DNA from: an uncultured Chlorobiales bacterium | GTDB lineage: Bacteria; Bacteroidota; Chlorobiia; Chlorobiales; Thermochlorobacteraceae | Length of the DNA stretch: 64,000 bases | Reading direction: 5' to 3' | Assembly: GCA_938003965.1 (NCBI GenBank) | Contig: CALKXI010000024.1 | Coordinates: forward strand, 6,089 to 70,088 | In this document: positions 1-64,000 of the stretch, piece by piece | Layout of the letters: every line of letters starts with the position of its first letter | Position numbering within the stretch: position 1 is the stretch's first letter | Notes under the pieces: model-generated | Told to the model about the DNA's origin: nothing | The model's database searches: none | What the model saw: the letters and a program-made list of their open reading frames with translations, nothing else | Translations under genes and position numbers: made by a program

Positions 1-138
1 GACCTCGTCGGCTTTGCTTTGGCTTTGGAAATAATTGACCACCACGCTCGCGCCCTCACGCGCCAAGACTTTGGCAATCGCCGCACCCACGCCACGACTT
101 GCCCCCGTAACGAGAGCCACTTTGTTTTTGAGCAACAT
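1..138 (-). CDS. short-chain dehydrogenase/reductase (SDR), first 46 codons only; the rest lies outside the window
   Basis: Reverse-strand translation from the ATG at comp(136..138) reads [46 protein letters not shown]. It contains the classical SDR TGxxxGxG dinucleotide-binding motif. It is absent from the ORF track because it is cut by the window edge. Confidence 0.8.
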
Positions 139-431
139 TGTTTTTGATGAGTTTGAATTGATAAAAAACGACGCGGAAACAGGCGGGAAAGATGACGTAT
201 GCCAAATGATTCTGGTGAAGAACGGCTAAGTTCTTTTAGCGAAGGCGTTGCATCATCTTTCCTTGCGTCAGTATTACCTGCGTCAAGTTCCTCGAGTTTG
301 TTCTCAGCCGCTTTTGGCAGCACCCCGAAGATGATTGCGTGCAAGTGTAAGCAAATTTTTTGCTATCAAAAAACGAAACTCACCCCCATAGATGCGTAGA
401 AAAAGGTGAGCACGGTTAAAATTCTTTGAAA

Positions 432-491
432 AAATTGTTAACGATTATTTAACAATTTGGTAACACTGCGTATACTTGCAAGTAACTGCGT
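432..491. promoter_or_regulatory. candidate operator/promoter region upstream of 529..969
   Basis: 10-bp perfect inverted repeat aaattgttaa (432-441) / ttaacaattt (449-458) with a 7-nt spacer. A perfect 12-bp palindrome tacttgcaagta (473-484) follows, flanked by the direct repeat actgcgt (465-471 and 485-491). The region is 40-95 nt upstream of the ATG at 529. Confidence 0.35.
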
Positions 492-528
492 CGCTGAATG
501 CTTTTTTCAACTTTAACTCTTTACGAAG

Positions 529-969
529 ATGAAAAAGACCTTGCTTTTTATCGCTGTTGCGCTTGTTGGGATTACAAGCGTCGAGGCTCAGCCATCAGGG
601 AATTGGATGTATGTCGCCGAATCAAGCAATGCCAAGTATTTCGTCTTGAAGTCAAAGGAATCCATGACGATTAACCCGTCGGAACAAATGATGGAAATGT
701 GGGTGAAAGTTGAATTCAACCGAATCCAACCCAATGGCACGGCTTATCAGTTAGGACTGCAACGCTTTGACTTGAAGAATGATGAATTTGCCTTCCGTGA
801 AGTGATTGGATATGACGCCACGGGCAAAGTTCTTTACCATCATCGCTATGATGACGCAGACCTCAATTGGCAAACGGCAACATTGCGCAGTGTTGGTGCT
901 GAGTTACTTGCCAACGCACAAACAACTTTCACTGTGCTAATGAGCAAAGCCGTTGCAAGTGCACGCTGA
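529..969 (+). CDS. secreted protein of unknown function
   Basis: ATG ORF of 146 aa with N-terminal signal peptide MKKTLLFIAVALVGITSVEA/Q. A hairpin terminator follows. No catalytic motif recognised. Confidence 0.6.
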   Translation: MKKTLLFIAVALVGITSVEAQPSGNWMYVAESSNAKYFVLKSKESMTINPSEQMMEMWVKVEFNRIQPNGTAYQLGLQRFDLKNDEFAFREVIGYDATGKVLYHHRYDDADLNWQTATLRSVGAELLANAQTTFTVLMSKAVASAR

Positions 970-982
970 TGATTGTTGATGA

Positions 983-2203
983 TTACATTTCGGCACGAAA
1001 CAAACAAGCCCATCGTGATGATGGGCTTTTGCATTTGGCAGATGTTTCATGAAGTTTTAATGTCTGCGGGGCGTTTTTACGATGCAGGTTTACCTTGACA
1101 GGCTTCTGATGCAAGACGACTTGATTTCGCCCATTGCGCTTTGCTTCATAGAGTGCTTCGTCAGCCTGTTGAATCACTAGCGATGCCGACAGTTTTGGCA
1201 TAGGCGTTATCACATTCAGCCCTACACTGATTGTAACGACATCTGCCGTCCTTGATGCAAAATGTGGAATGTTGAGATGGCGAACCGCATCGCAGAGTTT
1301 CTCCGCCATTTTCTTTGCTTTTTCTGAATCAGAGTTTGTCAGTAACACGAGGAACTCTTCGCCGCCGTATCGCCCGACATAATCCGTTGAACGGCGAAGA
1401 ACGGTGCGAATGGCGTGCGCCACCTGCTTCAAACACATGTCGCCTGCTTGATGCCCATAAAAATCGTTATAGTTCTTAAAGTGGTCTATATCAATCATCA
1501 TCACAGCAAGAGGTTCAGCATTACGCATGGCTTTTAGCCACTCGCGTTGCAGTGTTTCGTCAATACTTCGGCGATTCGGAATGCCAGTAAGACTGTCAAT
1601 CGTAGCCAGTTGCTCTAACTGCTTTTTGGCGCGCTCCAATTCAATTAAACTTTCTTGCAACCGCTCTTCTGCTGCTCGCCGCATAGCAATTTCTTGCTGA
1701 AGTTTATTTACTCGCACAGAAAGCGCACGAACAGTTGGGTGTTCGGCATCTGCCTTTTTCAAGCGAATGAGAACATACGCTTGTTTCCCGTCGCGCACCG
1801 TGCATCCATTGAGCACAAATGGCATTATGCCTCGAGATGTCCTAAGTTCAGTTTGCTCAGAAACAAATGATGAGGAAGTGGCAGCTTTTTGTATCCAATC
1901 ATCTAACTTTGCGGAGCGGTCTACAAAAAGTGAGGAGAAGCAAGTTCCTTTAAGGTCTTCGCCTGTTGATGAAAAAATACTATGCGCGGCATTGTTGGCA
2001 AGCAAGATTACTTGATTGAGCGATACCACCAGAATCGGCTCAGGAAGCGCTTGTAAAATGTTAAGGTATATCTTCTCTGTCATTTCTAAGGGCTCACTGT
2101 TTACACTTCTCTTATCTTTCTCAAAACGAACAGTCTTGAATAAAGTCGCTACAGCGTTTGTTAGGACGTCCTGCAAACGCCTCATTCGTGTTTCAATTGA
2201 CAT
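983..2203 (-). CDS. PAS-sensor diguanylate cyclase (GGDEF domain)
   Basis: 406 aa. The C-terminal GGDEF domain has an intact RYGGEEF active site and the DSLTGIPNRR motif. A coiled-coil linker and an N-terminal PAS-like segment (LPEPILVVSLNQVILLANNAA) precede it. Confidence 0.85.
   Translation of the reverse strand: MSIETRMRRLQDVLTNAVATLFKTVRFEKDKRSVNSEPLEMTEKIYLNILQALPEPILVVSLNQVILLANNAAHSIFSSTGEDLKGTCFSSLFVDRSAKLDDWIQKAATSSSFVSEQTELRTSRGIMPFVLNGCTVRDGKQAYVLIRLKKADAEHPTVRALSVRVNKLQQEIAMRRAAEERLQESLIELERAKKQLEQLATIDSLTGIPNRRSIDETLQREWLKAMRNAEPLAVMMIDIDHFKNYNDFYGHQAGDMCLKQVAHAIRTVLRRSTDYVGRYGGEEFLVLLTNSDSEKAKKMAEKLCDAVRHLNIPHFASRTADVVTISVGLNVITPMPKLSASLVIQQADEALYEAKRNGRNQVVLHQKPVKVNLHRKNAPQTLKLHETSAKCKSPSSRWACLFRAEM
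1006..1030. terminator. hairpin terminator between convergent genes
   Basis: aagcccatc (1006-1014) pairs with gatgggctt (1020-1028), loop gtgat, followed by a T run. The reverse strand also has a T-rich tail. It overlaps the last codons of the GGDEF ORF. Confidence 0.55.
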
Positions 2204-2392
2204 GATTGGGACGAACTATACGACAATCACCGTTAATGGATTGTGACGAGGCGCATACTCACCACTTGACTTGATGCCGCTGAATTTTTATGCCCTTATG
2301 ACTGAACGAGATGGATATGCTGAAAACTGTCGGATTTGGTTATACTCGTAACGCTTTGCGTTTATCCGATTTTGGACAACATCGCGTCGTGT

Positions 2393-3874
2393 TCAGCGTT
2401 CAAACTTGGAGCCGCCCACGCTCGACATAATTTTTCCAATCATATCGCTATAAATGCGCGTGGCTTCGAGTTCATCTTTGCCTACCATTGAGTTTTGGTG
2501 CAATCCTTCCAATACAAATTCCATTGCGGTGGCGAGTTCTTGTTTGTCTTTCGTCTGGAAGGTCTTTTCGGCAAACTCGCGCAAGCCTTTGACCTTATCC
2601 AACGCTTTGAAATACTCCTCAAACTTCATGTCGTCATAGATATCGACTTGATTGCCCTGCGAGAACCAACCTGTAATCGTAGCATAAGCGCTCTGCCCTT
2701 GAACTTTCTTGTTAGGGTCGGGACAGTATTTTTTGAAGACTTGGTTAATGGCTTTGCCGATAAGCAGTTTCGCGACGTTAATAGCGCCCTCTTGTTCGCC
2801 TTCGTAGACGAGTTCAACTTTGCCTGTAATGGCAGGCACAACGAGAAACATGTCGGAAATTCGCACGCAGGCTTCGGATTCATCGTGCATGATGGCGCGA
2901 CGCTCGGCACTGCTGACAAGGTTTTCCATTGCCGTAATCGTCAGCCGCGCCGAGACGCCTGACTTTTGGTCAACGTATTCGCTCCGACGCGCTTCAAAGG
3001 CAATGTGCTCAATGATTTCTTTGAAGTAATACGGCACCTTGACTTCCACTTCGGACGGGCGTTTCGTCCATGCTTCTTGCTCTGTGATTTTAATGCCGAT
3101 TTCAATCGTTTTCGGATAGTGTGTGATGATTTGCGAGTCGATGCGGTCTTTGAGCGGCGTAATAATGTTGCCGCGATTGGTGTAATCTTCAGGGTTCGCT
3201 GAATAAATGATGAAGATATCGAGCGGAATTCTCACTTGAAAGCCACGAATTTGAATATCTTTTTCTTGCATAATGTTCAGCAAGCCGACTTGAATGCGCG
3301 GTTGAAGGTCGGGCAGTTCGTTGATGGCAAAAATGCCGCGATTGGTGCGCGGAATGATGCCGTAGTGAATCACATTTTCGTCAGCATACGTCAGTCTTTG
3401 CGATGCGGCTTTGATGGGGTCAATGTCGCCGATAAGGTCAGCGATGGTTACATCGGGCGTTGCGAGTTTTTCGCCGTAGCGTTCCGAGCGATGAAGCCAC
3501 GCAATTTCGGTTTCGTCGCCTTCATGTAAGATTTTTTCGCGCGCGTATTTTGAAATCGGATTGAACGGGTCGTCGTTGATTTCTGAGCCTTTGATGACAG
3601 GAATAAACTCATCGAGCAAATTGACCATGAGGCGAATGAGCTTAGTTTTGGCTTGCCCTCGCAGACCCAGCAGAATAATATCGTGTTTTGAAAGCAATGC
3701 GTTTTGCAGTTGCGGAATAACGGTGCGCTCGTAGCCAATAATGTTTGGAAACGGATTTTCGCCGTCCTTCATTTTTTGTATCAAGTTTTCGCGAATTTCA
3801 TCTTTCACTGAGCGCGTTCGATAACCTGCACGCTTTAATTCGCCGAGCGTTCTAATTTTCGTGATGTCTTTCAT
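2393..3874 (-). CDS. AAA+ ATPase, ChlI/MoxR-like (Mg-chelatase-related family of unknown function)
   Basis: Track ORF is 2393..3949. I prefer the start at Met26 (comp 3872..3874, MKDITKIRTLGELK) because the reconstructed Uma2 frame ends at 3894. Walker A-like GLRGQAKT and Walker B-like IFAINELPD are present, both deviant from consensus. It is paired with a vWA gene in the same operon. Confidence 0.75.
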   Translation of the reverse strand: MKDITKIRTLGELKRAGYRTRSVKDEIRENLIQKMKDGENPFPNIIGYERTVIPQLQNALLSKHDIILLGLRGQAKTKLIRLMVNLLDEFIPVIKGSEINDDPFNPISKYAREKILHEGDETEIAWLHRSERYGEKLATPDVTIADLIGDIDPIKAASQRLTYADENVIHYGIIPRTNRGIFAINELPDLQPRIQVGLLNIMQEKDIQIRGFQVRIPLDIFIIYSANPEDYTNRGNIITPLKDRIDSQIITHYPKTIEIGIKITEQEAWTKRPSEVEVKVPYYFKEIIEHIAFEARRSEYVDQKSGVSARLTITAMENLVSSAERRAIMHDESEACVRISDMFLVVPAITGKVELVYEGEQEGAINVAKLLIGKAINQVFKKYCPDPNKKVQGQSAYATITGWFSQGNQVDIYDDMKFEEYFKALDKVKGLREFAEKTFQTKDKQELATAMEFVLEGLHQNSMVGKDELEATRIYSDMIGKIMSSVGGSKFER

Positions 3875-3893
3875 AAATCGTTTGTTGTTGTGC

Positions 3894-4460
3894 TTAACTG
3901 AAAATTGTTGATAGAGGCAACACGAAGCCGTTGAGCCAGCCTTTGCCATAAAGCGTCTCTTTTTCGGTCAGGATTTCGGTTGGCGCGTCGTCAAACGAAT
4001 TGGCGTAAATGGTCAGCGTTTTTTACGCCACATCGACGAGCCAAATTTCGCCTATCCCCGCGCGTTTCCAAGTCTCGACTTTCTCTAAGGCTTCATTCAT
4101 CTTGCTCGGTTGTGAAACGACTTCTACGACAAGGTCGGGCACAACCGTTAGAAATCCTGCTTCAATTTCATTGACGCTTTTGATTTTTTCACGGCTGATG
4201 AAGGTTACATCTGCGCCGCGCACCGTGTCGGGATTGCGTTCCAGATACACACCTGTTTCCGCCGTGAAAACGAAGCCAAGATTTCTTGCTTTTACAAAAT
4301 TTCTTATCTGTGTTAAAATTTCATTTGCGATATATCCGTGTTTTCCGCCTGCGGGCATCGTTTCAATGGGCTTACCTTCGAGGCGTTCGAGTCGTTTCCT
4401 CGTCGCGCTTTGCAGTTCCATTCAGTCTTCGCCCGTAAGCAATTTTTCCGCTGCTGTCAT
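3894..4460 (-). pseudogene. Uma2-family (DUF820) PD-(D/E)xK endonuclease frame with two in-frame stop codons
   Basis: Track ORF 4023..4421 (132 aa) carries Uma2 hallmarks (GADVTFIS, VPDLVVEVVS, EIWLVDVA). In the same frame, upstream is GGGAG-N6-ATG (4460) MTAAEKLLTGED, then TGA (4422-4424), then ATG (4421). Downstream of TAA (4023-4025) the frame continues KTLTIYANSFDDAPTEILTEKETLYGKGWLNGFVLPLSTIFS to TAA (3894-3896). This is the usual Uma2 C-terminus. Confidence 0.7.
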
Positions 4461-4471
4461 TTCTTACTCCC

Positions 4472-5572
4472 TCATCGCAGTTTTTTGCGGCGATTTTTGA
4501 TGTAATCGACAAACATATATTCGCCCAAGTTATCTAACCCACTGAAATACGCCCGTCCTTGATTGGCTTGTGTTAGTTCATTGACAAAGCCTTGCAAATA
4601 AGGGTCGCTCGTTACCATAAAGGTGGTAATGGTGATTTTATCTTTGCGACACATGACGGCTTCGTCGAGCGTTTTATTCACGATTTTTCTATCTAACCCA
4701 AACGAGTTTTTGTAAATCTTCGCGCCTTCATTGATGGCGGAAGGTTTGCCGTCCGTAATCATGAAAATTTGTTTGTTTTGATTTTTCTTGCGCTTCAAGA
4801 TTTGACGTGCGAGCGCAAGCCCTGCTTTGGTGTTGGTGTGATAGGGTCCGACGCTGATGAACGGCAAATCTTTGACTTCCACCTGCCATGCTTCGTCGCC
4901 AAAGAGCAAGATGTCAAGGCTATCTTTGGGGTAGCGCGTCAAGATGAGCTCTGAGAGTGCCATCGCAACTTTCTTTGCGGGCGTGATGCGGTCTTCGCCG
5001 TAAAGAATCATTGAGTGCGAAACATCAATCATTAACACAGTGGCACAGGTCGTTTGATGCTCAGTTTCATAGACGCGAAAATCATCTTCGGCAAGGCGAA
5101 TTTCGTCTAAATCACTGTGTTTGAGTGCGTTTTGAAGCGTTTGCGTGAGGTCAAGATTTTGAAGCGTGTCGCCAAATTTCCAATTGCGCGTCTCGGGCGT
5201 GCGCTCTTCCGACATTCCCGACTTTGGAATTTTATGATTGCCAAACTGCGACTGCTTGCGAAGTGAGGAAAAAATTTCGTTGAGCGATTCTTCGCGAATT
5301 TTTTTCGTCGTCTTGCCTGTGATGTTGAACGTGCCATCTCGCGAAGGTTCTTCAAGATAGCCTTCGCGTTTTAGGTATTCGATGAAATCGCCAATGCCGA
5401 CTTCGTCGTCGCCTAAGCCGTATTGTCGGTCCATTTCTGTGAGCCATTGCAAGGCTTGATTGGCGTCGCCGTTTGTGTAAATCAAGAGTTGATTAAACAC
5501 TTTGAGCATCTTTTCAAGCGAAGATTGCGTTTTGGCGTGCCGCTCGTCCCATTTAGAAAATCGATAGTCCAT
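4472..5572 (-). CDS. von Willebrand factor type A (vWA/MIDAS) domain protein, partner of the AAA+ ATPase
   Basis: 366 aa. MIDAS motif DxSxS is seen as MIDVSHSM, followed by typical vWA strands (IFMITDGKPS). The N-terminal helical region has no recognised motif. Confidence 0.8.
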   Translation of the reverse strand: MDYRFSKWDERHAKTQSSLEKMLKVFNQLLIYTNGDANQALQWLTEMDRQYGLGDDEVGIGDFIEYLKREGYLEEPSRDGTFNITGKTTKKIREESLNEIFSSLRKQSQFGNHKIPKSGMSEERTPETRNWKFGDTLQNLDLTQTLQNALKHSDLDEIRLAEDDFRVYETEHQTTCATVLMIDVSHSMILYGEDRITPAKKVAMALSELILTRYPKDSLDILLFGDEAWQVEVKDLPFISVGPYHTNTKAGLALARQILKRKKNQNKQIFMITDGKPSAINEGAKIYKNSFGLDRKIVNKTLDEAVMCRKDKITITTFMVTSDPYLQGFVNELTQANQGRAYFSGLDNLGEYMFVDYIKNRRKKLR

Positions 5573-5829
5573 ATTTTCAGCGTGAATTGAGGTCGGTTAT
5601 GCAAGTCAGAAACAGTTGAAAGTAAGAAAAAATTTGATACGGCAAACAGAAGAATTCCAGTTTAGAGCGAGAGGAGAAATTCGGTCAAGTTTGTTTTTTG
5701 GGGAAGCCCAAGTTTGCGGCGAAGGTGCAAGCGTGGTGTAGGCTTTGGCGGTAAGAATCGGCGCATTGATGGTTTGCGCCCCTTCAAGCGACTCGTAGCC
5801 GAAGTGAGGCATTTCTCGGCAAAGGCTCG

Positions 5830-6042
5830 GTGAAAATTGTCAATGATACCAAACAAGATATTCACATCTACACAGGCACAGGACATGTGAAACTCAATCA
5901 TGGTGGCGGCTCGACTTCTGTCTCTTGTGAAAACGGCAAAGAAATTTGCCTGAGCAATAAGGGCAAGAAAGGCGGGGTCATCTTCAAAATTGATGCGTCC
6001 ATGTGTGGCAAGACCGTCAAATTGTCGTCTTACCTGAAATAG
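5830..6042 (+). CDS. small hypothetical protein (70 aa, GTG start)
   Basis: This is the only plus-strand ORF in a 570-bp gap. It is followed about 65 nt later by a plus-strand hairpin plus T-run terminator. No family recognised. Confidence 0.35.
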   Translation: MKIVNDTKQDIHIYTGTGHVKLNHGGGSTSVSCENGKEICLSNKGKKGGVIFKIDASMCGKTVKLSSYLK

Positions 6043-6106
6043 TTTTTTTTCGCGACCGTTCTTTGTCTTTCTCGCTGGTTGTTGTTCTTTGTTGTCTCTT
6101 AGGTGA

Positions 6107-6144
6107 GGAGCGTCTCTGCTGGAAACGGCGGGACGCTCTTTTTT
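6107..6144 (+). terminator. rho-independent terminator
   Basis: gagcgtc (6108-6114) pairs with gacgctc (6132-6138), followed by tttttt (6139-6144). The T run is on the plus strand only. It overlaps the stop of xseA on the other strand. Confidence 0.6.
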
Positions 6145-7336
6145 ACACTACGCGCATTGTTTTTTCGCCGTCCGCAAAGCGAATAACGACTTTATCGCCC
6201 GATTGAATTTCCTGTGCGGAGCGAACCACATGTCCATCTTTGAACACGATGCTGAATCCGCGCCGAAGCGTTTGTTCGTAGCTTAGCGCGTCGAGGCGGT
6301 GCGTCAAGTTTGAGAGCATTGAGGCTGTGCGTTCTATTTTTTGCCGCATGCCGAAATCGAGCCGCTCGCTTAATCGGTCGAGGGTTTGCAGGAGCGTGTG
6401 CATATCGCTGACCGGCTTATTAAAGGCATAACTTCCAACAAGTTCTCTAACAAATGCGCGTTGCTCTTCCACGCGGTTCATCAAGTCGCGTTGCGTGGCT
6501 TGAAGCGTTGCATGAATTGCGTTCAGAATATCTGTTGAAAGCGGGGCAACAAGTTCTGCCGCCATTGAAGGCGTTGCGGCACGAACATCAGCGACGAAAT
6601 CGCAAATCGTGAAGTCGGTTTGATGCCCAACGGCGCTCACCGTCGGAATTTTTGACGCAAACACGGCACGCGCCACACGTTCATCGTTGAACGCCCACAA
6701 GTCCTCGAGCGAGCCGCCACCCCGCCCGATAATGAGCACATCGACTTGGTGCGCAGGATTTTTCGTGCGATTGAAATACCGAATCGCCTCGACGATTTCT
6801 TCGGGCGCACCTTCGCCTTGAACGCGCACAGGGTAAAGCACAATTTGCGCTGATGGGTATCGCCGTCCCAACACCGAACAAATATCTTGAATCACTGCGC
6901 CTGTTGGCGAAGTAACCACGCCAATCGCTTCAGGTAAGCGCGGCAAGGGCTTTTTGTGCTCGTGCAGAAATAATCCTTCTTTCTCCAACTTTTTAACTAA
7001 CAGTTCAAAGGCTTTTTGCAAATCGCCTTCACCGACGGCTTTGACTTGATTGCCAATGAGTTGATACTTGCCCTGCGGCGCATAGACTTCAACCCTGCCG
7101 CGAATGAGCACTTCAAGCCCATCGCTTAACGCAAACGGAAGTCGCTCGGCGGTCGTGCGCCAAATGACGGCTGGAATTTGCGCCTCTGAATCTTTGAGTG
7201 TGAAGTAAAGATGCCCCGATGTGGCTCTCTTGAAATTTGAAATTTCACCCCGAAGCCACAGTTCAGGAAATTGCGTTTCGAGATGTTCTTTAATTTCCGC
7301 CGTGAGTTCGCTAACTGAATAAATGCCGTCTGCCAC
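6143..7336 (-). CDS. xseA: exodeoxyribonuclease VII large subunit
   Basis: 397 aa. The N-terminal OB-fold signature is YSVSELTAEIKEHLETQFPELWLRGEISNFKRATSGHLYFTLKD. The central catalytic region and C-terminal coiled coil are typical of XseA. Confidence 0.9.
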   Translation of the reverse strand: MADGIYSVSELTAEIKEHLETQFPELWLRGEISNFKRATSGHLYFTLKDSEAQIPAVIWRTTAERLPFALSDGLEVLIRGRVEVYAPQGKYQLIGNQVKAVGEGDLQKAFELLVKKLEKEGLFLHEHKKPLPRLPEAIGVVTSPTGAVIQDICSVLGRRYPSAQIVLYPVRVQGEGAPEEIVEAIRYFNRTKNPAHQVDVLIIGRGGGSLEDLWAFNDERVARAVFASKIPTVSAVGHQTDFTICDFVADVRAATPSMAAELVAPLSTDILNAIHATLQATQRDLMNRVEEQRAFVRELVGSYAFNKPVSDMHTLLQTLDRLSERLDFGMRQKIERTASMLSNLTHRLDALSYEQTLRRGFSIVFKDGHVVRSAQEIQSGDKVVIRFADGEKTMRVV

Positions 7337-7381
7337 TTGGAGAAAAGTTTTTTCGCTTGCTCGTGGTTGAAACGCTGCTGC

Positions 7382-8827
7382 TCAGTCAAGCCGTCGCCAA
7401 GTCGCCCCCTCTTTTGTGTCTCTAACTTCAATGCCTGTTTCTTTCAGGCGGTCTCGAATCAAATCGCTTGTGGCAAAGTCCTTTTTCTCACGCGCGGCTT
7501 GGCGAAGTTCTAACACTAATTTCATCACATTAGCGAGCAGGGTTGAATCGCCGCGCATTGCGGTTTGTGTTTCAGAGAGAACGCCGAGAATTTCTCTGCC
7601 GTAGATGTTGAAAAAGTCTATCACCTTCGAGCGAGCCTCTTCTGAAAGCCCGCCTTTTGAAAGCGTTGTATTGACTTCGCGCGAGAGGTCAAAGAAAACG
7701 GCAATCGCTTGTGGCGTGTTGAAGTCGTCGTTCATTGCGCTGTGCAGTTTCGCTTTGTAGGGTTCAATATCCAGCGCGCCGTTTCCTGATGGTGATTGCA
7801 AAAGGCGATTGTAAGTTTCGTTGAGTTTCTCTAACCCGTTTTTAGCGGCGGAAATTGCCTCGTCTGAAAAATCAAGCGTGGAGCGGTAGTGCGACTGCAA
7901 GATGAAAAAGCGCAGTGCTGTTGGCGGATATTTTTTCAGCAAATCTTTGATGGTCGTAAAGTTGCCGAGCGATTTGCTCATCTTTTGACCATTGACGGTA
8001 ACAAGGTTGTTGTGAATCCAATAGCGCACAAACGGTTTGCCAGTAGCAGATTCCGATTGCGCGATTTCGCACTCGTGATGTGGGAATTGGTTATCTATTC
8101 CGCCGCCGTGAATATCAATCGTTTCGCCGAGATATTTCATCGACATTGCCGAGCATTCGATATGCCAGCCCGGAAAGCCCCAGCCCCACGGCGAGTTCCA
8201 TTGCATGAGGTGTGTGGGGTCGGCTTTTTTCCAAAGCGCAAAGTCCGATGGATGTCGCTTTTCGGATTTGATTTCGACGCGCTTTCCCGATTCCATCTCG
8301 CTTTGATTGCGCCGCCCTGACAGTTTGCCGTAGCCTTCAAACGAACTGACGCTGAAATAAACCGAGCCATTTGCTTCGTAGGCGTGTCCTTTTTCAATAA
8401 GCGTTTTAATCAGTTCGATTTGTTCAGGAATGTGCCCTGCGGCTGTCGGCGCAATGTTTGGACGGGCGACGCCGAGCGCGTCCATATCTTCGTAATACGA
8501 GCGTGTGTAGGCTTGTGCGACTTCCATCGGCGAAGTCTGCTCGATGCGTGCGGCTTTGAGAATTCTATCTTCGCCGTCGTTATCATCTCCAAGCAAATGC
8601 CCGACATCGGTAATGTTTTGCACATAGCGCACCTTGTAGCCTACATGCCGAAACCACTTGACCATTACATCAAACGAGACATAACTTTTCGCATGCCCAA
8701 TGTGCGAGTGCCCATAAACCGTTGGACCGCAGACATACATTGAAATAAAGCCTTCGCGAAGTGGGACGAACTTTTCTTTTTGCCGCGTGAGGGTGTTGTA
8801 AATGTAAATCTCGTCTTGAATCGCCAT
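7382..8827 (-). CDS. cysS: cysteine--tRNA ligase
   Basis: 481 aa, with the class I motifs HIGH (GHSHIGHAKSY) and KMSKS (QKMSKSLGNF). Confidence 0.95.
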   Translation of the reverse strand: MAIQDEIYIYNTLTRQKEKFVPLREGFISMYVCGPTVYGHSHIGHAKSYVSFDVMVKWFRHVGYKVRYVQNITDVGHLLGDDNDGEDRILKAARIEQTSPMEVAQAYTRSYYEDMDALGVARPNIAPTAAGHIPEQIELIKTLIEKGHAYEANGSVYFSVSSFEGYGKLSGRRNQSEMESGKRVEIKSEKRHPSDFALWKKADPTHLMQWNSPWGWGFPGWHIECSAMSMKYLGETIDIHGGGIDNQFPHHECEIAQSESATGKPFVRYWIHNNLVTVNGQKMSKSLGNFTTIKDLLKKYPPTALRFFILQSHYRSTLDFSDEAISAAKNGLEKLNETYNRLLQSPSGNGALDIEPYKAKLHSAMNDDFNTPQAIAVFFDLSREVNTTLSKGGLSEEARSKVIDFFNIYGREILGVLSETQTAMRGDSTLLANVMKLVLELRQAAREKKDFATSDLIRDRLKETGIEVRDTKEGATWRRLD

Positions 8828-8845
8828 TGTTGAAATCTGTTTTGA

Positions 8846-10177
8846 TTACCTGCCGTCGCCAAGCAAGACGATTTTATCGCGATGCTCCGTTGCATGTTTA
8901 AGTGCATTGCGCGTATCAATAATGCGCTTTGAGCATTTGAGAATCAAGTCGTAATCAAATTTTGCGTGGTCGGTTGTAATGACGACGATGTCAGCGGATT
9001 CGAGCGTTTCTGCCGTGAACGGTGTTTCGTGCATTTCAATCACAGTGTTGCCCGTTCCGTGTTCTCTGAAATGTGGCACGTGCGGGTCGCAGTATTGAAT
9101 GTGTTTAGCACCTTCTCTTTGGAGCAATTCAATGATTTTAATTGCAGGCGAGTGTCGAATATCGTCGACATTTTTTTTGAACGCGACACCGAGAAAGAGA
9201 ATTTTCGCCTCGCTGAACGCAATCGGAAGTTTGGCAATTTCTTTCATCACGAGGTCGCGCACGTAGAAGGGCATGTTCTCGTTGGTTTCTGCTGCAAGCG
9301 TAATGAACTTCGTTTGAAAGTCATATTCGCGTGCCTGCCACGCAAGGTAGTAGGGGTCAATCAAAATGCAATGCCCGCCGATTCCTGGACCGGGATAAAA
9401 CGGCATGAAACCAAACGGCTTCGTCGATGCTGCCTCAATCACTTCCCAAATGTTGATACCGCCCATTCTATCGCACAACATAGCCAGTTCATTGACCAGC
9501 GCGATATTGACGCTTCGGAAAATGTTCTCCAACAACTTTTCCATCTCCGCCACTTTCGGCGATGACACCTTGTGGACTTTTGCAATTACTTGTTCATTGG
9601 TGAGTGCGGCAAGGTCGGTGCAAAGCGGGGTAACGCCGCCAACAACGATGGGCGTATTGCTCGTGTTCCACTTCGTATTGCCTGGGTCTATGCGTTCAGG
9701 CGAAAAGGCAAGATAGAAATCTTTTCCGACTTTCAATCCTGTTTTCTCGAGAATCGGCAACACATAGCCTTCGGTGGTGTTCGGAAAGGTCGTGGATTTG
9801 AGAATAATGAGTTGCTCTTTGCGCAAGTGTTTAGCAATAGATTCCGTTGCTGATGTGATAAACGAAATATCGGGCTCTTTATTCGCCGTGAACGGTGTTG
9901 GCACGCAGATGTAAATGGCATCGCATAGTCCTACGTGGTCGTAATTATCCATCGTCTTGAAGCCGTTATCGAGGGCTTCTTTGAACTCGTGTTCTTTGAT
10001 GTCTTGAATGTAATTTTTGCCCGCGTTAAGTTTCTCGATTTTGCGCTTGTCTAAATCAATACCAATCGTCTTGAAGCCTTTGCGCGCAAATTCAACGGCA
10101 AGCGGCAAGCCGACGTAGCCCAGCCCGACGACGCCAATCACGGCGGATTTTTTTTCAAGTTTTTCTTTGAGCGACAT
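8846..10177 (-). CDS. nucleotide-sugar dehydrogenase (UDP-glucose/GDP-mannose dehydrogenase family, UDP-N-acetyl-hexosamine type)
   Basis: 443 aa. N-terminal Rossmann motif IGVVGLGYVGLPLA and catalytic Cys motif GIGGHCILIDP are present. Confidence 0.85.
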   Translation of the reverse strand: MSLKEKLEKKSAVIGVVGLGYVGLPLAVEFARKGFKTIGIDLDKRKIEKLNAGKNYIQDIKEHEFKEALDNGFKTMDNYDHVGLCDAIYICVPTPFTANKEPDISFITSATESIAKHLRKEQLIILKSTTFPNTTEGYVLPILEKTGLKVGKDFYLAFSPERIDPGNTKWNTSNTPIVVGGVTPLCTDLAALTNEQVIAKVHKVSSPKVAEMEKLLENIFRSVNIALVNELAMLCDRMGGINIWEVIEAASTKPFGFMPFYPGPGIGGHCILIDPYYLAWQAREYDFQTKFITLAAETNENMPFYVRDLVMKEIAKLPIAFSEAKILFLGVAFKKNVDDIRHSPAIKIIELLQREGAKHIQYCDPHVPHFREHGTGNTVIEMHETPFTAETLESADIVVITTDHAKFDYDLILKCSKRIIDTRNALKHATEHRDKIVLLGDGR

Positions 10178-10193
10178 TCGTTGAGCGTTGAGT

Positions 10194-11279
10194 TTAATTC
10201 AAACTTGGATTTTGAATCGATTGCTTGTGATACTTCGTGCTTTCCGTTTTCACAAAGTCAATGAGTGCTTTTAGGTGAGAGGGGTTTGTTTCAGGCAAAA
10301 TGCCATGCCCGAGATTAAAAATGTGTCCCGATTGTTCGGAGTGTTCGCCGAACTTACGCAGAATTTGCGCCGCTTCTTTGCGGATTCGTTCAGGCGAGGC
10401 GAAGAGCATAACTGGGTCTAAATTGCCTTGCAGTGCGACTCTATCCGAAAGTTGCCAACGCGCTTTGGCAATATCCACTGTCCAATCTAATCCAACGGCG
10501 TCGCACCCTGTTTCGGCAATCTCTTTGAGCATGCCACCTGCGCCTTTGGCAAAGACAATGATGGGCGTTTTCGGGTGTTTGAGTTTAATCGTTTGAACCG
10601 TCTCGTGAATGTATTGAAGCGAAAATTCTTTGTAGTGCTCTTCGGAAAGCAATCCTGCCCAAGTATCAAAAATTTGAACAGCGTCTGCGCCCGCTTCAAT
10701 TTGAAGGAGCAAATACTCGCTGACGACTTTGGTGAGTTTTTTCAAAAAGGCGTGTGCGTCTTTGGGTTGTTCAAAGAGCATTTGTTTGGCGTGTCGGAAG
10801 TCTTTACTGCCTTTGCCTTCGACGGCGTAAGCGAAAAGCGTCCAAGCCGCGCCGCTGAATCCGATAATTGGCACACGGAAGGCAAGTTCGCGTTTGGTTA
10901 AGCGAATTGCATCTTCGACATAGCGCAACGCTTCTGAAACATCAGGCGTGATTAACTTTTCAATTTCAACGCGCGAGCGAATCGGATTTGGAAATTTCGG
11001 ACCTTGCGATTCAATCAGTTCTAACTTCATGCCCATCGCTTCGGGCACCACGAGAATATCGGAAAAAATAATTGCTGCATCGACGTCCATAATCTCGACG
11101 GGCTGAATGGTTACTTCCGCCGCAAGTTCGGGCGTTTTGCACAGCGTAAGAAAGTCGGTTTTACGCCGCACTTCGCGATATTCAGGAAGGTAGCGTCCTG
11201 CTTGACGCATAATCCAAATTGGTGTTCGGTGACAAGGCTCGCGGCGCAAGGCGCGAAGCAGTAAATCGTTACGAAGCAT
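10194..11279 (-). CDS. hemE: uroporphyrinogen decarboxylase
   Basis: 361 aa, with URO-D signature PIWIMRQAGRYLPEY near the N-terminus. Confidence 0.95.
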   Translation of the reverse strand: MLRNDLLLRALRREPCHRTPIWIMRQAGRYLPEYREVRRKTDFLTLCKTPELAAEVTIQPVEIMDVDAAIIFSDILVVPEAMGMKLELIESQGPKFPNPIRSRVEIEKLITPDVSEALRYVEDAIRLTKRELAFRVPIIGFSGAAWTLFAYAVEGKGSKDFRHAKQMLFEQPKDAHAFLKKLTKVVSEYLLLQIEAGADAVQIFDTWAGLLSEEHYKEFSLQYIHETVQTIKLKHPKTPIIVFAKGAGGMLKEIAETGCDAVGLDWTVDIAKARWQLSDRVALQGNLDPVMLFASPERIRKEAAQILRKFGEHSEQSGHIFNLGHGILPETNPSHLKALIDFVKTESTKYHKQSIQNPSLN

Positions 11280-11363
11280 GTTTCTACAATCGGGATTTTC
11301 GAGTCGGTGAAAATAAAAAAGGAACGGCGAAAATCCGTTCCTTCAAACATTCGGTTGCATCGT

Positions 11364-11909
11364 TCAGTTGAGCGAAACTTGTCGGAGTTCTTCTTTCAAG
11401 CGTTCTAATTTGTGTTTAACGCTGCCGTCAATGACGGTATCGCCGATGCGCGCAGTGAATCCGCCAATCAACTCTGGATTGACTTTATTTTCAATGCGAA
11501 TTTTCTTTCCTGAAACCGCTTCCAATTTTTGAGCAATGGCTTGCTTTTCAGATTCATTGAGCGGAATTGCACTTTCAACTCGCACCGTCATAATGCCACT
11601 TTGTTCATCAAGAATATCTTCAAATGCTTTCATCACATCGGGAATGAGCGAGGCGCGTCCTTTTTTCACCAAGAGCATCATTGCATCTTCTAACGGTTTT
11701 CCTACCCTGCCCGAGAAGATGGCTTTCAACAGCGCGGTCTTCTTTTCTTGATTGGTGATAGGACTTTTCACCGCGTTCAAGAGTTCTTTTGAATTTTTAA
11801 ATATTGTGGCAATGAGGTTGCAGTCTTTGGCGAAATCGTCCACTTTATTTTGTTCCTTGGCGATTTCATAGAGTGCGACAGCGTAGCGTCGTCCAACCAA
11901 TGCGCTCAT
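11364..11909 (-). CDS. atpH: F-type ATP synthase subunit delta (OSCP)
   Basis: 181 aa, OSCP-like (ALVGRRYAVALYEIA start). It lies directly after atpF in the atp operon. Confidence 0.85.
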   Translation of the reverse strand: MSALVGRRYAVALYEIAKEQNKVDDFAKDCNLIATIFKNSKELLNAVKSPITNQEKKTALLKAIFSGRVGKPLEDAMMLLVKKGRASLIPDVMKAFEDILDEQSGIMTVRVESAIPLNESEKQAIAQKLEAVSGKKIRIENKVNPELIGGFTARIGDTVIDGSVKHKLERLKEELRQVSLN

Positions 11910-11917
11910 GTTGCGTT

Positions 11918-12448
11918 TTACCTCTCGACAGTTTCAAGTTCGTTAATCACGCCTGCGATAAGTTCTTTGTGGCGTTCTGCATCTAAATTGTGTTGAATAA
12001 TTTTCGTAGCGGCTTCGATGGCTAAATCGACGACGGTGTTTCTGAGTTCTATCATTGCGCGTTGCTTAGCGAGCTCGATATCGGCTTTCGCATCTTCGGC
12101 AACTTTGCGCGCTTCGGCGTTGGCTTTTTCCAAGATTTCCGCACGAATCTTTTCAGCATATATTCTGGCATCACTCACGATTTTGTCGGCTTCAACTTGT
12201 GCTTTGGCACGCTCGGCTTTGACTTCGGCTAAAATTTTTTCGGCTTCTCTCTTTGCCTCTTCAGCACGGTTGATAGACGATTGGATATTGTTCTCGCGCT
12301 CATTGAGTGCCTCCACAATCGGCTTCCATGCGACTTTGGAAAGGACAAATACGAGCAACAAGAAAGTAATGGCTGTCCAGAAAACCAGCCCAGGATTCGG
12401 GCTTAGCAAGCCTCCCGATAAGATCAAGGTAGAAACCATAGTGAGCAT
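11918..12448 (-). CDS. atpF: F-type ATP synthase subunit b
   Basis: 176 aa, with one N-terminal TM helix followed by a long A/E/K-rich coiled coil. Operon position is between atpE and atpH. Confidence 0.85.
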   Translation of the reverse strand: MLTMVSTLILSGGLLSPNPGLVFWTAITFLLLVFVLSKVAWKPIVEALNERENNIQSSINRAEEAKREAEKILAEVKAERAKAQVEADKIVSDARIYAEKIRAEILEKANAEARKVAEDAKADIELAKQRAMIELRNTVVDLAIEAATKIIQHNLDAERHKELIAGVINELETVER

Positions 12449-12533
12449 TAACAGTTTGAGATTCAGAGTTCAACAAACGCCTTTGACACTTTCGCTAAGC
12501 ACTTCGGGGAACAGTTTTTCACAATCGAGACCA

Positions 12534-12561
12534 GGGCGCAATGCATTGATGCACCACGCCC
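12534..12561 (-). promoter_or_regulatory. intercistronic stem-loop in the atpE-atpF spacer
   Basis: 13-bp stem formed by 12534-12546 with 12549-12561. Three central positions are C.A mismatches on the plus strand but G.U wobbles in the minus-strand (sense) RNA. No T run follows. Confidence 0.4.
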
Positions 12562-12586
12562 TTGTTCAAGCATCATTTTTCAAGGG

Positions 12587-12832
12587 TTACTTTGTCGCTA
12601 AAAGCAGGCAGACGACAAGCGCAATAACTGCCGCGCCCTCAATAAGCCCTGCAGCAATCAGCATTGTTGCGCGAATGTCGCCTGTGGCTTGCGGTTGGCG
12701 TGCAATACCTTCAACGGCAGACCCTGCCGCTCTGCCAATTCCGATGCCTGCACCGATAGCGGCAATTCCTGCGCCCAACCCTGCACCTAAAAAGGCTAAT
12801 GCTTCATTTCCCATTATGATTTGTTCCTCCAA
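12587..12832 (-). CDS. atpE: F-type ATP synthase subunit c
   Basis: 81 aa two-helix hairpin with a Gly-rich helix 1 (GAGLGAGIAAIGAGIGIG), the ARQP loop, and a carboxylate in helix 2 (GLIEGAA). Confidence 0.95.
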   Translation of the reverse strand: MEEQIIMGNEALAFLGAGLGAGIAAIGAGIGIGRAAGSAVEGIARQPQATGDIRATMLIAAGLIEGAAVIALVVCLLLATK

Positions 12833-12895
12833 AAAAGTGTTTTATGTAAAAAATGAGCGAAAAAGTGAAAAATTGATTTTTGATGCCCCATTTCC

Positions 12896-13837
12896 TTAAT
12901 GATGCTCTTCGTGTGCGGCCGCCATTCCAATAAACAGACTCGAGAGCATCGTGAAAATGTAGGCTTGCATAAACGCTACAAAAAGTTCCAACCCATACAT
13001 TGCCAGTGTAATCGCTACTGCTGCAGGCGCTACAAACCAACTCTTAAACACGAAAATCAACCCAATCAGCGTCACAATCACCACATGCCCTGCTGTCATG
13101 TTCGCAAATAAACGCACCATCAACGCAAAGGGCTTGATGAACATACTCAGGAACTCAACAGGAATCATGATTATCCACAGAAACCATGGCGTTCCGCCTG
13201 TCAAGTGTGCTAGCCAACCGCTCAATCCATGTTCTTTGAACATCGTGAACTGAACAATCACAAATGTGAAAACCGCAAGCGTAAAGGTAACCGAAATGTT
13301 ACTCGTCGCCGTTGCCGCATACGGAATCAAACCAAGAAGATTGCATGTCAAAATGAAAAAGAAAACTGTCAACAAATACGGCAGAAAGCGTTCGTAGCCG
13401 TGCCCGATGTTAGCTTTGACAATATCGATTCGCACAAAGTCGACCATCACTTCAATCAAATTCGCCAAGCCTTTTGGCGCTTCGGTAGGCTTCATTTTCT
13501 TGTATGTGTTTCCAATCGAAACGAAAAGCAAGAGCAGCACGAGCGACGCAACCCACATCATCACGACATGACGCGTGATGGAAATATCAAAATCTCCAAT
13601 TTTTATCGTCGGAAGGTGAATTTCGCCGAAAGGTTCAAATTCAAGCGTGTTGCCGTCAGTTACATGGTGAAGCACATCAACCTTTTCTTCACTCTGAGCG
13701 ATGCCTTCAGCATGAGCAGTTGTGGGAGCAGCCTGAACCACTGGCACAACTAAAAAAAACGTTGCGGTGAGCACACTTCTTAGGACTAATCCTTGCCACA
13801 AACGCGTGGTGGTAATTCGTCGTAGAAAATACTCCAT
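12896..13837 (-). CDS. atpB: F-type ATP synthase subunit a
   Basis: Track ORF is 12896..13897. I prefer the start at MEYFLRR (comp 13835..13837), which abuts the upstream gene without overlap. It has the conserved RLFANMTAGH motif carrying the essential Arg. Confidence 0.9.
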   Translation of the reverse strand: MEYFLRRITTTRLWQGLVLRSVLTATFFLVVPVVQAAPTTAHAEGIAQSEEKVDVLHHVTDGNTLEFEPFGEIHLPTIKIGDFDISITRHVVMMWVASLVLLLLFVSIGNTYKKMKPTEAPKGLANLIEVMVDFVRIDIVKANIGHGYERFLPYLLTVFFFILTCNLLGLIPYAATATSNISVTFTLAVFTFVIVQFTMFKEHGLSGWLAHLTGGTPWFLWIIMIPVEFLSMFIKPFALMVRLFANMTAGHVVIVTLIGLIFVFKSWFVAPAAVAITLAMYGLELFVAFMQAYIFTMLSSLFIGMAAAHEEHH

Positions 13838-13838
13838 T

Positions 13839-14228
13839 TTAGGACGAAGAACGTTTTTCGAACTGATGTTTCTTTTGATACGCGAGGATTTCAACAACTA
13901 AGTGCATGAAATACAAAGCGACAAATGTTAGAGCAAACTCGAAGCGCATGACAGATTTCGTAAGAATCAATGACGCAATGCTGACCAACACACAGAGCGC
14001 ACGAACCACATGTCCACTTATCACGATTTTGTAAAAACCACGACCGTCTTTATGATAAGCGTATTCGTAAAGTAGGTATCCAGTGGAAGCGTTCAAGACG
14101 GAAATTAGCCAAGCGTAAAATACTGACAGCACATCGACCTCTTTGGCAAGTCCTGTTAGTAGAAGCGACAGCCAAAACAGGAGTGCTAAAATACACGTCT
14201 TCAAGAAGAAATCAAAAATCGGTTTCAC
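13839..14228 (-). CDS. ATP synthase protein I-like membrane protein
   Basis: The track ORF (13839..14378) has an implausible N-terminus that overlaps the upstream gene. A GTG at comp(14226..14228) gives VKPIFDFFLK... with four hydrophobic helices. It forms a GTGA stop/start overlap with the upstream gene. Confidence 0.55.
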   Translation of the reverse strand: MKPIFDFFLKTCILALLFWLSLLLTGLAKEVDVLSVFYAWLISVLNASTGYLLYEYAYHKDGRGFYKIVISGHVVRALCVLVSIASLILTKSVMRFEFALTFVALYFMHLVVEILAYQKKHQFEKRSSS

Positions 14229-14488
14229 GTTTCGTGGTCTGCAGAAGTTGGCGGTTGTTGTCGTTTCTTGTCGATTTCTCGAAGCATCTTCCAAATGAGC
14301 GCGCCAATTGCGGTTAGGGTGCAGAGCGTGCCGACAATTAAAAACAGTGGTTTTGTTCCCAACGCCTCGTCCAGCCAATATCCCCCGAACACAAACAAGA
14401 AAAAACTAATCGCAATTTGCACACCGAACCCAATCAATGAATCGTTGGCACGATAGACTTTGGCAAGTTCTTCTGGCGGTTTGGGCAT
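14225..14488 (-). CDS. AtpZ/AtpI-family small membrane protein (first gene of the atp operon)
   Basis: 87 aa with two TM helices (LIGFGVQIAISFFLFVFGGYWLD, LFLIVGTLCTLTAIGALIW), typical of the small protein preceding atpI/atpB. Confidence 0.6.
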   Translation of the reverse strand: MPKPPEELAKVYRANDSLIGFGVQIAISFFLFVFGGYWLDEALGTKPLFLIVGTLCTLTAIGALIWKMLREIDKKRQQPPTSADHET

Positions 14489-14942
14489 GGCTCTGTTTCA
14501 GATCGCGATTCTGCGAAGGTAAGCCAGAACAGGCAAAAATAAAAAGAGCCGAATCGCAGGGCGCGAATCGACTCTCTTCCAATTAACTATGACAATGAGA
14601 AGCTAAAGAACACAAAGAACAAAAAACTTTTCGCAACTTAACGCTTCTTATTCGTTGTCTTCTTCATTACATTTCAACTAAGCCTTCAATCAGTCAGACT
14701 TGCGCTACACTCCAAAAGACATGCAATTAGTAAGGAAAATTTCTGATTTTGTCAAACATTTTCTAAAAAAAATGAGCGCTTTCTAACTAACTTAAACGCT
14801 AACCTAAATTCTTTAAGTTAATGGCAAAGATAACTAAAAAAGTTAACCTTTGCAAGTTTTCAGCCAAAGATGCACTAAAAAAATTACCAGAAAGTGCCGA
14901 TTTAACCGTTTCAATCGTTAAAATTCAGATAAACGTTCAATC

Positions 14943-17900
14943 GTGACCGATTTCATTCACCTACACACGCACACACATTATTCACTACTTTCTTCGCCGA
15001 TTTTACCTGAAGATTTGTTCGAGAACTGTTTGGCAAAAGGCATGCATGCCGTTGCTATTACAGACCATGCTTCGCTCTTCAACATGCCGTCGCTCTTTTC
15101 AGACGCAAAGAAAGTGAGCGAGAAAAAGGGCAAGCCATTCAAACTCATCATTGGTGCGGAGCTTTTCATTGCACCTGAATCGCGCCACAAAAAGGAATCT
15201 CGCGAGGTGCATCACTTGAATGTGCTGGTCAAAGACGCCATTGGCTATCGCAACTTGTGCAAAATTCTTTCTGCTGCTGCCCGCGAAGGCTTTTATTTCC
15301 GACCGCGTGCAGATTTCGAGCTGCTCTCTGAATATCACGACGGACTCATTTGCATGACTTCGTGCGAAAAAGGCCAACTGCCGAAACTTGTCGCCAAACA
15401 AGACCTCGACGGTGCCCGCCAATTTATTCGAAATCATAAAGACCTTTTCGGCGACGATTTTTACATTGAGCTCGAGAACCATTTCACCGATTCTGAAGCC
15501 CACATCAACCGCGAACTGATTGCACTCGCTCAAGAATTTGACGTCAAACTTGTTGCCACCAACGACGTCCATTATCTCAGCCGTGAAGACGCGCCCAAAC
15601 AAGAAGTCCTGATGGCAATGAAAGGCAAGCACAAACTCTCTGATGCAAAGCGCATGCGATTTCCCACTGATGAGTTTTACCTCAAATCGCCTGACGAAAT
15701 GGCGAAAGCGTTTCGCAACGAATACCGCGAACTCTCCAACACGCTTGAAATTGCCGAAAAATGCACGTATGTTTTCAAAGATGAACCTCCCAAGTTGCCA
15801 CACTTTCCTATTCCGCCTGAATTTTCAGACAGCACGGCTTACTTGCGGCATCTGACTTATCAAGGCGCTAAAGAGATTTACGGCGATTTAGACGCACTTG
15901 GCAAAAAAGGCGAGGAAATTAGAGCGCGCATTGAGTATGAACTCTCGACCATTGCGCGCATGGGCTACGATTCCTACTTTCTCATCGTTAGCGACCTGAT
16001 TGCTGCCTCGCGCAAGCAAGGCTACTCCGTCGGTCCTGGCAGAGGCTCTGCAGCCGGTAGCATTGTTGCTTACTTGACTGGCATCACGCAAATTGACCCG
16101 CTCAAATACAACCTGCTCTTCGAGCGATTTCTCAACCCTGAACGCGTTACCATGCCCGATATTGATATTGACTTCACGCCTGTTGGAAAGCAGAAAGTCT
16201 TGGAATACACGATTGAGAAATATGGCGCGGAATCCGTCTCCAAAATCGTTGCGATTTCAACATTGGGCGCGAAAGCGGTCATCAAAGATGTAGCGCGCGT
16301 TCTGGAAGTGCCAATTGAAACGGTTAACTCCATCACAAAACTTGTTCCTTCAAAGCCGCCAGGGGCTTCACTTTCCGATTTCATCAATGGCAATGCGAAA
16401 CTCGGCATTGAGCCAGTCAAAGAGCTGAAAGATTTGCTCAAGAGCCACGACCTCACGATTCGTAAAGTGATGGAATATGCGCTCGAGTTGGAAGGACGCG
16501 CACGCAATGTCTCTGTCCACGCCGCTGGTGTGGTGATTACGAACGGCGCTGTCGATGACTACGTGCCGCTCTATGTTTCCGATAAAGTTGAAACCGAAGA
16601 ACGCCGATATGCTGATGAATCACTTGAACAGGAAGAGCTCACAGAACGCGACACGAAAAAAGACGACAAACAAGTCGTTACTCAATTCGATAAAGATTGG
16701 ATTGAGAAAGCAGGCTTGCTCAAAATTGACTATCTCGGCTTGGAAACGCTCGCCGTTATTGACGAAACGCTCCGCCTTATTGAAAAGCGATATAACAAGA
16801 AGATTAACTTGCAACAGATTCCGATGGACGACCGCAAGACGTTCAAAATTTTTCAAAACGGGAAAATGGCAGGCATTTTTCAGTTTGAATCCAGCGGCAT
16901 GCAAAACTATATGATTCAACTTCAACCGACGACTGTTGAAGACATCATCGCCATGAGCGCGCTCTATCGTCCCGGTCCGATGCAGTTCATTCCTGACTAC
17001 ATCAATCGCAAGCACGGAAAAGAAGAGACAAAATATGCTCATCCGCTTCTTGAACCCATTTTGAGCTACACCTACGGCATTATGGTTTATCAAGAGCAAA
17101 TCATGCAAACCGCACAGGTCTTGGGGGGCTACTCGCTTGGCGGTGCTGATTTGCTTCGGCGCGCGATGGGCAAAAAGGATAAAGAGAAAATGGCAAAGGA
17201 GCGCTCTCGCTTCGTTAAAGGCGCAAAGAACTTGCACAACATTTCAGAAGACGTTGCAAATGAGATTTTCTCGACGATGGAAAAATTCGCTGAATATGGT
17301 TTTAATCGTTCTCACTCAGCAGCATATGGCGTGTTGGCTTATCAAACCGCGTATCTTAAAGCGCACTACACTGCTGAATTTATGTGCGCCATTCTCAACA
17401 GCGAAGCCGACGACAAAGAACGCGTCAAGCATCTTTGCGACGAGGCCAAATCGATGGGCATTCAAATCCTTCCGCCGAGCGTCAATAAAAGTGATGCGCT
17501 CTTTACCGTTGAAGACTTAAAAGATGGTTCAAAAGCCATTCGGGTTGGCTTGATTGCGATTAAAGGTGTTGGCAGTGCAGGCAAAGAAATTGCGCTGGTG
17601 CGTTTGCGTCGGAAAAAAGCGTTCAAACATTTTTTTGAATTTTGCTCATCGGTTGATTTGCGCATTGTCAATAAACGCGTGCTTGAAAGTTTGGTCGAAG
17701 CCGGCGCATTCGACGACATCAATCCTGATAGAGCCTTGCTTTACGCAAACATCGAGAAAGGGATTGAGTTTGGCAGAAAGGTCAATAAAAGCGCGACAAC
17801 AGGACAAGAAGGGTTTTTCAATGATGAAGAGTTTTCAGGCGGCGACAGTTCCGCTTATCCCGACATGACCAAAGCCGACGCTTGGACGGATTCTGAAAAA

Positions 17901-18530
17901 TTGCAGCGCGAAAAACATCTCGTCGGCTTTTATCTCTCTCAACATCCGCTTGAAAAGTATCGACGCGATTGGGAGGCTTTTGCCACACTCAAGCTCGGAA
18001 ACAAAACTTACGAACACAAGCGTCTCTATAAACTCATTGGCATGATTGTGGAGGCAAAATTCACTTTCACAAAAAAAGGCGACAAAATGATGTTCGGCAT
18101 GTTGGAAGATTTTGAAGGCAAGTGCGAGTTTACGGTTTTTCCTAAAACGTTTGACACCTTCGAGAAAGAGTTGCAAAAAGACAACATTGTGATGCTGATT
18201 GCCGAAGCCGATACGCGCGAGGGCAAACTCAGCCTGCTTGTTCATGAAGTCATTCCAATTCGCAAGGTGCGCGAAAAATTGATTCAAAAGGTCATTTTGA
18301 AGATAGACGGCACGGATTCGGACGTCTTGAACAAACTGGCCAGCATCAAGGCGATTTGTGAGAAGAACAAAGGTGGCACGCCCATCGATTTCGAGGTTAC
18401 GCTCGAGGGCGAAGGCAAGCGGCACCAACTTCGGCTGTTTGCGCGTCGCATGACGATTGAGTCAGAAAACGAAGTGCTCGACGCCTTATCGCTCATCATC
18501 GGTTCGGAATCCGTGCGCATTTCAGCCTGA
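14943..18530 (+). CDS. dnaE: DNA polymerase III subunit alpha
   Basis: 1195 aa with a GTG start. It has an N-terminal PHP domain (HLHTHTHYSLL), a polymerase core (PDIDIDF, GLLKIDYLGL), and a C-terminal OB fold. Confidence 0.95.
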   Translation: MTDFIHLHTHTHYSLLSSPILPEDLFENCLAKGMHAVAITDHASLFNMPSLFSDAKKVSEKKGKPFKLIIGAELFIAPESRHKKESREVHHLNVLVKDAIGYRNLCKILSAAAREGFYFRPRADFELLSEYHDGLICMTSCEKGQLPKLVAKQDLDGARQFIRNHKDLFGDDFYIELENHFTDSEAHINRELIALAQEFDVKLVATNDVHYLSREDAPKQEVLMAMKGKHKLSDAKRMRFPTDEFYLKSPDEMAKAFRNEYRELSNTLEIAEKCTYVFKDEPPKLPHFPIPPEFSDSTAYLRHLTYQGAKEIYGDLDALGKKGEEIRARIEYELSTIARMGYDSYFLIVSDLIAASRKQGYSVGPGRGSAAGSIVAYLTGITQIDPLKYNLLFERFLNPERVTMPDIDIDFTPVGKQKVLEYTIEKYGAESVSKIVAISTLGAKAVIKDVARVLEVPIETVNSITKLVPSKPPGASLSDFINGNAKLGIEPVKELKDLLKSHDLTIRKVMEYALELEGRARNVSVHAAGVVITNGAVDDYVPLYVSDKVETEERRYADESLEQEELTERDTKKDDKQVVTQFDKDWIEKAGLLKIDYLGLETLAVIDETLRLIEKRYNKKINLQQIPMDDRKTFKIFQNGKMAGIFQFESSGMQNYMIQLQPTTVEDIIAMSALYRPGPMQFIPDYINRKHGKEETKYAHPLLEPILSYTYGIMVYQEQIMQTAQVLGGYSLGGADLLRRAMGKKDKEKMAKERSRFVKGAKNLHNISEDVANEIFSTMEKFAEYGFNRSHSAAYGVLAYQTAYLKAHYTAEFMCAILNSEADDKERVKHLCDEAKSMGIQILPPSVNKSDALFTVEDLKDGSKAIRVGLIAIKGVGSAGKEIALVRLRRKKAFKHFFEFCSSVDLRIVNKRVLESLVEAGAFDDINPDRALLYANIEKGIEFGRKVNKSATTGQEGFFNDEEFSGGDSSAYPDMTKADAWTDSEKLQREKHLVGFYLSQHPLEKYRRDWEAFATLKLGNKTYEHKRLYKLIGMIVEAKFTFTKKGDKMMFGMLEDFEGKCEFTVFPKTFDTFEKELQKDNIVMLIAEADTREGKLSLLVHEVIPIRKVREKLIQKVILKIDGTDSDVLNKLASIKAICEKNKGGTPIDFEVTLEGEGKRHQLRLFARRMTIESENEVLDALSLIIGSESVRISA

Positions 18531-18633
18531 ACGGTGCTCAATCAGTGTTGGAAAAACTGTTTCGAAGTTGTATTTTCGGGGCGCTTTCTTCGCACTAATT
18601 CACACCAAAACAAACGAATTCTCATTTAGCCAG

Positions 18634-19572
18634 ATGAAGAAAAACCGTTACTTTTACTTTTCCGAGGAAGACTGCAAATACATAGAGGTCAAACGCAGTC
18701 GTGGTGCGGCGCTAACGGCACTCTTCATTGGGTTGTTGTTGATTTCAGCAGGCACAGCGGTTTTACTTCATCTTAACTCTCGCATTCCCTTTTTTCAGTC
18801 TGCCTACCAAGTTGATGCTGAACTTCAAAACATGCACGATAAGCTCGAGCGCATGGCTTGCATGCTTGAAAAATTAGCACAGACCGATAATGTGCTACGC
18901 ACAGCCGTCAATTTGCCTACTATCTCCGAGGAAGAAAAGCAAATGGCAACAGGTGGCAACCGCCTCAGTTTGCTTGAATCGCCGATGCCGACGGCACTTG
19001 CAACCACATCGCAGCTTATCAGCCAACTTTCTCGGCAAATTGAGCGCCAAGAAGCCAGCTATCAGGAAATTTTCAGCAAGTATAAAGAGAATCAAGAGCT
19101 CTTCGCTTGCATTCCTGCCATTAAGCCCATCGATGCACCACGCACCAGCGGATTCGGCATGCGCCTGCACCCGATTTATCAAATCATGAAGTTTCACGCA
19201 GGTCAAGATTTTACCGCACCAATTGGCACGCCGATTTACGCCACAGGCAATGGTGTTGTGGAAACCGCTTCGTTTGTCGACGGTTACGGAAACTGCGTCA
19301 TCATTGACCATGGTTTTGGATACAAAACTGTTTATGCACATCAATCCAAACTCAATGTGAAGGTAGGTCAATCGGTCAAGCGCGGTATGCTGATTGGATA
19401 TGTAGGCAACACTGGCGTTTCTGAAGCGCCACACTTGCATTATGAAGTCATCAAAGATGGCATTAAGGTTAATCCATCGTCATACTTTTTTGAAGACATG
19501 ACACCTGCAGAATACAACGCAGCAGTGCTTGCTGTTTCACAGTCGCCGAACCGTGATACCCGGGCAGAGTAA
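18634..19572 (+). CDS. M23 family metallopeptidase (murein DD-endopeptidase-like)
   Basis: The track ORF starts at 18457, inside dnaE. I prefer the ATG at 18634 (MKKNRYFYF). There is an N-terminal TM segment and coiled coil. M23 motifs HAGQDF and PHLHYEV are present. Confidence 0.85.
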   Translation: MKKNRYFYFSEEDCKYIEVKRSRGAALTALFIGLLLISAGTAVLLHLNSRIPFFQSAYQVDAELQNMHDKLERMACMLEKLAQTDNVLRTAVNLPTISEEEKQMATGGNRLSLLESPMPTALATTSQLISQLSRQIERQEASYQEIFSKYKENQELFACIPAIKPIDAPRTSGFGMRLHPIYQIMKFHAGQDFTAPIGTPIYATGNGVVETASFVDGYGNCVIIDHGFGYKTVYAHQSKLNVKVGQSVKRGMLIGYVGNTGVSEAPHLHYEVIKDGIKVNPSSYFFEDMTPAEYNAAVLAVSQSPNRDTRAE

Positions 19573-19668
19573 AATCTTTGCTAAAATCTGTTTCATGGGA
19601 ACGATTCGAGCACAGAGAAACTTTAACCCCAAAATTTCTCAATTCACTTATTCATCAGTTATACAACT

Positions 19669-19896
19669 ATGTATTGGAATCTTGAGTTAGCACGATACCT
19701 CGTTGACGCACCTTGGCCAGCCACCAAAGATGAACTTATTGACTATGCCAATCGTATCGGAGCGCCGCAAGAGGTTCTTGAAAATCTTTACGAACTTACT
19801 AGCGACGAGCCATACGAGAGTATCGAGGAAATCTGGCCCGACTTTCCAACCAACGAGGACTTTTACTACAACGACGAAGATTCAGACAATTACTGA
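19669..19896 (+). CDS. DUF2795-like small protein
   Basis: 75 aa. LARYLVDAPWPATKDELIDYANRIGAPQEVLENL matches the DUF2795 pattern, followed by an acidic tail. Confidence 0.6.
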   Translation: MYWNLELARYLVDAPWPATKDELIDYANRIGAPQEVLENLYELTSDEPYESIEEIWPDFPTNEDFYYNDEDSDNY

Positions 19897-19897
19897 A

Positions 19898-22270
19898 TTG
19901 TCTTGTCGTTCGCTTTTTCGTTGTCAAACCCAGCGCCTGATTAGTAGGTGCTTGGGTTTGATTTTTCTATTACTTTTTTCTGCTAGACTCTTTGCGCAAA
20001 ATTTCATTCCAGCGGAGGGTAAGCCAGCCTCTTCTTCTCCGAAGACTGCCCGATATATCGATAAACTGATTATTCAAGGTAACAAAGCCATATTGACGCT
20101 TGAGCTGCTTGATGAAACTTTCACCAAAGGGAATGCATCGTTTCTCGGTATCAAGCCTTGGCTTGGCATTTATCGCTTTGGGGATTTGGTGTTTCCTGAC
20201 TCAAGTTCTCAAGCGCCACGGTGGGTAATGGCGCTCAAAAATTGGATGCAGTATTCGGTTGGCGAACCGCCTGCTGAATTTGATGAAAAAACCTTTGAGC
20301 TTGACCTTGCGAAAATTCGTGAGATTTATTTCAACAACGGCTATTTTGACGCCAAAGTCACAGGAAAGATTACGCCTTCATTGCCTTTCATTCCTGAACT
20401 TCTCCCCAACGATACTTCATTTTACAATGTGGAGATTGACATTGTAGAAGGCGAACCGACACGCCTTTCCCAAATTAAATACTTTGGCATTGAACAACTT
20501 GCCCCTGAACTTCAAAACGCCATTTTGCGCAACGAGATTTTGAGACAAGGCTCTGTATACACCGTCAAAGACATGGTGGCAGAACGAGAGCGAATTGTCA
20601 ATTTGATGCTTTCCAACGGCTATGCACTCTTCGTTGCCGATAGCGTGAAGTTCGTCATCGATACGCTCAATCACCTTGCCGATGTGAATGTGTTTATTTC
20701 TCCAACAGACTATTTGGATTTTGGCAACGTGACGGCGATTGTCCACGACCCGTTTCTTCCCGACTCGCTTGCGCCCTTCAAAGAAACATTTGAAGATAAT
20801 GTGCGCATTCGCACATATGGCGAGCAGCGCATTAAGCACGATGTGATTCGCCGCTCGATTTCTTATCGTCCTGGCAACCGCTCCGACATCAACAAACGGC
20901 GCGAAACTATCAGGCGGCTCGGTGCGACGGGCATTTTCGAGAGCATGACGATTCGCAACGACTCGCTCGCCTTTGAAGCCGACTCTCCAACGAAGCGCAT
21001 TTACACCACGATTGAACTCACCCAACTGCCCCGGCATCAAATTAAGCCTGCACTCAAAATGGATAACCGCAACAATGCACCGTTCATCTCGCTGAGCGCA
21101 GGTTACCTGAATCGGAATTTGACGGGCGGCGCGGAAAGTTTTAACCTGACGGCTTCTGTCGGCTTACAGCTCACATATAACCGCGAGCAATTTGCAGGCT
21201 TGCGCGACAGCCGTTTGATTGATGAACTGCCATTTAACTTTGATGTCGGCGGCGAACTCACACTTCCGTATTTTACCAGCGATAAGAGTCGTTTCATCGC
21301 TACCTTGCGATACAGCGTTACACAGCCGCCTCTTCTTTTGCGGATTCAGAATGTCGCATTTCGTTTGCGTGCACAATACACGCCGAATGACTTTCAGAGA
21401 ATTAATTTTGACATGGCGGATTTAGAAATCATCAGTTACGACTCGGCTCGCGGGGCGCGCCAGCTCTTCATCAATCAAGGTCGACCGCTCGATTTGCTCG
21501 ACAGCCTCGTCAAAGACGGAACAGGCTTCAATCAAACCATTCGCTTTGATTTTACTTTCAACAATTTTACCGAAGCGCGCCGATGGATTGATGTGCGCTG
21601 GAATGTCTTGCTCGAGGACGCGGGTCTCATTACAGGCTTGATTGACCGTTTTATTGACACACGTCCAAACCCGCGATTTACTGACGCAGACGCGCAGATT
21701 TTCGGGTTACGCTATTTCGAGTATCGAAAAGTTTCCACGCAGATTGCGCTCTCCAAATTTTTCAATCGCTTTGCACAAGGCGCAGTGAAGTTGCTGTTAG
21801 GCTATATGGCACCTTACGGAAAATCGCGCGAAACACCGTTCATTCGTCGCTTTTTCGCGGGCGGACCGAACGGCATTCGTGCATTTCCATTTAACTCGCT
21901 TGGTCCGGGGAACAACGCAAGTTTGGTCGAAGCACAATTCGGAGCAGATATAAAAATCGAGACGAGCGTGGAGTATCGATACTTCTTTTTTCAGACGCTC
22001 GGCAAGCCGTCGGGCGTTGCGCTCTTCATTGACGCGGGCAACATTTGGCGCAGAGAAGGCGAAAATGCCTTTTCCCTTGCTGAACTGCGTCAAACATATG
22101 CGCTTGGTGCAGGCTACGGTTTTCGCATTGGCACGCCGATTGGACCGATTCGTCTCGACTTTGCCTACCGCGTCTTCGACCCAACACAGCCCGGCGGTCG
22201 GCGTTGGGCGTTCAAACGATGGAACCTAACCAGTTTTCTATTCAACTTCGGCATCGGTGAAGCCTTTTAA
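19898..22270 (+). CDS. Omp85/D15-family outer membrane protein (BamA/TamA-like)
   Basis: The track ORF 19703..22270 overlaps DUF2795 in another frame. There is no ATG before the signal-like segment [16 protein letters not shown], so I tentatively place the start at TTG 19898. The C-terminal beta-barrel ends in ...FNFGIGEAF (terminal Phe). The start is uncertain. Confidence 0.7.
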
Positions 22271-22281
22271 CTTTTTCACTC

Positions 22282-22938
22282 ATGGAACATCTTCCAAAAC
22301 TCGTTGCACCGTCGATTCTCTCCGCAGATTTCACAAAACTCGGAGAAGAAATTTCGCTTGTCGAGCGCGCCGGCGCAGATTGGATTCATTGCGACGTGAT
22401 GGACGGGCGATATGTGCCGAACATCACCTTCGGACCGTTCATCGTCGAAGCCGTTCGCCGCACCACATCGCTCACGATTGACACGCACCTCATGATTGTT
22501 GAGCCTGAAAAATACATCGCCGATTTTGTGAAGGCAGGTTCAAATCAAATCACGGTTCACCAAGAAGAGTGTAAGCATTTGCATCGCACGGTCGAGCAAA
22601 TTAAGTCGCTGGGCGCGAAGGCGGGCGTTTCGCTCAATCCTTCCACGCCCGTTTCAACGCTTGAAGAAATTTTGCCTGACCTTGATTTGGTCTTGATTAT
22701 GTCGGTCAATCCCGGCTTTGGCGGGCAGAAGTTCATTGAACGCTCGATTGAGAAGATCAAGAAACTTGATGCGATGCGTCAGGTGTTGAACCCAACGTTA
22801 ATCATTGCGATTGACGGCGGCATTTCCGAGCGGAACTGCACTCGAGTGCGCGAAGCAGGCGCGAATGCCTTGATTGCAGGCTCTGCCGTTTTTCGCTCGC
22901 CGAATCCATCTGAAACGATTGCCAAACTCAAGGCGTGA
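22282..22938 (+). CDS. rpe: ribulose-phosphate 3-epimerase
   Basis: 218 aa, with PSILSADF...[16 protein letters not shown] and [12 protein letters not shown] motifs. Confidence 0.95.
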
Positions 22939-23039
22939 TTAGCCTGAACTCTCGCTCAAAAGCGTTATTTTTGTTTTGCCGATTATTCTCCATCGGGCAT
23001 AAGTTCAACGACCAAACACTAACATTTGCACCTCACACG

Positions 23040-25169
23040 ATGCCTCGAAGTTTCAATCACTGCAAGACACATACACAACTGACCTGCTTCATACTATTGT
23101 GGTTTGCTGGCGTTTTGAGTGTTCAAGCAAGCTTAAAGCCGCTCCCTGTTTATTTCCGATATGAACTACTCAAATCAGGTGCGCTGACGAATTTAGTCGT
23201 CGGTGATTTTGATGGCGACGGGCTTGCAGATATTGCCGGTTTAACGCGCTCGCAACGCGACCTCGTTGTGATGCCTGCCAAAGGGAAATTCTCTTTTCGC
23301 TCCTATCAATCGTTCCGCATGCCTTCGCGTGTGCAATCGCTTCTTGTCCTTGACCTCGTAGGCAAGAAACATTCAGATGTGGTTGCGCTCGTTTCCTCGC
23401 CTTCTCGCGCTCAGTTGTGGCAGATTGGCGGAGCAGGTCGCATTAACCCTAAAAAGCAAATGGAATTGCCGCTTCCCGAAGGCACTGAACAGTTATATCT
23501 CTCGCCCCAACATTCATCGGAGACATCTCACTTTTTTGCACGCACAGAAACAGGCACGCTCACCACCTTTTCTCTGCACAAAAAGGAAGGATTTTCAATC
23601 GATAAGCCGCTTTCGCTCTCGCATCGTGTTAGCGCGGTCTTTTTGCCGAACTTTTCAACATCTGATTTTTTCACGCAAGCTGTTGGCGAAAATGTTATCT
23701 GGCTTCATCGCCCGCCGCCCGCCTCGCCTTTAGCGATTCGCTGTAAGGAGTCCGTTTCGCTGGCGGCAACGGCAGATTTCAATCGCAATGAACTGCTCGA
23801 CCTCGTCGTTGTGCAAGCCCTCGCTAGTGGTAAAACCACCGTTGAAGTGATGTTTGACGTCGGCGTAGAAACAGGCGTTGCGCCGATTCGCTTTGAGACC
23901 GTCGTCAATCCGAAGCAAATTTTCATTCAAGATTTCAATGGCGACGGATTGCTCGATATTGGATTAAGCGATGGCGTTTCCTTTATGATTCACTTCGCGC
24001 AGTCATCGACGGCTTTTTTGGAAAGCATGGTTATTGCGTTTTCCGATGAGACTTCAGGCGTTACCGTTGCCGACCTCAATCAAGATGGAAAGCCCGAGAT
24101 TATCGTCTCCGAACAAAAAGCGGGGAAGTTGGTGGTTTATTCGACATCGCGCTACGAATGTTTGGGCGTTGAGCATCTGGCAACCAGCGGAGCGCCTTCG
24201 CAAATTGACTTTTACTCATCTCGCAAGCAGCTGTTTGTGGGTTCTAATCGGCATCATCAAATTGAAACGGTGCAGATTGACCGCCATTTCTCGCGTAGTG
24301 GGTCGTTTTCTGTGGCAGGAAACATTGTCTCGCTCTGGCATGACGCCTCAGAGATGATTTCACTGACGACTTCACCTGTAACGCTTGTGAGAAAGCCTTA
24401 CAAGTCGGAACAAGTCGTTTCGCATCGGCTTTTTTCGCTTGGGGTTTCGCATGCGCTTTTTTGGCAAACGTTGGAAGGTCAGCCTGCTCTCCTCGCCGTT
24501 TTGGAAGAACGCGCCTCTGGTGCTGTGCCCCAACTGCTTTTTTATGCGTTGAATCGCGACAGCACGCTCTCCATTTCCGAGATGATTCTTGATATGCCCG
24601 TTAGCGCGGAGAGCATCGTAAGCATTGGCGGCGCAACGCTCAAAAAGAAGCATTATTTGGTTGTGTTGAAATCCGAAAAGAACGCGCACTCGGTCATCGT
24701 CTATGAGTTGAACGCAGAAAAATCGCGCTTATCTCTGATAGAGGTCGAGCAGCACACGTTCTCGAGTTTATTCGCCCAGCAAGGCGCACGGCATCTTTTG
24801 GTGAAGGTGAATAAAAACGAAACGATGGATTTTTTAGTAACGAGTGCTAAAAGTGCCGTCCTACTTCTTTCAGAGCGATTGTATCAACCGCAACAAATTT
24901 CTAACTTCCCAAAACTTAACACGAACGATATTGTGCTGTGGCACGACGGCGACGGCGACAAACTCGCAGACCTTATCATCAGCCGACATCAACGCGCCGA
25001 ACTTCTCTTTTTGCGAGGGCGTCCGAAGGGCAGTTTTGATATGCCGAAAATCATACTCAGCGATGTGATTGCAACCAGCATAGCGTCGAGCATCACCAAG
25101 CAACATGCAACGCTTTTTGTCGCAAACGCCAAACTTCATACGGTTGATATTCTGCACTTGAAAAAATAA
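23040..25169 (+). CDS. secreted FG-GAP/VCBS-repeat (beta-propeller) protein
   Basis: The track ORF starts at 22935, overlapping rpe. I prefer ATG 23040 (MPRSFNH... with hydrophobic LTCFILLWFAGVLSVQA). Repeated Ca-binding-like motifs are GDFDGDGLADIAG, DFNRNELLDLVV, DFNGDGLLDIGL, DLNQDGKPEIIV and DGDGDKLADLII. Confidence 0.7.
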   Translation: MPRSFNHCKTHTQLTCFILLWFAGVLSVQASLKPLPVYFRYELLKSGALTNLVVGDFDGDGLADIAGLTRSQRDLVVMPAKGKFSFRSYQSFRMPSRVQSLLVLDLVGKKHSDVVALVSSPSRAQLWQIGGAGRINPKKQMELPLPEGTEQLYLSPQHSSETSHFFARTETGTLTTFSLHKKEGFSIDKPLSLSHRVSAVFLPNFSTSDFFTQAVGENVIWLHRPPPASPLAIRCKESVSLAATADFNRNELLDLVVVQALASGKTTVEVMFDVGVETGVAPIRFETVVNPKQIFIQDFNGDGLLDIGLSDGVSFMIHFAQSSTAFLESMVIAFSDETSGVTVADLNQDGKPEIIVSEQKAGKLVVYSTSRYECLGVEHLATSGAPSQIDFYSSRKQLFVGSNRHHQIETVQIDRHFSRSGSFSVAGNIVSLWHDASEMISLTTSPVTLVRKPYKSEQVVSHRLFSLGVSHALFWQTLEGQPALLAVLEERASGAVPQLLFYALNRDSTLSISEMILDMPVSAESIVSIGGATLKKKHYLVVLKSEKNAHSVIVYELNAEKSRLSLIEVEQHTFSSLFAQQGARHLLVKVNKNETMDFLVTSAKSAVLLLSERLYQPQQISNFPKLNTNDIVLWHDGDGDKLADLIISRHQRAELLFLRGRPKGSFDMPKIILSDVIATSIASSITKQHATLFVANAKLHTVDILHLKK

Positions 25170-25172
25170 AAA

Positions 25173-25201
25173 CGAATCAACCGAAAACTCGGTTCGATTC
25201 G
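25173..25201 (+). terminator. imperfect hairpin after the FG-GAP gene
   Basis: cgaatcaaccga / tcggttcgattcg with one bulge and loop aaac. No clear T run follows. Confidence 0.3.
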
Positions 25202-25232
25202 CATTACAATACCGCAAAATTGTTTATCGCAA

Positions 25233-25787
25233 ATGGCAATACTACCGATTTACACCTACGGCGACGAGGTTCTGAACAAAGTCGCCAAACCTTTGAAAAA
25301 AGTTGATGAAAAAATCCAAACGCTCATTGACGATATGTTCGAGACAATGGAGCAAGCCAACGGCATTGGGCTTGCCGCACCGCAAGTGGGCGTATCGATT
25401 CGGCTTTTGGTGGTTGATGTCTCATGCGTCAAGGAATACAAGCATGTGCCGCCGATGGTGATTATCAATCCACAAATTTTGGAAACGCGCGATGAAGTCT
25501 TGATGGAAGAAGGTTGCCTTTCTATTCCCGGCGTGCGCGAAGAAGTGTGGCGCCCTGATGTGATTAAACTCAAGTATCGCGACCGCCATTTTCAGGAGCA
25601 TGTTGAAGAGTTCGATGGACTTCTCTCGCGCGTCATTCAGCACGAACTTGATCACTTGAACGGTGAACTCTTTGTGGAAAAATTAGACAGCAAAACGCGA
25701 CGCTCTTTGAAAGAGACGCTCGAAGCCATTAAGCACGGTGAGGTTGAAGCCAAGTATGTCTTAGCGGAGAAAAGCCACGTGGCTTGA
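25233..25787 (+). CDS. def: peptide deformylase
   Basis: 184 aa, with motifs [16 protein letters not shown] and HELDHLNG. Confidence 0.95.
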
Positions 25788-25815
25788 TGAACTCAAAACA
25801 TTCACTTATTGTTCA

Positions 25816-26313
25816 ATGGCTCAACAACCATCGGCGCGTCCGCTCGTCGGAATTATCATGGGGTCGGATTCCGATTTGGAAACAATGCGCGACGCAAGTC
25901 TTGTGCTTAAAGAATTTGAAGTGCCGCATGAACTTAAAATTGTCTCTGCACATCGCACGCCTGATGATATGGCGGACTATGCAAAGACTGCACGCGCACG
26001 CGGCTTGAAGGTCATCATCGCAGGTGCTGGTGGCGCAGCGCATTTGCCTGGCATGACAGCGTCGCACACAACGCTTCCAGTTATCGGTGTGCCGGTTCAA
26101 TCCAAAGCATTAAGCGGCGTCGATTCGCTTTACTCGATTGTGCAAATGCCTGCGGGCGTTCCTGTCGCAACAGTCGCTATTGGCAACGCCACCAACGCTG
26201 GCTTGCTCGCCGTTCAGATGCTTGCGATGTTTGATGACACACTCGCCGAAAAATTGGCGGCATATCGCAAGCAACTTGCCGATGCTTCACGAAAGAAAAA
26301 TGATAACCTTTGA
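25816..26313 (+). CDS. purE: 5-(carboxyamino)imidazole ribonucleotide mutase
   Basis: 165 aa, with motifs [11 protein letters not shown] and [10 protein letters not shown]. Confidence 0.95.
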
Positions 26314-26355
26314 TGCAGAGTTTCTTATCTTCTGCATCACTTAAACCACATCTTC

Positions 26356-26667
26356 ATGCCAGAGCACGCCGATAACTTCGACCTTTCACTCACGCCTGAA
26401 CAGCGCGACGCTTTTTTCAAAATCGTTCAGGGAAAATACAATGGCGATATGCGGCTCGCTCTGCAACGCGCGATTGAATACTTCTTACTCCACGAACAAA
26501 ATCGCTCGCTTCAGAACGTCTCTGAAACCCTGCGCCAAATTCAAACCAAAATCTCCAACATTCGCGAAATGAACTCGCAGATTACCCAAAGCCTTCGCGA
26601 CACCAACAGCAAGTTGGCACAGTTCAACCAGAATCGTAATTCATCGAGCGATAACTCACAGCCCTAA
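26356..26667 (+). CDS. hypothetical protein, possible ribbon-helix-helix N-terminus plus coiled coil
   Basis: 103 aa. FDLSLTPEQRDAFFKIV...LALQRAIEYFL has a strand-helix-helix pattern. The C-terminal half is Q/N/S-rich and helical. No family recognised with confidence. Confidence 0.45.
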   Translation: MPEHADNFDLSLTPEQRDAFFKIVQGKYNGDMRLALQRAIEYFLLHEQNRSLQNVSETLRQIQTKISNIREMNSQITQSLRDTNSKLAQFNQNRNSSSDNSQP

Positions 26668-26691
26668 CGAACTTCGCTTATTAGGCTTCGT

Positions 26692-28251
26692 TTATTGATT
26701 CCAAAATTCTCGGTCCAAACTTCGATACTGAATGGCTTGAATGAGGTGCGGGAGTTGAATGTGTTCTGAATTTTTCAAGTCGGCGATGGTGCGGGCGACT
26801 TTCAAGATGCGGTCGTGTGCACGTGCCGAAAGGTTGAGCCGCTTCATGGAGTCAAGCAGGCGTTGCTCACAGTTGGCGTCTAATCTGCAAAATTCGCGAA
26901 TGAGTTTCGGTGGCATTTGCGCGTTGCAGAAAATCGATTGCGCTTTGTAGTCTTTGAATCGGCGCGATTGAACTTCGCGGGCTTTGACGACGCGCTCACG
27001 AATTGAGGCTGAACTTTCTCCTGCTTGTTTTGAGAGCAGATCATCGTGATTGACTTTCGGCACATCGATGTGAATATCGATTCTATCGAGGAGCGGTCCT
27101 GAAATTTTTGAGAGGTAGCGTTGGATTTGTTGCGGCGTAGCGGTCAAGTTTCCGTGTTCATCTTTGAGCGCGCCTGCGGGGCTTGGGTTCATGGCGGCAA
27201 CGAGCATAAAACTTGCTGGATATTTGACAGAAATTGCGGCGCGAGAAATGGTTACTTCGCGGTCTTCAAGCGGCTGTCGCATTACTTCAAGCGTGGTGCG
27301 TTGAAATTCGGGCAGTTCATCGAGAAAGAGCACGCCGTTGTGCGCAAGCGACACTTCGCCTGGCTTTGCCTGCGCGCCACCGCCAATTAACGCCACATCA
27401 CTTGCACTATGGTGCGGCGCGCGAAATGGGCGCGTCGTGATAAGCGCAACGCCTGACGGCAATATCCCTGCAACGCTGTGAATCTTCGTTGTCTCCAACG
27501 CTTCTTCAAACGAGAGCGGCGGCAGAATCGACGGCAAGGCTTTGGAGAGCATCGTTTTTCCGCTTCCGGGCGGACCAATCATGATGAGGTTGTGCCCACC
27601 TGCTGCTGCAATTTCCATCGCAAGTTTTGCATCATTCTGCCCTTTGATGTCGGCAAAGTCAACAGGGTAGTGCTGTTCGGCTTTGAACACATTGGCAAGT
27701 TCTATGCGCGTTGGCTGAACGGTGGGTTCATCATTGAGCACGCTGATGGCTTCTTGAAGCGACGAAACGCCATAAACTTGCATTCGGCTTTGGCTTGCCG
27801 ATACCGCAATCGCCGCTTCGTTTGCATTTTCTTTCGGCACGATTAAGCGCGTAAAGCCTTCGCGGGACGCCATGATTGAAATTGGCAATGCGCCTGTAAT
27901 GCGTCGAAGCAATCCGTCTAATGCGAGTTCGCCGAGCACCATTGTCGTTTCGAGCGTGGCGATTGGCACAACGCCCATGCACGCTAAAATGCCCGTCGCA
28001 ATCGTCAGGTCAAACGCCGTTCCTTCTTTACGAACATCGGCAGGCGCAAGATTAACGGTGATTTTTTTCGGCGGAACGGCATAACCCGAATTTTTGAGTG
28101 CGGTTAAAATTCGCTCACGGCTTTCTTTAATCGCACTATCAGGAAGCCCCACCACAACGAAGGCAGGTATGCCGCTGTCGAGATTCGTTTCAACCTCAAT
28201 GCGAAGTGCATCAACGCCCATCAGGGCGGCGGCGGAAAGTTTAGACAGCAT
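26692..28251 (-). CDS. comM: YifB/ComM-family Mg-chelatase-like AAA+ ATPase
   Basis: I prefer the start at MLSKLSAAALMGVDALRIEVE (comp 28249..28251). It has an N-terminal Lon-protease-like domain, Walker A GPPGSGKTM, GVLFLDELPEF, and the C-terminal ...ARAHDRILKVARTIADL. Confidence 0.9.
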   Translation of the reverse strand: MLSKLSAAALMGVDALRIEVETNLDSGIPAFVVVGLPDSAIKESRERILTALKNSGYAVPPKKITVNLAPADVRKEGTAFDLTIATGILACMGVVPIATLETTMVLGELALDGLLRRITGALPISIMASREGFTRLIVPKENANEAAIAVSASQSRMQVYGVSSLQEAISVLNDEPTVQPTRIELANVFKAEQHYPVDFADIKGQNDAKLAMEIAAAGGHNLIMIGPPGSGKTMLSKALPSILPPLSFEEALETTKIHSVAGILPSGVALITTRPFRAPHHSASDVALIGGGAQAKPGEVSLAHNGVLFLDELPEFQRTTLEVMRQPLEDREVTISRAAISVKYPASFMLVAAMNPSPAGALKDEHGNLTATPQQIQRYLSKISGPLLDRIDIHIDVPKVNHDDLLSKQAGESSASIRERVVKAREVQSRRFKDYKAQSIFCNAQMPPKLIREFCRLDANCEQRLLDSMKRLNLSARAHDRILKVARTIADLKNSEHIQLPHLIQAIQYRSLDREFWNQ

Positions 28252-28332
28252 ACCTATCGGGGTTTGAATTGATGACGCTCCGCCCTTTATCACAAGGGTT
28301 GTGAAAAAATCGAGCGGAACGCTCTGAACAGT

Positions 28333-29790
28333 TTATACTTTCGTCGCTGAATTTGCGTGTTTGATGCTATATGCGAAGTAAATCGCCAGCCCGATGCCCA
28401 TCCAAATGGCGAGGCGAAGCCATGTATCGCCTGGAAGTGCAGCCATCATTGCCAAACATACGAGCACGCCCAAAATCGGCACAAGCGGCACAAGCGGCGT
28501 TTTGAACGGACGCGGAATTTCAGGATTCGTTTTGCGCAACACCAAAATGCCAATACACACCAGCACAAATGCGAAGAGCGTGCCGATGCTCGTCATTTCA
28601 CCGACCACGCGCGCGGGCACAAATGCTGCAAAGAGCGAAACAAAAAGCATAAACAGCGCGCTCGACTTATAGGGCGTCTTGAATTTTGGGTGAACCTCTG
28701 AAAAGAGCGGTGGAATTAAGCCATCGCGCGACATTGAGAAAAATACCCGCGCTTGCCCTAAAAGCATCACTAAAATCACCGACGCATAGCCTGCGAGAAT
28801 CGCAATAATCACACCTTGCTCGAGCCACAAAAATGGCGTGTGTGAAATCGCTACCGCAACTGGCGCAATGCCATCTTGACCTTTGAACTCTGTGTAGTTG
28901 GCAAGCCCTGTCATCACATGCGCGAAGAGAACGTAGAGCACTGTGCAAATCGCTAACGACCCCATAATGCCAATCGGCATATCGCGTTGCGGATTCTTTG
29001 CTTCTTGCGCCGCCGTCGAGACTGCGTCAAACCCAATGTAGGCAAAGAAGATAATCCCTGCTGCACGAATCACACCGCTCCATCCGTATTCGCCGAAGTT
29101 GCCTGTGTTTTCAGGGATATACGGCACATAATTTTCAGTGTTGATATAAGACCACCCAAATGCGATGAAGACAAGCACCACCGAGACTTTCAGCGCCACG
29201 ACGATGTTATTGACCGTCGCCGATTCCTGCGTGCCTTTGATGAGAAGTAGCGACATGACAACGACGATAAACACCGCCGGAATGTTGATAATGCCTGTAA
29301 TCACAGCACCTTCGGGTGTTGTGATACTGTCGAACGGCGACATCGTTAAATGCGCGGGCAAATACAGTCCGAAATTCCCAAGAAACTTGACGAGATAGCG
29401 CGACCAACTAATTGCCACCGTTGCCGCACCAACCGCATATTCCAAGACTAAATCCCAGCCGATAATCCACGCCATGAATTGTCCCATTGTGGCGTAAGAG
29501 TATGTGTATGCGCTTCCCGCAATTGGAATCATCGCCGCAAATTCGGCATAGCATAAGCCTGCAAACGCACAGCCAATTGCAGCGATAACAAATGAAATCG
29601 TTACTGCTGGACCTGCGTTATTTGCCGCTGCTATCCCTGTAATCGAGAAAAGCCCTGCACCGATAATCGCACCGATGCCCAGCGTTACAAGGTTGAACGA
29701 GGTGAGCGTGCGATGAAGTTGATGTTCACCTTCCATTGATGAACTGAGAAGCTCAGGAATAGATTTTTTGAGAAAGAGTTTGTCTTTCAC
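28333..29790 (-). CDS. APC-superfamily amino acid permease
   Basis: The track ORF runs to 29988, overlapping the upstream ABC gene. I prefer the GTG at comp(29788..29790), preceded by GGAGG 7 nt upstream. About 12 TM helices, with FNLVTLGIGAIIGAGLF typical of APC/CAT transporters. Confidence 0.85.
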   Translation of the reverse strand: MKDKLFLKKSIPELLSSSMEGEHQLHRTLTSFNLVTLGIGAIIGAGLFSITGIAAANNAGPAVTISFVIAAIGCAFAGLCYAEFAAMIPIAGSAYTYSYATMGQFMAWIIGWDLVLEYAVGAATVAISWSRYLVKFLGNFGLYLPAHLTMSPFDSITTPEGAVITGIINIPAVFIVVVMSLLLIKGTQESATVNNIVVALKVSVVLVFIAFGWSYINTENYVPYIPENTGNFGEYGWSGVIRAAGIIFFAYIGFDAVSTAAQEAKNPQRDMPIGIMGSLAICTVLYVLFAHVMTGLANYTEFKGQDGIAPVAVAISHTPFLWLEQGVIIAILAGYASVILVMLLGQARVFFSMSRDGLIPPLFSEVHPKFKTPYKSSALFMLFVSLFAAFVPARVVGEMTSIGTLFAFVLVCIGILVLRKTNPEIPRPFKTPLVPLVPILGVLVCLAMMAALPGDTWLRLAIWMGIGLAIYFAYSIKHANSATKV

Positions 29791-29884
29791 GTCGTCGCCT
29801 CCATTTTGTTGATGAATGTTGATTTGAGTTTGCCGATGAAGTAAGGTAATGCGCGTGCAGCTAAAAACAAACTGCTTTGAGATT

Positions 29885-31636
29885 TTACTCCAATGTCGAG
29901 ATTTCTTCTTCGAGCAGTTGCTTTTGGTAAAGGTCGGCATAGCGTCCTTGTTGTGCAAGCAATTCGCTGTGCGAGCCGCGCTCGACAATTTCGCCGTTTT
30001 CCAGAACGAGAATCAGGTCGGCGTTGCGCACCGTTGAAATGCGATGGCTAATGAGAATCACGGTGGCGTCGTTGGTCGCAGTGTTCAGGTTTCGCAAAAT
30101 GTTGTCTTCAGTTTTCGTATCGACTGCCGAGAGCGCATCATCAAGAATGAGAATGGAGGGTTTGCGAACCAAGGCGCGTGCAATCGCAGTGCGCTGTTTT
30201 TGTCCGCCTGAAAGGGTAATGCCACGCTCGCCAATCATTGTGTCGTATTGCGCGGGAAATCCTTGAATGTCTTCGTCAATGCATGCAATTTTGGCGGCGT
30301 TGCAAATGTCGTCGTCCGTCGCCTCTATCGCGCCGAAGGCAATGTTATCGCGAATGGTATCCGAGAACAAGAAATAATCTTGCGGCACAAATCCGATATG
30401 CTTGCGCAAGACTTTCAGCGGAATCTCTCGAATCGGAACGCCGTCGATTAAAATTTCACCGGATGTGGCTTCAATCATGCGCGGAATTAAATTCACCAGC
30501 GTTGATTTGCCCGACCCTGTTGCGCCCACAATTGCCAATTTCATTCCGCACTCCAACTTGAACGAAATGTTTTTCAGCACTGGCTTGTCAGGAGTTGAGG
30601 GATAGACAAAGCAAACTTCCTTGAACTCAATCGCGCCATCAATTTTTGTAATCCGATGATTCGTCGATTCTCCGTCTCGAATCTCAGGCACGAGATTGAA
30701 AATAGCATTTAAGCGAATTTGCGAAGCCGCAGCACGCTGAATAATGTTCGTTACCCACCCGATTGAAATCATAGGCCACGAAAGCGACGACACATAAATA
30801 AGAAACTGTGTAATCGAGCCGATGGTCATCTCTCCTGCAATCACCATTTCGCCGCCAATCCAAATCGTCAAAATCACCGACAGCCCAATCAAGCCCGACA
30901 TCAGCGGATAAAACATCGCTTGAAGTTTCGCAAGCTCGAGATTCTTCTCGTAGTAATCTTGATTGAGTTTCTCGAACTGCTCAATTTCGCTCTGCTCGCG
31001 CGTGTAGGCTTTGACCACGCGAATGCCCGATAAATTTTCTTGAACCTTCGTTGTGATTCGTGCATACCGCTCTTGCAACTCTTGACTGCGATGATGAATA
31101 ATTTTTCCAATTCGATACACGCCATAACTCAACAGCGGTGCAGGCAGAAGCGCAAAGAGCGTCAGCATCGGTGAGATGGCAATCATCGCCGAGAGCGCAA
31201 AGATGAGCCGAAACGCCGTGTTCAGCGAATACATAATGCCCGGACCGAGATAATTGCGCACCGCATTCAAGTCGTTCGTTGCCCGCGACATCAAATCGCC
31301 TGTGCTATTGGTTTTGAAAAAGTTCAGCGAAAGCGTTTGCAGATGCGCATAAAAATCGTTCTTCAAATCGTATTCAATTTTGCGCGACACGACGATAATC
31401 GTCTGCCGCACACAGAAGAGAAAAAATCCGCCCAACGCTGAAAACATCACGGCAAGCCCGACATCTTTCACAATCTCGTTCATCGTGTAGTCGCCTTTCA
31501 TCGTATCAATCGCTTGTCCGATAAACTTCGGCGCATACACGACGCAAAAATTTGTCAAGAGCACCCACATCACGCCGAGTGCGAGGCTATATCGGTAGCG
31601 CCACAAGTATTGATTCAGTGAAGCCAGACTTTGCAT
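29885..31636 (-). CDS. ABC exporter, fused permease/ATPase (MsbA/multidrug type)
   Basis: 583 aa, with six N-terminal TM helices. Walker A GATGSGKST, signature LSGGQKQR and Walker B ILILDDALSAVD are present. Confidence 0.9.
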   Translation of the reverse strand: MQSLASLNQYLWRYRYSLALGVMWVLLTNFCVVYAPKFIGQAIDTMKGDYTMNEIVKDVGLAVMFSALGGFFLFCVRQTIIVVSRKIEYDLKNDFYAHLQTLSLNFFKTNSTGDLMSRATNDLNAVRNYLGPGIMYSLNTAFRLIFALSAMIAISPMLTLFALLPAPLLSYGVYRIGKIIHHRSQELQERYARITTKVQENLSGIRVVKAYTREQSEIEQFEKLNQDYYEKNLELAKLQAMFYPLMSGLIGLSVILTIWIGGEMVIAGEMTIGSITQFLIYVSSLSWPMISIGWVTNIIQRAAASQIRLNAIFNLVPEIRDGESTNHRITKIDGAIEFKEVCFVYPSTPDKPVLKNISFKLECGMKLAIVGATGSGKSTLVNLIPRMIEATSGEILIDGVPIREIPLKVLRKHIGFVPQDYFLFSDTIRDNIAFGAIEATDDDICNAAKIACIDEDIQGFPAQYDTMIGERGITLSGGQKQRTAIARALVRKPSILILDDALSAVDTKTEDNILRNLNTATNDATVILISHRISTVRNADLILVLENGEIVERGSHSELLAQQGRYADLYQKQLLEEEISTLE

Positions 31637-31660
31637 AGTTCGTTGGAATTGTTAGAAGCC

Positions 31661-31691
31661 AAAAAAGAAACGCCGAGAATTGGTCGGCGTT
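31661..31691 (-). terminator. rho-independent terminator after the TlpA-like gene
   Basis: aacgccga (31669-31676) pairs with tcggcgtt (31684-31691). The plus-strand A run at 31661-31666 gives a T run on the minus strand. Confidence 0.6.
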
Positions 31692-31751
31692 CAGAAGTAA
31701 CAATCACGTTCGCACTGTCATTTCAAAATACGAAGGCATTTCTCAAAACCG

Positions 31752-32303
31752 TTACTTTGCAATGGCTTTTTTAATGGCTTCGGCGAAGGTGGCTTTATCG
31801 CGCGCGCCGACAAAGTAGTCTAAAATTTCACCTTTGCCGTTGATGACAAACGAGGTTGGAATGCCACGAATCGTACCTTCTTTTGTCAATTTACCATAAC
31901 TTGCCGCAAGTTCGCGCGAGCCCATCGCAACGGGGTAGTTCATCTTTTGCGCTTGTGCAAACGCTTTCACTTTTTCTTCTTCGTCGCCGACCGCAATTCC
32001 AATAAATGAGAAGCCTTTGCTTTCATATTCTTTTTGCAGTTCAATCATATCGGGAATTTCGGCGCGGCAAGGCGGGCACCACGTTGCCCAAAAATTCACA
32101 ATCACACCTTTGCCTTTGTAGTCGGAAAGTTTCAGGCTTTTGCCGTCAATGGTGGTTAGCGTGAAGTCGGGGGCTTTTTTGCCGTCGGTTGCCACAGCCG
32201 TTTGCACTGCTTCTGCATTTGAGGCGGGTATCGTCATTAAAGCCATACCTGAAGCGGCAACGACAAGCACCACTGAAATCGTGAGAATTGAAATGCGTTT
32301 CAT
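31752..32303 (-). CDS. TlpA/ResA-family thiol:disulfide oxidoreductase (periplasmic thioredoxin-like)
   Basis: 183 aa with an N-terminal signal/anchor and the redox motif WATWCPPC. Confidence 0.85.
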   Translation of the reverse strand: MKRISILTISVVLVVAASGMALMTIPASNAEAVQTAVATDGKKAPDFTLTTIDGKSLKLSDYKGKGVIVNFWATWCPPCRAEIPDMIELQKEYESKGFSFIGIAVGDEEEKVKAFAQAQKMNYPVAMGSRELAASYGKLTKEGTIRGIPTSFVINGKGEILDYFVGARDKATFAEAIKKAIAK

Positions 32304-32362
32304 TGTTTAGATAGGTTGAATTGAATTTAACAGGCTTTGCGTCTACGATGCTTGTTGAAACA

Positions 32363-33460
32363 TCACAAGTTTCCGCGTGCGGCTTGGTCGCGCTCGATGG
32401 CTTCAAAAAGGGCTTTGAAATTGCCTTTGCCGAATCCTCTCCCGCCCCGCCGCTGAATAATCTCGAAGAAGAGCGTCGGACGGTCTTCGACGGGCTTCGT
32501 GAAAATTTGAAGCATGTAGCCGTGGTCGTCTTTGTCGACCAAAATGTTTTGTGCTTTGAGTGCGGCAATATCTTCCTTAATTGCGCCGACACGTTCCGAA
32601 AGCATGTCGTAATAGGCATCAGGCACGGAAATAAACTCGACGCCACGCTCGCGCATAGTTGCCACCGTCGTGATAATGTCGTCGGTTAGCATCGCAATGT
32701 GTTGCACGCCTGCACTTTCGTAGAACTCCACATATTCTTCAATCTGCGATTTCTTCTTGCCTTCGGCAGGCTCGTTGATGGGCATTTTAATGCGTTCGCT
32801 TGCGTTCGCCACCACAACCGAGCGCAAGGCAGTGTATTCCGTTGAAATGTCTTTGTCGTCAAAACTTTGGAATTGATGAAAGTCAAAGACGTCGTGATAG
32901 AACTTCACCCATTTTTGCATCTCGTTCCAACTAACATTGCCGACGATGTGGTCAATCGCCGCCAGCATTGGACGGCGCGATGAGCCATTGGTATGTGGCT
33001 TTGGCGCGAACGACGGCAGAAACACGCCTTTGTAGTCTTTGCGCTCAATGAACGAGTGAATCGTGTCGCCGTAAGTTTGAACAGCAGATTTCATAACCGT
33101 GCCGTATTCGTCTTTGAGAACCGTTGGCTCTTGAACGCCGATTGCGCCGCGCTCGACAGCAAGTTCATAACATGCTTTGGCGTCATCGGTCTCGAAGGCA
33201 ACATCGCGCACGCCGTCGCCGTGCTTTTTGAGATGTCCAGCAATCAACGAATCAGAATGCAGTGGCGAAGTGAGCACAAAGCGGATTTTGCCTTGTTGCA
33301 TCACATATGAAGCGCGGTCGCGTGTGCCTGTTTCAGGACCGCAATAGGCAACAAGGTCGAAGCCCATTGCTTGCTTGTAGAAAAAGGCGGCTTGCTTAGC
33401 ATTGCCGACGTAAAACTCGACGTGGTCAAAGTCATAAATTGGAAGTGCTCTCTTACTCAT
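32363..33460 (-). CDS. hppD: 4-hydroxyphenylpyruvate dioxygenase
   Basis: 365 aa with two VOC modules. Fe ligand contexts are present (HIVGNV, GVQHIAM). The characteristic C-terminus is FFEIIQRRGGRGFGKGNFKALFEAIERDQAARGNL. Confidence 0.9.
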   Translation of the reverse strand: MSKRALPIYDFDHVEFYVGNAKQAAFFYKQAMGFDLVAYCGPETGTRDRASYVMQQGKIRFVLTSPLHSDSLIAGHLKKHGDGVRDVAFETDDAKACYELAVERGAIGVQEPTVLKDEYGTVMKSAVQTYGDTIHSFIERKDYKGVFLPSFAPKPHTNGSSRRPMLAAIDHIVGNVSWNEMQKWVKFYHDVFDFHQFQSFDDKDISTEYTALRSVVVANASERIKMPINEPAEGKKKSQIEEYVEFYESAGVQHIAMLTDDIITTVATMRERGVEFISVPDAYYDMLSERVGAIKEDIAALKAQNILVDKDDHGYMLQIFTKPVEDRPTLFFEIIQRRGGRGFGKGNFKALFEAIERDQAARGNL

Positions 33461-34020
33461 GGTTGTTGAAAGATAAAGTTAATTTCCGCCTCGGCGAGCG
33501 GTTTAGCGTTTCGGTCTTTATCAGACAAAATCGGCTCAATGCCGACATCGCGCCACTCAATTCCGATAGCAGCATCGTTCCATAAAATTCCTCTATCGGC
33601 TGACGGCGTGTAGAAGTTAGTAACTTTGTATCGAAACTCGGCGACCTCAGAAATCACCTGAAAGCCATGCGCAAATCCTTCAGGCACATAAAGCATGCGC
33701 TTGTTTTCTTCTGAGAGTTCTACTCCGAACCATTTGCCAAACGTCGGCGAACCTTTGCGAATATCAACTACCACATCAAAGACCGCGCCCATCGATACGC
33801 TCACTAATTTTGCTTGTGCAAACGGTGCAAGTTGATAGTGCAAGCCGCGCAAAACGCCCTTCGTTGAGCGACTGACATTGTCCTGAACAAAGTTTGCCGT
33901 AATTCCAAACTCTGAAAAGACTTTTTGGTTATAACTCTCGTAAAAAAAGCCACGTGCGTCGCTATAAACTTTCGGCTCAATTAAACACAAACCAAGAATT
34001 GGCGTTTGAATACATTTCAT
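33457..34020 (-). CDS. rfbC: dTDP-4-dehydrorhamnose 3,5-epimerase
   Basis: 187 aa RmlC cupin, with DARGFFYESY, VLRGLHYQ and YVPEGFAHGF. It forms an ATGA overlap with hppD. Confidence 0.9.
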   Translation of the reverse strand: MKCIQTPILGLCLIEPKVYSDARGFFYESYNQKVFSEFGITANFVQDNVSRSTKGVLRGLHYQLAPFAQAKLVSVSMGAVFDVVVDIRKGSPTFGKWFGVELSEENKRMLYVPEGFAHGFQVISEVAEFRYKVTNFYTPSADRGILWNDAAIGIEWRDVGIEPILSDKDRNAKPLAEAEINFIFQQP

Positions 34021-34068
34021 GCGTGAATGGTTTTTTGAAGACGGAAATGTAAAAAAGTTTTGTAGAGG

Positions 34069-34096
34069 AAAATAAAAGGCGTTCCGAAGAACGCCT
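34069..34096 (-). terminator. rho-independent terminator after the small repeat protein gene
   Basis: aggcgttc (34077-34084), loop cgaa, gaacgcct (34089-34096). The minus strand continues with TTTTATTT. Confidence 0.7.
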
Positions 34097-34100
34097 ATTG

Positions 34101-34310
34101 TTAGTTATCCGTTGCCATCACGTCGTCTTGACCTGCGGTTCGGACCGTATCGGGAATGCGCTTGCCGCCTGTTACAGTCGTCTTTTTGACCGTCGTTTTC
34201 GGCTTTTCTAACACCGTTCCCATATCGGTATCGCGCACATTGTCGCTCCCAGCAGTGCGCACCGTATCAGGCATTTTGCGCACTTCAGTTCGATTTTGTT
34301 CGTTTGCCAT
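34101..34310 (-). CDS. small hypothetical protein with an internal tandem duplication
   Basis: 69 aa. RKMPDTVRTAGSDNVRDTD (res 11-29) is repeated as KRIPDTVRTAGQDDVMATD (res 50-68). The gene has its own terminator directly downstream. No family recognised. Confidence 0.5.
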   Translation of the reverse strand: MANEQNRTEVRKMPDTVRTAGSDNVRDTDMGTVLEKPKTTVKKTTVTGGKRIPDTVRTAGQDDVMATDN

Positions 34311-34399
34311 TTTCTTCCTTTCAAAGTTTTGACCACATACTTCAGTCGGTTTTCAATGTTACTTCTAACTTTTAGCAACGAAACATCACGCGCAAACGT

Positions 34400-36178
34400 T
34401 TATTTGAGCAACATCATCTTCTTCGTTTGCACAAATCGCTCGCCGCTTGTGTTTGCTTCCAACCGATAAAAATACACGCCTGATGAAAGGGCATGTTGAG
34501 CCGCATTGAACGAATAAGCGTGCGTTCCCGACATCTGTTTTTCATCAAAGAGCGTTGCGATTTTTCTGCCTAAAACATCAAAAAGCTCGAGCCGCACTTG
34601 ACTTGCACGGGGAAGCGTGTAAGTGATAATTGTTGTTGGATTAAACGGATTCGGATAATTCTGCGCAAGGGAAAAGTCGATAGGCTTCGCCGTTTGTTGC
34701 GATGCTGTGAGCGATGGTTGAATGGTGAATTTCCATGCACCGCCTTGTTCAGCCGTAAGCGGTTTCGTGAGGCGTTTATTACTGTTTGAAGTTGCGACGA
34801 TGTAATAAAAAATCGTTTGCGATGTATTGCGCACGGTTGGTGATGCAATTTCCGCTCGGAACGAATCCGCACCGATGGCTTGCATTGGCACCATTTGAAA
34901 GCCTTGTGCGGTATCGGTTGTCCAAAAGAGTTCTGCACGGGCAATGCCAGTTCTTGATGTGATTTTTGCAACCACTTGGCGCGAGGCGGTGTCGGGCGAA
35001 TCGAGCAAGCGTTTATGCGCAATCACGATTGGCTCATCGTCCGCAATTTCTTTCGTGATGCAGTGAATCGCGCCTGACTGCGGAATAATTTGATTGCAGT
35101 TAATTCCCACAATCGTGTAGCCGGGCATCGCGTTGCGATAAATGCGCAGTGCGGTTGTGTCGAAGCGTTCTTCGTAGGTCGGCACAATCACGGTTTTGTT
35201 GATGATGAGCGAATTGGTGTAGGTGCGATAGTATCCGCCTTGACTTGGATAGCGTCCGAATTGGTCGGGCGGCATCGGGATACGCACCACGCGATACGGA
35301 CGGTTGTAACACGTTTGAAAATTGCTCAACACATATTGCAAGTTGGCTTCAATTTGCGGACCATCAGAGACGCCTTGCGGATACTCCCCAACCAACAGCG
35401 TTTCTTCATCGAGCAACTTCATGTGCATATCGATGTGGTGAATGCCATCATAAGGCAGGTTTTGCATTTTGATATATCGCTCAATACCCATGAAGCGGCG
35501 CATGAGCGAATCAATTTGCGCTTCAGTTTTGGTTGGATTTTCATCGAGCACAAGGCGCGACGAAAAGCCTGTTCCGAATCCGTCGGTCATGAAGTTTCCG
35601 CCAGTATGCACCAAGTTGTTTGGTGGTGTGGTCATTTGAAAGAGCGGCACTTGCAGTGCTGTTGCCATAGCAACGGGAATGAGGTCGTCGTTGGGACGCG
35701 GACGGTTGTAAATCCAATCGATGAAGTGAAGCGTATCGACGCCGTTGGAATAAACCGACCATGGTCCATAATCTCTGCACCAGATTGAGTTTGACGGCGC
35801 AACGATGAAGACCAAGTTTTGAAGCGTGCCGCCACCTTGCACAATCGTGTTTTTGATGTTGGTTGTATCGCCTGCATTAGCAACGATATAAACCTTGCCT
35901 TCTTTCTGTGCGGCAACCACGATTTGCCGAAGAATCGTTGGGAAACTGCGCCAAGTGATGAGCACGCCTTTGCACTGCTCCCATTCTGCGGCGGTGCGCA
36001 TGGGCGAAGTTGGCACGCTTGTGATGGCGTCTGCCGAAACAGGCGGCTTGTAGAAGCGCATCATCTCGCGCTCTGCGGGCGTCATGAAGTGAGGCAGTTC
36101 GGTCGTGTCAGGCTCTTGTGCCAATGCACTAAGCGGCAAGAGCACTACACAGAGAAGTAGTTTCGTGATGGTTTTCAT
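34400..36178 (-). CDS. agmatine deiminase / Porphyromonas-type peptidylarginine deiminase family protein with T9SS C-terminal sorting domain
   Basis: 592 aa with signal peptide MKTITKLLLCVVLLPLSALA/Q and a guanidino-modifying core with catalytic Cys motif GAIHCITKE. The C-terminal domain reads NYPNPFNPTTIITYTL...SGVYFYRLEA...KKMMLLK, typical of T9SS type A CTDs. Confidence 0.85.
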   Translation of the reverse strand: MKTITKLLLCVVLLPLSALAQEPDTTELPHFMTPAEREMMRFYKPPVSADAITSVPTSPMRTAAEWEQCKGVLITWRSFPTILRQIVVAAQKEGKVYIVANAGDTTNIKNTIVQGGGTLQNLVFIVAPSNSIWCRDYGPWSVYSNGVDTLHFIDWIYNRPRPNDDLIPVAMATALQVPLFQMTTPPNNLVHTGGNFMTDGFGTGFSSRLVLDENPTKTEAQIDSLMRRFMGIERYIKMQNLPYDGIHHIDMHMKLLDEETLLVGEYPQGVSDGPQIEANLQYVLSNFQTCYNRPYRVVRIPMPPDQFGRYPSQGGYYRTYTNSLIINKTVIVPTYEERFDTTALRIYRNAMPGYTIVGINCNQIIPQSGAIHCITKEIADDEPIVIAHKRLLDSPDTASRQVVAKITSRTGIARAELFWTTDTAQGFQMVPMQAIGADSFRAEIASPTVRNTSQTIFYYIVATSNSNKRLTKPLTAEQGGAWKFTIQPSLTASQQTAKPIDFSLAQNYPNPFNPTTIITYTLPRASQVRLELFDVLGRKIATLFDEKQMSGTHAYSFNAAQHALSSGVYFYRLEANTSGERFVQTKKMMLLK

Positions 36179-36184
36179 ATCCTG

Positions 36185-36943
36185 TTACATCGTTTTCGTT
36201 ACATCGGAAGCATGGCGAATTGTGCGCTCGCGCAAAGTCGCCTTTTTTTTCATCTTGATATTGAGCACTTCGACGAGAAGCGAAAAAGCAATTGCAAAAT
36301 ACATATAGCCCTTCGGCACATGCACATCGAAGGCTTCGGCAACGAGCAACACGCCAATGAGGAGCAAGAGCGCAAGCCCGAGCATTTTCGTGGTTGGGTG
36401 CTCGTGAATGAAATCGCCGACAGGCTTTGCAAACACAAGCATCACGCCTGTCGAGACGATAATCGCGATTGCCATTACCAAAATCTCTTTCGATAAACCA
36501 ATCGCCGTAATAATCGAGTCAATCGAGAAGATGAAACTGAGCGCGATAGATTGCAGAATGACCATTGCAAAACTTGATGCGACCTTCGCACCTCCTTCTT
36601 CGGCGTCGCCTTCAATTTTCGAGTGAATTTCCGTAACGGCTTTATACATCAAGAAGAGTCCGCCACCGAGCATAATTAAATCCTTGCCGCTAATGCCTTG
36701 TGCAAACACGCTAAAGAGCGGTGCTTCCAATGTGAGAATCCAATTGATGGCGGCTAAAAATCCCAAGCGCAAAATTAGCGCGGCAGTTAAACTCATCACG
36801 CGCGCCTTTGGCTGTGCTTCCGATGGAAGTTTGGAGACGAGAATCGAGATGAAAATAATGTTGTCAATTCCTAACACGATTTCAAGCACCGTCAGGCTGA
36901 GCAAACTTGCAAGATTATCGGGTTGCAGTAGCATTTCTATCAT
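36185..36943 (-). CDS. TerC-family integral membrane protein
   Basis: 252 aa, multi-TM, with TerC motif LEIVLGIDNIIFISIL and its second-half repeat (SIDSIITAIG). It forms a 4-nt ATGA overlap with queA. Confidence 0.85.
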   Translation of the reverse strand: MIEMLLQPDNLASLLSLTVLEIVLGIDNIIFISILVSKLPSEAQPKARVMSLTAALILRLGFLAAINWILTLEAPLFSVFAQGISGKDLIMLGGGLFLMYKAVTEIHSKIEGDAEEGGAKVASSFAMVILQSIALSFIFSIDSIITAIGLSKEILVMAIAIIVSTGVMLVFAKPVGDFIHEHPTTKMLGLALLLLIGVLLVAEAFDVHVPKGYMYFAIAFSLLVEVLNIKMKKKATLRERTIRHASDVTKTM

Positions 36944-38211
36944 TTGAGATTATCGGTTTGATTGGTTTTGTTGCGCCAAAGAAGCGACGAATCGCCGTAA
37001 CTCAAAAAGCGATAGTCGTTATCGAGCGCGCTTTGATAGACCTTGCGCCAAAAATCGTTTCCCAAAAATGCCGCCACAAGCAAAATGAGCGTGCTTTTGG
37101 GTTGATGAAAATTTGTAATCAAGGCGTCGACGACTTTGAACATATAACTTGGTACAATCATCAATTCGGTTTCGCCTTGCAGTTGCTCTAAGCCTTTTTC
37201 GTTTGCCCATTTGAGCAACTTGCCGAAGGCTTCTTGACGCGAAGGTAACTTTATTTCGGCGGATAGTCGATAGGCTTCCCATTGCGAAACCCATATATCG
37301 TTTCGGGAGAGAGCGTCTTGTTCATTTGCACAAAGTTTCGCGCCGAACCAGTAGAGCGATTCGAGCGTGCGCATGGAAGTTGTGCCAACGGCAACGACAC
37401 ATGGTTTCGGCGATGTGGCTTGCTCTATCAAGCGTTCAAGCGTAGAAAGCGAAACAGCGATTCGTTCGGTGTGCATCTGGTGCTCGGCAACGCTGGGGCT
37501 TTCAATCGGTTTGAAGGTGCCAAGTCCGACATGGAGCGTGAGGTCGGCAATTTCAATTTGCTTGTGAGTTAATTGTTGGAATGTGCGTTCCGTGAAGTGA
37601 AGTCCTGCCGTTGGTGCGGCAACCGAGCCTTGCGACATGGCATAAACGGTTTGATAGCGGAAACGGTCTTCTTGTTCGGCTTCGCGCTTCAAATAAGGCG
37701 GAATGGGGATTTTGCCAATCGTTTCAAGCACGTCGGCGAAGGATTGATTGCTACTCCAAGTGAAATCGACAACGGCTTCGGCGTCGACTTTATCAATGAC
37801 GGTTGCCGTTACGCCATGCAGTTCGAGCACGGTTCCGATGGCAATTTTTCGTCCGCCAATCAGGCAGTTCCATCGGCAACCGTTTTTTGCGTTGAGCGTA
37901 ATGGCGGGGTCGCGACTGGGCGCAATGGGTTCAAGACAAAGGACTTCAACCAATCCGCCCGTTGTTTTGGCGAAGTGCAGTCGTGCCGCAATCACTTTGG
38001 TATTGTTGCGAACAAGCAGGGCGCGTTCAGGCAAGAGCGCAGGCAGGTCGTAAAAATGATGGTGCGAAATTTCTTCTGTGGTTGCATCAGCCACGAGCAA
38101 TTTGCTTTGGTCGCGTTCCGATAAAGGAAACTTAGCGATGCGCTCTTCGGGCAGGTCGTAGCAGAATTTCTCGAGCGCGATATTCGGTGCAAACGCTGTT
38201 TGCTCGTTCAT
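36940..38211 (-). CDS. queA: S-adenosylmethionine:tRNA ribosyltransferase-isomerase
   Basis: 423 aa. FCYDLPEERIAKFPLSERDQSKLLV, AAPTAGLHFT and the C-terminal RFLSYGDSSLL are typical of QueA. It is somewhat longer than the E. coli-type protein. Confidence 0.85.
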   Translation of the reverse strand: MNEQTAFAPNIALEKFCYDLPEERIAKFPLSERDQSKLLVADATTEEISHHHFYDLPALLPERALLVRNNTKVIAARLHFAKTTGGLVEVLCLEPIAPSRDPAITLNAKNGCRWNCLIGGRKIAIGTVLELHGVTATVIDKVDAEAVVDFTWSSNQSFADVLETIGKIPIPPYLKREAEQEDRFRYQTVYAMSQGSVAAPTAGLHFTERTFQQLTHKQIEIADLTLHVGLGTFKPIESPSVAEHQMHTERIAVSLSTLERLIEQATSPKPCVVAVGTTSMRTLESLYWFGAKLCANEQDALSRNDIWVSQWEAYRLSAEIKLPSRQEAFGKLLKWANEKGLEQLQGETELMIVPSYMFKVVDALITNFHQPKSTLILLVAAFLGNDFWRKVYQSALDNDYRFLSYGDSSLLWRNKTNQTDNLK

Positions 38212-38342
38212 TGATTGAAAAATGAAAGTTGATTTTGTAAGTTAAACTTATCGCCAACATAACCCAATTCGCCACTGTAGAAAACGCGATGCTTTTCGCA
38301 TGTGTTAGATTTGTGTGTGTTTGATTCTGAACTGCTCTAACT

Positions 38343-40142
38343 TTGATGCGCCTTGTGCCGACCACAACACCACAACTTACTCCACTTACCGCCGAGGATG
38401 ACGCTTTACTGACGCGTGCGCGACAACTGCTTCGGTATCTTTTCGGATATGAGTCGTTCAGAGGCGAACAAGAAAAGGTCATTCTTTCTTTGCTCAAAGG
38501 AAACGATACGCTTGCGATTATGCCGACTGGACAAGGCAAATCGCTCTGCTATCAAATTCCTGCACAGATGTTTTCAGGCTTAACGCTTGTCATTTCACCG
38601 TTGATTGCCTTGATGAAAGACCAAGTCGATTCGCTCAAAGCCATTGGCTATCCTGCTGCGGCAATTAACAGCCAAACCAGTCTTGGTGCGGTTCAGCGCA
38701 TATTTCTTGAAACTTATCAAAGGAAGTTAAAGGTTTTGTTTGTTGCGCCTGAACGCTTGGAGACGAAGCCATTTATTTCCGCTCTGCAAGGCGTTGAGAT
38801 TTCGCTTGTCGCTGTTGATGAAGCGCACTGCATTTCTGAATGGGGCTACGATTTTCGTCCAAGTTATCAGCGCATTGCGGAAGGCATTCAGGCGATTTCG
38901 CCGAACAAGCGCCCCATCATGCTCGCCTTGACAGCAACTGCAACCGAAGAAGTCATTCACGATATTCAAACCTTTCTCAAACTTCAATCGCCTACTGTTA
39001 TTGTGGGCGGCTTTGAGCGCACGAATCTTTCTCTTTCCGTTTTCGCCTTAGAAAACAAGCGTCAGAAACTACTGCAAATTTTGAACGCTGTCAGTGGCGC
39101 AGCGATAGTTTATACTATGAGCCGAAAACTTGCCGAAGAGACCGCTTCATTTCTCCATCAACATGGCATTAAAGCTACATACTACCACGCAGGACTTTCC
39201 GATGAAGAGCGTTCGCGCATTCAAGAGGCGTTTTTCAAAAATGAATATCGTGTGGTGTGTGCAACGAATGCTTTTGGCATGGGCGTCAATAAACCTGATG
39301 TGCGCGTAGTGGTGCATCTCGAACTGCCTGAAACGATTGAGTCGTATTATCAAGAAGCCGGACGAGCAGGACGCGACGGCAAAAAAAGTTATGCTGTGCT
39401 GCTTTACTCACCTCGCGATATCGAAAAGAGCGATTACCTTCTCTCCCAATCTTACCCAACCAAAATCGATGTTGAACTGACCTACGACGAACTCCGAAAG
39501 CGACTAGGCAAAAGCGAGACTCAACAACTGACCGTGCTGCGGCAAGACCTTCTTCAAGCGTTACAAGCAAGATTGGGCAAGTCGTTTGGGTCAATTAAGT
39601 TAGAGGCTTCGTTGGATATTTTGGAGCAGGCTGGTATTCTTGAACGGTTGCACAGCACATTTGAACGTGAGTCATTGCGTGTGTTGGTGCATCGTGAGGT
39701 TCTTGTTGAGTGGGTCGAGCGAAGTCAGAACAAACTTCAGCAAAAGGTCTTTGAGCAACTATTGCGCTCCTTTGGCCATGAGTGTTTCTCGACGAGCGTG
39801 CAATTTGAACTGGACCAGCTTGCTTTCAAAGCAGGATTGGATTCAACGGCATTGTTGCAAGTTTTTCGCGATTGGCATCAGGCAGGGTTGATAGCGTTTT
39901 ATTCAGGCGAGTTAGTTTCGGTTGCCTTGCTTGCGCCGAACTTGTTGCCGAAAAAATTGCCGATTGATTGGAGCGCGCTTGTGCAGCGCAAAAGCGTTGC
40001 CGAAAAAAAATTTCGAAGCATCAAAAATTACATTCGCTACACGAAGTGCCGACGCAATTACATTCTGGATTACTTCGGCGAGATGCGCTACACGGAAAAA
40101 TGCGGGATTTGCGACAACTGTTTAGGCCGGCATGAAAAGTAA
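38343..40142 (+). CDS. recQ: RecQ-family ATP-dependent DNA helicase (non-canonical C-terminal architecture)
   Basis: 599 aa. Motifs are motif I MPTGQGKSLCYQIP, DEAH box VDEAHCISEWGYDFRPSY and motif VI QEAGRAGRDG. The Cx17Cx2Cx2C zinc cluster lies at the extreme C-terminus (res 569-593). Confidence 0.85.
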   Translation: MMRLVPTTTPQLTPLTAEDDALLTRARQLLRYLFGYESFRGEQEKVILSLLKGNDTLAIMPTGQGKSLCYQIPAQMFSGLTLVISPLIALMKDQVDSLKAIGYPAAAINSQTSLGAVQRIFLETYQRKLKVLFVAPERLETKPFISALQGVEISLVAVDEAHCISEWGYDFRPSYQRIAEGIQAISPNKRPIMLALTATATEEVIHDIQTFLKLQSPTVIVGGFERTNLSLSVFALENKRQKLLQILNAVSGAAIVYTMSRKLAEETASFLHQHGIKATYYHAGLSDEERSRIQEAFFKNEYRVVCATNAFGMGVNKPDVRVVVHLELPETIESYYQEAGRAGRDGKKSYAVLLYSPRDIEKSDYLLSQSYPTKIDVELTYDELRKRLGKSETQQLTVLRQDLLQALQARLGKSFGSIKLEASLDILEQAGILERLHSTFERESLRVLVHREVLVEWVERSQNKLQQKVFEQLLRSFGHECFSTSVQFELDQLAFKAGLDSTALLQVFRDWHQAGLIAFYSGELVSVALLAPNLLPKKLPIDWSALVQRKSVAEKKFRSIKNYIRYTKCRRNYILDYFGEMRYTEKCGICDNCLGRHEK

Positions 40143-40166
40143 CAGGCACTCTTTCCGAAGTGCCTG
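40143..40166. terminator. hairpin between convergent recQ and acs
   Basis: caggcact (40143-40150) pairs with agtgcctg (40159-40166), directly after the recQ stop. T-rich tails on both strands are modest. Confidence 0.5.
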
Positions 40167-40185
40167 CATGGTTTTCGCATTTAGT

Positions 40186-42249
40186 TTATTCTTCCTCTTC
40201 TTGTTGGCGCAATTTCTCGAGCGCACTGAAATCTTCAAGGGTTGTCACATCGCCTTTGACTTCGCCGTTGGTTGCTAATTCACGCAAGAGCCTGCGCATA
40301 ATTTTGCCGCTTCGAGTTTTAGGCAATGCTGCTGCAAAACGCACCTCATCAGGCTTAGCGATTGAACCAATTTCCTTGGCGACATGTTCGCGCAGGCTTT
40401 CTTTCAAGGTTTGATTGCCCTCGAATCCATCTTTGAGCGTTACGAATGCAACGAGCGCATTACCTTTGATTTCATCAGGGCGAGAAACGACTGCCGCCTC
40501 AGCAACAGCACTGTGCGCCACAAGTGCCGATTCCACTTCGGCTGTGCCCAATCGGTGTCCAGACACATTGACAACATCGTCGACGCGTCCCATCACCCAA
40601 ATGTAGCCGTCTTTGTCGCGCCGCGCACCATCGCCTGTGAAATACATGCCCGGAATTTCCGACCAATAGGTTTTTTCGTATCGCGCATTGTCGCCGTAAA
40701 TCGTGCGGAGCATTGAGGGCCATGGACGCTTGACAACCAAGAACCCGCCTTCATCGGCTTTGCAAGGCGTGCCATCTTTATGGACAACATCAACAGCAAT
40801 GCCCGGAAGCGGACGCGTGCCTGTGCCTGGTTTGAGTGGCGTTGCCCCCGGCAACGGCGAGACCATAATGCCGCCTGTTTCCGTTTGCCACCATGTATCG
40901 ACGATTGGACATTTCTTTTTTCCAACCACATTGTAATACCACATCCATGCCTCAGGGTTAATTGGCTCGCCGACGGTGCCGAGCAAGCGTAAAGAAGAAA
41001 GATTATGCTTTGTTACCCATTCGTCGCCAGCACGAATGAATGAGCGAATCGCCGTTGGTGCCGTGTACAGAATCGTTACCCGATGGCGTTCAATCATATC
41101 CCACAAGCGTCCCCAGTTCGGATAATTAACCGCGCCTTCATACATCAACACCGTAGTGCCGTTGATGAGCGGACCGTAAACAAGATAAGAGTGTCCTGTA
41201 ATCCAGCCGACATCTGCTGTGCAGAAATACACATCATCGTCTTTGATGTCGAAGACCATCTTATGAGAGTTTGCTACATGCACCATGTAGCCCCCTGTCG
41301 TGTGTAAAATGCCTTTGGGTTTGCCTGTTGAGCCTGATGTGTAGAGGATAAAGAGCGGATCTTCTGAATCCATTTTTTCGGCAGGGCAATCGTCGGAAGC
41401 CAAGTCCATCAATTCGTGCCACCAATGGTCGCGCCCTTCAACCATGTGCACTTGCGCTTTCGTGCGTTGATAGACAATCACATTCTCGACGGACGATGTA
41501 TTGACTAAGGCTTCATCGACAACCGATTTTAGGTTCAAGGCATTGCCTCTTCGGAACACGCCATCAGCCGTGATGACCATCTTCGCATGCGCGTCGTTGA
41601 TTCTATCGGCAACGGCTTGTGCAGAAAAGCCGCCGAAGATAACGCTGTGCACTGCACCAATACGCGCACACGCCAGCACCGCAACGACAAGCTCGGGCGT
41701 CATGCCCATGTAAATCGCGACACGGTCGCCTTTTTTAATGCCACGCTTTTTAATAGCATTCGCCAACTTCGATACTTCGCGATGCAGTTGCAAGTAGGTC
41801 AGAACACGCTGGTCGCCTGGCTCGCCTTCCCAAATAATTGCCGCTTTGTTCTTGCGCCACGTGGTTAAATGCCGATCGAGTGCATTGTAGCAAATGTTTG
41901 TCTGACCGCCGACAAACCATTTTGCATACGGCAACTTCCATTCCAACACTTTTCGCCATTTCTTAAACCAATGGAAATTTTCGGCAATTTCTGCCCAATA
42001 CTTTTCGGGGTTCTTCTCCGCATATGCGTAAAGCCGTTCATATTCCGCCATCGATTTGATGTGCGCATTTTTGGAAAACGCCGCACTGGGCTTGAAGACC
42101 CGCTTCTCTTTGAGTACTGAGCGAATTGCACCATTAGATTGTGAAGTTTGTCCATTTGTCTTGACTTCATGCTTTGTCTTCGCATGCGATGCGGCTTTTG
42201 CGTGAGAATTGCTTTTCTTGACTGGACTTTTTTTAACCGCCGTTGCCAT
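40186..42249 (-). CDS. acs: acetate--CoA ligase (acetyl-CoA synthetase) with Lys-rich N-terminal extension
   Basis: 687 aa, with AMP-binding motif [11 protein letters not shown], the WWQTETGG motif, and C-terminal [10 protein letters not shown]. About 45 extra N-terminal residues ([30 protein letters not shown]...) precede it. Confidence 0.95.
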
Positions 42250-42360
42250 AGCTTTGGAAGTTTACAGTTGATAGAGACTATCTTACACTCAATTTCTGAA
42301 CGCTGTGCTTTTTTTGGCATACAGTGCAGAAATTTACACCAAAGGCATCACAAGAAAAAA

Positions 42361-42771
42361 CTACTTGCACAAATCTTTAAGCGCATTCAAGACTGGCATG
42401 TAGCTTGTTTTCTCAAACTCGTCGGTTGCGCGCTCGTTCCAATAGCGTATGGGTGTTTTGTTATCTCTGCCGACCGAGTAAATCACTACCTTGATAGAAT
42501 CGCCTGTCAGCGAGGTCTCCAACATTTTTGATGAAACTAAAATTGGTCGGTCTCCCATCGTCATTTCATATTCTTTGCGAAAGGCTTTAATCGCACCCGT
42601 CTGTTCGTCGGCTTCTAAAATTTTGTATTCGTTCTTAGTTAAAATTTCCGACGCTTCGCGGGTAAAATCGCGTGGCTCTTTTTTGCACGCAAGGTTGATG
42701 CTTTTTACAGAGGCAGTTCCGCACGCGGCGAGAAACAAGAGGAAGGCACAAACAAGAAAATACTTCGTCAT
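42361..42771 (-). CDS. lipoprotein of unknown function
   Basis: I prefer the start at MTKYFLVCAFLLFLAACGT (comp 42769..42771), which contains lipobox LAAC. The upstream part of the track ORF lacks support. Confidence 0.6.
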   Translation of the reverse strand: MTKYFLVCAFLLFLAACGTASVKSINLACKKEPRDFTREASEILTKNEYKILEADEQTGAIKAFRKEYEMTMGDRPILVSSKMLETSLTGDSIKVVIYSVGRDNKTPIRYWNERATDEFEKTSYMPVLNALKDLCK

Positions 42772-42914
42772 GGTTGTATTGAAGAGTGTAGTTGAGTTGA
42801 ACATAACAAGATACAAGTTTATTGTTTATCGATATCAATGCGGGCAAACGCATCGTATATTTGTCGCGCAGATGAATACATCATTTGCAACATCAAAAAC
42901 AAAACAAAACATTG

Positions 42915-44276
42915 ATGATGAAAAAGAATCTTTCTCCTCGTGCGATTTTCGCACTGCTGCTCGCTCTTTCGCTGACATTTTCTGCGCGTGCGCAAGAGCA
43001 ATCCCCGACCTCTCTCCTTGCACCACTCAAAACCCAACGCGAACTCGGCGGCGGCTTTGCTCGCGAACTCGCCCTCGGTGCAGGCGGCGCATATAGCCCA
43101 AACGGACTCTACAACTTCAACCCCTTTCTTCGCAACGACACCTACTTGCTTATCAACCCTGCCTACATTGGCGACTTCGGAAATTATGTATGGGGCAACT
43201 ATGACGGTCTACAATCTGGTGCTATTTCGCAAACCTTTGCGGGCGCAAACTTTGAAGTTACAAAGAACTTCTACTTAGGATTGCTTGTCAACACGCGCGA
43301 CGCACTCGCAACCACTGACGCACTCAACGCCTTTGGTGGCAACACCTTGCCCAACATCGAAAACACGCTTGGCTTTTTAATCGGCTATAAACTCTCGCCT
43401 GAATTAACACTCGGCGCACAAGTCTATACGGGCAGTCGAACCGTGGAAGATGACATTGACTCTACAACCTTTACAGCATCCCTCATAAGCAAACTCTCAA
43501 CGCTTGGCTTCGATGTGGGTGCAGTTTATAACACGACTCAACTTCGTGGCGAACTTGCAGTGAAAGTGCGCATGAACTCCCGTTCTGTTACACAATCTTT
43601 CTCACTTGGCACTCCACCAAAGCAGGAAGTCAGCCTTGACGGCGGCATGGAACTTGGCGTCAATGCGCGTGCCTTCTACAAACTCAATAACACCTACGAC
43701 CTTGTGCCAACCGCAAGTTTCTACACGGTCTCAAGAAAAGAAAAACGCGACCCCGCTCCGCCACCAAATGCCCAAGCCGTAGAGCTTTCACAATCCGCAT
43801 TTGAAGTTGGTTTAGGCATAAACGCTAAAACGAAAAACGCCCTGCTTATTGGCGGTGTCTCGTTTGTGAACACTAAGGAAGAAACCAAGACGACCAACTT
43901 AGGCAATGTCGCTGGCGATACACGCACTCAAACAACCACAATAACCTTGCTTCCGCGCATCAATCTCGGCGTGGAATACTATGCGCTCGATTGGCTCACC
44001 GTGCGGCTCGGCTATTTCAAAACCATGGAGAGCTCGGAAGCGATTGACGAAGGTCGCGTCGGCAATACCAAAACCAGAACAAACTTTAAGCGCAGTGGAA
44101 CTTCAAGAGCAAACTACTTTGGCAACTTCATCGCGGTTGGCATTGGTATGCACTTCGGCGATTGGAACATGAACTTTGCCATCAACGAAACCTTCTTGCG
44201 CAACGGACCGCATCTCCTTGGCGGCAACGCATCAAATCCGCTCTTCACCGTGTTTAGCTCGTCGTATCGCTTCTAA
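42915..44276 (+). CDS. outer-membrane beta-barrel (porin-like) protein
   Basis: I prefer the start at MMKKNLSPRAIFALLLALSLTFSARA/Q (42915). Amphipathic beta-strand periodicity alternates throughout. The C-terminus ends SSSYRF (terminal Phe). Confidence 0.7.
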   Translation: MMKKNLSPRAIFALLLALSLTFSARAQEQSPTSLLAPLKTQRELGGGFARELALGAGGAYSPNGLYNFNPFLRNDTYLLINPAYIGDFGNYVWGNYDGLQSGAISQTFAGANFEVTKNFYLGLLVNTRDALATTDALNAFGGNTLPNIENTLGFLIGYKLSPELTLGAQVYTGSRTVEDDIDSTTFTASLISKLSTLGFDVGAVYNTTQLRGELAVKVRMNSRSVTQSFSLGTPPKQEVSLDGGMELGVNARAFYKLNNTYDLVPTASFYTVSRKEKRDPAPPPNAQAVELSQSAFEVGLGINAKTKNALLIGGVSFVNTKEETKTTNLGNVAGDTRTQTTTITLLPRINLGVEYYALDWLTVRLGYFKTMESSEAIDEGRVGNTKTRTNFKRSGTSRANYFGNFIAVGIGMHFGDWNMNFAINETFLRNGPHLLGGNASNPLFTVFSSSYRF

Positions 44277-44314
44277 TTTGTAAAGGCGATTTTGTCGCAA
44301 TAATTTGTCGCAAT

Positions 44315-44353
44315 AAAAAAGGGACGCTTTGCGGCGTCCCTTTTACATTTTTT
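44315..44353. terminator. bidirectional rho-independent terminator
   Basis: aaaaaa gggacgc (44321-44327), loop tttgcg, gcgtccc (44334-44340), ttttacatttttt. A and T runs flank the stem, between convergent genes. Confidence 0.75.
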
Positions 44354-44362
44354 CAGTGATGC

Positions 44363-44737
44363 TTACTTCGCATCTTCAATGCTGGCAAGCATAAACACAT
44401 TGTTTTCCATTTTGCCCCTGACCCTCACCTTCAAGTCTTTTTCTTTTTTGAGCGTGGTCAGGAAGGCTTTGGCTTTCTCGTTTCCTTTTGGGTCGAACTT
44501 GATGAATTTGCCGTTGCTGTAAATGCCATAACCTGATTTTGCGCACATCTCCACAAGGCAACACTCTTTGGGGTGGTCAGCCGCCATTTTGGCATTTTCC
44601 AAACTTTCACCGCACATGCAATCGGAAAGGTAGCCGACAAGCGTTGTTTGCTTCTTTTCTTTTTTCGTGTCTTGTGCGTTTGCAGGTGTTGTAACAAACA
44701 GGATAAGCAGAGCGAGAGAAATCGTAAGTTTAAGCAT
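44363..44737 (-). CDS. secreted Cys-containing protein of unknown function
   Basis: I prefer the start at MLKLTISLALLILFVTTPANA/Q (comp 44735..44737). A Cys cluster DCMCGES...ECCLVEMC follows. No family recognised. Confidence 0.55.
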   Translation of the reverse strand: MLKLTISLALLILFVTTPANAQDTKKEKKQTTLVGYLSDCMCGESLENAKMAADHPKECCLVEMCAKSGYGIYSNGKFIKFDPKGNEKAKAFLTTLKKEKDLKVRVRGKMENNVFMLASIEDAK

Positions 44738-44820
44738 GGTTCTACAAGCAGTTTGATGATATTTTGTGTTGAGACACACGCCGAAACGGTTTGAGGTAGT
44801 TGAACGTTTCGGCGATGTTT

Positions 44821-45273
44821 TCAGTGTTTGTTTGGACGAAGCATCTCGAGATGTGGAATGCCATCTTCGTCGTAGTTGTCGGAGACACGCACGAAGCCGA
44901 AGTCGTTGTAAAATTTTTCAAGGTAGGCTTGCGCGCTGATTCGGATTGGGGCGTTTGGATAGAGCGCGGTGATTCTCAAAATGCTTTCTTGCATGAGCTG
45001 TCGCCCGAAGCCTTTTCTGCGCGCGCCTCGAGTGGTCAGCACGCGCCCGATAGATGGCTCTTGAAATTTGATGTTTGGCGGCACAAGCCGTGAGTAAGCG
45101 GCCAGTTCACCGAAGTCGTTGTATAAAACAAGGTGATGTGAATGCTCATCAATGCCGTCCATATCCAAATAGGCGCATTGCTGCTCGACGACGAAGACTT
45201 CGGCGCGGGCTTTGAGAATGGTGTAAAGGGCTTTCGGCGACAGTTCCGAAAATGATGAACATTGCCAGTGCAT
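44821..45273 (-). CDS. elaA: GNAT-family N-acetyltransferase, ElaA-like
   Basis: 150 aa. LSPKALYTILKARAEVFVVEQQCAYLDMDG is the ElaA-type N-terminus. The acetyl-CoA motif is RRKGFGRQLM. Confidence 0.8.
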   Translation of the reverse strand: MHWQCSSFSELSPKALYTILKARAEVFVVEQQCAYLDMDGIDEHSHHLVLYNDFGELAAYSRLVPPNIKFQEPSIGRVLTTRGARRKGFGRQLMQESILRITALYPNAPIRISAQAYLEKFYNDFGFVRVSDNYDEDGIPHLEMLRPNKH

Positions 45274-45319
45274 GTTTGTGTTGCTATTAGCGTAAATTCA
45301 AATCAAAATTTATTTCGCT

Positions 45320-45544
45320 ATGTCGCAAGTATCCTACAAAGCCAATCTCGACAAATTTTTGGATTCGCTCTCGCCTGAGCAAATGGTGTTTTTGGGCACG
45401 CTCATTGAGCGCGATATTGCTGCCAACGACTTCGTTCAACTCGATTTGCTTGCAAACTTGATGTATGAACGCATTAAACATTTTGATGTGAAAGAACTGC
45501 ACGAGCGCACCCATCGGCAATTTTCCGACATTGTGATTACTTGA
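45320..45544 (+). CDS. hypothetical protein (74 aa)
   Basis: ATG ORF filling the gap between two minus-strand genes. No motif recognised. Confidence 0.35.
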   Translation: MSQVSYKANLDKFLDSLSPEQMVFLGTLIERDIAANDFVQLDLLANLMYERIKHFDVKELHERTHRQFSDIVIT

Positions 45545-45563
45545 CTGATTCTAACAAGAAAAC

Positions 45564-46538
45564 TCACTTTTTTGAGGCTTTTTCAATCCTATCCATCAAT
45601 GCCAAGCCGATACCTTGTTTGGGGACGCTTTGGCAATAAATGGTTTTCAAGCCGTGGGCGTCGCATTCGCGGAAGAACGCATAGAGCGAGCGCGCATAGT
45701 CGCTGAGTCCTTTACAAATTTTTTGATGCGCGAAGGGCTTTGGCGGTTGGCTGATACCGATGAACGCGTGCGCATAATCCACATCGGAAAAATCGTCGAT
45801 AAGTTTGACCGTTGCTTCGGGCGCGTAGTGGCGATATTTCATGCCGGGACTTTTCGGCGCGTGGTGTGATTCGCTTATGCCAAGGCGTGTTTCTGGCACA
45901 ACGCGTTGGAGTTCTTCGATTGAAATCGCGCCAGTGCGCAAAACAACAGGATGAGCAACGGAGCAGTCGACAACTGTGGATTCAAGTCCGAACTCGCTTT
46001 CATCGCCTTTCAAAATGCACTCGATTTTTCCGTCAAAATCCTCCCGAACGGCTTTCCACGAAGTTGAACTTGGCTTGCCTGAAAGATTCGCTGACGGTGC
46101 TGCAACAGGCGTGCCACACTCTTTGAGAAACATCTGCGTTAGTTTGAGCGATGGCATTCGAATGCCGATTGTCGATAACCCTGCGCTCACAATATCAGGC
46201 ACATATTTGCTTTTGGGAAGGATAATTGTGAGCGCTCCAGGGAAGAAGGCTTCCATTAGCTGCTCGGCAGTACGGGGAATTGTTTTAGCTAATAGTTCTA
46301 TCTCGTGAAAATTTGCGACATGAGCAATTAGGGGATTATCGGACGGGCGACCTTTGGCGAGAAAAATTTTTTGAACATATGCTTCATCGAACAAACTTGC
46401 TCCCAATCCATAAACGGTCTCGGTTGGGAACGCCACAACGCCTCCTTTGAGCAAGACTTGTGCGGCGAGTTTCGGCGATTTTGTCAGTTTTGTTTCCATT
46501 GCTGATCGTGAAAGAACCACATTAACTTCCTTCGTCAC
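45564..46538 (-). CDS. tsaC: L-threonylcarbamoyladenylate synthase, long Sua5/YwlC type
   Basis: 324 aa with a GTG start in the track. YrdC-domain motifs are FPTETVYGLGA and SANLSGKPS, plus a C-terminal Sua5 domain. The start is uncertain; Met14 is the alternative. Confidence 0.85.
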   Translation of the reverse strand: MTKEVNVVLSRSAMETKLTKSPKLAAQVLLKGGVVAFPTETVYGLGASLFDEAYVQKIFLAKGRPSDNPLIAHVANFHEIELLAKTIPRTAEQLMEAFFPGALTIILPKSKYVPDIVSAGLSTIGIRMPSLKLTQMFLKECGTPVAAPSANLSGKPSSTSWKAVREDFDGKIECILKGDESEFGLESTVVDCSVAHPVVLRTGAISIEELQRVVPETRLGISESHHAPKSPGMKYRHYAPEATVKLIDDFSDVDYAHAFIGISQPPKPFAHQKICKGLSDYARSLYAFFRECDAHGLKTIYCQSVPKQGIGLALMDRIEKASKK

Positions 46539-46735
46539 TTCTAACCTATGCTAACAGTGCAAAACTAAATGATTTACAAGGGGCACGAAATAACTTTTTT
46601 CACTTTGAGATGCGCTTTGTAGAGATTGAATTTGCTCCATTTCACACGCGATGTAAAAGGAATCAACCAAAACGGTTAATCACTTGCGACACATATAGGG
46701 CATCTTCGTTTGCAGACGTAGTTTGTCGGGAAAAT

Positions 46736-47329
46736 TTAGCCGTTGAATTGGCGAAGAAGATTGAGCAAGGTTTCCTTTCCAGCACGCGAAATTTCTCTGC
46801 CTTGAATTGGAAAGTTCGGTACGGTGCGGGCATAACGGCGAAGTTCCTGCACGGTCATCTGTTCAAGATGTTCCGATGACCGTTTGGTTTTTGAGGCGTC
46901 AGCCGTGGGCATCGGCGTGGTTGGCGTTGAGGTAGTCGAGTGAGAAGATATGAGCGGAGCAGATGTTGCTGAAGTGATCGATAGTGAAGGTGCAGACAAG
47001 GGCGATTCGCTTTGCTTTTTTTTATGCGGTCTTACTTCAACGTAAATCAGTTCATCGTGTAAGCCGACATCCGGACGTGGAATAACATGCGCTGCCACGA
47101 GCGTTCCGACGCGCGCTGCTGCCAATCGCCCTGCATCAACAGCCGACTGAACCGCAGCAACTTCACCAACAAGTTTTACGGTCATCAAGCCTGCATCTAC
47201 ACGGTCAATCGAAATCAGTTTGACGTCGGCAGATTTGAGGGCGGCATCGCACGCTTCTATTGCAGCAACCAGCCCTCGTGTTTCAATCAGTCCAACGGCA
47301 AGTTCTTCGCGCATAAAGCCATGAAACAT
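46736..47329 (-). CDS. BMC-H shell protein with ~100-aa C-terminal extension (S/T/P-rich linker + HeH/Rho_N-like motif)
   Basis: 197 aa. The BMC domain is LAVGLIETRGLVAAIEACDAALKSADVKLISIDRVDAGLMTVKLVGEVAAVQSAVDAG...AHVIPRPD. A linker SESPLSAPSLSITSATSAPLISSHSTTSTPTTPMPT follows, then LEQMTVQELRRYARTVPNFPIQGREISRAGKETLLNLLRQF. The start ATG overlaps the upstream stop (TAATG); Met6 is an alternative start. Confidence 0.85.
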   Translation of the reverse strand: MFHGFMREELAVGLIETRGLVAAIEACDAALKSADVKLISIDRVDAGLMTVKLVGEVAAVQSAVDAGRLAAARVGTLVAAHVIPRPDVGLHDELIYVEVRPHKKKQSESPLSAPSLSITSATSAPLISSHSTTSTPTTPMPTADASKTKRSSEHLEQMTVQELRRYARTVPNFPIQGREISRAGKETLLNLLRQFNG

Positions 47330-47607
47330 TAAGAACGCTTGGGGAGAATGCTCTCGACATCGGTGTGCGGGCGAGGAATTACATGGACGGAGACCAACTC
47401 GCCGACACGTTGCGCTGCCGCAGCACCAGCATCGGTTGCGGCTTTGACCGCACCCACATCGCCACGAACCATGACGGTAACATATCCACCGCCAATCGCT
47501 TCTTTGCCGATGAGTTCCACTTTTGCGGCTTTGACCATGGCGTCTGCTGCCTCGATTGCGCCGACTAAGCCCTTGGTTTCCACCATGCCTAAGGCGTCCA
47601 TTCCCAT
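47329..47607 (-). CDS. BMC-H shell protein (PduA/CcmK/EutM type)
   Basis: The track ORF extends to 47841 into pepA. I prefer the start at comp(47605..47607), preceded by GGAG. The 92-aa product is [84 protein letters not shown]. Confidence 0.9.
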
Positions 47608-47685
47608 ATTGAATTTCTCCGAGTTAAGATTTTGAAAATGTGATTGCGTTTTGAACTTGAAGTTACACGAAAAGCACGCATTTGC

Positions 47686-47717
47686 AAAAATGAGCAGGCA
47701 ACCCAAACGAGTTGCCT
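47686..47717 (-). terminator. possible terminator after pepA
   Basis: aggcaac (47696-47702) pairs with gttgcct (47711-47717). On the minus strand the stem is followed by gctcattttt. Confidence 0.4.
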
Positions 47718-47740
47718 TTTGACGATGTGTGATTGTTGCA

Positions 47741-49267
47741 TCAGTTCCAGTTGCGCAGCACTTCGGCAAGCAAGCGCACGCCAAAGCCCGAACTGCTTTT
47801 TGCACCGCTCGAGCCCATCGACGGGAACGACGGTCCTGCAATGTCTAAATGTGCCCATGCTTTATGGTCGCCGATGAATTTTTCGAGGAACTTCGCTGCT
47901 GTGATTGCGCCTGCGCCTTTACCACCTGTGTTTTTGATGTCAGCAACTTCGGATTTAATTTGCTTATCGTAATCGTCCCACAGTGGCATTCGCCATACTT
48001 TTTCGCCAGAGCGCATCCCTGCTTTTGAAAGTTTTTCGGCGAGGTCGTCGTTGTTAGTGAAAAGCCCTGCTGCTTGATAGCCGAGTGCAATCACACAGGC
48101 ACCCGTGAGCGTGGCAAGGTCAATAATGACATCAGGGGCGTATTCTTCTTTCGCATATGTGAGCGCATCGGCTAAAATGAGCCGTCCTTCAGCGTCAGTG
48201 TTATCAACCTCGACGGTAATGCCAGAGTAGGTTGTCAGAACATCGCCAGGATTTTGCGCTGTGCCGCTGGGTTTATTGTCAGTTGCAGGAATCAATCCAA
48301 TCACGCGAATTGGGAGTTTAAGGCGTGCTGCAATTTCCACCGCGCCAATCACATCTGCCGCGCCTGACATATCGGACTTCATATCGCTCATGTTTTCCGA
48401 TGGTTTAAGCGAAATACCGCCAGTGTCAAACGTAACGCCCTTACCGACGAGAGCAATCGTTGCCTTAGGCTTGCCCTCAGGCGTGTAATCAAGAATTGAA
48501 AATGTTGGCGGCTCATTGCTTCCTTGATTGACACCGAGCAATCCGCCCATTTTGAGTTGCTGAATTTTCTTTTTGTCAAACACGGTTACCTTGTAGCCGT
48601 ATTTTTTGCCTGATGCTTTTGCAGCATTAGCAAGTTCAGTTGCGTTCATGTAGTTACTGGGCGAATTGATAAGGTCGCGCACCATAGATTGTGCAGAGCC
48701 AATCACTTCGCCGACCTTCGCGCCACTTTCAACGGCTTTCAATGAGGCGGCACTTGTAATCAAAACGAGTTCTTTGAACTCAAACTTCGGTTCGCTTTTG
48801 TGCTTTTTATCTTTCAGTGCTTGGATGCGGTCGGTTTTGAGTTTATTGTAGTCGTAAAGTCCAAGTTCAAATCCTTCAACTACCGCTTGTGCAATGTAAG
48901 ATTCTTCTTCTTGCATTTCGCTGGCGATTGCATTGATTTCTGTCAGGTTAATGCCAACTTTTGGAAGTTTCATTTCTCTGATTTTTGTTGCCATTGATGC
49001 CGCACTTTTGCGCACTGCATCGAGCGAGAATTTCTGCCCTACCCCCAAAACAAAAACGCGCTTTGCTTTGAAGTTTTCCTTTTGCGGATAAAGGATAAGC
49101 ACTTCTCCTTCTTCGGCTTTGAAATCACCATTGAGCCCTGCAGCCACGATGCCTGCCATTGCATTCAGAGCAGTTAAACTTTTTTCTTTTGATGCTCTCG
49201 GAACAAAAAAACCAATCGCCTCGAGCGCGAGCGTGTTAGGTTCGGCTTTGGATACGGAGACTTTCAT
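47741..49267 (-). CDS. pepA: leucyl aminopeptidase (M17)
   Basis: 508 aa, with M17 signature NTDAEGRL ([16 protein letters not shown]) and metal-ligand context [11 protein letters not shown]. Confidence 0.95.
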
Positions 49268-49288
49268 TGTGATAGGCTTAGTTTGAAA

Positions 49289-50359
49289 TTAGGTTTGATG
49301 GTTATGAGTGTTTTGCAGCAAGTTGATTGAAACGACCGTCAGTTTCTCAATCGCTTCTTGAAGTGAGAAAGGCATAATGCAGCCTGCAGCATTTTTATGT
49401 CCGCCTCCACCGTATTGCATCGCAATTTCATTGACAGCTAAATCGCCACGAGAGCGCATGCTCACTTTGGTTTGCCCATCAGGCAGCTCAATAAGCAAGA
49501 GACTGATGCGTGTGGTAGGTATGCCAACCATGTAGTCCAAGAGGCGTTCAGTGTCGGTCAAACTTGTCTCGGTTTCATTTAACATCGCTTGCGTGATGAG
49601 CATATATGCGAGCCGATTTTCCTCCAAGAGTTTGATGCTTCCGATGCCGTAGCCGATAAGTTTGAGTATATTTTCGGTCAGTGTGTTGTAAATCTTCTCG
49701 TAAATCTCCATCGGCGAAATGCCTGTCTCCAAAAGTTCGGCAACAATGCGGTGAACGTGCGGCGTTGTCTTCGGCAGTTTGAACGAGGCAGTGTCGGTCA
49801 TGATGGCGGTGTAAAGTCCTGTAGCAACATTTTTATCAATCAGAGTTTTGCCATAGCACTTTTCTATTGCTTTGATGAGTTCATATATCAGTTCGCCTGT
49901 TGCGCATGCCTCTGAAAAGCACACCATTGCGTCGGCAAAGTCTTCTGGGTGAAGATGATGGTCGATGCACAACACTTTTTGACCTTGTTTCCGCAGCTCT
50001 AAAACAATTGGCTTCATGGCGCGTGTTCTGCCGATGTGGTTCGTATCAAGAAGTATGAACAAATCGGCTTGCTCCAATCGCCCTCGATGCTCGGCTGAAT
50101 CTTCTCGAAAAATCAGTGCATCGGATAGATAAGGCAGGAATTGATAATTTTTCGGTATGCTTGTCGGATTAATGATACAAACCTCTTTGCCCAATTGGCG
50201 TAAGACGGAAACCATTGCAACCTCACTGCCCAAGCCGTCACCATCCGAGTTTTCGTGGGTTGAAAGTACAATGCGTGTTGCGTTTTCAATCAGTTTCAGC
50301 ACAGGTGTCCAAACGGAAGTTAGCGCAGGATTCTTGACCCCCACAAGCGGGCTCGACAT
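49289..50359 (-). CDS. nrnA: DHH/DHHA1 phosphoesterase, NrnA-like (oligoribonuclease / pAp phosphatase)
   Basis: 356 aa, with motifs HENSDGDGLGS, IDHHLH and the DHHA1 motif GGGGHKNAAG. Confidence 0.8.
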   Translation of the reverse strand: MSSPLVGVKNPALTSVWTPVLKLIENATRIVLSTHENSDGDGLGSEVAMVSVLRQLGKEVCIINPTSIPKNYQFLPYLSDALIFREDSAEHRGRLEQADLFILLDTNHIGRTRAMKPIVLELRKQGQKVLCIDHHLHPEDFADAMVCFSEACATGELIYELIKAIEKCYGKTLIDKNVATGLYTAIMTDTASFKLPKTTPHVHRIVAELLETGISPMEIYEKIYNTLTENILKLIGYGIGSIKLLEENRLAYMLITQAMLNETETSLTDTERLLDYMVGIPTTRISLLLIELPDGQTKVSMRSRGDLAVNEIAMQYGGGGHKNAAGCIMPFSLQEAIEKLTVVSINLLQNTHNHQT

Positions 50360-50441
50360 AACCTTTCACGATAATTTTTCCAAAACGAAATGCCAAGTTA
50401 TCACAAATTCTCCTTTTTTTCAACTAAGGACTTTGCTCACA

Positions 50442-50906
50442 TTAGGTTGAATTTTTCAGCCCAAACCGATTCAGATAATCCTCGAAGCCTAAAATGCGGC
50501 GGGTGTATTCGGATTGCATGAGCGGCGAGGAGATGATGAAATCAGCCGTGGCGCGATTGCACGCAACAGGAATGTTCCACAAAGTCGCCAAGCGAATGAG
50601 GGCTTTGACATCGGGGTCGTGTGGTTGTGGCTCGAGTGGGTCCCAAAAGAAGAGCAGGCAGTCGAGTTCGCCCTCGGCGATTTTCGCGCCGATTTGTTGG
50701 TCGCCACCGAGCGGTCCGCTTTTGAACTTCATAACAGGCAAACCAACTTCACGCTCGATGAGCATACCTGTTGTTCCTGTGGCGGAAAGATGATGACGCT
50801 CGAGCGTGGCTTTATGCTCGCGCACCCAATCAATCAGCTCGCTTTTGCGGTTGTCGTGTGCGACGAGCGCGATGCGCTTTTGCGTGGCGATTGGAAGATG
50901 TTGCAT
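50442..50906 (-). CDS. mgsA: methylglyoxal synthase
   Basis: 154 aa, with IALVAHDNRK, ATGTTG and GPLGGDQQIGA motifs. Confidence 0.9.
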   Translation of the reverse strand: MQHLPIATQKRIALVAHDNRKSELIDWVREHKATLERHHLSATGTTGMLIEREVGLPVMKFKSGPLGGDQQIGAKIAEGELDCLLFFWDPLEPQPHDPDVKALIRLATLWNIPVACNRATADFIISSPLMQSEYTRRILGFEDYLNRFGLKNST

Positions 50907-50971
50907 AGAGAAAATCAGTTAAGCCGAGCCGTAAGGCCGTACGGACTGTTCGAGATATTTGCGTATGGCTG

Positions 50972-53431
50972 TTATCTCTCCTCTTTATTTTCTGACGATT
51001 CGTCGCTTTCTTCTTTCGGCACGCGCGCAACAGCGCTCACCTTGTCGCCTTCTTCCAAGCGAATGAGTCGCACGCCTGAGGTGGCTCTGCCCATCACGCG
51101 AATGTTCTCGACGTGTTGGCGATTCACAATGCCATTTGAAGTGATGATAATCAGGTCGTCTGAGTCTTTGACTTCGAGCATGGCGACCAGTTTTCCGACC
51201 TTTTCGTTGGATTTGAGCGTAATCACGCCAGCCGCGCCGCGCTTGGTCATTCGATATTCTTCCAACTCGCTGCGCTTGCCGTAGCCCAAGTCGGTAACGG
51301 TGAGCAGGGTTACATCGGTGTGGCGCGTCGTAACGAGCGAGACGACCGCTTCCTCCTTATCCACTTCCGCACCTTTGACGCCGGTTGCGCTTCGTCCCAT
51401 CGGTCTGACATCGCGCTCGTGGAATCGGACAGCGTAGCCCGAGCTTTTCGCTAAAATTACTTGATGCTCGCCATCGGTGAGCGTTGCGCCGATAAGTTCA
51501 TCACCTTGCTCAATGTTAATAGCGATAATGCCCGTTTTGCGTGGGTTGGCGTATTCAGAGAGCGGCGTTTTCTTAATTATGCCGTTCTTCGTCGCCATTA
51601 AAACAAATTGCGACTCGCTAAACTCTTTGACATTGATGTAAGCACGAATGGTTTCGCCTGATTCAAACTCAATGAGGTTGTTCAGCGAGCGACCGCGCGA
51701 GGCTCTACTGCCTTCAGGAATTTCATAGACCTTTAGCCAGTAGCACTTGCCTTTGCCCGTGAAGAAAAGAATGTATTGATGCGTTGAGGCAATGAACATG
51801 TGCTCGACGAAGTCGTCGTCTTTGGTTGCTGCACCAGTAATGCCCTTGCCGCCACGACCTTGTCGCTTGTAGGTGTCGACCGTCGTGCGCTTGATGAAGC
51901 CGTTGTGCGTAATGGTAATCACGACGTCTTCGTTTTTAATCATGTCCTCGATTTTGAAGTCTTCGGCTTTCATGACGATTTCGGTGCGTCGCTCGTCGCC
52001 GAATTCCTTCTTCACTTGCTTTAGTTCATCTTTGATGAGTTTGTATTGCAGTTTCTCGCTCGAGAGAATGGCGTTCAGTTGCTCGATAAGTTTAATGACG
52101 TCGCGGTATTCGTCCTCGATTTTTTGGCGCTCTAAGCCTGTGAGCCGTTGCAAGCGCATATCGAGAATGGCTTTGGCCTGAATTTCCGAGAGTTTGAATT
52201 TTTCCATTAAGCCTTCACGCGCTTCGTCGCCATCTTTGGCGGCGCGAATGAGTTTGATAATAGCGTCAAGGTTATCGAGCGCGATTTTCAAGCCTTCCAA
52301 GATGTGTGCCCGCTTTTCGGCTTCGGCAAGGTCAAACTTTGTGCGTCGAATTACGATGTTGTGACGATGCTTCACATAATAGTGAATCATCTCTTTGAGG
52401 TTGAGCACGCGCGGCTGTCCGTCAACGAGCGCAAGCATAATCACGCCGAAGGTTTCTTGCATTTGGGTGTGCTTGAAGAGGTTATTCAAAACCACTTGCG
52501 TAACGGCGTCGCGCTTGAGCATAATGACCAGCCGCATGCCGTCGCGGTCGCTTTCATCGCGCACATCAGCAATGCCTTCAATTTTTTTCTCATTGATAAG
52601 TTCGGCGATTTTTTCTTGCAAGCGTGCTTTATTGACTTGATAGGGCAGTTCCGTTACGATAATCGATTCGCGGTCGTTTTTTTCGTTAGTTTCGATGTTC
52701 ACCCTTGCACGAATGACGATTTTACCGCGCCCTGTTTGGTATGCCTCTTTGACACCATCGTAGCCGTAAATAATCCCGCCCGTTGGAAAATCAGGCGCTT
52801 TGATGTGCTTCATCAACTCCTCAATCGTAATGTTGCGATTATCAATGTAGGCGATAATGCCGTCGATGACTTCCGACAGGTTGTGTGGCGGAATGTTGGT
52901 TGCCATGCCGACAGCGATACCCGTTGAACCATTAACGAGCAAGTTCGGCATGGCCGAGGGCAAGACCGATGGCTCTTCCAAACTGTCGTCGAAGTTTGGC
53001 TGAAAGTCAACGGTGTTTTTATCAATATCGCGGAGCATTTCGGCCGCAATGCGCGTCATACGCACTTCGGTGTAGCGCATTGCCGCAGGTGCATCTCCAT
53101 CAATCGAGCCGAAGTTGCCTTGCCCGTCAATGAGCGGATAGCGCATTGAGAAATCCTGAACCATTCGCACAATCGTATCATACACAGCGCTGTCGCCATG
53201 CGGGTGATATTTTCCGAGCACTTCGCCCACCACACGCGCCGACTTTTTGTAGGGTCGCCCTGCCTGCAATCCAAGTTCCGACATGCCAAACAATACACGC
53301 CGATGCACAGGCTTTAGCCCATCACGAACATCAGGCAAAGCGCGGCTGACAATGACCGACATGGAATAATCGATGAACGAATCGCGCATTTCGTCCTCGA
53401 CATTGATTGGAACAATTCTTTCTCTTTGCAT
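50972..53431 (-). CDS. gyrA: DNA gyrase subunit A
   Basis: 819 aa. It has the active-site Tyr context [10 protein letters not shown], the QRDR-like [11 protein letters not shown], and a C-terminal beta-pinwheel with an acidic tail. Confidence 0.95.
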
Positions 53432-53479
53432 GGCTTTGAAATGGTTAAATCAGGCAGAATGAAAAATATACGCATTATA

Positions 53480-55162
53480 TCACATTCGTTCAGGTGCGCA
53501 AATGCCCAGCATCTTGAAGCCATTGCGCAAGACTTGGCGCGTCGCTAATGCAAGCAACAAGCGCGATTTCATTACTGGCTCTTCCTCGCCGACAATTCGG
53601 CACTCTTGATAAAACTTGTGGAAGCGTTCCGCCACGCCGTTCAAATACATAATCATCTTTTGTGGCTCGAGCGAATTTGCTGCGTAGCTTACTGCATCAG
53701 GAAAGCGCATCAGTTCTTTGGCTAAATCCAACTCTTCTTTGGCGTTCAACACTTTCACAAAGTCTGGCGAAATGGCTTCAGCGTTCAGCGTTGCTTTTTC
53801 TTCGGCGACGCGAATAATGCCGCAGATGCGCGCATGCGCATATTGCAGATAAAAGACGGGGTTATCGCTCGATTGCTTTTTGGCAAGTTCCAAGTCGAAG
53901 TTCAAATGTGTTTCTTTGGCACGCATAACGAAAAAGAATCGCGTGGCATCAGCACCGACTTCATCGATAAGCGCGTCGAGCGTATCGGCATTGCCTTTGC
54001 GCGTCGACATCTTGACCTGCTCGCCGTTAATAGTTGTGGTTACAAATTGATTGATAGCAACTTTTATGCGCGATGTATCATAGCCTAAGACATCAAGCGC
54101 ACGCATCACATCAGGGTATTCGTCGATGTGGTCAGCACCAAACACATTGACGATTAAATCGAATCCGCGAGTGTATTTCGTGATATGATAGGCAATATCA
54201 GGCAAGCGATAACTCGGCTCGCCGTTCGACTTTACCAGCACGGTATCAACAGGAATTTCTTTTCCATCTTCAACTTTCTTTTTGCCTAAGAGCGACGTCT
54301 TGAACCAAACCGCACCGTCTTTGCGCTCGATAAATCCTTTTTGTTCAAGCATATCGATGACTTGCTCGTTACGGCTTTTGCCGCCTTGCACTTTTTCGTA
54401 GAGCGACTTTTCGTTGAAGAACGAATCGTGCTGAATGCCAAGCCGTAACAGTGTTCGCTTGATGCTGGCGAAAATTTCCGCTTCGGCAAATTCTTTGAAG
54501 AACGACAAGTCCGTTTCGCCTTCGAGCGTGTTGCCCTTTTGAGCGAAAATTTTCTCGGCAATATCCTTGATGTAGTCGCCTTGATAGTAATCGTCAGGGA
54601 AGGAAATGGACTTGCCGCATCGTTCAAGGTAGCGCAGTCGAACAGAATCGGCAAGAAGGCGCATTTGCCTTCCGGCATTGTTGAAGTAATACTCACGCGT
54701 AACGCTGTAGCCTTGTGCTTCGAGTAAGTTTGCAATGCAATCACCGAGCACTGCACCGCGTCCGCGCCCAACCGTGAGCGGTCCGGTTGGATTTGCGCTC
54801 ACATATTCCACAATGGCTTTTTTGCCTACGCCAACGTTTGATTTTCCGAACTGCTCTCCCTGCGCCAAAATCTGCGCCACGCTTTGTTGCAAGAGCGATT
54901 TTGAAAAATAAAAGTTGATGAACCCTGCGCCTGCAACATCTACTCGCTCAATCTGCTCAGGATTGAACTTGAACTTTGAGACCAATTCTTGTGCAATTTG
55001 ACGTGGGTTTTTCTTGAGTTCTTTGGCAAGCGTCATCGCCACATTGCTTGAAGCGTCACCGAACTTTTCATCGTTAGGTTTTTCAATGAGAATTTCGCGC
55101 GTCGGCTCTGCGCCAACTTCTGCGAGGGCTTTTTTGATTTCCTCAATTAAAATCTCTTTCAT
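53480..55162 (-). CDS. argS: arginine--tRNA ligase
   Basis: 560 aa. It has an N-terminal Arg-tRNA-binding domain, the class I HIGH-equivalent SANPTGPLTVGRGRGA, and a DALR anticodon-binding C-terminus ending in PERM. Confidence 0.9.
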   Translation of the reverse strand: MKEILIEEIKKALAEVGAEPTREILIEKPNDEKFGDASSNVAMTLAKELKKNPRQIAQELVSKFKFNPEQIERVDVAGAGFINFYFSKSLLQQSVAQILAQGEQFGKSNVGVGKKAIVEYVSANPTGPLTVGRGRGAVLGDCIANLLEAQGYSVTREYYFNNAGRQMRLLADSVRLRYLERCGKSISFPDDYYQGDYIKDIAEKIFAQKGNTLEGETDLSFFKEFAEAEIFASIKRTLLRLGIQHDSFFNEKSLYEKVQGGKSRNEQVIDMLEQKGFIERKDGAVWFKTSLLGKKKVEDGKEIPVDTVLVKSNGEPSYRLPDIAYHITKYTRGFDLIVNVFGADHIDEYPDVMRALDVLGYDTSRIKVAINQFVTTTINGEQVKMSTRKGNADTLDALIDEVGADATRFFFVMRAKETHLNFDLELAKKQSSDNPVFYLQYAHARICGIIRVAEEKATLNAEAISPDFVKVLNAKEELDLAKELMRFPDAVSYAANSLEPQKMIMYLNGVAERFHKFYQECRIVGEEEPVMKSRLLLALATRQVLRNGFKMLGICAPERM

Positions 55163-55173
55163 GATTGATGCGA

Positions 55174-56733
55174 TTATGTGATGAATACGCCGATTTCTTT
55201 TTCAAACTCTTTTGGTTGTTCTTTACCTTGTAAAACTTCTTGTTTGGAAAACTCTTTGCGAATTGTGCCTTTGTAAAGACAGCCGATTCTATCGGAAAGT
55301 GAGAGCACTTCATCGAGTTCGGCGGAAATGAGCAGAATGGCAATGCCCTTATCACGGGTTTCAATGATTTTGCGGTGAATGAACTCGATTGCGCCGATGT
55401 CGACGCCGCGCGTGGGTTGCGCCAAGATAAGCAGTTTGAGTTGCGGCCGCCCAAGTTCGCGTGCCGAGACGATTTTTTGTTGATTGCCTCCCGAAAGGCT
55501 TCCAATTTTTGCGTCCGTCAGTTTGCTTCGCTCACCGTTTTGAGAAGCGGCACGCACGTCGAAGAGCGTCATCATGTCGAGCGCGTATTGCGCCAGTTCA
55601 TTCCACTTGAAGCCAATTCGTGCAGCAAAGGTCGGCTCACGATGTCGCCCAAAAATTAAGTTGTTGGAGATGGAGTAATCTTTAATGACGCCATACCGCA
55701 GTCGGTCTTCAGGAATATGCGAGATGCCAAGCGAAGCAATTTCGCGTGGCGATTTTCCCAGCAAGTTGATGTTTGCAAATTTAATTTCGCCCGAGAGCAC
55801 ACCGCCGTCGTCTTGCATCCCCCACAAAGCTTTGAGCAGTTCGGATTGTCCATTGCCCTCAACACCTGCAATGCCGTAAATTTCTCCCGCTTTGATTTCA
55901 AAAGAAAGATTGTTAAGCACCTTCACACCCCGCGAATTAGTGTAGCACAAGTTGCGCACCGAGAGCACGACGTCCTTTTCGTGACAAGGCGTCTTTGGAA
56001 CGGAAAGCAACACCTCGCGTCCAACCATCGCACGTGCAAGGGCTTCTTTTGTTGTCTCTTTTGTTGGCATTGTGGCGACAAGTTTGCCCTGACGCATCAC
56101 GCTCACGCAATTTGAAATCGCTAAGACTTCGTCGAGTTTATGCGTGATGATGAGAATCGTTTTGCCGCTTTGAGCAAGCGAGCACAGGGTTTGAAACAGT
56201 TGTTCGGTCTCAATCGGCGTGAGCACAGCAGTTGGCTCGTCCAAAATTAAAATGTCAGCCTTGCGATAAAGCACCTTCAAAATTTCTACGCGCTGCTCTT
56301 CGCCAACGGAAAGCGTGCTGACAAGTGCATCAGGCGAAATGGCAAGTCCGAATTTTTCCGACAAGGCTTTTAGCTCGTTATGAACTTTGTCGAAATCAAT
56401 GATGCCGTGATTGGTTGGCTCATCACCGAGAATGATGTTTTCGGCGACGGTTAAGGTTGGCACAAGCATAAAGTGTTGATGCACCATGCCAATTCCCAAG
56501 CGGATAGCGTCGGTAGGTGAATTGATATGTGCGCGCCTGCCATTGATGAAAATTTCGCCCGATGTCGGTTCATATAAGCCGTAGAGAATTTTCATCAAGG
56601 TCGATTTGCCCGCGCCATTTTCGCCAACAATTGCATGAATCGTGCCTTTCTCGACCGTGAGCGAAATGTCTTCATTCGCATAGAAGTTGCCAAACCGCTT
56701 GGAAATGTGTTTCAGCTCGATTGCAATGGTCAT
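55174..56733 (-). CDS. ABC transporter ATP-binding protein, duplicated ATPase (sugar/nucleoside uptake type)
   Basis: 519 aa with two NBDs. The first has Walker A GENGAGKST; signature motifs are LSVGEEQR and LSGGNQQK. No permease or binding-protein gene is adjacent. Confidence 0.85.
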   Translation of the reverse strand: MTIAIELKHISKRFGNFYANEDISLTVEKGTIHAIVGENGAGKSTLMKILYGLYEPTSGEIFINGRRAHINSPTDAIRLGIGMVHQHFMLVPTLTVAENIILGDEPTNHGIIDFDKVHNELKALSEKFGLAISPDALVSTLSVGEEQRVEILKVLYRKADILILDEPTAVLTPIETEQLFQTLCSLAQSGKTILIITHKLDEVLAISNCVSVMRQGKLVATMPTKETTKEALARAMVGREVLLSVPKTPCHEKDVVLSVRNLCYTNSRGVKVLNNLSFEIKAGEIYGIAGVEGNGQSELLKALWGMQDDGGVLSGEIKFANINLLGKSPREIASLGISHIPEDRLRYGVIKDYSISNNLIFGRHREPTFAARIGFKWNELAQYALDMMTLFDVRAASQNGERSKLTDAKIGSLSGGNQQKIVSARELGRPQLKLLILAQPTRGVDIGAIEFIHRKIIETRDKGIAILLISAELDEVLSLSDRIGCLYKGTIRKEFSKQEVLQGKEQPKEFEKEIGVFIT

Positions 56734-56808
56734 AGAGCAAATGCTATTCTCGAAACGAAAAATTTTCTTTTCTTTGTAAGTCTACAAAACCTGTAATTAT
56801 TCGTTACA

Positions 56809-57153
56809 ATGCGCTACAAACATCATGCTTTCATTTGCACAAATCTCTCGAGTTGTGCGCAACACGAACCTGAGAAAATACAGAAGTATCTGAAATCTCG
56901 TCTCAAAGAATTAGGCTTGCATAAAGACATTCGCGCCAACAAGTCAGGCTGTTTAGACGGCTGTTCCTACTCACCTGTAACGGTTGTTTATCCTGACGGC
57001 ATTTGGTATCGATTGCTCACAGAAGCCGATGCCGAGCGTGTTTTGCAACAGCATCTTATCGGAGGCAAACCAGTTGAAGATTTGATGATTCAGGAACTGA
57101 ATCCGAGCCACACTTTTCAGGCACACTCTGAGTCGATGTCTAAACCATCTTAG
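56809..57153 (+). CDS. thioredoxin-like [2Fe-2S] ferredoxin-domain protein
   Basis: 114 aa. It has Cys pairs FICTNLSSC and GCLDGC, and PVTVVYPDGIWY, typical of this family. Confidence 0.65.
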   Translation: MRYKHHAFICTNLSSCAQHEPEKIQKYLKSRLKELGLHKDIRANKSGCLDGCSYSPVTVVYPDGIWYRLLTEADAERVLQQHLIGGKPVEDLMIQELNPSHTFQAHSESMSKPS

Positions 57154-57409
57154 TTTGATGCGCTTTTCTCGCTCACACGGTTTTGAGCACAGGAATTGCT
57201 ACGGCTTGAAAGTTTTCACCACGCTCGGACGCGGCGCATCGAGTTGATGCTCGCCTATTGAAACCGTCTTTCGTTGACGGCGCACGATGATTGCTTGCAG
57301 TCGCGCCTCCCCTTCTTGCGTGCCCAAAGACACATCGGTGTTCAAGACGATTTGTGCGAGCTGCTGATTATTTGAGTGATGCGTGAGAAAATCGGTAATT
57401 TTATGGTGG

Positions 57410-57856
57410 CTAAACAGGGCTGACGCCTGTATGCCCAAATCCGCCTGTGCCGCGCTTAGTGTCGGAAAGTGCGTCGGCTTCAACAATAGCCACGCGTTCA
57501 TATTTTGCAATCACCATTTGTGCGATTCTATCGCCTTTTTTGACCGTGAACGGCTCTTTGCCATGGTTGATGAGAATAACCTTGACTTCGCCACGATAGT
57601 CAGCGTCAATAGTTCCAGGCGTGTTGAGAAGAGAAATCGCGTGTTTGTGCGCAAGTCCGCTACGTGGTCGCAGTTGGGCTTCGTAGCCGATGGGCAGTTC
57701 AATCGCAAAGCCAGTTGGAATCAAGGCGACGGCTTGGGGTTGGACGACAATTTCCTCGTCGTTGCAGGCGTGAATGTCAAGCCCTGCTGCGTGTTCGGTC
57801 GCATATTTTGGCAGTTGCGCATCGGGGTGAAGGCGAAGAAATTTGACCGTTAGCAT
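57410..57856 (-). CDS. dut: dUTP diphosphatase
   Basis: 148 aa, with [23 protein letters not shown] and C-terminal [10 protein letters not shown] motifs. Confidence 0.95.
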
Positions 57857-57924
57857 TAGTTATTACAAAGGCATTGACGAACCCACGTCAATCCACGCAA
57901 ATCCAACGAGACGCCATCAGCACG

Positions 57925-58875
57925 TCAGTTCACCCAGTGAGGGTTTGAGATGCTGGAGATCAAGTTGAGTTCAGGATTGTTGGTGGTAGCTGAATAAATC
58001 ATTTCACCCCATTTCCAAATCACGACTTGATTTCCGCTTGGGCAGGTTTTGCTGTAAAAATTGCGTCCATTTTCGGAGATATATCGCTCGACCTCAGCGT
58101 TGATGGTAGCATTTTTAAGGATGTCGTGTTCGCGAGCAATGTAGATGGCAACAATAGTCTTTGGGTCTTTTTCGTGAACGAATCGCACTTCGCCAACGTC
58201 TGCTGAGCCGAGAGCGGCAACGCGCACCGAGTTTGGTTGAAACGGGCGGACGATAGGAATTACAGGTGGGACGCCAAACACTTTCTCGATATGGTTAGCA
58301 ATCACATTGGCGTCTTTGGTTTGAATGTCAGGGCTTTTCGCTTCAAAAAATAGGCGCACGGTGGCGTCAAAAATGTTTGACTTCGCGCTTGCTTCAAGGT
58401 ATGAAGGCGCATCAAAGACATGGCGTTGTTCGCGCACAAAACTTGCAAAGATGAGCATTGCTAGAACGCAAATCCCTAACGCTACGGCGAAAATCGGATG
58501 CGCTTTGCTGTTTGCATTCGGATTGATGTAAATGGCTTCGAGGAAGGCTCTCTTCCAGCTTTCTATGTTTTTGCTGGGCTGTTCAGCAGTGTTTTGTTGA
58601 GCAGTTAATGCGCTGAATTGTGTCGTAGAGGGGTTCCCTCTTCCGATAGTTTGGCGCGTAATTGCATCAACAAGGCTTTGAGGCGCTTTGAATCTTTTGA
58701 GCTTTTCACGAAGTAACCTTTTTGTCTGCAATTCTGCTTCATATTCAGCACGGCAATGGTCGCATTTTTCAATCGCTTTGAGGAACTCGCGCATTGTTGC
58801 ATCGTCGAGTTCGCCGTCGACGGCAGCTGAAATTAGTGCTTGGGCTTCTCTGCAAGTCACACTTAAAACTCCCAT
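57925..58875 (-). CDS. membrane-spanning anti-sigma factor (zf-HC2-like N-terminus)
   Basis: 316 aa. The N-terminus is CREAQALISAAVDGELDDATMREFLKAIEKCDHCRAEY. There is a single TM helix (IFAVALGICVLAMLIFASFV). It lies directly downstream of the ECF sigma gene. Confidence 0.7.
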   Translation of the reverse strand: MGVLSVTCREAQALISAAVDGELDDATMREFLKAIEKCDHCRAEYEAELQTKRLLREKLKRFKAPQSLVDAITRQTIGRGNPSTTQFSALTAQQNTAEQPSKNIESWKRAFLEAIYINPNANSKAHPIFAVALGICVLAMLIFASFVREQRHVFDAPSYLEASAKSNIFDATVRLFFEAKSPDIQTKDANVIANHIEKVFGVPPVIPIVRPFQPNSVRVAALGSADVGEVRFVHEKDPKTIVAIYIAREHDILKNATINAEVERYISENGRNFYSKTCPSGNQVVIWKWGEMIYSATTNNPELNLISSISNPHWVN

Positions 58876-58941
58876 CGGTTTAGCGTTAGGAAAAAGACTA
58901 CTGTTCCAAGGCTTTGGAACACTTTTACCTCAATAATCGCC

Positions 58942-59850
58942 CTATTCTTCAGGGTTGGTCTTGTAACCGTGATGTCGGGCATAATTAAGTAATTTCTCTC
59001 TTAAAATTTTTCTCCCTCTGTGCAAGCGAGAACGAACCGTTCCAATTGGGCAATCTACCATATTGGCAATTTCTTCGTAAGTGAATCCTTCGATATCGCA
59101 CAGTTGAACAACCTCGCGGAAATCTTCGGGCAGACTGTCAAGTGCTTGTGAAACTTCATCATCTAACAACTCTCCATACCACTTCTCTTGCATATCGTTG
59201 GAGTCGAGCGAACTATGCTTAACCGTGTGGTAGAAGTCCTTAATATCGTCGTAGTCAACTTTGTCAGGTTCTTTGGACTCCTTGCGATAGCGATTGATGT
59301 AGCTGTTCTTGAGAATTCTGAACAGCCATGCTTTGCAGTTCGTTCCTTTCTCGAAGGAGTCGAAGAAGCGATAGGCTTTCATGTAGGTTTCTTGGACGAG
59401 GTCGTTGGCGTCTTCGGGGTCGCCTGTCATTCGCACCGCATAGTTGTAAAGCGCGTCGATGTGAATCATCGCCTCGTTTTTGAAGTCTATTTGCCGCTCA
59501 ATTTCAGAGCGCGAGAGTTTGCTTGATGCTTTTTCTTGGGAGCATTGCTCGGCTGCGGAGAGTTCTTCATCAGAAAATGCTTCTATCTTTTCGTAGTCCA
59601 CTTCTTCTGCTTGTGCGTTGTGAGGCGCTTTCACAAGATTGGACGGTTGTTCGCGTTCTTGCTCAACCGTTTTGGCTGAACCAACTTTTGCCGCTTCTGT
59701 TTTCTTTTTTTGCTCTTTTGACTTTGGCGAAGATTTTACGCTGGGCATATTCTCAGAAGAGTTTTTATTTGCCATATCAGACTTAGACTTTGCGGCTGTT
59801 TTTGATTCCGCTTGCCTTTTGTTCTTTTTGACACTCACAAGTATTAACAT
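58942..59850 (-). CDS. ECF-type RNA polymerase sigma-70 factor with ~105-aa Lys-rich N-terminal extension
   Basis: 302 aa. Region 2 is [40 protein letters not shown]. Region 4 is [40 protein letters not shown]. The start is preceded by AAAGGGG. Met26 is an alternative start. Confidence 0.85.
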
Positions 59851-59973
59851 TCGAAAAGCCCCTTTCGTTTATTGTCGATTCACGGCACTGGTTATACTAC
59901 ACGTGCACAAACTATGAAGATTTATTCAGAGTTACTAATTCAATCTACGGTTTATTTCACAGCCTTAAAGCCC

Positions 59974-60005
59974 AACCAATTCGTCTAAAAGAGCAAGAAT
60001 TGGTT
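59974..60005. promoter_or_regulatory. inverted repeat in the sigma / crtH-like divergent intergenic region
   Basis: aaccaattc (59974-59982) and gaattggtt (59997-60005), 9-bp perfect arms with a 14-nt spacer. It lies about 55 nt upstream of the ATG at 60059. Confidence 0.3.
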
Positions 60006-60058
60006 TTAGGCTCTCAATCTTGTGATGTAATTTTGACATCAAAACTATCTCCACTTCA

Positions 60059-61567
60059 ATGACGCAACACGACCTTATTGTAATCGGCGCGGGCATTGGC
60101 GGTTTGACCGTTGCCGCTTTGATGCAGGAGCGCGGACTTTCAACCATCACTTTTGAACAACATACTGTTCCGGGCGGCAGTGCATCGCTCTTTCGCAAGA
60201 AAGGATACACCTTCGATGCAGGCGCGTCTATGTTTTACGGCTTTGGCACAAATGAACAAAGCGGCTCGCTGAACTTACACACGCGTGTTTTCCAAAGACT
60301 CGGCATTCTTGTGCCGACCATTCACGACCCTGTTCAAATTCATTACCACCTGCCTGACGGCTTTGAAGTGGCAACGCACTACGAGCGTGAAAAATTTTTA
60401 GCCGAACTTATCGCACGATTTCCGAGCGAAGCCGACGGCATTAGAAAGTTCTACGATGAATTGGAAAAAGTTTTCGACATCATCAGCACGTTTCCTGCCG
60501 GTTCACTTGAAGACCCGCGCCACCTTGCCTGGCTAGCGTTCAAGTATCCGAAGAAAGTCGCCATGCTTTCGTATTACACCTTCAAATCAATGGGCGAAGT
60601 TGCGCGAAGTTTTATCAAGAATGAAGAACTGTTGCGATTTATTGATATTGAATGTGAATCATGGGCATTGCAAGACGCAAACGCAACCCCGTTTGTGAAT
60701 GCTGGCATTTGCTTAGCCGATAGACATCGCGGCGGAATCCATTATCCGATTGGCAGTTCAGGAGCGATTGCCAAAGCGCTGGTCGACGGAATCCGAAAAT
60801 TCGGTGGCACGGTCAGGTTTGGGCAAACGGTCGAGGAGATCATCGTCAAAAATGGACGTGCTATTGGCATTAGGCTTGCCAACGGCGACACACACTACGC
60901 CAAAGCGATTGTCAGCAATGCCACGATTTGGGACACATTTGGCTATCTTGTCAAAGATGAGCGGTATCGGATTGACGAATCAAAGTTTGAAGTTTCGCCC
61001 AGTTGGTTTCAGTTGCATTTGGGCGTCGATGCTGCTGTTTTCCCCGAAGGATTTCATGTGCATCACATTATCGTTGAAGATTGGCGGACATATCGCAATC
61101 TTGGTGGGACAATTCGCCTTTCTGCGCCGAGTTTGCTCGATAGAACTTGTGCACCTGATGACAGACACACTTTGCATATTTTTACAACGAGCACGGTAGA
61201 TGAATGGAAGAAACGCTATCCAAAAGACGCTGAATATGAAGCCGCCAAGGCGCGGGCTGCGGAAGCCTTAATTCGCCGCACTGAAAAAATTCTGCCAAAC
61301 CTTTCCTCTGCGATTGAACGCTGTTATGCTGCTACGCCGCTCACGCACAAGCGATACCTGAAACGCTATAAAGGCTCTTACGGACCGCTTTTGAAGTCGG
61401 GGCAAATCGTCTTGCAAAAGCCTCAAAATTCTACACCGATTAAAAACTTGTATGCCGTTGGCGATAGTTGCTTCCCTGGTCAAGGCGTGATTGCTGTAAC
61501 TTATTCAGGCGTTTCCTGCGTGCATTTGCTTTGCCGAAAATTCGGCTTGCCTGTTGAGTATTTGTAA
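60059..61567 (+). CDS. crtH: phytoene-desaturase-family FAD oxidoreductase, CrtH/CrtISO-like carotenoid isomerase
   Basis: 502 aa. FAD motif DLIVIGAGIGGL, then PGGSASLFRKKGYTFDAGASMFYGFG (CrtISO-type N-terminus), then C-terminal NLYAVGDSCFPGQG. The exact substrate cannot be read from sequence. Confidence 0.7.
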   Translation: MTQHDLIVIGAGIGGLTVAALMQERGLSTITFEQHTVPGGSASLFRKKGYTFDAGASMFYGFGTNEQSGSLNLHTRVFQRLGILVPTIHDPVQIHYHLPDGFEVATHYEREKFLAELIARFPSEADGIRKFYDELEKVFDIISTFPAGSLEDPRHLAWLAFKYPKKVAMLSYYTFKSMGEVARSFIKNEELLRFIDIECESWALQDANATPFVNAGICLADRHRGGIHYPIGSSGAIAKALVDGIRKFGGTVRFGQTVEEIIVKNGRAIGIRLANGDTHYAKAIVSNATIWDTFGYLVKDERYRIDESKFEVSPSWFQLHLGVDAAVFPEGFHVHHIIVEDWRTYRNLGGTIRLSAPSLLDRTCAPDDRHTLHIFTTSTVDEWKKRYPKDAEYEAAKARAAEALIRRTEKILPNLSSAIERCYAATPLTHKRYLKRYKGSYGPLLKSGQIVLQKPQNSTPIKNLYAVGDSCFPGQGVIAVTYSGVSCVHLLCRKFGLPVEYL

Positions 61568-61957
61568 TTAGCCTTGCCGGCTTTGCTTGATAGATTGAGC
61601 CGACTTCATTACTTCTTCTTTGTGCGTAATCAGCGCGAGCACACTTGCACGTTCATCTTCGGAGAGCGTTTGAAGGTAGGCTTGAAAATCCTCCTCGAGC
61701 TTCGTTGGGCAGTCATCAATGAAGTCGCAAATGTTGCAGTGATGCGTTCCATACATCTGGTCCATCCAACATCCATTGTCGCTCTTTTTGACTTCATCGA
61801 CAAAATTGGGGTTTTCTTCTATGATTTTATCGCTGACTTCAATGAGGTTTTTCATATAGCCGTACTTTTTCTCTTCCTCAATCAACTTGGTGAGGTAATT
61901 TTCATCATAGGCGTAGTGCCCTTTGAAACTCTTGAAAATCTTTTTGAGCAGCGACAT
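61568..61957 (-). CDS. hypothetical protein with Cys cluster
   Basis: I prefer the start at MSLLKKIFKSF (comp 61955..61957), preceded by AGGAG. It is 129 aa with the cluster CWMDQMYGTHHCNICDFIDDC. Its stop abuts the crtH-like stop with zero spacing. Confidence 0.5.
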   Translation of the reverse strand: MSLLKKIFKSFKGHYAYDENYLTKLIEEEKKYGYMKNLIEVSDKIIEENPNFVDEVKKSDNGCWMDQMYGTHHCNICDFIDDCPTKLEEDFQAYLQTLSEDERASVLALITHKEEVMKSAQSIKQSRQG

Positions 61958-62105
61958 AGTGCGTTCTCCTTTCCGTTCATTTTTTGACTGAAACAAGTTA
62001 CGCAAAACCGCAAGCAAAGCAAGCAAAATGCAATCGGCTTTATCGACTTTAGGACATGCGTAAAACCACACGAGCGCATTTTAACCGATTTACCAACCAA
62101 TTTAA

Positions 62106-63851
<1,746 letters not shown>

Positions 63852-63876
63852 CACATGGCGCACAATAAAAAACGTA

Positions 63877-63903
63877 AAGGCGATTCACAGAGAATCGCCT
63901 TTT
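63877..63903. terminator. bidirectional rho-independent terminator
   Basis: aaggcgattc (63877-63886) pairs with gaatcgcctt (63892-63901), followed by a T run. An A run lies upstream, giving T's on the minus strand. It sits between the convergent pyrG and the truncated T9SS-cargo gene. Confidence 0.75.
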
Positions 63904-63944
63904 GCGTTACTACACAGACTCTTTCCTGAACGAAACCGCTTTGC

Positions 63945-64000
63945 TTACTTTACCAAAATCATCTTTTTGGTTTGTGTAAATCCGCCTGATTGCAAGCGAT
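63945..64000 (-). CDS. C-terminal end of a T9SS-sorted protein (only the last 17 codons plus stop are in the window)
   Basis: The reverse-strand frame reads ...RLQSGGFTQTKKMILVK then TAA (comp 63945..63947). This closely parallels the CTD end YFYRLEANTSGERFVQTKKMMLLK of the protein at 34400..36178. Confidence 0.55.
   Translation of the reverse strand, partial: RLQSGGFTQTKKMILVK

Follow-up and report, generated by a model that had tools for sequence, protein, structure and literature searches.

The 64-kb stretch of DNA analysed here, referred to as the window, carries a minus-strand string of three genes that is probably a conserved, chaperone-like ATPase/vWA pair joined by a lineage-specific, dispensable Uma2 passenger, broken in this genome. 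We favor this reading because the pair is conserved, self-contained and under housekeeping-type constraint, while Uma2 is variable, has been lost and is absent outside one clade. The string runs from a vWA/MIDAS gene (5572..4472) through the Uma2 frame (4460..3894) to an AAA+ gene (3874..2393). The vWA-Uma2 spacer has 11 nt (GGGAGTAAGAA; 4461..4471, minus strand); it begins right after the TGA stop of the vWA gene and contains a Shine-Dalgarno-like GGGAG for the Uma2 frame. The Uma2-ATPase spacer, ahead of the ATPase start, has 19 nt (3875..3893, minus strand). Each element of the string and both spacings, as an earlier note on this DNA had claimed them, are present on the minus strand.

That note had also called the surroundings housekeeping, and they are: xseA, cysS, a UDP-glucose-type dehydrogenase gene, hemE and ATP synthase subunit genes lie upstream, and a PAS-GGDEF gene lies downstream. 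Scans for promoters and terminators returned signals not above shuffled expectation, so these predictions do not inform the operon boundaries. An Rfam search of positions 2000-6200 returned zero RNA families, and a search for compositional anomaly in the Uma2 segment found none.

A strongly constrained ATPase/vWA pair

The first gene of the string (4472..5572, minus strand) encodes a putative adaptor of 366 aa that matches Pfam VWA_2 (E=1.9e-9) and has no extra Pfam domain. Its MIDAS motif, DVSHSM (residues 183-188; 5009..5026, minus strand), was confirmed by translation and by conservation; among 85 homologues, conservation of its DxSxS, T and D residues is 98% or higher. A PDB sequence search with this protein as query gave no meaningful match. 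Precomputed Pfam domains of a 97%-identical orthologue are Rv0959_3rd and VWA_2.

The last gene (2393..3874, minus strand) encodes a 493-aa ChlI-like AAA+ ATPase of the Rv0958 type, as judged from Pfam, matches to ChlI structures and homologues; the version in the list of open reading frames has 518 aa and starts at an earlier ATG within the Uma2 tail. Pfam yields weak matches to Sigma54_activat, AAA_5, AAA_3 and Mg_chelatase, and the best sequence matches among solved structures are ChlI (8osf, E=8.6e-9; 6l8d). A sigma-54 activator was considered and rejected: the single match of 22.7 bits covers part of the AAA core, and the protein carries neither an HTH nor a receiver domain. An AF2 model built from an 18-sequence alignment reached a mean pLDDT of 69, with core residues 134-252 below 50, and Foldseek against the PDB gave no match at E<=1e-3. 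The top, non-significant matches of this poor model include RavA and the MoxR protein CHU_0153, which hints at a ChlI/MoxR-like fold.

The Walker motifs of the ATPase deviate from the canonical forms, as the earlier note had observed, and they do so across the family. Walker A reads GLRGQAKT (residues 70-77; 3644..3667, minus strand), against a family consensus of GxxGQ[AG]K[ST]. Walker B reads FAINE (residues 182-186; 3317..3331, minus strand); it aligns to the DE of ChlI, with Asn opposite, and in place of, the canonical Asp. Down to 35% identity, at least 90% of homologues keep N185 and all keep E186; a reading of the deviations as a sign of decay is not supported. The sensor 1 Asn, the Arg finger and the sensor 2 Arg are all retained in the alignment to ChlI. 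Because the odd P-loop and Walker B are fixed in the family and the rest of the active site is complete, we infer from sequence that an ATPase with GxxGQAKT and hhhNE is functional, possibly slow or switch-like, rather than dead. The two motifs are those of the Rv0958/Rv0959-type ATPase (about 460-510 aa, GxxGQ[AG]K[ST], hhhNE), and its partner is of the matching kind, an adjacent, co-directional vWA protein with a full MIDAS site and, via the 97%-identical orthologue, Rv0959_3rd.

The ATPase has more than 8000 word-index matches, at about 65% identity across phyla, and its homologues fall into 727 clusters (50% identity level, E<1e-30). The pair occurs in Bacteroidota, Chlorobiota, Ignavibacteria, Rhodothermales, Acidobacteriota, Thermomicrobiota and, as the Rv0958/Rv0959 type, Actinomycetota. 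Outside the hot-spring Chloroherpetonaceae clade described below, both genes are present in 81 of 145 loci; in these 81 pairs they are co-directional without exception, in either order. The ATPase-vWA gap is at most 300 nt in 61 of the 81, which leaves no room for an insert. Comparison of orthologous neighborhoods, which the earlier note had proposed as a test of its triad, does not show an effector commonly inserted. There is no conserved third gene, and no further neighbor is common to more than 20 of 166 loci.

The pair is under extreme, housekeeping-like purifying selection, with dN/dS of 0.01-0.09 (0.01-0.08 for the vWA gene) at dS of 0.6-2.1. No phage copies of it were found, and matches in plasmid records number only four, all non-mobilizable replicons of 0.4-11.9 Mb; mobile-element cargo was rejected on these grounds. 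The earlier note had held that the function of the family is not established. This holds true: there is no NCBIfam equivalog match, and the literature consists of the uncharacterised Rv0958/Rv0959 alone, with incidental mentions only. MSMEG_5512 was found in an AP-MS screen targeted at RNAP, and a follow-up assay found no DNA association (PMC7092591). The family is among the more strongly constrained 'conserved unknowns', with a fixed Asn-Glu Walker B, and public databases mislabel it as Mg-chelatase or sigma-54 regulator.

On our preferred reading, the core would be a two-gene, co-transcribed module of the chaperone type, in which a ChlI-like AAA+ protein, presumably a hexameric ring, is joined by a MIDAS-bearing vWA adaptor. 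By analogy with BchI/BchD, CbbQ/CbbO, NorQ/NorD and RavA/ViaA, the vWA MIDAS may bind a client protein by one of its acidic residues, and the ring could then remodel or free that client by turning over ATP.

The Uma2 gene in the window and its clade

The middle frame is a recently killed Uma2-family (PD-(D/E)xK) pseudogene that retains a full-length frame of 188 codons plus a stop (3894..4460, minus strand), with two in-frame stops and no frameshift. Its 132-aa part scores 90.6 bits against Pfam Uma2 (cut-off 27), the tail beyond the second stop also matches a Uma2 HMM built in this analysis, and the frame is 54-80% identical to intact orthologues of 184-187 aa at the same site in relatives. 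The interruption reported by the earlier note is genuine and consists of TGA at 4424..4422 and TAA at 4025..4023. The first stop, at codon 13 (4422..4424, minus strand), replaces a Leu of the intact orthologues; the second, at codon 146 (4023..4025, minus strand), is one C-to-T change from their CAA (Gln). Three public sources contain a protein (P0290) with exactly the sequence of the 132-aa ORF between the stops, which rules out a one-off read error as the origin of the stops.

We also considered whether Uma2 still functions here, with the stops being assembly errors or read through, or with the 132-aa ORF acting as an active truncated protein. The frame is intact apart from the stops, an ATG immediately follows the first, and dN/dS against intact orthologues (0.15-0.26) is not above intact-versus-intact values. 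However, the recurrence of the identical ORF speaks against assembly error, reading through two different stop codons, TGA and TAA, is improbable, and a truncated product would lack the last ~42 residues, which are conserved in all intact copies. Uma2 has also decayed independently in other strains, by frameshifts in locus L100 and by deletions in L081 and L092. We regard a functional Uma2 in this genome as very improbable.

Within one hot-spring Chloroherpetonaceae clade, Uma2 is present at this spacer in zero, one or two copies. The insert is ancestral to that clade. Its genes are all co-directional there, with spacers of 8-33 nt. The clade copies have dN/dS of 0.13-0.37 and a dS similar to that of the flanking genes, and because their dS matches the flanks, we take them to be vertically inherited rather than repeatedly re-inserted. 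The clade has seen Uma2 disappear at least three times and become a pseudogene twice, with both genes of the pair left intact, and in an NJ tree the losses fall inside Uma2-bearing lineages. The spacers of L081 and L092 lack a Uma2 gene but still hold relics of its 3' end, and alignment of relics shows that the 19-nt spacer before the ATPase is kept even where relatives deleted Uma2. Relatives at 75% and 80% ATPase identity lack the gene. The earlier note had named, as the outcome that would overturn its triad, pairs that are always adjacent with no effector and a Uma2 insertion unique to this genome. The first half largely stands, in that most orthologous pairs are adjacent with no effector. 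The second does not: Uma2 is an old, clade-wide resident under purifying selection that is often lost, and a chance insertion unique to this genome was rejected, given Uma2 at the same site in clade relatives.

Some features of this Uma2 subfamily count against regarding it as a passenger. All of the close homologues checked (66-95% identity, six clusters) lie in this spacer, so that the subfamily is locus-specific, and Uma2 has persisted while synonymous divergence went to saturation, beyond what a random hitch-hiker would need.

On the passenger reading, Uma2 would stand outside the chaperone machine, as an accessory gene that came to lie between the two cistrons in the clade ancestor. Carried along by transcription of the operon, it would have been maintained by purifying selection in many lineages, in some cases as two tandem copies, and would be dispensable, given its repeated deletion or inactivation. 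The locus itself is ordinary on this reading. It nevertheless offers a clean natural series for the life and death of Uma2 in operons, with zero, one or two copies, relics and pseudogenes.

Other occupants of the spacer and competing readings

Elsewhere, the same spacer hosts unrelated small genes: 23S_rRNA_IVP, PDDEXK_3, a ParE TA gene, an MBL hydrolase, an HpcH aldolase and an M23 peptidase. Such small ORFs recur at this spacer in at least five lineages, and in L130 the occupant is a degraded 23S_rRNA_IVP copy. Two further observations count against the passenger reading. PD-(D/E)xK genes lie independently in this spacer in two other lineages, L073 (Uma2) and L065 (PDDEXK_3), and by a rough post hoc count over the sampled loci this one spacer accounts for about 4 of the 9 independent events involving small ORFs (binomial p ~0.01). 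More distant Uma2 genes are equally tight inside unrelated housekeeping gene strings. That one spacer is repeatedly taken by unrelated 'promiscuous' small ORFs hints that members of these families may commonly hitch-hike in operons.

The earlier note had raised the possibility of a defence triad, in which the pair is a sensor or regulator and Uma2 its nuclease effector, forming a minimal conflict module that has decayed in this genome. The tight, unidirectional packing with its 8-33 nt spacers would fit such a module, as would the clade-long retention of Uma2 under purifying selection and its restriction to this locus. Copy-number variation, tandem duplication and the occurrence of one helix in two strongly divergent alleles, all seen in the clade copies of Uma2, are typical of conflict genes, PD-(D/E)xK genes arrived independently at the spacer in L073 and L065, and Uma2 alone matches the PADLOC single-gene candidate PDC-S03. 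However, about 75% of the pairs outside the clade leave no space for a third gene, the same spacer holds non-nuclease genes in other lineages, and the pair remained intact through every loss and pseudogenisation of Uma2. The pair also evolves like a core gene and is absent from mobile elements. Against the PADLOC-DB v2 profiles, the vWA protein has no match and the ATPase just a 14-bit match to RtcR/PspF2, and the defining third components of MoxR-vWA ternary systems are all absent. With no PADLOC match to the pair, no phage copies, no conserved third gene and so low a dN/dS, the defence triad is not supported and the locus does not point to a new defence system; we consider the triad unlikely.

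Alternatively, the spacer could be a favored landing site of selfish small ORFs (Uma2, PDDEXK_3/GxxExxY, the 23S_rRNA_IVP four-helix bundle, TA cassettes), where insertion is tolerated and expression is guaranteed. Uma2 would then persist because it serves itself and not the host, for example by addiction. The recurrence of unrelated ORFs in at least five lineages agrees with this, and turnover is evident from degraded copies of 23S_rRNA_IVP (L130) and Uma2 (the window, L100). Uma2 expansions are on record in hot-spring cyanobacteria (PMC9403480). Against this, neither an insertion mechanism nor a target repeat or mobility gene was observed, Uma2 is inherited vertically here, and the frame discussed above is the only Uma2 copy in the 64 kb of the window. 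This explanation largely overlaps the passenger reading and differs only in the beneficiary; we give little credence both to the landing site and to the persistence of Uma2 for its own sake.

It is likewise doubtful that the pair is a general chaperone or licensing device for any small protein encoded in the spacer (Uma2, PDDEXK_3, 23S_rRNA_IVP/Avd-like, ParE). If it were, the locus would represent an unrecognised modular conflict system of a pair plus swappable cargo, and the Uma2 tandem with two helix alleles could be a specificity-diversifying effector.

Comparison with known systems

The earlier note had seen in the AAA+ and vWA genes the logic of BchI/BchD, rightly so. Among solved structures, ChlI is the best sequence match of the ATPase, and a vWA partner with a MIDAS is present. 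The window pair shares with Mg-chelatase (BchI/ChlI-BchD/ChlD) this partnership and an aligned sensor 1, Arg finger and sensor 2. Unlike Mg-chelatase, its ATPase scores 24.8 bits against both TIGR02030 (BchI; cut-off 466.95) and TIGR02031 (BchD; cut-off 499.55), has a Walker B of NE in place of the DE of canonical hhhhDE and carries an additional C-terminal region of ~220 aa. The vWA protein matches TIGR02442 only, at 31 bits against 779, it has no AAA-like N-domain, and a BchH-like neighbor is absent. A genuine Mg-chelatase was rejected, as the TIGR02030 and TIGR02031 scores lie far below the cut-offs; the public annotation as 'magnesium chelatase subunit I' is incorrect.

MoxR-family AAA+/vWA pairs mature or remodel a client complex. 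RavA-ViaA, CbbQ-CbbO, NorQ-NorD and CoxD-CoxE resemble the window pair as two-gene AAA+ and vWA modules. However, the window ATPase scores 20.5 bits against Pfam AAA_3 (MoxR; cut-off 27) and is better matched by ChlI, and no client gene is linked to the pair among the neighbors in 166 loci. MoxR-vWA ternary conflict systems contain VMAP, iSTAND, FtsH or a beta-propeller fused to vWA as a conserved third component (Kaur et al., 2020; PMC7159879), with variable effector domains C-terminal on the vWA protein and high sequence variability (PMC7159879). The window locus is like them in having an AAA+ and vWA core plus a third gene, and it is to these systems that the analogy in the earlier note points. 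It differs in that none of these components is present and Uma2 alone is the third gene, no effector domain is fused to the vWA protein, core sequence variability is very low, and most members of the ATPase/vWA family lack a third gene.

The Uma2 family (DUF820/TT1808, PF05685) comprises predicted PD-(D/E)xK endonucleases whose activity is predicted only and whose function is unknown (PMC3424549). The middle frame is a clear member, tight and co-directional within an unrelated gene string as elsewhere in the family. Unlike the family at large, this subfamily is restricted to a single chromosomal position in a single clade, frequently in tandem, and the window copy is a pseudogene.

The Rv0958/Rv0959 type of Actinomycetota, annotated as a 'possible magnesium chelatase' and a vWA protein, is the class to which the window pair is assigned. 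In M. tuberculosis, Rv0958 presumably adjoins purH. In Tsukamurella, the ATPase lies ~3 kb downstream of purH (four genes on), with the vWA gene immediately after it. The vWA proteins of actinobacteria and Thermomicrobium are ~660-700 aa long and encoded downstream of the ATPase, unlike the window protein, which has 366 aa and is encoded upstream. The likeness lies in the Rv0959_3rd domain on orthologues of the window vWA protein and in the ATPase, which is 41-45% identical to those of Tsukamurella (43%, E=6e-101), Nocardia and Nonomuraea, with E of ~1e-101 to 1e-110 and 87-95% coverage.

The vWA/ATPase pair

The window carries three co-directional genes on the minus strand, spaced and placed as the earlier note had read them: a vWA gene (5572..4472; 366 aa, Pfam VWA_2), a Uma2-family frame (4460..3894; Pfam Uma2, 90.6 bits) and an AAA+ ATPase gene (3874..2393; 493 aa) with weak Pfam matches to Sigma54_activat, AAA_5, AAA_3 and Mg_chelatase. 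An 11-nt spacer (GGGAGTAAGAA) lies directly 3' of the vWA stop and a 19-nt spacer separates the Uma2 frame from the ATPase gene. At this string we found no compositional break in the GC profile, no Rfam match, and no more promoter or terminator matches than chance would give. Two plus-strand ORFs in the window lack Pfam matches: a 146-aa ORF with a signal-peptide-like N-terminus (529-969), which has a same-length gene at the syntenic position in the relative L081, and a 70-aa Gly/Lys-rich ORF (5830-6042) between the vWA gene and xseA.

The ATPase is widespread. It returns more than 8000 word-index matches, with ~65% identity between Chlorobiales, Rhodothermales, Balneolales and Bacteroidota, and its homologues (E<1e-30) form 727 clusters at 50% identity. 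Searches with tblastn also place it in Thermomicrobium and Actinomycetota, where a vWA gene of ~660-700 aa lies directly 3' of the ATPase gene; this is the arrangement of the M. tuberculosis genes Rv0958/Rv0959. In Tsukamurella, purH lies ~3 kb upstream of the ATPase. Orthologues of the vWA protein bear the Pfam domain Rv0959_3rd, and our search found no literature on Rv0958/Rv0959 function. The ATPase has zero copies in 50,697 phage records and, among plasmid records, is limited to four replicons, all of them non-mobilizable and 0.4-11.9 Mb in size.

We surveyed 145 ATPase-centred loci, all from outside the window's clade. A vWA gene lies within the flank in 81, co-directional in every case, preceding the ATPase in 55 and following it in 26, with a gap of at most 300 nt in 61. 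In 31 loci where both flanks extend for at least 3 kb, the ATPase has no vWA gene nearby. No further neighbour is common to more than 20 of 166 loci; an MBL-fold gene cluster recurs near the ATPase in 19 of the 166. The earlier note had proposed a defence-system scan, and no PADLOC model matches either protein. Between lineages, both genes have dS of 0.6-2.1 and dN/dS of 0.01-0.09, so the pair is under constraint typical of a core gene. Across 2393-5572, the window's proteins are 97-99% identical to those of the relatives L081, L088 and L089 at gene dS of 0.6-1.0; these lineages are thus far more divergent than their amino-acid identity implies.

Insertions between the two genes

The earlier note had asked whether a nuclease or other effector commonly sits between the paired genes. 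An insert of any kind is present in 18 of the 81 outside-clade pairs. Two inserts are nuclease-like: an independent, intact Uma2 gene, 32% identical (L073), and a PDDEXK_3/GxxExxY gene (L065). ATPase-then-vWA lineages hold 23S_rRNA_IVP (Avd-like) four-helix-bundle genes of 122-126 aa (L118:6597-6977, L119:6609-6980, L128:2970-3338, L136:5528-5896), one of them degraded into two frames (L130:4904-5322). Other inserts are two ParE-toxin-type cassettes (L005:5969-7489), an MBL hydrolase with or without a flavin reductase in some Bacteroidota (L014:7536-8189, L117:1918-3196, L121:6546-7836, L121/122), an HpcH (HpcH/HpaI) aldolase in some Acidobacteriota (L049/L051/L071), an M23 peptidase (L001) and unassigned ORFs (L027, L041). 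The ParE cassettes of L005 flank a hybrid ORF (6557-6925), vWA-like at its N-terminus and ATPase-like at its C-terminus, which looks as though insertion had duplicated the junction of the two genes.

The three small 'promiscuous' families have further homologues at other positions in the flanks (L043, L084c, L042, L023, L105/108). By a rough count, ~4 of 9 independent small-gene events fall in this spacer against an expected ~1 in 10 (binomial p ~0.01, a crude, post hoc and hand-computed value), which hints that the spacer may be a permissive or preferred site.

Uma2 in the hot-spring clade

As the earlier note had observed, the window's nuclease frame is interrupted. It is full length with zero frameshifts, and its translation meets two in-frame stops on the minus strand: TGA at codon 13 (4424..4422), where intact orthologues have Leu, and TAA at codon 146 (4025..4023), where they have CAA/Gln. 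The 132-aa ORF bounded by these stops is an identical protein (P0290) in the NCBI, Logan and ENA assemblies, so the stops are not a one-off read error. No other Uma2 gene lies within the 64-kb window.

We compared Chloroherpetonaceae-like hot-spring relatives whose ATPases are 87-98% identical to the window's. Their spacers hold two intact tandem Uma2 genes (L084/85/99, L088, L090/91, L167-170), one intact gene (L089, L171-177), a frameshifted copy (L100), the nonsense-mutated copy of the window, or none (L081-83, 89 nt; L092; L093-101, 300-375 nt). The earlier note had entertained a chance insertion unique to this genome within an otherwise tightly adjacent pair; most outside-clade pairs are indeed tight, but the insert is clade-wide. 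The L081 and L092 spacers retain sequence that aligns with the 3' end of the Uma2 gene in the window, so absence there reflects deletion. A neighbour-joining tree of concatenated vWA and ATPase sequences nests Uma2-less lineages inside Uma2-bearing ones; this requires no fewer than three losses and no fewer than two duplications or homogenisations, together with two pseudogenisations. More distant relatives lack Uma2, one at 75% identity having the pair with a 30-nt spacer and one at 80% having no vWA gene within 3.5 kb of the ATPase. In three relatives at 88-89% identity (L093:4626-5001, L094:2740-3094, L101:4694-5001), the 300-375-nt spacer has neither an ORF nor a Uma2 HMM match and may be a relic, a regulatory RNA or a promoter.

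Uma2 dN/dS is 0.13-0.37, and in most pairs its dS (0.56-3.2) is close to that of the flanking genes; Uma2 has thus been co-inherited at this site, under purifying selection where intact. The copy in the window is also within this range and therefore died recently. Each of the six close Uma2 clusters that we examined (66-95% identity) is confined to this spacer, with differing upstream neighbours, and the next-closest genes (at most 46% identity) are tightly packed in unrelated housekeeping strings of other phyla.

One Uma2 helix (window 4260-4330; residues ~45-66) occurs as two sharply different alleles, type A (YIANE..T..RNFVKA) and type B (YIASKIERKLGAFIEE). L088:2556-3726 has A then B; A is found in the window, L100 and L090, and B in L089 (4401-5001), L091, L171 and L172. 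The pattern resembles what an ancestral tandem A+B pair would leave after differential loss or gene conversion, and the helix is possibly a specificity determinant. The L090 and L091 contigs differ almost only in this segment, and the tandem copies within each (3823-5001 in both) are mutually identical, A,A and B,B respectively. Such 100% identical metagenomic copies reflect either concerted evolution or an assembly artefact. L084 has a third, divergent Uma2 (8136-8831, minus; 231 aa) with a coiled-coil-like C-terminal tail; it lies on the other strand from the ATPase gene, ~650 nt downstream, and adjoins a 190-aa gene without a Pfam match.

Predicted function and relation to known AAA+/vWA systems

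The deviant Walker motifs singled out by the earlier note are real and characterize the family: GxxGQ[AG]K[ST] and hhhNE are kept in 18 homologues at 63-98% identity and in 15 further homologues down to 35%, with one DE exception. The nearest solved structure is that of ChlI (8osf, E=8.6e-9); the ATPase has kept sensor 1 (SANPE), an arginine finger (LKDRID) and sensor 2 (SGVSARLT), each of which aligns to ChlI. The AF2 model is poor in the ATPase core, and fold searches with it were uninformative. Identity as a magnesium chelatase is rejected despite JGI/NCBI labels, as BchI/BchD equivalogs score ~25 bits against cut-offs of 467-500. Public names in the family (P0001-P0120) are 'AAA family ATPase', 'magnesium chelatase subunit I' and 'sigma 54-interacting transcriptional regulator'; equivalog and domain tests do not support the latter two. 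In 85 homologues the MIDAS residues of the vWA protein (DxSxS, Thr of GPYHTNT, Asp of ITDGKP) show at least 98% conservation. Judging from these motifs, the pair may be a MIDAS adaptor working with an AAA+ ring that is active and perhaps slow or switch-like, as in BchI/BchD or MoxR-vWA chaperone pairs.

The data best fit a housekeeping-like AAA+/vWA chaperone pair with an intercistronic spacer in which small accessory genes are tolerated. One clade has long had a Uma2 gene in this spacer, which would be useful or addictive enough to stay, yet dispensable. Alternatively, the pair and Uma2 could form a functional conflict triad in this clade, a reading we consider unlikely, although the Uma2 subfamily is locus-specific, has been kept at this site for a long time, and has diversified in copy number and allele. 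The triad considered in the earlier note lacks the defining features of MoxR-vWA ternary systems (Kaur et al., PMC7159879). Those systems have a third gene, which most members of this ATPase/vWA family do without, and a VMAP, iSTAND, FtsH or beta-propeller component, none of which is at this locus. In them the vWA protein bears fused effector domains, whereas the one here carries none, and their core is variable, in contrast to the very low variability of the pair described here.
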